A stretch of DNA of 31,588 nucleotides from Candidatus Melainabacteria bacterium (GTDB taxonomy: Bacteria; Cyanobacteriota; Vampirovibrionia; Obscuribacterales; Obscuribacteraceae): assembly GCA_020853845.1 (NCBI GenBank), contig JADYYD010000321.1:1-31588 (forward strand), written 5' to 3'. Positions 1-31,588 of the stretch are shown in pieces. The notes under the pieces were generated by a model, which saw nothing but the letters and a program-made list of their open reading frames with translations, ran no database searches and was not told where the DNA came from. Within the stretch, counting starts at the first letter, position 1. Each line of letters starts with the position of its first letter. The translations under genes were made by a program, and so were the position numbers.

Positions 1-74
1 TTGGCGTTTATTCCGGCTTGCAGTGGTATCAGAGTGCCGGCGATGATCGCGAGCAAGAAATTTGCGGTGAACAT
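1..74 (-). CDS. N-terminal fragment of a DUF606/YdcZ-like inner-membrane protein (the gene runs off the window start)
   Basis: The reverse complement of 1..74 translates to MFTANFLLAIIAGTLIPLQAGINA from an ATG at 72-74. This resembles the conserved N-terminus of YdcZ/DUF606 transporters (LLAxIAGxLxPLQAxIN). A GAGGT SD-like sequence lies 6 nt upstream on the minus strand. Only 24 codons are visible. Confidence 0.4.
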   Translation of the reverse strand, partial: MFTANFLLAIIAGTLIPLQAGINA

Positions 75-428
75 ATTGAACCTCAACCGTTCCTTTTAAA
101 CAGATTCTAGCCTTCCTTATTTATAGATATAGGCGCGGCATCGCAGAATGGTGCTCCGCGCGCTCTTGCTGGTTGTTTAAGTTATGTTGCGGGGCAAAAT
201 CAGCCTTCTGAATGCAATGCGACCTTAATTGCCAAAAGGCTTTATCGCTGTGTTTTCAACCCTTTATTGAGTTTGAAGTCATTCAAAAGTGTCTTTTCCG
301 GCACTTTTTGTCACTTTATTGCAACTGATTCTCATTTCTTGCTGGCGGCGCCGACAACTTTTGCAAGCCTGGTTGCGACAATAAGCGCCGCTTATCCCTT
401 GTAAACGCCACAGGTTGACGTTCGCCGC

Positions 429-460
429 TTTACCGCATGGCGGAGACCTGTGAGAATGCA
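429..460 (+). promoter_or_regulatory. Candidate sigma70-type promoter for the cargo/encapsulin operon
   Basis: TTTACC, then about 17 nt, then TGTGAGAAT (an extended -10-like TGn plus GAGAAT) roughly 25 nt upstream of the GTG start at 484. This is pattern match only. Confidence 0.15.
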
Positions 461-483
461 GTAACCGTCATGAGAGAACAACC

Positions 484-1071
484 GTGGCTACACCACTCGC
501 CGAAATCCTTCATAACATTGCCGATCACACAGAGACCATTCTCAATGTGATCAATGATCCGAACATCCCTGGGGACGTTTCGCAGCGATTGTTTTCCCAC
601 ATCCTTTTAGAGGAAAAGGAAAACACCGCCAAGCTGGAAGAAATTCACGGCGCAGGCCCGACGCTGCTTACGCAAAAACTTCTTGACCACAGCTTCTTCA
701 TTCAACGCATGCTCCAAGAGCAAGCGATGTCCATTGATCTGAAGCGTGAATTGCTCGATCACTTCATGGAAGAACACCTCGAGTGGCGTGCAGAACTTCT
801 GGGACCGGACGCGCCCCCTCATGGTGGTGGCAAACCAGGGGTGGTATCAAATTTTGGAACGCACCAGGCTCGCCCTGCCGGACAAGGCGGTGGCAGAAGT
901 CATGGCGGGCAGAGTGCCAGTGGCGTTCACGGCGGGCACTCATCAGGCTATACGAATGATTCGAGTAAAACCGGTGACTCCGGTCGTTCCGAACAAAAAG
1001 GAAAACCCGGCACCGCTGGTGCTATCAAAAAAGAATGGACTGTTGGACCACTATGGTCGCAAGGAGGCTAA
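484..1071 (+). CDS. Encapsulin cargo candidate: His/Glu-rich helical domain (ferritin-like or hemerythrin-like), a Gly/His-rich disordered linker, and a C-terminal targeting-peptide-like motif
   Basis: GTG start. An N-terminal domain of about 105 aa carries HxxxE, ExxH and EEH motifs (FSHILLEE, LEEIHG, DHFMEEHLEW). It is followed by an ~85-aa Gly/Ser/His-rich low-complexity linker (HGGGK, RSHGGQ, GVHGGHSSG). The C-terminus reads KKEWTVGPLWSQGG, which resembles family-1 encapsulin targeting peptides of the TVGSL type. The stop codon lies 2 nt before the shell gene. Confidence 0.55.
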   Translation: MATPLAEILHNIADHTETILNVINDPNIPGDVSQRLFSHILLEEKENTAKLEEIHGAGPTLLTQKLLDHSFFIQRMLQEQAMSIDLKRELLDHFMEEHLEWRAELLGPDAPPHGGGKPGVVSNFGTHQARPAGQGGGRSHGGQSASGVHGGHSSGYTNDSSKTGDSGRSEQKGKPGTAGAIKKEWTVGPLWSQGG

Positions 1072-1073
1072 CT

Positions 1074-1931
1074 GTGTGGAAGATGCACCAAAAGCTGTCT
1101 GAACTGCCTCTGACGAACGAACAAGCGTCAGACATGATTCAAGCAGCCGCTCAAGAAGTTCGGCGGACTGTTGTTGGTCGCCGATTGATAGCGCTCTTCG
1201 GACCGCTCGGCGCCGGGGTGGAAAGCGTGCCGCTTGAAACCATCAAAGATGACGAACCTGCTGAAGTGGATCTCGAAGGCAGACCTGATACCAATCCGAT
1301 CGGAACACATGAGAAAGAAACTTATGTGCGTGTCCCGCTTCTGTACAAAGATTTTTGGCTGCACTGGCGTGATGTGAAGTGGAGTCAAGACATGCATGCT
1401 CCGATCGATATCACCAATGCTGTTCGCGCCGCTCACCAGGTTGGCGATGCCGAAGACGACCTCATCTTCAACGGTTCGAAATCGCTCGGTATCAACGGAC
1501 TTCTCAACTATCCTGGATCTCAAAAAATCCAAGGCGGTGATTGGAAAGTTCCGAATGAGCCTGTAAAAGACGTTTATGCCGCCATCGCTAAATTGATCGC
1601 AGCGCACCACCATTTTCCATACGCGCTGGTTTGCTCGTTGGACATGTATGAAACGTTGCTCAAGCCGGTGAAAGAATCACCAGCTCTCGAACTCGATCAG
1701 TTGAGCAAGCTTTGCCTGGATGGAATTCACTGGAGCCCGATGATCGAAAAAGGAACGGCTGCTGTAATTTCGACCGGCGCGCAGAACTTCGATATCGCTG
1801 TGGCAGAAGATTTGCAGATCGCATATCTCGGACCCAGCGACATGAACTATCGCTTCCGTGTATACGAATCACTGGTGCTTCGTGTTAAACGCCCGACGGC
1901 TGTTTGTGTGATTAAGTCGAAGAGCAGCTAG
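1074..1931 (+). CDS. Family-1 encapsulin shell protein (HK97-fold, linocin M18-like)
   Basis: The translation aligns by eye with T. maritima and M. xanthus encapsulins: PLTNEQ...IQAAAQEVRRTVVGRRLI, then FNGSKSLGINGLLNYPG, then YALVCSLDMYETLL, then the C-terminal AYLGPSDMNYRFRVYESLVLRVKRP. AGGAGG at 1062-1067 sits 6 nt from the GTG at 1074. An in-frame ATG at 1083 is an alternative start. The track ORF at 1035 starts too far upstream. Confidence 0.85.
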   Translation: MWKMHQKLSELPLTNEQASDMIQAAAQEVRRTVVGRRLIALFGPLGAGVESVPLETIKDDEPAEVDLEGRPDTNPIGTHEKETYVRVPLLYKDFWLHWRDVKWSQDMHAPIDITNAVRAAHQVGDAEDDLIFNGSKSLGINGLLNYPGSQKIQGGDWKVPNEPVKDVYAAIAKLIAAHHHFPYALVCSLDMYETLLKPVKESPALELDQLSKLCLDGIHWSPMIEKGTAAVISTGAQNFDIAVAEDLQIAYLGPSDMNYRFRVYESLVLRVKRPTAVCVIKSKSS

Positions 1932-1955
1932 AGCGACACCTTGAATTAGAAGAGT

Positions 1956-1996
1956 AAGAGTGAGTGTCTCGAAAGGCATTCACTCTTTTCTCTTTC
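1956..1996. terminator. Hairpin terminator between convergent genes
   Basis: aagagtgagtg (1956-1966) pairs with cattcactctt (1977-1987), 11 bp with one G-U pair and a 10-nt loop, followed by ttctctttc. It sits between the encapsulin stop (1931) and the stop of the minus-strand gene at 2010. Confidence 0.5.
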
Positions 1997-2009
1997 AACT
2001 TGCTGAACA

Positions 2010-2465
2010 CTAAGCGCCCGGCTTTTCATCAGCTTTCACGGCTGGTTTAGCTTTCGGCTTGGCGGCGGGTTTTACCGCCGGTTTCGCAACCGGTTTTACA
2101 GGCGCCTTTGCTGCCGGCTTAGCGGCAGGTTTTACCTCAGGCTTCGCATCAGGCTTTGCAGCAGATTTCGCATCGGGCTTTGCAGCAGATTTCGCCGTGG
2201 ATTTTGCAGGTGCGGTCGTAGCTTTCGATTCTGGTTTATTTTTCGATGCATGCTTATTCTTCGTCGCATGCGCGTTTTTATCGCCTGCTTTAGCAGGCGT
2301 GATTACCGGTGTTTTAGCCTTGCCAGCATCCTCTGCTTTGTGCACCACCGGCGGCAGCTTGGGATTAATCACAAGAACGTGCCTGCTGTGAAATCCGGCT
2401 GCGTATGACATCAAGAACGTGTCAATCACCAGTAAAGTCGAAATGAAAATTCCTTTGGCTTTCAT
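2010..2465 (-). CDS. Secreted protein with a C-terminal lysine/proline/alanine-rich tandem-repeat tail (AlgP/histone-H1-like)
   Basis: N-terminal signal peptide (MKAKGIFISTLLVIDTFLMSYAAGF). The remainder is dominated by repeated KPAAKP, AKPDAKS and VKPAAK units. The start codon is 2 nt downstream of the stop of the upstream minus-strand gene. Confidence 0.55.
   Translation of the reverse strand: MKAKGIFISTLLVIDTFLMSYAAGFHSRHVLVINPKLPPVVHKAEDAGKAKTPVITPAKAGDKNAHATKNKHASKNKPESKATTAPAKSTAKSAAKPDAKSAAKPDAKPEVKPAAKPAAKAPVKPVAKPAVKPAAKPKAKPAVKADEKPGA
2040..2240. repeat. Imperfect tandem DNA repeats encoding the KPA-rich tail
   Basis: Near-identical 30-nt units, e.g. ggctttgcagcagatttcgca(t/c)cg x2 at about 2148-2205, plus related gccggtttt and gcaggtttt units. 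Confidence 0.6.
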
Positions 2466-2467
2466 GA

Positions 2468-3106
2468 TTACTTAGCTGTGAAATGTTCGGTGTCGTTGAA
2501 GTCTTCGCTTTCATTCGCGTTGCGCTTGTACGTCACGAGCACGTCTGAAGCTTTGAATTCGTCTTGAACGTGAGGGCCCTTAACCAATTGCAGAGTGAGG
2601 ATCGAAGTCGGGTCGCCATCATGCTTGTTGTATTGGTCGCCGAGTGCTTTCGCCTCGAAGGTGATGGCATTGTCTCCGCTTTTTACATAGCGAGAGACAT
2701 CCACGTTTTTGCCGGGACCAAAAAAACTGTCGACCGCGTTGCCGTTTACTTTGGCGGTAATCGAATAGCCGATGTATTCTTCTCCGCTCGAAGTGATCCA
2801 GTATTTGGTCTTCCCGGTTTTTGCCGGTGCTGCCGAGACTGGTTCGGATGCTTTTGGCTCAGTCACAGTTTTTACAGGAGCGGGAGTGACGGGCGTGGGA
2901 GCGGCTGAAACAGCGGCCGGTGAAAGAGCGTTGGCGGTGCCCGGCGGTACTTCCTGAATGGGCGCCAGTCTTTCGTGCAGACCCCAGAAGTAGCCTCCGA
3001 ACCCTGCTCCTGCCAAAAGCAAGGTCAGGATAACAAGGTCAAGAACCGCTTTTACAAGCTCCTGTCCCTTCTTTTTTGCCGCTTGCATCACTGGCTGTTG
3101 CGACAT
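2468..3106 (-). CDS. Single-pass membrane-anchored protein with a Pro/Ala-rich linker and a C-terminal globular domain of unknown function
   Basis: N-terminal Lys-rich cytoplasmic stretch, then one TM helix (LVILTLLLAGAGFGGYFWGL), a PAAVSAAPTPVTPAPV linker, and a ~110-aa C-terminal domain. GAGGGGG SD 5 nt upstream of the ATG at 3106. Confidence 0.55.
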   Translation of the reverse strand: MSQQPVMQAAKKKGQELVKAVLDLVILTLLLAGAGFGGYFWGLHERLAPIQEVPPGTANALSPAAVSAAPTPVTPAPVKTVTEPKASEPVSAAPAKTGKTKYWITSSGEEYIGYSITAKVNGNAVDSFFGPGKNVDVSRYVKSGDNAITFEAKALGDQYNKHDGDPTSILTLQLVKGPHVQDEFKASDVLVTYKRNANESEDFNDTEHFTAK

Positions 3107-3337
3107 CTTTCCCCCTCGGAATCAATCTTTCCTTAAGTTTTCCATGGTCTCGGCGCGAGGCCTTAAGAGTAATACTACCCGTATGATGATGGGAAGAAAC
3201 GGGATAAATGGGCCGTCGATAACAGGAAAAACCCTGGTTATGAATCTCTAGAGCCTGGGAAAATGGGTGTTTAGGCTGGATTTTGCATTTTTCAGTGAGG
3301 GTGGAAACCGATTATTAGGACAAAATGTAGAACACTG

Positions 3338-5044
3338 GTGCGCAGCGTTTTTACGACGGCAGTCCTGTTTTCGGTGGTGACTGTCTCATTTTCGAGCATT
3401 GTTATCGGCTTGCCGGCGCCGGCGGCCAGCTATCAGTCGGAAAGCGCCGCTTATAAGTATTATTCCGAAGGCGATGAATTGTACAAGCGCGGTGCTTATG
3501 CGGAAGCCGCCACCGCGCTGGCGCAGGCATGCTCATATGATCCGACCACCTATTCCAGCCGAATCCATCTGAATCTGGCGCAATGTTATCAGCAGTTGAA
3601 GCGATACGACGATTCGATAAAGCAGGCGAAGTTGGCGCAAAAATTCGACCCGTCCGATTCGTTCGCGTTTTACCTAATGGCTCTGGCATACTCCGAACTC
3701 AAGCGCGACGACCTTTGCATTGCCAATCTTCAGCGCTATATAAAGTCTCCCAATGCGATCTATGTCAGTGAAGCCAGGGAGCTGATGCAGCGCATGAAGA
3801 TCTACGGCTGCACGAAAGACGGCTGCGACAGAATGGCCAAAGGGCGTTTTCGTGAGGCGATAAAATTATTCGAAATTGCCGCGACTGAAGATCCATCTTC
3901 CAATTCGGGCTGTATCCACGGAAATCTCTGCTACGCGTATCGGATGATTGGCAATTCCTCACGCGCAGTTTCCGAAGGCAAAAAGGCGCTAACCTTCGAT
4001 CCGAATGATGCGGGAGTGGTCTACAACATTGCCATCGCCTATCAAGATCAAGCGAAGTTCGACGACTCGATTTCGTACTTGCGCCGCTATTTGACGATGG
4101 AAAGCGATGGCAATCGTCGCACTCAAGCCGAGCAACTGATATCAGAACTTCTCGAGGACAGGAAAAAACTCAAAAGTGCCGACAATAAGCTGCCCGACTA
4201 CATGGACGTGCAAAAGAGAAACGGACGCACTTGGACATTTTCGAGCGCGCGAATGCCGCTCAAAGTTTATATGCACCCAGGCACCAATGTTTCCGGCTAC
4301 AAGTCAATCTATCGCAGTTTCGTTTTGAAAGCGCTCGACACATGGTGCCAGGCATCCGGCAAGAAGGTCAATTACAAGCTGGCCAAAACTCGTGATAGCG
4401 CAGATATCGTGGTGCGTTGGACACCAAATGCGCTGGCCGCGGAATCGGAATCAAGAGTGGTATCAGGCTTGACCACACCGCAATCAGATGGTGAGGACTA
4501 CAGCATGCTGGTCGAGCTTCGCACAACTGATGCTTTTACTCCCGGCGCTTTTGTCAAAGACGGCGAAATGGGCTCTGTGACTATGCATGAAATCGGTCAT
4601 GCTCTCGGGCTGGATCATTCGAATTACATTTACGACGTGATGTATTTCCGCTCGTCGTCCATGCAAGATGGGATGCCCAGCAAGCGCGATAAAGCGACTC
4701 TCGCCAAACTTTATCAAGATCATCCTGTTATCGCCTTTACCGTCAATCCTGATTCCACGCCAAAAGGTCCGCCAATCGTTTTCTTGCCGCCTCCTACTTT
4801 TGCTCCGCCTAAATTGCCGGACAACAGCAAGATTTTGCCACCGATGTTTACTCCGCCTCCGCTAAAGGAAAAACTCCCTCCGCCGCCGATGTTCACACCG
4901 CCTCCGGTGAAGAAAACGGTGCCACCAAATGCGATTCCAACCTTTATGCCGCCTCCAGTCAAGAAGTCTCCTCGCAATTCGAGCGGAAGCGGTTCATCCG
5001 GCGGCAGTCCCTCGCCGTTTTTTATGCCGCCACCGGTGAAGTAA
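3338..5044 (+). CDS. Secreted TPR-repeat protein fused to a matrixin/metzincin-type zinc metalloprotease domain, with a proline-rich repeat tail
   Basis: Signal peptide, then TPR-like repeats (AEAATALAQA..., AKFDDSISYLRRYL), then HEIGHALGLDHS (HExxHxxGxxH) followed by a Met-turn VMY. The C-terminal repeats are PPMFTPPP(L/V)K and FMPPPVK. GTG start. Confidence 0.75.
   Translation: MRSVFTTAVLFSVVTVSFSSIVIGLPAPAASYQSESAAYKYYSEGDELYKRGAYAEAATALAQACSYDPTTYSSRIHLNLAQCYQQLKRYDDSIKQAKLAQKFDPSDSFAFYLMALAYSELKRDDLCIANLQRYIKSPNAIYVSEARELMQRMKIYGCTKDGCDRMAKGRFREAIKLFEIAATEDPSSNSGCIHGNLCYAYRMIGNSSRAVSEGKKALTFDPNDAGVVYNIAIAYQDQAKFDDSISYLRRYLTMESDGNRRTQAEQLISELLEDRKKLKSADNKLPDYMDVQKRNGRTWTFSSARMPLKVYMHPGTNVSGYKSIYRSFVLKALDTWCQASGKKVNYKLAKTRDSADIVVRWTPNALAAESESRVVSGLTTPQSDGEDYSMLVELRTTDAFTPGAFVKDGEMGSVTMHEIGHALGLDHSNYIYDVMYFRSSSMQDGMPSKRDKATLAKLYQDHPVIAFTVNPDSTPKGPPIVFLPPPTFAPPKLPDNSKILPPMFTPPPLKEKLPPPPMFTPPPVKKTVPPNAIPTFMPPPVKKSPRNSSGSGSSGGSPSPFFMPPPVK
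4780..5041. repeat. Proline-codon-rich tandem repeats encoding P-P-M-F-T-P-P-P-V-K units
   Basis: Repeated ccgcc(g/t)atgtt(c/t)ac(a/t)ccgcctccg(g/c)t(g/a)aag units are visible in the sequence. Confidence 0.5.
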
Positions 5045-5089
5045 GCGGTAAAATATCCACTGCGGGAAATCAGACAGGGCATTTTGAGC

Positions 5090-6442
5090 ATGAAAATCAA
5101 GACGAAGCGCAGTCATTCACGAGCAAATGCGCCAATTCTCATGGCGATATTTTCAGCATTCGTGATGTTTGCTATGACCGTAAACCCGCAGGCTGTTTAT
5201 GCGCAAATGGAGACCGGCTCCGGTGAGTCCGGCGCCGTCGCCGGCTTAGAGCAGAACTCGAATGAACCAGATGAAGCTTTCTCGCCGGAAGATGCGGATC
5301 TCAGTGCTCCTCTTTCCGGCGGTCCGACGGCACGGGCAAAGCTTTCGGATCTGGACGGGATAATGGAGCAAATCCTGCAGCAGTATTATGTCCCTGGCGG
5401 ATCTTTGAGTGTGGCTCGCAATGGAAAACTGATTTATGCCAAGGGTTTTGGTGTCGCCAACCTGCGCACCCGCGAGCCGGTTACGCCAAATACTTTGTTC
5501 AATCTTGCAAGCTGCACTAAAGCAATATCGACGTTTGGTGTAATGCGCTTGGTCGAATCCGGCCGTCTTCGGCTGGATGACCGGATGTACGATGTGATCG
5601 GTCGTCCGAATTTGGTGCGGGGAATGAGAGCGGATCCGCTCGTTGCTCAAATCACAATCAGACAGTTGTTGCATCATTCAGGCGGATGGAACGACAGTTC
5701 TGGTTTTGCCAAAGCCGGACGGGAAGTGCAAAGATTGGCTCCCAATGGGCTTCCTTATTCCGAAGCTGTTCGCGTGCTGCTTGCCACACCGCTGGATTAT
5801 GCTCCCGGCACCGACGCCAAGTATGCCAATGGGCAATGGAATCTAATCAAGTATGTAATCGAGTGCGCGGCTCAAAAACCTTACGGGCAGTATTTGCAAG
5901 AACAGTTGGCTTCGATTGGCATTCGAGACATGTGTGAAGAGTCGCGCGGTGTGATACCCGGACAAGCTTCACGATATGGCGGATTTCCGCCGCACATTAT
6001 CACAGGCGGTCAGAGAACGGTTCCTTTGATGCCTGATTTCGGCAATTGGATGGCCTCCTCAGTTGATATGGTCAAGTTTTTGACTGCGATAGATGGGACA
6101 AGAATGCCGGGCATCTGCCAAAATTCCTTCGATCAAATGGTGGCACCACTGCCGCCACCAATGAAGAATAATCCAAATGGCAGCCACTTCGGACTTGGTT
6201 TGGATTCTGTTCGCGTAACAGCGGACGGCATCACTTACAGCAAAAATGGTGGCAAGCCTGGTGTTCATTGTCAAATCATGCACTTGCCCAACAACACTGA
6301 TTTCTGTTTGATGCTGAACGGCGGTTCCGCTCCGGACGGCGGTTCCGGAAATCCCATGGGCCCTGCTGTTAAAGCGATACGGAACACACTGAATAATGTC
6401 AGTGAATGGCCGCGCATCGATCTGTTTGCAGATTATCCATGA
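5090..6442 (+). CDS. Secreted beta-lactamase/PBP-family serine hydrolase (class C-like; esterase or DD-peptidase)
   Basis: Signal peptide (AMTVNPQAVYAQ). SxxK active-site motif ASCTKA in the expected N-terminal position, with general beta-lactamase-family similarity (LIYAKGFGVANL..., LLHHSGGW). I take the ATG at 5090 as start; the track has TTG at 5084. Confidence 0.7.
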   Translation: MKIKTKRSHSRANAPILMAIFSAFVMFAMTVNPQAVYAQMETGSGESGAVAGLEQNSNEPDEAFSPEDADLSAPLSGGPTARAKLSDLDGIMEQILQQYYVPGGSLSVARNGKLIYAKGFGVANLRTREPVTPNTLFNLASCTKAISTFGVMRLVESGRLRLDDRMYDVIGRPNLVRGMRADPLVAQITIRQLLHHSGGWNDSSGFAKAGREVQRLAPNGLPYSEAVRVLLATPLDYAPGTDAKYANGQWNLIKYVIECAAQKPYGQYLQEQLASIGIRDMCEESRGVIPGQASRYGGFPPHIITGGQRTVPLMPDFGNWMASSVDMVKFLTAIDGTRMPGICQNSFDQMVAPLPPPMKNNPNGSHFGLGLDSVRVTADGITYSKNGGKPGVHCQIMHLPNNTDFCLMLNGGSAPDGGSGNPMGPAVKAIRNTLNNVSEWPRIDLFADYP

Positions 6443-6444
6443 GC

Positions 6445-7317
6445 TCAGTTTTCGTTTTCGCTGAGCAACACTGACGTAACGTCGGCAAGATGCCTATGCA
6501 AGAGAAAGTGACCGCTATTTTCGAGCAGGAAGTATTTTCGCTTCGGCAAGCGTGCCGCTAATTTGTCGCCCGCTTTTTTAGGACAGAGATGGTCGTCCAG
6601 ACCTTGCCACAGGTGCACTTCGGTTGTGATGTCCTCGACCCTGAAGCCCCAAGGTTTTCTAAGAGCCAGGTAGTCGTCCAGCGAGCCTTCAAATCCCTGA
6701 CGAAGCGCTTCGAATGCAAAATCCGTGGCTTCATTGAGGGAGAGCGCGTCGCAAACCTCATAGTCAGGACCGGCTTTTACCGCGCGCAAAAGCTCTTTTT
6801 TCATTTGCTGTGGTGTCATAAATTTATACAGATTTCCTGCCGGACTCAGAAGTTGCAGGAACGGTTCAGGCCAGCTCAGCAGAATGCGATCTTCCATGAG
6901 ACCAAGCTCGTTGATTGCGCCATCGTAGTCCATGGGACCGACACCACCAACGGTGCCGAGCTTTCCGACTTTGCCGCTGAGAAGGGCAGCGCACGCAAGT
7001 GCATAAGGTCCACCAAGGGACCAACCGAGAACGGGCGGTTTCTTTAGATCCAGAGCTGCAATCAACGCGGAAGCATCACTTGCCCAGTCCGTCAGCGTTC
7101 TGCCCGGCAATCTGTCGGAAAGACCTATGCCGGGGCGATCCGGCGCGATTAAACTGATGTTGAGGTCGCTCAACTGTTTATCGGCAAATTCAATATCCAG
7201 GCGGCTCGATAATCCACCGTGAAAATAGAGCAGCGCGCGCCCATTCGGATCTCCAAAAGTTGAATATCCGAGCTTTCTTCCATCTGCCAGTTTTATCGAG
7301 TTGTCCGTTCTGGGCAT
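6445..7317 (-). CDS. Alpha/beta-fold hydrolase
   Basis: HGG oxyanion motif (LLYFHGGLSS) and nucleophile elbow GWSLGG (GxSxG), with a late HxxH. Confidence 0.7.
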   Translation of the reverse strand: MPRTDNSIKLADGRKLGYSTFGDPNGRALLYFHGGLSSRLDIEFADKQLSDLNISLIAPDRPGIGLSDRLPGRTLTDWASDASALIAALDLKKPPVLGWSLGGPYALACAALLSGKVGKLGTVGGVGPMDYDGAINELGLMEDRILLSWPEPFLQLLSPAGNLYKFMTPQQMKKELLRAVKAGPDYEVCDALSLNEATDFAFEALRQGFEGSLDDYLALRKPWGFRVEDITTEVHLWQGLDDHLCPKKAGDKLAARLPKRKYFLLENSGHFLLHRHLADVTSVLLSENEN

Positions 7318-7373
7318 ATCAAAATTCCGAGAGCTTCAATGCGCGAACGACAGATGTTATATTACGACTTCGC

Positions 7374-8549
7374 ATGCCTGGTCATTTCTTGAAAACATCT
7401 CGACCGAAACGCTATTTGATTTTACCTCTGCTTTGCCAATTGGTGTTGGCAGGCGGTTTCGGCTCCGCGTTTGCGCAAAATAATGCGGCCGGGGACGGAC
7501 ATCATTCCGGGTTTAACAGGAGCACAAATGCCGGTTCAGATTCAGTGAGACCCGGCACGGTGACGACTTCTTCCAGTATCAAGCTTTTCGCCGGAGTCAG
7601 TCATCAGGAGGAGCTTCCGCATGTGCACGAGGTGCTCAAGCCGCATATAGAGCGGCAGCAGATGGCTGCCAAGACAGTGCAAGCCGCCAAGACAGTGCAG
7701 GCCGCCAAGAAAGTGCAAACCGCCAAGGAAGTGCAAGCCGCCAAGAAAGTGCAAGCCGCGCCCGCTCCACCTGTTTCTATTACCCGGGCGCCTAAACCCG
7801 CACATGCTGTAATAGCCGCACAGGTTGCGCGCAAAGCACCTGTGCCGACTGCGAGCACTCCGCCACTGGCTGCTAAGACCGCCTTTACTCAGCCATACAT
7901 GCCTGCTTTTGGCGTCGCACGATTGACCGCCCAACGCAGCGAAGAGGTCCCTCGACCGGCGAATCATTACTCGATTCAATGGTTCATGATTCCTTCCTGT
8001 ATGGCGGGAGTTTGGCAGAAGGACGGAGACATGACCACCAGTGTTACCGACCTTCGCACAAGAAGAAACAGCACCCAGAACGAATGGACGGAAAATCGCT
8101 TGCAGGCGACCTGGGGACATCAGCAGGATGCGCAAGGCAATTATTGGCACGTAAACATGCTTCCTTCCGAAAGAGATGGAATATCGGCAGGAAAGCTGGT
8201 GCGCTTCGTGACGGTGAATCAGGCTTGCGAGAGCAGTTCACCTGCGCAACTTTTAACACGCACGCATTATGTCGTGAGCGAGTCCAGCGCTTGGAACCAT
8301 CAGCCGCTCGATACGTTCCAGCAGGAGTCGTTAAATCATTACGCGCTCTCGGCGCAGCAGCAATTGATCAACTCAAGCAGCAACCGCGTTTTCACGTATC
8401 AAGGAGAACCCGTCAGAGAAGGGCATTTGGTCAGTCAATTTGTGAGGGTGGCGCCGTTCAAATCGGTGCCATCGATGAACGGCATAGACCTGCGAGCGTC
8501 GCTCAATGAATACCTTCAATCGCATCCGCAGGGAAATCTGCGCAGATAA
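7374..8549 (+). CDS. Secreted hypothetical protein with five AAKTVQ hexapeptide repeats
   Basis: Start moved to the in-frame ATG at 7374, which removes the overlap with the convergent hydrolase gene and gives a signal peptide MPGHFLKTSRPKRYLILPLLCQLVLAGGFGSAFAQ. Repeat AAKTVQAAKTVQAAKKVQTAKEVQAAKKVQAA. The C-terminal ~250 aa are unassigned. Confidence 0.5.
   Translation: MPGHFLKTSRPKRYLILPLLCQLVLAGGFGSAFAQNNAAGDGHHSGFNRSTNAGSDSVRPGTVTTSSSIKLFAGVSHQEELPHVHEVLKPHIERQQMAAKTVQAAKTVQAAKKVQTAKEVQAAKKVQAAPAPPVSITRAPKPAHAVIAAQVARKAPVPTASTPPLAAKTAFTQPYMPAFGVARLTAQRSEEVPRPANHYSIQWFMIPSCMAGVWQKDGDMTTSVTDLRTRRNSTQNEWTENRLQATWGHQQDAQGNYWHVNMLPSERDGISAGKLVRFVTVNQACESSSPAQLLTRTHYVVSESSAWNHQPLDTFQQESLNHYALSAQQQLINSSSNRVFTYQGEPVREGHLVSQFVRVAPFKSVPSMNGIDLRASLNEYLQSHPQGNLRR
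7665..7758. repeat. 18-nt tandem repeat (gccgccaagacagtgcaa) in about 5 copies
   Basis: Near-identical direct tandem units are visible. They encode the AAKTVQ repeat. Confidence 0.7.
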
Positions 8550-8600
8550 AATCCCCATGGTTTCGAACTGGTTAATCATGCATCTGAGAATGTATAAAGT

Positions 8601-8630
8601 CTGAAGAAAACGGGTAACTTCAGTTTGATG
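8601..8630 (+). terminator. Weak hairpin plus U-run
   Basis: ctgaag (8601-8606) ... cttcag (8618-8623), then tttgatg. The stem is only 6 bp, so this is weak. Confidence 0.2.
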
Positions 8631-8646
8631 GGACTGAAGGAGCAAG

Positions 8647-9627
8647 TTGAATTTGATGCTGCCGTTTGAAAAAGTAGTTTTTTTATCGCTGACTTTCTTA
8701 CTCTCCGTTTTTTGTTCGTGCGTTTTTCCTTCAACTGCTTTTGCTATTGACGGTGAGTTGATAGCTGCCAAAAAAGTTGGGAAAAAGTCGGCATCGAGAA
8801 CAGTCAATCATGATGCTGATGAACAAATCATCCGACATCAAGCTGCCGATTATTCGAGGGCGTTTGCCGCCGGTGATGTAAATGCACTTGCTGCAATGTG
8901 GGCGGATGATGCCGTTTTTACCGACCAGCAGGGGCGCGTCTACACCGGTCGCAATGCAATTGCAGATCAGATGACTTCATTTTTCAAAACTTACGGCAAG
9001 CAACCCATCGAAATCAAGATAGATTCCCTCCAATTTCCGGCGGACAATCTCGCTGTTGAGCATGGTGTCTCACATATCGGCAATTCGAATAACCCTGCCG
9101 GTTTTGGTACATACACGGCGGTTCACGTGAAGCGTGGCGGCTGGAAAATGGTGAGCGTCACCGAAGCGCCGAAATTCGATGCTTCGGTCGCCTCTTTGCC
9201 CAATATCAACGATCTTTCATGGCTGATCGGTGATTGGAAAGTGGAAGGTCCGAAGGGAGATTTGCAGATCAAAGCCGATTGGGTTGCCGGCAAAAAGATC
9301 ATTCGCTGCGCATTCGATGCAACCACAAAAGACGGTCAAAAGACGTCTCAGACACAATTTATTTTCTACGATCCTTTGTTGCGGAGAATCCGCTCCTGGC
9401 AGTTCGATTGGAACGGCGGCTATGGAGAATCCAGATGGTTTAATTCCGGAAGCGATTGGATAGCTGAAGGATGTTCCGTTCAATCGGATGGCACCACAGG
9501 CTCCGCCCGATACATGTTCAAAAAATTGGATGACAACACATTCTCCTGGCAGTCGACATCAAGACGACTGATGGGCAAGCAAATTCCGGATACTCCGATT
9601 TTAACTGCTAAAAGAACCGGCACATAA
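8647..9627 (+). CDS. Secreted NTF2-like/SnoaL-like (DUF4440-type) domain protein with a C-terminal extension
   Basis: Signal peptide (...FPSTAFA). YSRAFAAGDVNALAAMWADDAVFTDQQGRVYTGRNAI is typical of SnoaL-like/NTF2-fold domains. GAAGGAG lies 8 nt from the TTG at 8647; an ATG at 8656 is an alternative. Confidence 0.55.
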   Translation: MNLMLPFEKVVFLSLTFLLSVFCSCVFPSTAFAIDGELIAAKKVGKKSASRTVNHDADEQIIRHQAADYSRAFAAGDVNALAAMWADDAVFTDQQGRVYTGRNAIADQMTSFFKTYGKQPIEIKIDSLQFPADNLAVEHGVSHIGNSNNPAGFGTYTAVHVKRGGWKMVSVTEAPKFDASVASLPNINDLSWLIGDWKVEGPKGDLQIKADWVAGKKIIRCAFDATTKDGQKTSQTQFIFYDPLLRRIRSWQFDWNGGYGESRWFNSGSDWIAEGCSVQSDGTTGSARYMFKKLDDNTFSWQSTSRRLMGKQIPDTPILTAKRTGT

Positions 9628-9687
9628 CTGGCGACCTGATATCGGCAGTTCTTTGTTTTTCAGTTTTCACAGTTTTATGGTACTCAA

Positions 9688-10812
9688 ATGAAAATTACAA
9701 AACGAATCAAGATTTTTGTTGCATTGGCAGTGGTACTGCCCATGGTTTGTATTGAACCATCATTCGCCCGCGGTGGATTCGGCGGTGGTGGCGGTCGCGG
9801 ATTCGGCGGCGGCTTCGATAGAGGCGGCATGGGCGGTTTTGACCGCGGTGATTTCGGACGCGGGGATATGGGACGCGGCGACTTCGGCCGCGGCGATATG
9901 GGCAGAGGCGACGCGTTCGATCGTTTCAACGACAATTTCGATCATCCTGGCGACTCTGCATTTGGTGGCAACAATACTGGTATCAGAGCTGGTGAAAACG
10001 GAGTCAGAAATTTTGGTGATGCGGACAGGAACAATTTAGCCGGAGATGGCGGGTTCTGCCGTATCATGGATAATCCCGCCACAAGCTGGGCCGGTAGAGC
10101 CGGTACATACGGTATGTCACCGAGAGCTCTTGCCGATCACTGGAATAACGTCAATGGCAATTTTAATCACTGGAATTATTTCGATCGCAACTGGTGGGGC
10201 AACCATCACTGGTACTGGTGGAACAGAAACTGGGGCGATGATTGGGCGTGGGGTTGGACCGGTTGGGGGGATTTAGGCGGCTGGTGGGGAATGGATGCAG
10301 CTACTGAGCCGGTCTACTACGATTATGGAAACAACATCACATACAATGGCGACAGTGTCTATTACGGGTCGCAGCCCCTCGAGTCGACCGATGCCTATTA
10401 CGCTCAGGCTCAAGCTCTTGCAGAGACGGCACCGCCAACACCGACTGCTCCCGTTTCGGACGAGCAGCAGAAAAAAGACGTCGATAACATGAAACCACTG
10501 GGTGTGTATGCCCTGGTTTCAGGAGATCAGAACAACAGCTCCCAACTGCTTCAGCTTGCCGTTGACAAAAAAGGCGTGATTCGCGGCACTTATTACAATG
10601 AAGTGACGGCTGAAAGCAAGCCGGTTTCCGGAGCAGTCGATAAGAAGAATCAGCGCGCTTGCTTCACGATAGCAGGCAATAAGAACGTGGTGTACGACAC
10701 GGCAATCGGAAACTTGTTGAAACAGTCAAGTCCGATTCTGGTTCACTATTCCAAATCGAATACCCAGCAACTCACGCTTGTGCGTTTGAAGAAACCGACG
10801 ACTGCTTCGTGA
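9688..10812 (+). CDS. Secreted protein with a Gly/Arg-rich segment carrying four tandem RGD motifs, a Trp-rich segment, and a C-terminal globular domain
   Basis: Signal peptide (MKITKRIKIFVALAVVLPMVCIEPSFA). Then RGGFGGGGGRGFGGGFDRGGMGGFDRGDFGRGDMGRGDFGRGDMGRGDAFDRF. Later a Trp-rich stretch NHWNYFDRNWWGNHHWYWWNRNWGDDWAWGWTGWGDLGGWWG, about 13 W in 45 aa. A ~150-aa C-terminal domain follows. Confidence 0.55.
   Translation: MKITKRIKIFVALAVVLPMVCIEPSFARGGFGGGGGRGFGGGFDRGGMGGFDRGDFGRGDMGRGDFGRGDMGRGDAFDRFNDNFDHPGDSAFGGNNTGIRAGENGVRNFGDADRNNLAGDGGFCRIMDNPATSWAGRAGTYGMSPRALADHWNNVNGNFNHWNYFDRNWWGNHHWYWWNRNWGDDWAWGWTGWGDLGGWWGMDAATEPVYYDYGNNITYNGDSVYYGSQPLESTDAYYAQAQALAETAPPTPTAPVSDEQQKKDVDNMKPLGVYALVSGDQNNSSQLLQLAVDKKGVIRGTYYNEVTAESKPVSGAVDKKNQRACFTIAGNKNVVYDTAIGNLLKQSSPILVHYSKSNTQQLTLVRLKKPTTAS
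9841..9912. repeat. 30-nt tandem duplication encoding GRGDFGRGDM x2
   Basis: gacttcggccgcggcgatatgggc.. and the related gatttcggacgcggggatatggga. Confidence 0.6.
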
Positions 10813-10817
10813 CGCCT

Positions 10818-12731
10818 CTAAGAATCGAAGGTTGCGCCTGTCTCTTTGCAGTGTGCAGTGATCACATCCAGGAAGGTTTGACCGAGGTCTCGCAACTTCG
10901 AGTCTCCGATGCCGCTGACCATTCGCATTCTTTCCAGGCTGGAAGGTCGAATGCGAGCTAATTCGCGCAGCGTCGCATCGTTGAAGATGATATATGGCGG
11001 CACGCGTCGCTGGTCGGCCAGCTCCCTGCGCAAATCACGCATGGTTTCAAAAAGATCGCGATCGACACCATCCCATGATCCCGTTTCCGCTCTGGAAAGT
11101 TTTGCGCGCTCGCCTTTCTTTCTTTCTGCCGGTTTCAACAATCGAATATTTGTGCGTTGCCCGCGCATCACCTGCCAGGAGCCGCCGTTCAATTTTAAAA
11201 TTGGTACAGCGCGCCCATAACCAAGGTCGATGTTTTCCTGCACCAGAACTTCCTGACTGATGAGTTGATACATCCAATCGCGCAGATCGTTAACGTGGTG
11301 CTCTTTCAGCAATCCATAAGTGCTCACGTTTTGATCCCCGCGGTTGCGTATTTCTTGCGAATTTTCACCGCGCAGCACGGCAGCGACATAGCCGATGCCG
11401 TAACGCTCTTTCAATCTTGCGATGCACGAGAGTATTTTCTGTGCAATGACCGGCGCTCCCTCGACTTCAATAGTTTCACCAAGGCAAATGTCGCAGGCAC
11501 CACAGCTTTCTTTATCGTATGTCTGGCCGAAATGCGCCACCAGAAGCGAATGGCGGCAGGCTGCACCACGGCAATATCGGTCGATTATGTGGAGATGCTC
11601 GTATGCCGTTTCCAAATAAGAGAGATCATTGTCCTGGTATTGAAACTGATTTTGATTTTGTTCCGATGCGGCTTTCTGCATGATTGCCTTCCATGTGAAG
11701 ACATCTGCGCCGGAATGCAGCAATACGCATTCCGCTTCCAAACCGTCTCTTCCGGCTCTGCCGGTTTCTTGCTGATAGGCTTCCAGCGACTTCGGCATTG
11801 CCGTGTGAAGAACATAGCGAACATTGGATCTATCGATGCCCATGCCGAAGGCAACAGTTGCCACCACGACGTCGCAGTGCTCTTCTGAAAATGCTTCTTG
11901 TGTTTGCGATCTTTCCTGTGACGTCATTCCGGCATGATAAGCCATGGCTTTTATGCCTGCCTGTTTCAGCTCGGCAGTCAATTCGTCTACTTCCGCCCTT
12001 CTTATGCAATAAATAATTCCGCCTTCGGATTTGTGGCGGTCGATTACCGATAGAACCTGCTTCAACAGTCCGCCCCGGCGCGACATTATGCGATAAGTCA
12101 AATTGGCGCGATCGAAATTGCCGACCAAAATTTCGGGATCATTCAAATTCAGGTTTTGAATGATGTCGCCGCGCACCTGCTCGGTTGCCGTTGCCGTATA
12201 AGCGTGAACGGACGCTTTGGGAAACATCGATTTGAGAAGGCGAAGTTGTCTGTATTCCGGACGGAAATCATGCCCCCAGTGGCTTATGCAATGCGCTTCG
12301 TCGATTGCGAACGTGCGCACGTCTATTTTGCGCAGCAAATCCTGCATGTCTGTTTGCACCAGTCTTTCCGGCGACACGAAAAGCAGACGCACGTGTCCGG
12401 CAAGGATATCCTTTTCGTGCTGTTGGCGCTCTTCCGGAGTAAGAGAGCTGTTTAGCTGAACAGCCGCAATTCCTGAAGAAATCAAACCGTCCACCTGGTC
12501 TTTCATGAGCGAAATAAGCGGGGAAACAACTACCGTGGTATCTCCGCGCACGACGGCTGGCGCCTGAAAGCAAAGTGATTTCCCGCCGCCCGTCGGCATC
12601 ACGACGAGCGAATCGCGTCCGTCCAGCACCGCACACATGGCCGGCTCTTGCAAGGGGCGCAGCTTATGGATACCCCAGTGCTTTTCGACGATCGCATTTA
12701 GCTGTGAAATTTGCGAAGGGAGCGTTTGCAT
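10818..12731 (-). CDS. recQ: ATP-dependent DNA helicase RecQ
   Basis: Walker A PTGGGKS; DEAH box as FAIDEAHCISHWGHDFR; helicase C-terminal motifs (TVAFGMGIDRSNVRYV); the RecQ zinc-binding module CGACDICLG; and a C-terminal HRDC-like region. Confidence 0.93.
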   Translation of the reverse strand: MQTLPSQISQLNAIVEKHWGIHKLRPLQEPAMCAVLDGRDSLVVMPTGGGKSLCFQAPAVVRGDTTVVVSPLISLMKDQVDGLISSGIAAVQLNSSLTPEERQQHEKDILAGHVRLLFVSPERLVQTDMQDLLRKIDVRTFAIDEAHCISHWGHDFRPEYRQLRLLKSMFPKASVHAYTATATEQVRGDIIQNLNLNDPEILVGNFDRANLTYRIMSRRGGLLKQVLSVIDRHKSEGGIIYCIRRAEVDELTAELKQAGIKAMAYHAGMTSQERSQTQEAFSEEHCDVVVATVAFGMGIDRSNVRYVLHTAMPKSLEAYQQETGRAGRDGLEAECVLLHSGADVFTWKAIMQKAASEQNQNQFQYQDNDLSYLETAYEHLHIIDRYCRGAACRHSLLVAHFGQTYDKESCGACDICLGETIEVEGAPVIAQKILSCIARLKERYGIGYVAAVLRGENSQEIRNRGDQNVSTYGLLKEHHVNDLRDWMYQLISQEVLVQENIDLGYGRAVPILKLNGGSWQVMRGQRTNIRLLKPAERKKGERAKLSRAETGSWDGVDRDLFETMRDLRRELADQRRVPPYIIFNDATLRELARIRPSSLERMRMVSGIGDSKLRDLGQTFLDVITAHCKETGATFDS

Positions 12732-12849
12732 GCGGGTGCCCGGATACCTGAGATTGCTGGAACTCTATGATCATATGCGGTAATTTGCGCGCAAGCCGGC
12801 TTGCAGACTGGAAAAGAACTTCATTTGACGAGCAGTATGTATTTGATTT

Positions 12850-12915
12850 CGTATATCTTTTGATAGATATAAATCTGTGGGTATATATAGAATTTATTGC
12901 TCAAACAATTGTGCA
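12850..12915. promoter_or_regulatory. AT-rich intergenic region with palindromes upstream of the beta-propeller gene
   Basis: Inverted repeat TATATC (12852-12857) / GATATA (12866-12871). Perfect 8-bp palindrome ACAATTGT (12905-12912), flanked by TTGC...GCAA. A TATATATA run is also present. Confidence 0.25.
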
Positions 12916-12957
12916 AAAATATGTCATAAGTTCAGGGTTGCAAGTAGGAGTCCGTTC

Positions 12958-14568
12958 ATGTCCCGAATATTCAGTCGCAGAAAAATTCTGGGCGCAGCAG
13001 CTCTTGGCGCTGCAGGGATGGTGTTTGGTCGTAAACTGCTTTCTGAGGCTGGTGAGGGAATCAGCAAATGGAATGCAGGCGGAGTTGGTTCGAACGAACT
13101 GCCGGCCAGCACGGAGATAGTCAATGCAGGCAAACTCAAACAATCGTTTGAAGAATTAGGTCAGTATGTATACCTGACTCCCCAGAAATTGGGCGGCGGC
13201 ACTCACGCGGTGGATTTGAATTCGGGGCGCACGCTGGCGTGGATAAGTTACTGGAACTACGGCGACTCTTGTCCGATTTCGCACCATTTGGCTGCCTACC
13301 CGTCGCCCGATCCGTACAAAGGTTTTGAATTCATCAATTCGACGCAAGGTGGCGACAATGTCATGATATATGGCTTGCCGACCCGCATCAAAGAGCGCGG
13401 CATGCTGGGCAAATGGGGTATGGGCAACCATATATATCGCGTCCAGTTTGATGGACAGTCGATGAATCTGATGGAAGACGTGGCGGAAACGACCGGCATC
13501 GGACTGGGCGTCCACACGACGATTTATCCTGATGCATCCGGCTTTGCAGGAGCAGATGGTCAAAAAGATGTGTGCGCATTTTTCAATCGCGCGGTCGGCT
13601 CTGAGAAGACGCAGGTTCAGATGGCTTTTCGCGCCGACTGGATAGGCGCCACTGCTAATGGTGGCATGGAAGAAAACTGGTCGAAGGGTGGAAAAATTCG
13701 CTTGACCAGATTGAACGCCGCCAAGGAAACCGGCAAGTATGATCTGGAAGGCACCAAGGGCAATAAGATTGACTGGGAAATGGTGCCGATGGCTGAGTAT
13801 CTGGTTTACACCGGACAGTTGCCGGGTGATTCGCCAAAAACGCTAACTGGTCTTGATGCGGTCGTGCATCATCCGGGCGGGCGATACTCCGCTCTGATTA
13901 TTCGCATGCTCTCCTGCGCGATCATCGTCGACAGGCACAACTGGGAGCCGGTCTGCTGCCTGCATTGCCCCGAAGGTTCGCCCGGCAATTTGCCCATAGC
14001 TAAAGTCAGCTCTGGTCCGGACACCTGGGAAATTAAACTTGATGACGTCAAATGCGTCGGGCACGAAGCCGGATTTTCTCCCGACGGCAAGTCATTCTTG
14101 ATGATGAACAACATCAAGCAGAACAACATGGCAGTGTTCGATACCGCCGATGCCGATCCTCGCAACTGGAAGAAGATTACTTTCGTAAAAGATCCAACCT
14201 GGAGCGGTGACTATCCGAGTCCGTTCCATCTGTGCTTTTCGGTAGATGGAAGCAAAATGTTCGTCTCCGTGCTCTATCCAAAACCAGCCAACAGCGGCTG
14301 CTGCGTTGTCGATACTAAGACATGGAAGATCATCAAGAAATTCCAGAATATCGGACCGGATTGCCAGACGATGGCTGTCACTTATGACGGCAAATATGTC
14401 TTCCAAATTTTCAGCGGATTCCAGAGATTATCCAGCGGTGCATTTATCTTCACCCAAGATACACTCGAGCCGATTGGCTATCTGCCCAATTTCGGCGGGC
14501 ACCATGACTGCGTAATCGTTCCGACCAAAGCCGAGCAGTTGAAGAACAGCCGCTGCACCACCCTTTAA
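12958..14568 (+). CDS. Tat-exported His-rich beta-propeller metalloprotein related to the NosZ N-terminal (CuZ) domain and thiocyanate dehydrogenase, with no CuA cupredoxin domain
   Basis: Start at the ATG at 12958, with AGGAG 8 nt upstream. Twin-arginine signal MSRIFSRRKILGAAALGAAGMVFG. Spaced His-containing motifs run along the protein: ISHHLAAY, GNHIYRVQFD, GVHTTIY, VVHHPGG, CCLHCPEG, VGHEAGFSPDGK, FHLCFSVDGSKMF, GGHHDCVIV. By eye these resemble NosZ CuZ-domain blades (CHHPH, DGKYLF, PLHTTF, EPHDC). The protein ends 19 residues after HHDC, where NosZ continues into its CuA domain. No CuA signature (CxxxC...H...M) is present. Confidence 0.55.
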   Translation: MSRIFSRRKILGAAALGAAGMVFGRKLLSEAGEGISKWNAGGVGSNELPASTEIVNAGKLKQSFEELGQYVYLTPQKLGGGTHAVDLNSGRTLAWISYWNYGDSCPISHHLAAYPSPDPYKGFEFINSTQGGDNVMIYGLPTRIKERGMLGKWGMGNHIYRVQFDGQSMNLMEDVAETTGIGLGVHTTIYPDASGFAGADGQKDVCAFFNRAVGSEKTQVQMAFRADWIGATANGGMEENWSKGGKIRLTRLNAAKETGKYDLEGTKGNKIDWEMVPMAEYLVYTGQLPGDSPKTLTGLDAVVHHPGGRYSALIIRMLSCAIIVDRHNWEPVCCLHCPEGSPGNLPIAKVSSGPDTWEIKLDDVKCVGHEAGFSPDGKSFLMMNNIKQNNMAVFDTADADPRNWKKITFVKDPTWSGDYPSPFHLCFSVDGSKMFVSVLYPKPANSGCCVVDTKTWKIIKKFQNIGPDCQTMAVTYDGKYVFQIFSGFQRLSSGAFIFTQDTLEPIGYLPNFGGHHDCVIVPTKAEQLKNSRCTTL

Positions 14569-14592
14569 TGCGGTAACTCGAGGCGAGAGGCA

Positions 14593-15897
14593 GTGGTATC
14601 ACAACAAGCAGGCAGACAACCCGGGCGGCGTCCTGGTGCCGCGTTGTTTCTCTTTACGCGGCTGGCGCTGCAGAATGTTTTGCGCAAGCCTGCCCGAACA
14701 ATCATGCTTGTCGTTGCCGTGACTTTGTCTACCGGCGGCGTGTTTGCATCATATACGGTGGCAAACGGCATCAAAGACAGCATGGATACCAGTTTCTCCC
14801 GCATGGGTGCAGATCTTATCGTTGTTCCTGCCAGGGCGATGGTCAATATAACCAGTGCGCTTTTAACAGTTCAGCCTACGGACGAGACGCTGGATGCGGG
14901 TCTCGTTTCCGAATTGGAGAAGATGGATGGAATTGCGCAGGCCGCACCACAAACATATTTTCAGGTTCCCATCATGTCCGGCATGCCTGAATGCAAGGCG
15001 AACCTTATCGCATTTGATTCAAAAAAAGATTTCACAATAATGCCATGGGTGGTGGCCCGCGCACCGAAAGCAATGGCGCCTGGAGATATCCTCGCCGGCA
15101 GCAGGCGCTCGGAGACGGTGGGTGATGAAATCTCTCCCTGCAACGTACCATGCAATGTATACGGTAAGCTTGGCCGTAGCGGGGTGGGTCCGGTCGATGA
15201 TTCTTTCTTTACCGGGTATGAAACGATCAAGCTTTTGCAATCGAAGATCAAGGAACGCTCCGGTACTACAGGCGGTGCGAGTTTAAAAACCGTAAAAGAT
15301 CCTTCTGATTCTCTTGCCGCTTTCGACCCATCTAAAATATCCGCGATTTTGGTCAAGCTGAAATTCGGTGCCACCCCTGAGCAGGCTCGTTTCGCGATAG
15401 CTAAATTGCCGGGTGTAAAAGTCGTAAGCGGAGCTACTATCGTGACTTCGACCAGACAGGCGACGACGGCGCTGCTCGCTGGGATGCTGGGATTCACCGC
15501 CATGATGTTGGTGGCAATGTTGATTATGGTGAGCCTTCTTTTCTCAGGTATTATTTCTGAGCGACGCCGAGAAGTAGGGCTCCTTCGCGCCATCGGTTCT
15601 CGCCACAGAGACGTAATGGGAATGTTGCTTGCGGAGGCTGTTTTCACTACCTCGCTGGGTGGAGTGACCGGTATCATATTTGGTTCCGGCTTACTCTTGC
15701 TGTTTCAAAGATCGCTTGTTTATTACCTCGAGACTTTGCACGTTGAGTTTGTCTGGCCCCAAGCAATGACTTTCGTTTGGGTCGGTCTTTGCTGTTCAAT
15801 TGTGTCTGCTCTGGTTGGCCTCTTGGGCGCACTGGTGCCCGCGTGGCGAGCCAGTCTGGAAGAGCCGTATTTGCTGATTCAAAGTGAGGGCGGTTAG
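14593..15897 (+). CDS. MacB/FtsX-family ABC transporter permease: one N-terminal TM, a large periplasmic domain, and three C-terminal TMs
   Basis: GTG start 24 nt after the upstream stop. Topology: TM1 (IMLVVAVTLSTGGVFASYTV), a ~250-aa extracytoplasmic domain, then three hydrophobic helices. ISERRREVGLLRAIGS is the typical FtsX/MacB motif. Confidence 0.75.
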   Translation: MVSQQAGRQPGRRPGAALFLFTRLALQNVLRKPARTIMLVVAVTLSTGGVFASYTVANGIKDSMDTSFSRMGADLIVVPARAMVNITSALLTVQPTDETLDAGLVSELEKMDGIAQAAPQTYFQVPIMSGMPECKANLIAFDSKKDFTIMPWVVARAPKAMAPGDILAGSRRSETVGDEISPCNVPCNVYGKLGRSGVGPVDDSFFTGYETIKLLQSKIKERSGTTGGASLKTVKDPSDSLAAFDPSKISAILVKLKFGATPEQARFAIAKLPGVKVVSGATIVTSTRQATTALLAGMLGFTAMMLVAMLIMVSLLFSGIISERRREVGLLRAIGSRHRDVMGMLLAEAVFTTSLGGVTGIIFGSGLLLLFQRSLVYYLETLHVEFVWPQAMTFVWVGLCCSIVSALVGLLGALVPAWRASLEEPYLLIQSEGG

Positions 15898-17309
15898 TGC
15901 TTTCCGTCATTTCGGCAACCAAGAGTTATGGCGGTGAACGATCGGTTGACGCCGTAAAAAATGTCAGCTTCGAACTGGAGCAGGGGAAATCGCTGGCGAT
16001 TGTTGGGCGCTCAGGTTCCGGCAAGTCCACTCTCTTAGGTATGATCGGCGGCATCAGCCGACCGACAGCAGGACAGGTTCTTATCGATGGTATCAATCAG
16101 TGGGGTCTCAGTGACAACGAGAGAGCCGAATTACGCAATCAAAAACTCGGCTTTGTTTTTCAATTCGCAAGCCTTCTTCCATCACTGAGAGCGATCGATA
16201 ATGTTGCTTTGCCATGCTTGATCTCCGGCAAACTGAGCGGCAGCGAAATTTATGCACGCGCACGAGCTTTATTAGATCGCGTTGGGCTTTCGCACAGAGC
16301 CGATGCCTATCCCGGGCAATTGTCCGGCGGTGAGCAACGCCGAGTTGCGATTGCGCGCGCACTTGTGAATTCACCGAGCTTGTTGCTTGCCGACGAACCG
16401 ACTGCCGATCTTGACGAGATAACGGAAGGCGAAATCCTCAGCTTGCTTTTGGACATACATAGAGCGTTGAACATCACGCTTGTTGTGGTGACGCACAATC
16501 CGGAAATAGCGGCAAGAGCGGACAGCGTAATTGAGATGCGCAGCGGAGAGGCTGCCGCCAAGGAATTAGTTGTCAAAGAACCGGCAGCCCCATCAAACAC
16601 CGGCACGCCGCATGATGCAAGCGTTGAAGAAGCGGCGCGAAGCATATTCGAAATTTCACCGCAGCAGGCTTCGACTCATAAAGTGCGGCTTGGTGAGGGA
16701 CTGGAGCGTTTTCTCGGACGCTTCGTGATGTGGCTTGTTCCTACGTGTCTCATCGCCTGGGGAATCAACTGGGCGGCCGAAAAGTACGAAGCCGATGTGA
16801 TCGAGGCTAAAGCGCAGCAGCGATTGGCGCTGGAAGAGTTAGGCATGCAGGGCTTGCGCGCCGATGTGAAGAGTGTCGAATTCGGCAGCGGCAAAACATA
16901 TGTCGTCACCATTTATTTGCGTAATACCAGGGGTGATGATCCTTTGTATGTGATGTCGCCGACCTTCAGGACTTTCGTTCAGGTCGCAACGAGCTGGTTG
17001 GAGATCCCAACAAAGCCGATTAAGACCGGGTCCGGGCAGGTGCTTAAAATTACAGGCACGCAATTGCTCACTTACGAAATCGAGCCTGACGTTCCGAATT
17101 TCACACAACTGCTGCCTTACTACATGCACGTTCGTTTCACCAACGACATGTTGATAAGTCCTCGCAGCCAGCCAAAAGATGATCTGATCGAACGCAATGA
17201 CAGCTACTACGTCTATTTGAAACCACACGATGCTGATGACAAAGCGATTCTCAGCAAAATGAAATTTCCGGAAAAGCCGCCGGTGTGGATTCCGATGCCA
17301 CCTCATTGA
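15897..17309 (+). CDS. ABC transporter ATP-binding protein (LolD/MacB-type) fused to a C-terminal TM anchor and a ~200-aa extracytoplasmic domain
   Basis: GTG start overlaps the permease stop (TAGTG), which suggests translational coupling. Walker A GRSGSGKST; Q-loop region FVFQ; ABC signature LSGGEQRRVAIARAL; Walker B LLLADEPT. After about residue 225 comes a Pro/Ala linker, then a hydrophobic helix FLGRFVMWLVPTCLIAWGINWAA, then about 200 further residues with no recognisable motif. Confidence 0.75.
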   Translation: MLSVISATKSYGGERSVDAVKNVSFELEQGKSLAIVGRSGSGKSTLLGMIGGISRPTAGQVLIDGINQWGLSDNERAELRNQKLGFVFQFASLLPSLRAIDNVALPCLISGKLSGSEIYARARALLDRVGLSHRADAYPGQLSGGEQRRVAIARALVNSPSLLLADEPTADLDEITEGEILSLLLDIHRALNITLVVVTHNPEIAARADSVIEMRSGEAAAKELVVKEPAAPSNTGTPHDASVEEAARSIFEISPQQASTHKVRLGEGLERFLGRFVMWLVPTCLIAWGINWAAEKYEADVIEAKAQQRLALEELGMQGLRADVKSVEFGSGKTYVVTIYLRNTRGDDPLYVMSPTFRTFVQVATSWLEIPTKPIKTGSGQVLKITGTQLLTYEIEPDVPNFTQLLPYYMHVRFTNDMLISPRSQPKDDLIERNDSYYVYLKPHDADDKAILSKMKFPEKPPVWIPMPPH

Positions 17310-17366
17310 GCCGGCTAAAATGTCAACAACAACTTGCCGGCAGCAAACTCTTTTGAATCAACATGC

Positions 17367-17399
17367 AAAAAGGGCAAGTCTCTTGACTTGCCCTTTTAT
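17367..17399. terminator. Bidirectional intrinsic terminator shared by the ABC operon and the convergent RRM gene
   Basis: aaaagggcaagtc tctt gacttgcccttttat: an 11-bp perfect stem with a 4-nt loop, flanked by A-run and T-run. Confidence 0.6.
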
Positions 17400-17416
17400 C
17401 AAAGCTTGGTCCGGAC

Positions 17417-17698
17417 TTAGTATTTGCGTCCGCCGCCACCGCCGCCTTTCGGCTTGGGTTGCGCGATGCTTACTGCAATCTGACGACCTTCGCAATCTCT
17501 GCCGTTGAGACCTTTGATGGCTGCTTCGGCTTCTGCCTGGCTGCCCATCTCAACGAATGCGAATCCCCGTTTTCTACCGGTTTCGCGGTCTGTCGGTATC
17601 GAGCAGGACACGACTGTGCCGAATTCACCGAACAGTGACTCGAGTTCTGCTTCGGAAAGTTTGAAAGAGAGGTTACCTACGAAAAGTTTATTGTTCAT
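17417..17698 (-). CDS. RRM-type RNA-binding protein with a Gly-rich C-terminal tail
   Basis: RNP-2 LFVGNL and RNP-1 RGFAFVEM; C-terminus KPKGGGGGGRKY. Start taken at the ATG giving MNNKLFVGNL; the track start at 17734 adds an unlikely 12-residue leader. Confidence 0.85.
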   Translation of the reverse strand: MNNKLFVGNLSFKLSEAELESLFGEFGTVVSCSIPTDRETGRKRGFAFVEMGSQAEAEAAIKGLNGRDCEGRQIAVSIAQPKPKGGGGGGRKY

Positions 17699-18015
17699 GC
17701 GAAATACCGGAAAAAATGTAACACTGCGCGTCATTATCGCACGCGTACGACCCTCTCCAACCTTTTTAAACAGCGTTTCTGTATGTGCTTGCGTCTATTT
17801 GTTAACACGGCACTGAATGATTGAGGTCAACCCCTTAGCTGGCTGGGCTTTCCGGGTGGCCAAGCGACAAACCTTTCTCGGTTAAAATTCGTTTTCAGAT
17901 TCGACGGTTTCCAGCATGCAAGGTGTGATTACAAATCCATTGCGCTAGTGCCTGAGCCCGCGAGCGGGTTTGTGAGCAAACTGTTAGACTTTGCCTTGTT
18001 CGGCATAGGGTGGAA

Positions 18016-20142
18016 ATGATGTCTAGAAAGAAACGTTATTACGGAGCAGTTGCTGCCAGCCTGGCAATCATGGTGATGACAGGAGTTGCGAGCTCTTTGC
18101 AGGCTGCGACCAAGGGTGAAATCGAACGCACAGCCGAGCCAAAGAAGGCGGAAGTCAACGCCGAGCCCAAGGGCGGAGCCCAATCGGCGCCAAGAAGCTT
18201 CAGTGCTTCCATAGATAAGAACGTTTTGCCGGCAAAAGACTTTTATCAGTATGCCAACGGCACCTGGCTGAAAAACACTCCGATCCCTCCTGAGTATGAC
18301 AAATGGGGCGTTCTCAATATCATTAACGACAGGAATTTGGCGCAGGTTCGCGGTTTGTTGGAAGAATCCGCCAAGAAAACAGCCAAGAACGGCACAGTGG
18401 TTCAGAAAATCGGCGACTTCTACAGAGTCGGTATGGACACGAAAAAGTTGGAAGCCGACGACTTGAAGCCGCTTGCCGACGAACTCAAGCGTATCGACAA
18501 GATGAAGACGCTGGATGACTTGCGCGCGGAAATTGCGCGTTTGCATGGATTTGGTGTGGGCGCACTCTTTGGCTTCAGCTCCGGGCAAGATTTTAAAGAT
18601 GCCACCAAAGTGATCGGACAGGCCAATCAGGCAGGATTAGGCTTGCCGGAAAAAGACTATTACTTCAATCAAGCCGATCGCTTCAAAAAAATACGCACAG
18701 AATATGTCGAGCACGTAGCGAAGATGTTGGCGCTTACAGGCGTTGCAGAAGCTGATGCTAAGACCAAAGCGCAAAAGATCATGGAGATCGAAACGCGTCT
18801 TGCTGATGCATCCATGAACAATATCGATTTGCGCGATCCCGAAAAAATCTATCACAAGATGAATCTAAAAGAGATGACGGAGATGACTCCGAGATTTTCA
18901 TGGTCTCTCTATTTCTCTGAGATTGGTTTTCCCGGCATCAATGAAGTGAACGTCGGGCAGCCGGACTTCTTCAAGAAAGTGGATCATTTGATGGCGGATG
19001 TTCCGCTCGACCAGTGGAAAGACTATTTGCGCTGGCATTTGATTGATGCGGCGGCACCATATCTCTCCTCGAGATTTGTCGATCAGGATTTTCATTTCCA
19101 CGGCAAAGTTTTGACTGGAAAGAAAGAGAACCTTCCGCGCTGGAAGCGTGTCGTGAATGCCACCAACCACGCCATTGGTGAAGCCGTGGGACAGCAGTAT
19201 GTAAAGACCGCATTCACCCCGGAAGCAAAGGCCAAGGCTCTGGAATTGGTCAACAAACTGAGAGAAGTCTTGCGCGAAGATCTGGGTGTTCTCGACTGGA
19301 TGGATGACACCACTCGCAAGAACGCTATTGCAAAGCTGGAAGCGTTCGTCGCCAAAATTGGATATCCGGACAAGTGGCGTGACTACAGCGCATTGAAAAT
19401 CGATCGAGATTCATATTTATGGAATGTGATACGCGCCGAACAATTCGAATTCAAGCGCAATCTCGCCAAAATCGGAAAACCCGTCGATCGCACGGAATGG
19501 CTCATGACTCCGCAGACAGTGAATGCATATTACTGGAGCGAGATGAATGAAATTGTTTTTCCAGCCGGCATTTTGCAGCCGACAATATTTGACCCTAAAG
19601 CTGACGATGCAACCAATCTCGGTGCCATGGGCATGGTAATCGGTCATGAAATGACGCATGGCTTCGACGATCAGGGAAGCAAATTCGACGCGCAGGGCAA
19701 TATGAAGAACTGGTGGTCCGCCGGTGACGAAAAGCGTTTTAAGCAGCGTATCTCGCTGATTGAGAACCAGTATGACGGATACACCGTAGGTGGTGATACG
19801 CATTTAAAAGGAAAACTGGTGGCCGGTGAAGCGGCGGCAGATCTTGGCGGTTTGACTATCGCCTACAAAGCGCTGCAAAAAATACTGAAGGACAAACCAC
19901 GCACTCCTGATGCCGAAGGTTTTACCCCGGAGCAAAGATTTTTCCTTTCTTTTGCGCAAGCCTGGGCAACTAATATTCGCCCGGAAAAAGAGCACATGAT
20001 GGCAGCAACGGACCCTCATCCGATTCCCAAATACCGGGTCAATGGAACGCTTGCCAATATGGATGCTTTCGAAAAAGCATTCGACATTAAAGGTGAAGAC
20101 ACCATGATGTTGCCGAAAGATAAACGCTGCTATCTCTGGTAA
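18016..20142 (+). CDS. M13-family zinc metalloendopeptidase (neprilysin/PepO-like), secreted
   Basis: Signal peptide; HExxH zinc motif VIGHEMTHGFDDQG; downstream GEAAADLGGL (ExxxD third ligand region); and the conserved NAYY motif. GGGTGG SD lies ahead of ATG 18016/18019, and the frame is open from GTG 18010. Confidence 0.88.
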   Translation: MMSRKKRYYGAVAASLAIMVMTGVASSLQAATKGEIERTAEPKKAEVNAEPKGGAQSAPRSFSASIDKNVLPAKDFYQYANGTWLKNTPIPPEYDKWGVLNIINDRNLAQVRGLLEESAKKTAKNGTVVQKIGDFYRVGMDTKKLEADDLKPLADELKRIDKMKTLDDLRAEIARLHGFGVGALFGFSSGQDFKDATKVIGQANQAGLGLPEKDYYFNQADRFKKIRTEYVEHVAKMLALTGVAEADAKTKAQKIMEIETRLADASMNNIDLRDPEKIYHKMNLKEMTEMTPRFSWSLYFSEIGFPGINEVNVGQPDFFKKVDHLMADVPLDQWKDYLRWHLIDAAAPYLSSRFVDQDFHFHGKVLTGKKENLPRWKRVVNATNHAIGEAVGQQYVKTAFTPEAKAKALELVNKLREVLREDLGVLDWMDDTTRKNAIAKLEAFVAKIGYPDKWRDYSALKIDRDSYLWNVIRAEQFEFKRNLAKIGKPVDRTEWLMTPQTVNAYYWSEMNEIVFPAGILQPTIFDPKADDATNLGAMGMVIGHEMTHGFDDQGSKFDAQGNMKNWWSAGDEKRFKQRISLIENQYDGYTVGGDTHLKGKLVAGEAAADLGGLTIAYKALQKILKDKPRTPDAEGFTPEQRFFLSFAQAWATNIRPEKEHMMAATDPHPIPKYRVNGTLANMDAFEKAFDIKGEDTMMLPKDKRCYLW

Positions 20143-20163
20143 TTTCGCCGACTGGCGTGCAGA

Positions 20164-20300
20164 TTTTGCATAAGTTTGTGCTTGCGATTTTGCTTGCATT
20201 CTTTACTTGCATTTCTGCTGTTGCATATTGAATACATATACAAACGCATCCGTAGTTGATAGAAACCAGCGATGCCTCAGTGTTTGCGCTTTTCTTGCAT
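20164..20300. repeat. Array of direct (C)TTGCAT repeats in an intergenic region
   Basis: TTGCAT or CTTGCAT at 20166, 20193, 20206, 20221 and 20294, with CTTGCG at 20181. Spacing of the first five copies is about 12-15 bp. A further copy lies at 20413. Confidence 0.4.
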
Positions 20301-20445
20301 AAATCGATAGGAGAAAAGAGAAACATAAAACCGTGATGTCAAGCAGAAAAGCGGTGGAACTTTATTTAGCCACTCGTGTCTAAAAACTCATAGTGCAGAG
20401 TTGATGAAGATGTTGCATCTTGAGACGAAGCAAGAGGAGGTCCAA

Positions 20446-20703
20446 ATGAGAATGCAATCGAACAATCCAGCAATTTACAAGGCGGGCATCGAAAGCGAGT
20501 CCTCTCATTTGTTGGACAATTTAAAAAGGCTGTTTGCCGAACTCTTTGCCACGGAGCATTCGTCGCAGGATATCGCTCTCGACCTCTTTCAATCCTCAAA
20601 GGGTTTTGACCCGCTGAAAAACCCACAGAGTTTGGTGACACCCCGAACGACTCAAAGAAGTGCTGTCCCAGACAAGCGTCTTCCTGTTCGAAGAGCTGCA
20701 TAA
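20446..20703 (+). CDS. Small hypothetical protein (85 aa)
   Basis: ATG preceded by a perfect AGGAGG (20435-20440) 5 nt upstream. No recognisable motifs. The track ORF begins upstream at TTG 20401. Confidence 0.4.
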   Translation: MRMQSNNPAIYKAGIESESSHLLDNLKRLFAELFATEHSSQDIALDLFQSSKGFDPLKNPQSLVTPRTTQRSAVPDKRLPVRRAA

Positions 20704-20799
20704 ACATCCTGAAATCGCCGGTCGGCATTTAACAGAACGCCCAGGGCTGCTAAGCTTGTGAGGTAGGCTATGCCTGCCAAAGTTTGAGCCGTGTGCCAG

Positions 20800-23439
20800 A
20801 TGTCTGACAACGATCCCAACATGGTTCTCCAGGACTTGGAGAAGGCAAAACAATCGTTCAGCAGCGGAAATTATGCCGTTGCCGAACCGCTGCTGCGAGA
20901 CGTCTTCGAAAAATTGGATTCACACCCGCTTGAGAGGGCTTACGTTTCCGAGTGCCTATCCGAAATCTATACTGCCTGGGGAAAGTTTTCAGAGGCAATC
21001 AGACTCAATCAGCGTTTGATCAATTTGACTGCGGCAAATCCCGCTCAAAGTCTCGCTGCTTTGAGTGGTGCCCTCGAGCGCATTGCTGCGGTCAGCCTTA
21101 AAGTCGGCAAAAAAGAACAGTCGGATAAACTAAATCGATTAGCCGCCGCCGTTAAGGCGGGCAAGATCGACGTCAAGACACTGGTCACCGAAAAAGCCAA
21201 AGTTCCGATGGCTCCGCCCACTACGGAACATACATATACTTTCAAAGCTCTTGGTCCAGATTCCCCGCCGCCCGAGCCGTCATCACCTGAAAAGAGTTCG
21301 GCGCCGGCTGCTCCGGCGGCACCAGCGGTTCAATCATCACCAGATGTTCCACCGGCATCAACCCCTTCAGCGAATTTCTCCATACCGTCTAATTATGCTG
21401 TTCCAACAGCGCCGGTTGTTCCACCTGCAAATCAACAATCTCCTGATGTGCTTGCAAGACCCACAAAGGAAACGGCAATGTTCTCCAGACCGAGCATGCC
21501 GAAATCTTTAGATGCAGACGTGACCCAGGCTCAGCCGCCAACTGCATCTGTGCCGCCGGCGCCGGCCTCTGTGCCACCATTTCCAGCACCTCATGTACCA
21601 GCAAGCCAGGGAGAAATACCTGATTACCAACTGGCTGATTTTGACGAGGAAATCGCAATTTCCGCACCACCTGCGACACCACATGCAGACGCACCGGTTG
21701 TGACTCCACAGTCAGAAACGCCCCAATCAATAGCTGAAACGTTTGAACCACCCCCTGAGTTGTGGGGACCGCCTGAGAGCACACCCGAAGATTCCGCAAC
21801 AGCGCAGCAAGAGGCATCAACACCTGCCGACGGTGCCGATATCTGGGGCGCGCCTTCGAGTGAAAGTGCGGAAGTCCATGATGAGTGGGGACCGGCCGAG
21901 CCGTCTGAAGTTTCGCCTGCGGATACCTGGGGCGCTCCGGAGCTGCCGGTACAACCTCCGGCGCGGCAATGGCAGCATCCTGCGACCATAAGCCAGACCG
22001 CGGCTGCGCTAAAGCTTCAGTCGGCGCAAACACCGGCGCCGCAAGAAACGCCTTCTAATCCTGACACAGTTGAATCGCCTCGACAGATTGGGGAATCTTC
22101 CATACTTGAAGAGCAACCTCCTGAGGTTGAAGAGCAAACTTTCAGTGCAAGTGATCTGCAAAGTGTCGTTTCGCAAACACTTTCCTCCCAATCATTACCA
22201 TCTCAGTCAGCGCCTGCACAGTCTGCCTCGAGTGTGCGCAGCATGCGGTCGATGTCGTCGAGAAACATGGCTGCGCCTCCCATGGCAGGCGCTCCCGATA
22301 TGGGCGGACTGATTGGAATGATCGCTCAATTTTTCGTCGGAAAAAGAGATCCCGATCAACCGGTGCAAGAATTGGTTGATCCAAGCACCACCTCCGCCAA
22401 AGCCGCAGCCGCAATGGTGGTGATGGTTAGCATTGTTGTCGGTTTGGCTTATGTGGCTTATCATATGCCGCGCAAACTCAGCCCCGCGGATGCATACAGA
22501 GCAATTCAGCATAAGTATGTTTCCACTGATTCAACCAAGTCTTTAGTTTTGACCGACCCCACATCTTGCGAGTTTGCGGTCGGTGAAAAAAAGATGCCTG
22601 CGAAATTGCGCTTTTATCTCGATGATTGGCGCGATGCAGTCGATATGTCGCTTGGTCGCGTCGGCGAAAAGCAAATTTGGCTGGTTAGAACTGGTGACGG
22701 GATAGTCGATGAAGATCAGATAAAGCTTTATGTGAATGGTGGTGCCGAACTCCAACTCGCCAGCAGAATCGATTTTCTCAATCAGTATGCCACCATGCAG
22801 TTTCAAAAGGTGAAGAGTTATCCTGCTCGCGGCAATTTAAATCCTGCAATTGATCTGCGCTATTTAAATCCGTATACCAAGAAAAGAGAAATGCCTCTCT
22901 TCTTTAAGGTAGTGATTGGCAAAGGTTTGGCTTCTCATGAAGCTGATCAGGCCCGTACTAAATTCTATGATGCTTTGCTTTCGGGTCAGGTCGCTCCGGA
23001 AACACCGAAAGCGAATCCTGGTGAGATTCGCTGCTATGCCGTCGATTTTTTGAGTCCTCGCGGGACAATCGAAGGTTTTGTAGTTCAGTTAATCGGCAAA
23101 GATGGCAAACCGCTGAGTGGTGTTCGTCCGCATTCGAGCTATCTGTTTGCGCTCGAGGACGGCAAAGAATACAAGCCGACTGAGGCCGGCGTGCTGCCGT
23201 TCAATGGGGAGCCAGGTTTGCGTCCGGCTGTTGTGTGGCTTTTGATGGACAAACTCGATGAGACTTTTGTTCTTATTCTGTCTTCTGCGCCGGTAATAAT
23301 TTTCACGATAATGACTTTTGTTTTTCTGATTTTGTCATTCGTGGTACCACGCGGTTTGGGGCGCGCGGTGTCTGTGTTGCTCTTGGTTCTCAGCGCTATT
23401 CCTGCGCTTCTATTCTGTCTGGTGAAAGTGCTGCCTTAG
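20800..23439 (+). CDS. Large membrane protein: N-terminal TPR-like helical domain, a Pro/Ser/Ala-rich disordered acidic region with four [DE]xWG[AP] motifs, a TM, a ~330-aa domain, and C-terminal tandem TMs
   Basis: ATG 20800 (the track has GTG 20791). Motifs ELWGPPES, DIWGAPSSES, DEWGPAEPSE, DTWGAPELP. Hydrophobic stretches AAAMVVMVSIVVGLAYVAY and the C-terminal LILSSAPVIIFTIMTFVFLILSFVV plus AVSVLLLVLSAIPALLFCLV. No enzymatic motif found. Confidence 0.55.
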   Translation: MSDNDPNMVLQDLEKAKQSFSSGNYAVAEPLLRDVFEKLDSHPLERAYVSECLSEIYTAWGKFSEAIRLNQRLINLTAANPAQSLAALSGALERIAAVSLKVGKKEQSDKLNRLAAAVKAGKIDVKTLVTEKAKVPMAPPTTEHTYTFKALGPDSPPPEPSSPEKSSAPAAPAAPAVQSSPDVPPASTPSANFSIPSNYAVPTAPVVPPANQQSPDVLARPTKETAMFSRPSMPKSLDADVTQAQPPTASVPPAPASVPPFPAPHVPASQGEIPDYQLADFDEEIAISAPPATPHADAPVVTPQSETPQSIAETFEPPPELWGPPESTPEDSATAQQEASTPADGADIWGAPSSESAEVHDEWGPAEPSEVSPADTWGAPELPVQPPARQWQHPATISQTAAALKLQSAQTPAPQETPSNPDTVESPRQIGESSILEEQPPEVEEQTFSASDLQSVVSQTLSSQSLPSQSAPAQSASSVRSMRSMSSRNMAAPPMAGAPDMGGLIGMIAQFFVGKRDPDQPVQELVDPSTTSAKAAAAMVVMVSIVVGLAYVAYHMPRKLSPADAYRAIQHKYVSTDSTKSLVLTDPTSCEFAVGEKKMPAKLRFYLDDWRDAVDMSLGRVGEKQIWLVRTGDGIVDEDQIKLYVNGGAELQLASRIDFLNQYATMQFQKVKSYPARGNLNPAIDLRYLNPYTKKREMPLFFKVVIGKGLASHEADQARTKFYDALLSGQVAPETPKANPGEIRCYAVDFLSPRGTIEGFVVQLIGKDGKPLSGVRPHSSYLFALEDGKEYKPTEAGVLPFNGEPGLRPAVVWLLMDKLDETFVLILSSAPVIIFTIMTFVFLILSFVVPRGLGRAVSVLLLVLSAIPALLFCLVKVLP

Positions 23440-23440
23440 T

Positions 23441-23935
23441 CTATTGCTGAGGAGCTTTCACCGGTTCCAGCATGACGGCTGTGCCGTAGCAGACAATCTC
23501 CGTGCCGAAATCGTTTGTGCCGCCTTGAAAGGCATCCGAATCATACTTGACTCCGACGATCGCGTTGGCGCCTCGTGAAAGAGCTTGCTGAACCATAGCA
23601 TCGTAGGCTCCCTGTCTGCCCATTTCGCAGTTCTTGATGTAAGCGTTCACTTTGCCGCCGAACATTCCCTGAAACCCTGCCTTAAATTGTTGAATCGTGT
23701 TGGGCTCACGGACCATGACACCACGGACGATACCGCGATACTCTCTGATGCGATATCCGTCTACCGAATTGGTCGTGGTAACGATTAATCCACCGCCGGT
23801 GCCGGAACTGTCAACCGTTTGTGCTTGTGCGATTTCTTGCTTGCCAGCAATTTTTGCCGCATTGTCGGCGCTTGCCGGCAGACTGCAAAGCACCAGCGAA
23901 ACCGCAAAAAAGACTGCAAACTCTGACTTTCTCAT
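23441..23935 (-). CDS. YbjQ/UPF0145 (DUF74) family protein with a signal peptide
   Basis: Start at ATG 23935 with a GGGGAG SD, giving MRKSEFAVFFAVSLVLCSLPASA. The core YRIREYRGIVRGVMV...GKVNAYIKNCEMGRQGAYDAMVQQALSRGANAIVGVKYDSD...CYGTAV matches the YbjQ family pattern. Its stop is 1 nt from the stop of the convergent gene. Confidence 0.7.
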   Translation of the reverse strand: MRKSEFAVFFAVSLVLCSLPASADNAAKIAGKQEIAQAQTVDSSGTGGGLIVTTTNSVDGYRIREYRGIVRGVMVREPNTIQQFKAGFQGMFGGKVNAYIKNCEMGRQGAYDAMVQQALSRGANAIVGVKYDSDAFQGGTNDFGTEIVCYGTAVMLEPVKAPQQ

Positions 23936-24055
23936 ACCGACTCCCCCGACGAAAACTGATTGAGGACGAATTATACGCTGGGTCGCATTAATATTGATTG
24001 CCATGCCAAGAGGCTGGATGGTTTCTAACGCACGAAACTCCCGGCTCTGCTAGCA

Positions 24056-26803
24056 TTGTTAGTCTCCAAAGCGCGGCCCAGCGCCGATTGGCATCAAATT
24101 CGCGGTCCTGATTCTATGGCTCTTCCCCACCAGGTGCCCCTTTACCGAGCTTTAGACGCGATCGACAGCCGAGATTTCGAATCGGCTGAATCTTCGGTCG
24201 CCCAGTTTTTTGACGCGCTGGAAAATGACCCGATTGCCTTGGATTGCCGCCGCCAACATTTCGACCGGCAAGTTTTTGAAGCTGACTTCTTGAGCATTTT
24301 GACGAAAGAAGAGATTGACGCCTGGGGAGTTTTGGCGACGGTCAAGCTGAGCCGCGGCGACCTGGAAGGCGCACTTTCCGATTGTCATCGAATGATCGAG
24401 CTGATCGACCAGTATTACGGCTTTGACACGCCTTCTTGGGCGGCTCCGGAAGCAAGAATTCCGATCAATCCGGAGTTGATGAGCAGATATTTCCAGATTG
24501 CTTCCTGCCTGACGGATATTTACGACCAACTTGATGATCAAGAAATGAGCAAGCGCTGGGCTAATGTGCGCAAGACTGCCGTCTCCGATATTCAGCAGCC
24601 GGAGGAAGTGTGGGGAAGGTGGATTTCCGAAGATGACGCTGCTATGTCGGTCGGCATCACAATTTACGAATTTTCCGATTGGCGCATCGAAAAACGCGAG
24701 TCGGACGGGCGCCAGTGGCTTGCGAATATTTACAGATCGCTTCCCGATCGCGTTTCGCCGCACGAGATGAATTGGCTCGTATCAATTCATATACCGACGG
24801 ACAAAAACGCCGATGTGCCATCAAAGGCGGTGCGGTGGAAAATCTGGAGTTTGCGTCTTGCAGTTGCGGCTCGATTGCATCGCGCCGGCGCCGGTGCCTA
24901 TTTTGGCGAGCTGCAAGCGCGCGGAGAGCGGGTGTTGCTCTACTATGCCAAAAGCGAAGAAGATGCCAGAGAAGCACTCGGGCACATTTTGGAAGATGCT
25001 TCGGAGTTAAGTCCTGTCGTCCAAATCAGGAAAGATGAGGGATGGAAAGAATATTCCAAGTGGGCGGAAAGTTCCATACTCGTCTCGTCACCAATAGCGG
25101 TGCCAATGCCTGAGCCATCGGCTGAGGAGCATGAAAATGACAAGATTTTGCGCAAAATATGGCACACCTGCGAAACCATTCACAATTCATCAATTCGTCT
25201 CTATCATCTGGCTGGGCATTTTTCCGACATACCGCCCCAGTCTGCTGAGCTGAAGCAATTTTGCATCGATTATCTTTTCGCGCTCGCCAAAATGTCGGAT
25301 GGCGGTTTTATTGAGCTCGCCAGTCGTCTGCCGAAGGTCGACAGCGAATCGGCTGTCAGGGCTTTTCAAGAATTTTGGCATGACGGATATCCCGTTACTG
25401 ATGAAAATCAAACAGCGCTCAGTATTGTCGCGGAAAATCTTGCAGCCGCCGCACCTTTGAAGGCTCTTCAAATTGCCAGGGCTCTTCAAAATAATGGCTA
25501 CAGTTTGATTCACGGGGTTCTGTCAAAGATTGCTCAGAAGCTTGCCGGCACCGATCGAGAATTGGCAATGCAATTGGTGCAGGATGCGCGCACATTCATT
25601 CTTGATCGCGAGGAACAGCCATTTTCAAAAACCACACACTTGTGTGACCTCGCCAATGATGTGGCAGATTTGTTTCCTGAATTTGCCCGAGAGATGCTGA
25701 TCGAGGCTGAAGCTTTCGCGCGTGAGATTTCTCAGCCCGATGCGAAGGATCAGACTTACTGTTGTATTTTAAATTTAGCGCAGAAAATCTCCACCGAGAA
25801 GTTGCAGGAATTCACTGAAAGAGCGGTCGCTAATGCAATGGATATGGAGACGCAAGATCCCGGATACTGGGGCTTTGCCGGTCCACGGCGGGCTATTCTG
25901 TCTCAAATTTTGTTGGCTCGCTATGTTGCTTTATACGATCAAGATGCTGCTTTGGACCTTTTGAAGCACGTGTCCGAGCTGAGCAGAGAATTTGACAAAG
26001 AAGGTTTTGACAGGATTTTGCACTTGTCACATATAGCAGAGAAGGCAGCACTGCTGGACCATGCGAAGAATGAAAAATTTGCCGAGGAACTCTGGTTCGA
26101 ATTCAAAAAGAACATGGATGAGGTCACTTCCAGAGACTCTTATTTTTTGAATCAGCGTTTTGAAACCGGCAATCGCAGTCCCGTAATTCCCTTCGTCAAG
26201 GTTAATCCCGCTGTCGCCGAAGCTCGATTTACCTCGATCTTGAGTATTTGCAGAGCATCAGCTTTGCCGGAAAGAGAAGTAACTTTGCTGTGCACTTTTG
26301 CTGCCGAATTGAATGAGCAGTTTCCTAGACGTGCCAAGGAATTGCTGGCTGTTGCTGAAGATAGAGCGCAGGAATGTTCGTCCGAACAACTGCGCGCCGA
26401 ATCAAGAATGCTCGTTGTGTCGACGAAAGAGAAAATTGGTCTCGATTCCTCGGCAGAGTATGAAAGCACGATGAAGATGGTTCAGGAAGGCTTTACTGGA
26501 ACTGCGCAGTTTCATTTGTTGCTGAGTTTTGCAGCAATGTTTGTTTCTTTCTCCGTTCAAAAATGTGCGGAACTGTTAGATAAAGCAGCGGACCTTTTTG
26601 AAGCGAGTGAAACTAAAGAGTCGCAGGAAATTGAAATGCGGGAATCATTCGAAACCCTAAAAAGTTTTCCGCCCGAACTTTGCAGTCGCCTCTTTTTCCT
26701 CATGATCAATAGTCCTCAGACAAACGATGCGCAGCGCCGCTCGGCTTTGTTTTGGTTTTCCTCTCAATACGGCAAAAAGCAAGCCGAAGGAGATGGAATC
26801 TAG
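24056..26803 (+). CDS. Large (~900 aa) cytoplasmic alpha-helical repeat protein of unknown function
   Basis: Long ORF with no signal peptide or TM. Helix-favouring composition throughout and no catalytic motif recognised. The start is uncertain: TTG 24056 per the track, or ATG 24116. Its stop is 4 nt before the ROK kinase ATG. Confidence 0.5.
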   Translation: MLVSKARPSADWHQIRGPDSMALPHQVPLYRALDAIDSRDFESAESSVAQFFDALENDPIALDCRRQHFDRQVFEADFLSILTKEEIDAWGVLATVKLSRGDLEGALSDCHRMIELIDQYYGFDTPSWAAPEARIPINPELMSRYFQIASCLTDIYDQLDDQEMSKRWANVRKTAVSDIQQPEEVWGRWISEDDAAMSVGITIYEFSDWRIEKRESDGRQWLANIYRSLPDRVSPHEMNWLVSIHIPTDKNADVPSKAVRWKIWSLRLAVAARLHRAGAGAYFGELQARGERVLLYYAKSEEDAREALGHILEDASELSPVVQIRKDEGWKEYSKWAESSILVSSPIAVPMPEPSAEEHENDKILRKIWHTCETIHNSSIRLYHLAGHFSDIPPQSAELKQFCIDYLFALAKMSDGGFIELASRLPKVDSESAVRAFQEFWHDGYPVTDENQTALSIVAENLAAAAPLKALQIARALQNNGYSLIHGVLSKIAQKLAGTDRELAMQLVQDARTFILDREEQPFSKTTHLCDLANDVADLFPEFAREMLIEAEAFAREISQPDAKDQTYCCILNLAQKISTEKLQEFTERAVANAMDMETQDPGYWGFAGPRRAILSQILLARYVALYDQDAALDLLKHVSELSREFDKEGFDRILHLSHIAEKAALLDHAKNEKFAEELWFEFKKNMDEVTSRDSYFLNQRFETGNRSPVIPFVKVNPAVAEARFTSILSICRASALPEREVTLLCTFAAELNEQFPRRAKELLAVAEDRAQECSSEQLRAESRMLVVSTKEKIGLDSSAEYESTMKMVQEGFTGTAQFHLLLSFAAMFVSFSVQKCAELLDKAADLFEASETKESQEIEMRESFETLKSFPPELCSRLFFLMINSPQTNDAQRRSALFWFSSQYGKKQAEGDGI

Positions 26804-26807
26804 CTAT

Positions 26808-27752
26808 ATGCAGTGCATCGGAATTGACATTGGTGGAACGAAAATCGCGGGTGGCATTGTCACTGAGACAGGCAAAGTAATTCTTCGAGAAGAGCGTCCC
26901 ACCCCTGTTCGCGATGGTGGCAAAAAGATTCTTGCCGAAGCAATTGCTGTGGCGGCTTCTCTCAAATCAAAAACAACTGAACGCGTCGAAGCCATAGGCA
27001 TAGGTGCGGGAGGACAGATCGATGCGGTGAACGGAATCGTATTTTCTGCCACCGATGTAATCCCTGGTTGGAAAGGCATTGAGATAGCCGATGGATTTCG
27101 AGATGCATTAGGAATACACGCCGCCGTCGACAATGATGTGAATGTTCTGGCGCTGGGAGAAACTCGATTTGGCGCAGCGCGCGAATGCGCTAACGGCACG
27201 GTTGTGTTCCTCGCATTAGGAACAGGCGTAGGTGGTGCCTTATTGTCCAGAGGCGCTGTTCATCACGGGGCGCACTGGAGCGGCGGTGAGTTCGGACACA
27301 TACTTTTGACTATGGACGCTAATGCCAGATGCGATACCGGCGGGGCAAGAGGCACATTGGAAGCGTATTGCAGCGGACCGGGCCTGGTTGCGACATGGTG
27401 CGAAATTACCGGCAGAAAACAAGCCGGTATGACCGGGCACGACGTAGTCAATGACGCTCGTCAGAGCCCGTATGGAGCGGGTAGTAAGGCGATTGAGAAA
27501 ACAGGAGAATATCTTGGATTCGGCTTGGTAAGCCTTGCCAACGCGCTCGATCCTGATCTGATTATTATTGGCGGCGGACTCTCTGAACTGGGAGATTTGC
27601 TGCTGGATCCGGCCCGTCGTGTGCTGCGTGAGAGAGCGTTGCCGGGACCATCTACTTGCAAGATAGTAAGTGCGCAGTTAGGGCTAGACGCAGCGATCGT
27701 AGGAGCCGCCAGTCTTGTGCTGGGTGGAACTGCAGGCGCTGTGGTTTGCTGA
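26808..27752 (+). CDS. ROK-family sugar kinase (glucokinase-like)
   Basis: N-terminal IGIDIGGTKIAGGIV (ATP-binding DxGxT), plus ALGTGVGGALL and HWSGGEFGH typical of the ROK family. Start at ATG 26808; the track start at 26727 overlaps the upstream gene. Confidence 0.85.
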   Translation: MQCIGIDIGGTKIAGGIVTETGKVILREERPTPVRDGGKKILAEAIAVAASLKSKTTERVEAIGIGAGGQIDAVNGIVFSATDVIPGWKGIEIADGFRDALGIHAAVDNDVNVLALGETRFGAARECANGTVVFLALGTGVGGALLSRGAVHHGAHWSGGEFGHILLTMDANARCDTGGARGTLEAYCSGPGLVATWCEITGRKQAGMTGHDVVNDARQSPYGAGSKAIEKTGEYLGFGLVSLANALDPDLIIIGGGLSELGDLLLDPARRVLRERALPGPSTCKIVSAQLGLDAAIVGAASLVLGGTAGAVVC

Positions 27753-27930
27753 GGAGCGGAGAGAAGATTAAATCCTGAAAGTCTTAACTGGTGGGCGTTT
27801 GTGGGTATGCATTGCTTGCCGTGCCCGGCGGGTATAAGTATTTAAGGTGTGCCTTCATCTGGGAAACCTGGTATATAAACGCAGCGAAATTTTGAGCTGT
27901 CGATTCCGGCATATTTGGTGAGAGTGCAAA

Positions 27931-28581
27931 ATGCCAAGCTACGATCTCTGTAATGCTTCATTTGATGAATTCGTCGATTATGTTTTCAATCATCCGATTC
28001 CAGCTACCGAAGAAGAGGAGTTCTGGTATTGGGCCGATGATCTCGAAGTGAAATATGAGCCGGTCAAGCTGGTCGAGTATTACACCAGGCTTTTCAACAA
28101 TCCGCAGATACTTTCAGAAAAGTTTTCTGATGAAGAATTGGAGCATGGTCTGGCGGCCATGCGGTCATGCTTGATGCCGGGCGCAGTTTCCGAAGTTCTG
28201 TGGGAAGAGGAAGTTCCGCCCGCTTTGCGCGAGGAGTGTGTGCGGTCGATGTATCATCTATACAAAGATCTCTTCGCTGTGAAACCACTGCACACGGCTT
28301 GCTACATGTGGTGGGATTCTTTTACTGATGAATATTCGATTACTCAGGTTCATTCCGATACAGCAGAGGGCCCGAGCATACAAAATGTGATGTTTGAAAT
28401 TCTGTGCCAGACTCTGAAATTGGATTCAGAGATTTGCCAGCATGGTGCCCTGCACGGACTTGGTCATTTGCGCCATCCCGGTACTGAAGCTGTTATTCGT
28501 TCATGGATGGCGTCGAAGCCGGATCTAGATCAGCAGAGCACTGAATTTGCAGAAGAGTGCATAGTCGGCAATATGGTTTGA
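27931..28581 (+). CDS. Hypothetical cytoplasmic protein (216 aa)
   Basis: ATG with a GGTGAG SD-like sequence 8 nt upstream. Acidic, Trp/Tyr-rich (EFWYWADD, CYMWWDSF). No family recognised. Confidence 0.45.
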   Translation: MPSYDLCNASFDEFVDYVFNHPIPATEEEEFWYWADDLEVKYEPVKLVEYYTRLFNNPQILSEKFSDEELEHGLAAMRSCLMPGAVSEVLWEEEVPPALREECVRSMYHLYKDLFAVKPLHTACYMWWDSFTDEYSITQVHSDTAEGPSIQNVMFEILCQTLKLDSEICQHGALHGLGHLRHPGTEAVIRSWMASKPDLDQQSTEFAEECIVGNMV

Positions 28582-28591
28582 TACTAATACA

Positions 28592-28819
28592 CTATGCAGC
28601 CATCTTTTCTATGTTGGATGCGGCGCGGTTGATCGCAGGAAGTAAGGTTATAACCCGGAGCCGCGCATTGATGTGAGTCACGGAATTTGATACGGACTCT
28701 ACACCGGTGGCGTACCAAACGGCGGCATCAAGCGTTTCGAAATTGAACTCGTCTTCGTTGTGCTTTACGGTCCAAGTTTTTCTTGCCAAATTGCACGTTT
28801 CTTTTTTATTGCTGTTCAT
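28592..28819 (-). CDS. Small hypothetical protein (75 aa)
   Basis: ORF directly downstream of the tiny acidic ORF on the same strand. Only a weak HicB/UPF0150-like pattern (WTVKHNEDEFNFETLDAAVWYATGVES), which I do not rely on. Confidence 0.3.
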   Translation of the reverse strand: MNSNKKETCNLARKTWTVKHNEDEFNFETLDAAVWYATGVESVSNSVTHINARLRVITLLPAINRAASNIEKMAA

Positions 28820-28838
28820 CTTTCTAGTCTCATGTTTA

Positions 28839-28964
28839 TCACGCAGGAATCATCGATTCGAAGTCTTTGGATTCTTCCACAACTTTGTCATCACGGGTTG
28901 TCGACTCAACTGCGTCTTGCGTCGATTGATTTTCTCTTTCGCAGAGACCTTCGCGTTCGTCCAT
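28839..28964 (-). CDS. Possible 41-aa acidic mini-protein
   Basis: MDEREGLCERENQSTQDAVESTTRDDKVVEESKDFESMIPA, with GAGGTAGGA upstream. Found by manual translation. It is below the 60-aa track cutoff. Confidence 0.2.
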   Translation of the reverse strand: MDEREGLCERENQSTQDAVESTTRDDKVVEESKDFESMIPA

Positions 28965-29098
28965 GTTCCTACCTCTGGCTGACAGTGTTTAGACCAGGCT
29001 TGAATTCAGATGGTTCCAATGGAAATCTCAAAAAGAGTGAGCAAACAGAATATTTAAGAAACTGCCATTTCGAGCCGGTCGTGCCGAAGAACTATGTG

Positions 29099-29311
29099 TC
29101 AAGCAGCCAGCATACCTGGATAGTCAGTCAGCTTCTCTTCGATTTCTCCATCATCGGAATGCACGATCACTTCGAGATTCTCAATTTCGGCGACCTGTAA
29201 AGCTGCCACTACAGCCTCAGTTCTCGTGTCAAACGTTTCATCGCCTTCCGCCGCTGGGGTAATTTGCCAGCCCTCGGTTGTAGGGACAATATGTAATTCG
29301 TTGTTTTTCAT
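29099..29311 (-). CDS. DUF2188-like small protein
   Basis: HIVPTTEGWQI...ETFDTRTEAVVAALQVA...EVIVHSDDGEI matches the DUF2188 pattern (W-V-G-s...F-T--EA---A---A-----EL-IH--DG-I). GAGGAAG SD 7 nt upstream. Confidence 0.5.
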   Translation of the reverse strand: MKNNELHIVPTTEGWQITPAAEGDETFDTRTEAVVAALQVAEIENLEVIVHSDDGEIEEKLTDYPGMLAA

Positions 29312-29556
29312 TTTGGGGCTTCCTCAGTCATTTTCCGCTTAAAGGACAACCAAGAAGGCTGAGAGTTCCGATTTAAAATAAGCCCGACCATATTTTCTCG
29401 GGTCTGTGAGCAGGTTTTACCTAAATGCAAAAAAAGATGCCCGGCAAATAGCAGCCAGACATCAAGTAATTTGAAGGAGAAAATTGGTTTTCCTCGATAA
29501 TTGAACGCTCCCGCGTGAGGTGCCGTACCTACGTAGAGCGCGGCTCAGGGCGCGGC

Positions 29557-29745
29557 TTATGGTCCGGCTCCCGGGCGCTGCTGTTCAACTTTCGCTTCTG
29601 CAGCTTCTTTAGATTCTCTCGAACGATCAACGGAACGATCCTCCGGATCCGCCTTCTTATCGGTTCGAGTGGGAAGGCTGTCTGCCTTTTCCTGAGCGCG
29701 TTTTGCGTTTTTTGCTCCTTCGTTATCATTTTCTTCTTTCATCAT
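29557..29745 (-). CDS. Small, highly charged K/E/D/R-rich protein (62 aa; hydrophilin-like or stress-protein-like)
   Basis: GGAGGA 5 nt upstream of the ATG. Two other overlapping track ORFs (29515..29769 + and 29529..29729 -) have no RBS and I treat them as frame artefacts of the low-complexity sequence. Confidence 0.45.
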   Translation of the reverse strand: MMKEENDNEGAKNAKRAQEKADSLPTRTDKKADPEDRSVDRSRESKEAAEAKVEQQRPGAGP

Positions 29746-29957
29746 TTTTTCCTCCGCAATTTATTGTGACGACCAAATAATCGGCACAATGTTCCAAATG
29801 GCGAGGGGCTGAAAAGCATTGTCCACAGAGTGTTCTTGGTCTGTCTGGTAGCGTACAGAACAAGTAAGAAAAATCACTCTTATGCTGGCTGGTAGTGTTT
29901 AAAAAAAACAGGTTACACTTTAGGTGTCGATATTATTCTCAAATCCATCGAGGGGGT

Positions 29958-29972
29958 CACGCGTTTCGCGTG
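29958..29972. promoter_or_regulatory. Perfect palindrome CACGCG-TTT-CGCGTG, 30 nt upstream of the Crp/Fnr-family gene
   Basis: Exact 6-bp inverted repeat with a 3-nt spacer, in the divergent intergenic region between 29745 and 30002. Confidence 0.25.
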
Positions 29973-30001
29973 CGGTGGAAAGTTATTAGGCTTGTTTTTT
30001 T

Positions 30002-30715
30002 ATGATTGAAACTCAAATGGATACTCACACACAAACCCGTAACACCCTGCTTGAACGCCTTTCCGAGTCGGAAAGAAAAGCGCTGTTTCCAAGTAAGGAG
30101 CTGGTGGATATTTCACCCAAAGAAGTGGTTTATGCTCCAAGGCAACCACTGAAGCACGCATACTTCCCCGAAACATGCGTAATGTCGAAAATTACCGTGC
30201 TGGAGGATGGCACCGAAATAGAAGCCGCCACTATCGGTAACGAAGGAATGGTCGGAGTTCCGATTATCCTTGCCGCTATTGATATGCCGTCCAAAATCGT
30301 TTGCCAGATTGGTGGCACGGCTTGGAAAGTGCCTGCTGAAGAGTTGACTCAAGCCATGGAGTCAAATTCTGATTTCAGTTTAGTGCTCAGAAAATATGCG
30401 CAGGCTTTGTTTGAATTACTTGCCCAAGGTACTGCCTGCAATCGCTTGCACACAATCGAGCAGCGCTGCGCCAGATGGCTTCTTTCAACACATGATCGTG
30501 TAGAAGGTGATACTTTCTCGCTCACTCATGAATTCTTGGCGACTATGCTGGGTGTGAGAAGACCAGGCGTAAGCCTTGTGGCAAAGGCACTTCAAGATAA
30601 CGGGCTGGTCAGCTACAAGCACGGACGAATGACGATCACCAACCGCCATGGTCTCGAAGGAATTAGCTGCGAGTGCTACGCGGCAGTGCGCGACAATTAT
30701 GGTCGCCTGATCTAA
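30002..30715 (+). CDS. Crp/Fnr-family transcriptional regulator (cNMP-binding domain plus C-terminal HTH)
   Basis: Crp/Fnr-type architecture: an N-terminal effector-binding domain and a C-terminal HTH (TMLGVRRPGVSLVAKALQDNGLVSYKHGRMTITN). No FNR-type N-terminal Cys cluster. Confidence 0.8.
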   Translation: MIETQMDTHTQTRNTLLERLSESERKALFPSKELVDISPKEVVYAPRQPLKHAYFPETCVMSKITVLEDGTEIEAATIGNEGMVGVPIILAAIDMPSKIVCQIGGTAWKVPAEELTQAMESNSDFSLVLRKYAQALFELLAQGTACNRLHTIEQRCARWLLSTHDRVEGDTFSLTHEFLATMLGVRRPGVSLVAKALQDNGLVSYKHGRMTITNRHGLEGISCECYAAVRDNYGRLI

Positions 30716-30744
30716 CCGACCAGGCAGTCTCCAGGGCTAACTGA

Positions 30745-31095
30745 CTAGACAGTCAATACTGCTTGTTCTGCAGTCGGAAGGACCGATTGTTCTTGCTGGC
30801 TGCGGTTTGCTTCCGTCTCGGCTCGATGCAATCGGAAGCATGTGTTGCAGAAGGTTGGTTTATAGCCAAGCGGCTTGAACGGCAGGGTAAAGGACGAACT
30901 GCACTTTGCACAGACTGCTTGTGACACATTATCGACTGCTCGTCCGGCTCGCCGAAGCCTTGTGATAACCCGGCAATCGGAGCAGCGCTTGGGCAGGTTG
31001 CTCAGTCCTTTGGCACTAAAAAATTCTTGCTCGCCGACGGTGAAGACGAAATCGTTGGTGCAATCGCAACATTTTAAGACTTTATCTGTAAACAT
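30745..31095 (-). CDS. Tandem CxxC...CxxC zinc-ribbon protein (zf-trcl-like)
   Basis: LKCCDCTNDFVFTVGEQEFFSAKGLSNLPKRCSDCR, then a second unit CAKCSSSFTLPFKPLGYKPTFCNTCF. AAGGAG 9 nt upstream of ATG 31095; the track has TTG 31101. Confidence 0.65.
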   Translation of the reverse strand: MFTDKVLKCCDCTNDFVFTVGEQEFFSAKGLSNLPKRCSDCRVITRLRRAGRAVDNVSQAVCAKCSSSFTLPFKPLGYKPTFCNTCFRLHRAETEANRSQQEQSVLPTAEQAVLTV

Positions 31096-31439
31096 GGACA
31101 ATGCTCCTTGGAAGACGTTGCCGGCACTCGCTAACGTCGATATTCACTTGGCATATAGTGTATTACTGATTATGTGTTTGGTCTGTCCAGGCAATTGCCT
31201 AACTTTCTGTGGAAAACCCCGATAGACGGTCAATTTTTGAAGAATTAACGCTGCTTGTCTAGCGGGGCTGTAGCTGTAACTCAATAAATGCAAGCGTTTG
31301 CGGATTTTGCAACCGGTAGTAAATGTGACTGATTGTCGACAAATTGCGCTTCTACCGCGTGACGCACGACGTAAGAACGTCACACTTTTGCGCGCTTTGC
31401 AAATCAACGTTAAGCAGCCTCATTGATTCTTCAGCGGAA

Positions 31440-31588
31440 TTAGCCGGAGTTGGTCTTGAATGTTATTAACGGTGCCAGAGACGCTACAGGATAGACAAGA
31501 CCGGCATCAATCAGATCGCCGACCACTATGTCGATGTCTTTGTAGGCTTGCGGTGCTTCCTCATATAACAATTCTTTATCGGAGCAAA
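31440..31588 (-). CDS. C-terminal 48 codons of a gene that continues beyond the window end (function unknown)
   Basis: Open minus-strand frame ...CSDKELLYEEAPQAYKDIDIVVGDLIDAGLVYPVASLAPLITFKTNSG* with its stop at 31440-31442. Confidence 0.3.
   Translation of the reverse strand, partial: CSDKELLYEEAPQAYKDIDIVVGDLIDAGLVYPVASLAPLITFKTNSG

Follow-up and report, generated by a model that had tools for sequence, protein, structure and literature searches.

The window analyzed here is a 31,588-nucleotide stretch of DNA, and all positions refer to it. It contains a self-contained operon of a Melainabacteria/Obscuribacterales genome, the thiocyanate dehydrogenase (TcDH) gene cluster reduced to its minimum of three genes, all on the forward strand (Table 1). 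Gene 1 has an ATG start preceded by AGGAG, gene 2 begins with GTG at a gap of 24 nt from the TAA of gene 1, and gene 3 (15897..17309, 470 aa) has a GTG start that shares the string TAGTG with the TAG of gene 2. Direct reading of the sequence confirms the module, the gap and the stop/start overlap as given in a preliminary description of this DNA. The proposal made there of a gene order inverted relative to lolCDE does not hold, because in lolCDE itself the permease gene comes first. Since the three open reading frames are long and their homologues very strong, chance is of no concern.

Table 1. Positions of the operon features within the window
Feature	Position	Strand	Basis
Conserved leader motif TTGTGCAA(A/G)AATA	12909..12921	+	~40 nt 5' of the gene 1 start codon
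Shine-Dalgarno AGGAG, gene 1	12946..12950	+	Direct sequence reading
Gene 1, TcDH-like seven-bladed copper propeller, Gln-variant subfamily, 536 aa	12958..14568	+	Homology to TcDH
Putative Tat signal region, residues 1 to ~31, SRRKIL then hydrophobic stretch	12958..13050	+	Translation
CAG codon, Gln470, at the site of Thioalkalivibrio TcDH His482	14365..14367	+	Codon read directly
Gene 2, FtsX/MacB-type (type VII ABC) permease, 434 aa	14593..15897	+	Pfam FtsX, MacB_PCD; PDB; orthology
Gene 3, ABC ATPase domain, LolD/MacB/FtsE class, residues 1-225	15897..16571	+	ABC_tran, TIGR02211, PDB LolD
Gene 3, single TM helix, residues 272-294, FLGRFVMWLVPTCLIAWGINWAA	16710..16778	+	Hydrophobic stretch in translation
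Gene 3, periplasmic beta-sandwich, residues ~320-470, undescribed family	16854..17306	+	Fold comparison (generic sandwiches only)
Gene 3, C-terminal tail Met-Pro-Pro-His, stop codon directly after	17295..17306	+	Sequence reading
Hairpin AAGGGCAAGT-ctcttg-ACTTGCCCTT, flanked by A and T runs	17366..17399	.	Direct sequence reading

Upstream of gene 1, the leader core TTGTGCAA.AATA shows no variation in nine aligned Melainabacteria upstream regions, while the sequence farther upstream diverges. Judged by this conservation the motif may be a regulatory site; the leader has no match in Rfam. The Shine-Dalgarno sequence of gene 1 (CAAGTAGGAG) is kept in 9/9 aligned loci. At the other end, the hairpin sits between the convergent gene 3 and an RRM-protein gene, and from its sequence it is probably a bidirectional terminator closing the operon. 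It was not called by the consensus terminator scan, and the promoter and terminator scans gave results no better than shuffles. Genes for a copper chaperone, a cytochrome c or a cyanase are not found near the module within the window.

The propeller enzyme and its Gln470 variant

The gene 1 protein shows 45–51% identity to TcDH over the full length and has the seven-bladed beta-propeller fold of that enzyme. Its best PDB matches in phmmer (residues 56–535) are 8yu5, 8q9x and 5f75, with E values of 6e-157, 3e-156 and 3e-138, respectively. By this homology, gene 1 is a TcDH-family homologue of a Gln-variant subfamily. The TcDH-like identity, left open in the preliminary description, is thereby answered, while the "distinct metalloenzyme family" suggested in the same place turns out to be a subfamily of a known one. 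A specific kinship with nitrous oxide reductase (NosZ) finds no support. Neither Pfam nor NCBIfam gives a NosZ match, and the PDB phmmer search (E<=1) returns only TcDH and a weak match to hydrazine synthase beta.

The N-terminus, MSRIFSRRKILGAAALGAAG, carries a twin-arginine motif, with a weak match to TIGR01409 (12.5 bits, cut-off 16.7), and residues 1–48 are disordered in the AF2 model. The Tat motif of TcDH was described earlier (PMC5328954). The protein ends at ...GGHHDCVIVPTKAEQLKNSRCTTL with no domain beyond. Some homologues of 590–750 aa have N-terminal extensions before the RR motif without any domain match; these were taken as miscalled starts or cytoplasmic tails.

The published active site of TcDH (PMC6504805, Fig. 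4) lists 13 residues: Lys103, His135, His136, Gln156, His206, Glu288, Asp314, His381, His437, His482, His528, Asp529, and Arg544. Gene 1 retains 12 of them, with His482, replaced by Gln470, as the sole exception. The His residues, among them a pair at 109–110 and single ones at 186, 369 and 424, are conserved, which speaks against a non-metallo propeller family. The series of His motifs recognized previously therefore stands, but the His-to-Gln change at one published position had been missed. Because of this change, gene 1 is filed as a TcDH-family homologue and not as a proven EC 1.8.2.7 enzyme. His482 of the Thioalkalivibrio enzyme is, as we take it, a ligand of Cu3.

Glutamine occupies the His482 position in 166/166 sequences of the gene 1 clade (close relatives), in 120/120 best matches and in 78/80 best species-genome matches, whereas all 75 classical-type sequences have His. 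A sequencing error is ruled out, since the entire clade carries Gln. In a neighbor-joining tree the two types form separate clades, with the characterized enzymes on the His side, and the split comes with changes at tp positions 104 (F104L, beside Lys103) and 382 (Q382E, beside His381). Distant relatives (27–35% identity) keep His, and Gln is thus the derived state. The remaining 12 active-site residues are invariant. Gln-type propellers occur widely among Melainabacteria, Planctomycetota, Verrucomicrobiota, and methanotrophs. No earlier account of this clade, nor any of TcDH from such phyla, turned up in the literature searched.

Losing one copper ligand could change the metal stoichiometry or the substrate. 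The Gln-type propeller could then be a related copper enzyme other than TcDH, with a remodeled, possibly dinuclear site and another substrate, the accessory role of the ABC genes being the same. We consider this unlikely, but not negligible. The replacement of one of 13 published residues across the whole 166-sequence clade, with F104L and Q382E alongside, would fit such a divergence, as would hosts that are mostly not sulfur oxidizers. The PDB also holds His-to-Gln mutants of both studied enzymes (6sji, 8yu5/8yu6), which indicates that the position is considered important. Yet none of the 12 other residues varies, the proposed catalytic Lys, His136 and Glu among them, and Gln is able to ligate copper. 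The classical type and the distant, His-keeping Afipia group (33.7% identity to 5F75) are both linked to thiocyanate degradation (PMC8061750), which makes thiocyanate oxidation the parsimonious ancestral function.

The permease and the fused ATPase

Gene 2 encodes a permease with one TM helix at the N-terminus, followed by a periplasmic domain and, at the C-terminus, three more TM helices. It matches Pfam FtsX (E 4e-16, 59.5 bits, cut-off 25.5) and, with residues 36–271 between TM1 and TM2, MacB_PCD (28.1 bits, cut-off 27). Matches to solved MacB, LolC and YtrF chains are weak (best E 6e-7). The periplasmic domain shows no conserved His, Met or Cys as metal ligands.

The ATPase domain of gene 3 matches ABC_tran (E 8e-35), the LolD chain in the PDB (E 1e-57) and the models for LolD (TIGR02211, E 3e-70), MacB (E 1e-53) and FtsE (E 2e-52); all three model scores lie under the equivalog cut-offs and hence indicate class membership, not orthology. 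On these profile matches, genes 2 and 3 are a MacB/FtsX-type (type VII) ABC system, and both earlier calls, the MacB/FtsX permease and the LolD/MacB-like ATPase, are upheld. No gene for a MacA-type membrane-fusion or outer-membrane partner is found in the module or among the conserved neighbors at 80 loci, and the module thus lacks what marks a MacAB-TolC tripartite pump, an adjacent MacA gene and an outer-membrane channel partner. HlyD and RND genes lie downstream at only one methanotroph locus.

Beyond the ATPase, gene 3 continues for ~245 residues with one hydrophobic helix, which falls within a long helix of the AF2 model matching residues 267–319 and joins the cytoplasmic ATPase to the periplasmic domain. 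The beta-sandwich that follows has nine invariant residues (N343, Q362, W367, Y409, H411, R433, D435, Y438, and L441); Met410 is kept in 38/57 homologues and no Cys is conserved. The motif M-P-x-H is the exact C-terminus of 56 of the 57 fused homologues, and two free-standing homologues, L081_13912 and L083_15484, end in the same way. In 57/59 loci a single ORF holds both the ATPase and the C-terminal part. A profile of the C-terminal part matches the free-standing proteins of the His-type loci L081, L083, and L085 (E 3e-62 to 1e-37), and the homology to such proteins reaches E 1e-62. These matches identify the fused part as the protein encoded separately as "hypothetical" in the classical TcDH operons. 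The preliminary description had seen that a periplasmic domain was fused to the ATPase, but not this identity. Pfam is empty for the domain and for 94 relatives. Among solved chains the sandwich has no sequence match and, by fold, resembles only generic sandwiches.

The arrangement recurs widely, and the linkage of propeller and ABC genes expected from this locus is kept. Of 74 evaluable loci, 63 have an FtsX gene beside the propeller gene, and 47/55 have all three parts; the loci come from Melainabacteria, Planctomycetota, Verrucomicrobiota, Acidobacteriota, and Cyanobacteria. The commonest arrangement is a permease/ATPase stop/start overlap of 1 or 4 nt. The ABC machine is not always adjacent, since in 11 genomes (nine Methylococcales, one Nitrospirota, and one Schlesneria) the Gln-type enzyme has no ABC genes within 8 kb, and the Methylococcales loci of this kind show no consistent alternative neighbors.

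Genes 2 and 3 are orthologous to the first permease (34% identity, E 6e-76), the first ATPase (50% identity) and the MPPH-ending protein of the His-type loci. The operon context of TcDH, with an FtsX-topology permease, an ABC ATPase, and a single-TM protein, is thus present here, the last being fused. In Thioalkalivibrio, the FtsX-topology permease/ATPase genes lie directly downstream of TcDH and are co-induced on thiocyanate (PMC5328954, PMC5744179), by 4.5–6.7 log2-fold, with the single-TM hypothetical gene up 5.1 (PMC5744179). The pairing of TcDH with FtsX/ABC genes is therefore already published, and the new point is the ATPase fusion. Since the two are fused, the "hypothetical" membrane protein of the operon probably works with the ABC ATPase.

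Possible roles of the ABC system

Our best guess, held with a little less than even confidence as a whole, is that the MacB/FtsX-type machine serves the maturation of the enzyme after its export to the periplasm, with copper loading as the probable step. The Gln-type enzyme, its third copper site altered, would still bind copper and oxidize thiocyanate or a close analogue. Nothing would be imported by the ABC complex. Instead, ATP hydrolysis in the cytoplasm would set the FtsX domain in the periplasm in motion together with the tethered beta-sandwich, and the latter (His411, Trp367 and the Met-Pro-x-His tail) would pass copper to the Tat-exported apo-enzyme, as NosDFY does for CuZ. Known members of the MacB/LolCDE/FtsEX class act on the periplasmic side, and His, Met and Trp are typical Cu(I) ligands. 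Against this proposal, recombinant TcDH can be loaded with copper in vitro without helpers, the periplasmic part of the permease conserves neither His nor Met nor Cys, Met410 is kept in only part of the homologues, no gene for a copper chaperone, cytochrome c or cyanase lies near the module, and the ABC genes are sometimes not adjacent. A farther-reaching version is rather unlikely in our opinion. According to it, the Gln-type propellers would be a distinct copper enzyme class (with a remodeled third copper site and possibly a non-thiocyanate substrate), and the fused ABC partner would be a new ATP-driven periplasmic Cu(I) insertase acting via the tethered beta-sandwich, a non-homologous counterpart of NosDFY.

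Copper could also be imported into the cytoplasm and loaded ahead of Tat export, as proposed in the Thioalkalivibrio papers (PMC5328954, PMC5744179) for an enzyme that needs copper and has a Tat signal, but this is very improbable. The same authors saw no features of copper-transporting ATPases and no metal-binding domain (PMC5744179), and the related Tat substrate, nitrous oxide reductase (N2OR), is exported as the apo-protein and acquires its copper sites only in the periplasm (PMC8457098). The operon has no gene for a solute-binding protein. The FtsX/MacB type, with four TM helices per subunit, includes no known importer.

The conserved residues of the beta-sandwich bear on another reading, in which the machine handles the product, clearing or relaying periplasmic zero-valent sulfur or polysulfide and keeping the TcDH active site unblocked. 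MacB-type systems do expel periplasmic substrates. The TcDH reaction gives elemental sulfur (PMC9456337), a sulfur-atom acceptor was postulated at other TcDH loci with an adjacent thioredoxin-like gene (PMC6504805), and in 17 loci of Planctomycetota and Verrucomicrobiota a membrane-anchored AhpC/TSA-like protein is encoded beside the Gln-type gene. However, the window has no thioredoxin-like neighbor, and no membrane-fusion or outer-membrane partner gene is conserved beside the module. Sulfur carriers normally use Cys, whereas the conserved residues here are His, Trp, Tyr and Arg, with the Met-Pro-x-His tail. Product handling thus appears quite unlikely.

We regard as decidedly unlikely that the system resembles FtsEX and transports nothing, so that an ATP-driven conformational change would activate the periplasmic enzyme or tether it to the membrane, for example for coupling to an electron acceptor. 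FtsEX-class members regulate periplasmic enzymes without transport, the ATPase and the permease match the FtsE and FtsX models, and membrane contact could matter in a module without an electron-acceptor gene. The observations give no sign of a regulatory contact, though, and the characterized TcDH is a soluble periplasmic enzyme, active with added cytochrome c or ferricyanide (PMC6504805).

TcDH is of interest for thiocyanate bioremediation, and the present locus cuts its system down to three genes. With respect to copper loading, the fusion yields a short list of residues for mutation (His411, Trp367, and the Met-Pro-x-His tail). To our knowledge, TcDH is the sole enzyme with a trinuclear copper site of its type; with three copper ions per subunit, it oxidizes thiocyanate to cyanate and sulfur. 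The operon is of modest importance, since gene 1 belongs to a large branch in which one copper-binding His is replaced by Gln, and since the fusion connects the "hypothetical" membrane protein with the ABC transporter. Among the sampled relatives the Gln type is commoner (166 vs 75); as it lacks an active-site residue, inferences on thiocyanate cycling from metagenomes may rest on an assumption about its function. Some sources name clade members "thiocyanate desulfurase" despite the missing copper-ligand residue.

Comparison with known systems

With the TcDH (EC 1.8.2.7) of Thioalkalivibrio paradoxus and Pelomicrobium methylotrophicum (PDB 5F75, 8Q9X), gene 1 shares full-length homology, a putative twin-arginine signal, 12 of 13 active-site residues, and the FtsX-type permease and ABC ATPase genes directly following. 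It differs in Gln at the position of His482 and in its separate clade. The classical operon has two permease/ATPase pairs and a separate single-TM accessory protein, whereas here there is one pair and the protein is fused to the ATPase. Genes for a sigma-54 two-component regulator, copCD, tatA, and flavocytochrome c, known from classical loci, are not nearby, and instead of a sulfur oxidizer the host is a non-photosynthetic relative of the cyanobacteria.

In the case of the MacB/LolCDE/FtsEX (type VII, mechanotransmission) systems, gene 2 has the same FtsX domain at its C-terminus along with a periplasmic core domain like that of MacB, and the gene 3 ATPase is closest to the LolD, MacB and FtsE models. 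The permease resembles solved members only weakly, there are no conserved MacA/TolC-type partners and no link to lipoprotein or cell-division genes, and the ATPase has an additional TM helix and the periplasmic beta-sandwich.

Membership in the NosDFY family is ruled out by the FtsX-type permease, the beta-sandwich without a family match, and a client other than NosZ, in line with the initial reading of the downstream genes. In place of NosY, which is an ABC-2 permease with six helices, and NosD, another kind of periplasmic protein (PMC8457098), the operon has a four-helix permease and a small beta-sandwich, and there is no homology. CuZ formation strictly requires the nosDFY genes, which follow nosZ directly (PMC8457098). 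What the operon has in common with NosDFY(L) is a functional analogy only: ABC-type genes directly downstream of the gene for a copper propeller enzyme with a Tat motif, encoding a cytoplasmic ATPase and a periplasmic accessory protein domain.

Layout of the module and its surroundings

Three open reading frames on one strand fill positions 12958-17309. The preliminary physical description of the module was correct. No gene related to copper, sulfur or cyanate metabolism was found among the genes flanking the module in the window, and the module therefore stands alone.

Features of the three-gene module and of the remaining window
Feature	Position	Strand	Remarks
195-aa ORF with encapsulin gene	484..1931	+	ORF overlaps and precedes the encapsulin gene
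Encapsulin shell gene	1035..1931	+	Pfam Linocin_M18, E 2.7e-55
374-aa protein	9688..10812	+	secreted, low-complexity; Gly/Asp/Arg- and Trp-rich
RecQ-like helicase ORF	10818..12731	opposite to module	assigned from translation alone
13-nt motif TTGTGCAA(A/G)AATA	12909..12921		~40 nt upstream of the gene 1 start codon
Gene 1, TcDH-like propeller	12958..14568	+	536 aa; ATG start, AGGAG before it
Codon of Gln470	14365-14367		CAG
Gene 2, permease	14593..15897	+	434 aa; start 24 nt past gene 1 stop
Gene 3, ABC ATPase with extension	15897..17309	+	470 aa; GTG start overlapping gene 2 TAG
Strong hairpin	about 17366-17399		between gene 3 and convergent RRM-protein gene
882-aa protein	20791..23439	+	low-complexity; middle Pro/Ser/Ala-rich, hydrophobic helices at end
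Other flanking genes			RRM-domain protein; M13 peptidase

Across the upstream regions of nine Melainabacteria loci (L001-L009) the core of the 13-nt motif does not vary, although sequence farther upstream diverges; 7 of the 9 also share a TTGAC(A/G) box upstream of the motif. The motif is a possible regulator site. Elsewhere in the window, the 195-aa ORF encodes a helical, His/Glu-rich protein without a Pfam match, with a Gly-rich linker and a C-terminus, ...KKEWTVGPLWSQGG, similar to the cargo-targeting peptides of encapsulins; the protein is a cargo candidate. The 374-aa and 882-aa proteins gave no family matches.

A thiocyanate dehydrogenase homologue with one active-site residue substituted

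Gene 1 is covered by no Pfam or NCBIfam model. In a search of solved-structure sequences its residues 56-535 match thiocyanate dehydrogenase (TcDH) from Pelomicrobium (E 6e-157 and 3e-156) and Thioalkalivibrio paradoxus (E 3e-138). The earlier observation is confirmed and its interpretation upheld in part: the guess of a TcDH was right, whereas the resemblance to NosZ received no specific support. The family as a whole is small: a search of 1.84 billion cluster representatives gave 297 matches at E<=0.001.

The active site of TcDH comprises 13 residues in the published alignment (PMC6504805, Fig. 4). Twelve are kept in the window protein, and His482 is replaced by Gln470. We take His482 to be a ligand of the third copper, as the 2020 TcDH structure paper reportedly states. 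Every one of the 120 best database relatives, at 67-93% identity, has Gln here, as do 78 of the best 80 species genomes (the other two show Glu and a truncation). Of 242 sequences in a joint set, 166 carry Gln (the Gln type) and 75 His (the His type). In a neighbour-joining tree the 75 His-type sequences all fall into one clade, from which the Gln type is absent, and 162 of the 166 sequences with Gln group in another. Two further changes are diagnostic of the Gln versus the His type: F104L, adjoining Lys103, and Q382E, adjoining the copper ligand His381. Since more distant relatives (27-35% identical) retain His, Gln is the derived state. Gln470 is a trait of the clade; an error as its source is ruled out, because relatives throughout the clade carry Gln. 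Among the top two PDB matches for each studied enzyme are engineered mutants with His changed to Gln (6sji, 8yu5), which the alignments show directly.

At protein level the window shows 97% identity to the MAG 'Cyanobacteria bacterium PR.3.49', and it groups with Melainabacteria/Obscuribacterales MAGs. The Gln-type gene is also found in Planctomycetota, Verrucomicrobiota, Solibacteraceae, Acetobacteraceae, some filamentous cyanobacteria, and Methylococcales. No earlier description of the clade was found in the literature searched; some members carry the label 'thiocyanate desulfurase' in one source. The lost ligand and the hosts, mostly not sulfur-oxidising, call for caution, as the Gln-type enzyme might not oxidise thiocyanate. 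In favour of a retained activity are the 12 invariant active-site residues and the fact that the His type, like the much more distant Afipia group, is linked to thiocyanate. Some Gln-type homologues of about 741-750 aa (P0080, P0102, P0120 and similar) have N-terminal extensions of ~200 residues before the twin-arginine motif, which are Ala-, Glu-, and Arg-rich, show no domain match, and may be either miscalled starts or real cytoplasmic extensions.

The ABC genes and the fused extension

Gene 2 has an FtsX domain and a MacB-like periplasmic core domain, with weak similarity to the MacB, LolC, and YtrF structures, and residues 1-225 of gene 3 form a LolD/MacB/FtsE-class ATPase. The linkage of TcDH to ABC genes is already known and not new: in Thioalkalivibrio two permease/ATPase pairs follow TcDH, the permeases having one N-terminal and three C-terminal helices; thiocyanate strongly induces the whole set, and copper uptake was put forward as a speculative role (PMC5328954, PMC5744179). 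Among 80 retrieved loci, 74 had sequence enough to judge, and in 63 of these the permease lies directly downstream of the TcDH-like gene; permease, ATPase, and extension are all present in 47 of 55. The commonest permease-ATPase junction is a stop/start overlap of 1 or 4 nt.

The loci without an adjoining permease (nine from Methylococcales, one from Nitrospirota, one from Schlesneria) showed no consistent alternative neighbours. In the nine Methylococcales loci (L016, L017, L021, L025, L028, L029, L039, L043, L053) the Gln-type gene (Glu in L053) is solitary, and within 8 kb of it lie neither ABC nor beta-sandwich genes; in one Methylococcales locus HlyD and RND efflux genes are found downstream instead. 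In 17 Planctomycetota/Verrucomicrobiota loci (L022, L023, L026, L047-L049, L051, L052, L056, L060, L065, L073-L076, L078, L079) the Gln-type gene adjoins one whose product has a thioredoxin fold (AhpC/TSA, E 4.5e-6), is anchored in the membrane, and bears C-D-C in place of a CxxC motif, which echoes the thioredoxin-like 'sulfur acceptor' gene beside TcDH in Guyparkeria and Thiohalobacter (PMC6504805).

The ATPase and its C-terminal extension form one ORF in 57 of 59 loci. The extension, whose beta-sandwich covers gene 3 residues ~320-470, belongs to no Pfam family, has N343, Q362, W367, Y409, H411, R433, D435, Y438, and L441 invariant, and ends in an exact Met-Pro-x-His terminus in 56 of the 57 fused proteins. 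Three His-type loci (Burkholderiaceae, another proteobacterium, and Nitrospiraceae) have the classical layout, namely TcDH followed by permease, ATPase, permease, ATPase, and then two hypothetical proteins of about 210-230 aa; the ATPases here are 221-243 aa long and unfused. A profile of the window extension matches these hypothetical proteins (E 3e-62 to 1e-37), and the best-matching ones share an MPPH terminus. In layout these proteins correspond to the Thioalkalivibrio operon's single-TM 'hypothetical protein', for which induction is 5.1 log2-fold (PMC5744179). The first permease/ATPase pair of the His-type operon is orthologous to the pair in the window and, together with the homology of the extension, this identifies the window module as a compact TcDH operon. 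The fusion points to a probable joint action of the hypothetical protein and the ABC ATPase. Classical operons in L081-L085 (His-type loci) encode two paralogous single-TM beta-sandwich proteins, only one with the MPPH terminus, and a third protein, small in size, that the profile matches weakly (E ~1e-4); the Nitrospiraceae locus also has a YtkA-domain protein and adjacent tatA/tatC genes.

Possible role of the ABC complex

Known members of the MacB/LolCDE/FtsEX class act on the periplasmic side and not as solute importers; import of copper into the cytoplasm is the least likely role of the system. We infer that the complex would bear two periplasm-facing beta-sandwiches per ATPase dimer. In each extension a His and a Trp are conserved and the tail holds Met and His; His, Trp, and Met are typical Cu(I) ligands. 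The complex might handle the sulfur product of TcDH, or activate or tether the enzyme in an FtsEX-like manner. The reading we favour, tentatively and at somewhat less than even odds, is that the complex, powered by ATP, would deliver copper to exported apo-TcDH; it is preferred because of the periplasm-acting class, the conserved residues and tail, and the NosDFY precedent.

The analysis establishes which family the enzyme belongs to, its replacement of His by Gln, the conservation of the operon, and the gene fusion. Two testable leads are offered: the copper site of the Gln type, and the beta-sandwich with a Met-Pro-x-His end that is joined to a type VII ABC ATPase. N2OR is exported through Tat in its apo form and acquires its copper sites in the periplasm, and nosDFY, downstream of nosZ, is required for CuZ formation, which makes NosDFY the nearest precedent in logic for the TcDH ABC complex (PMC8457098).
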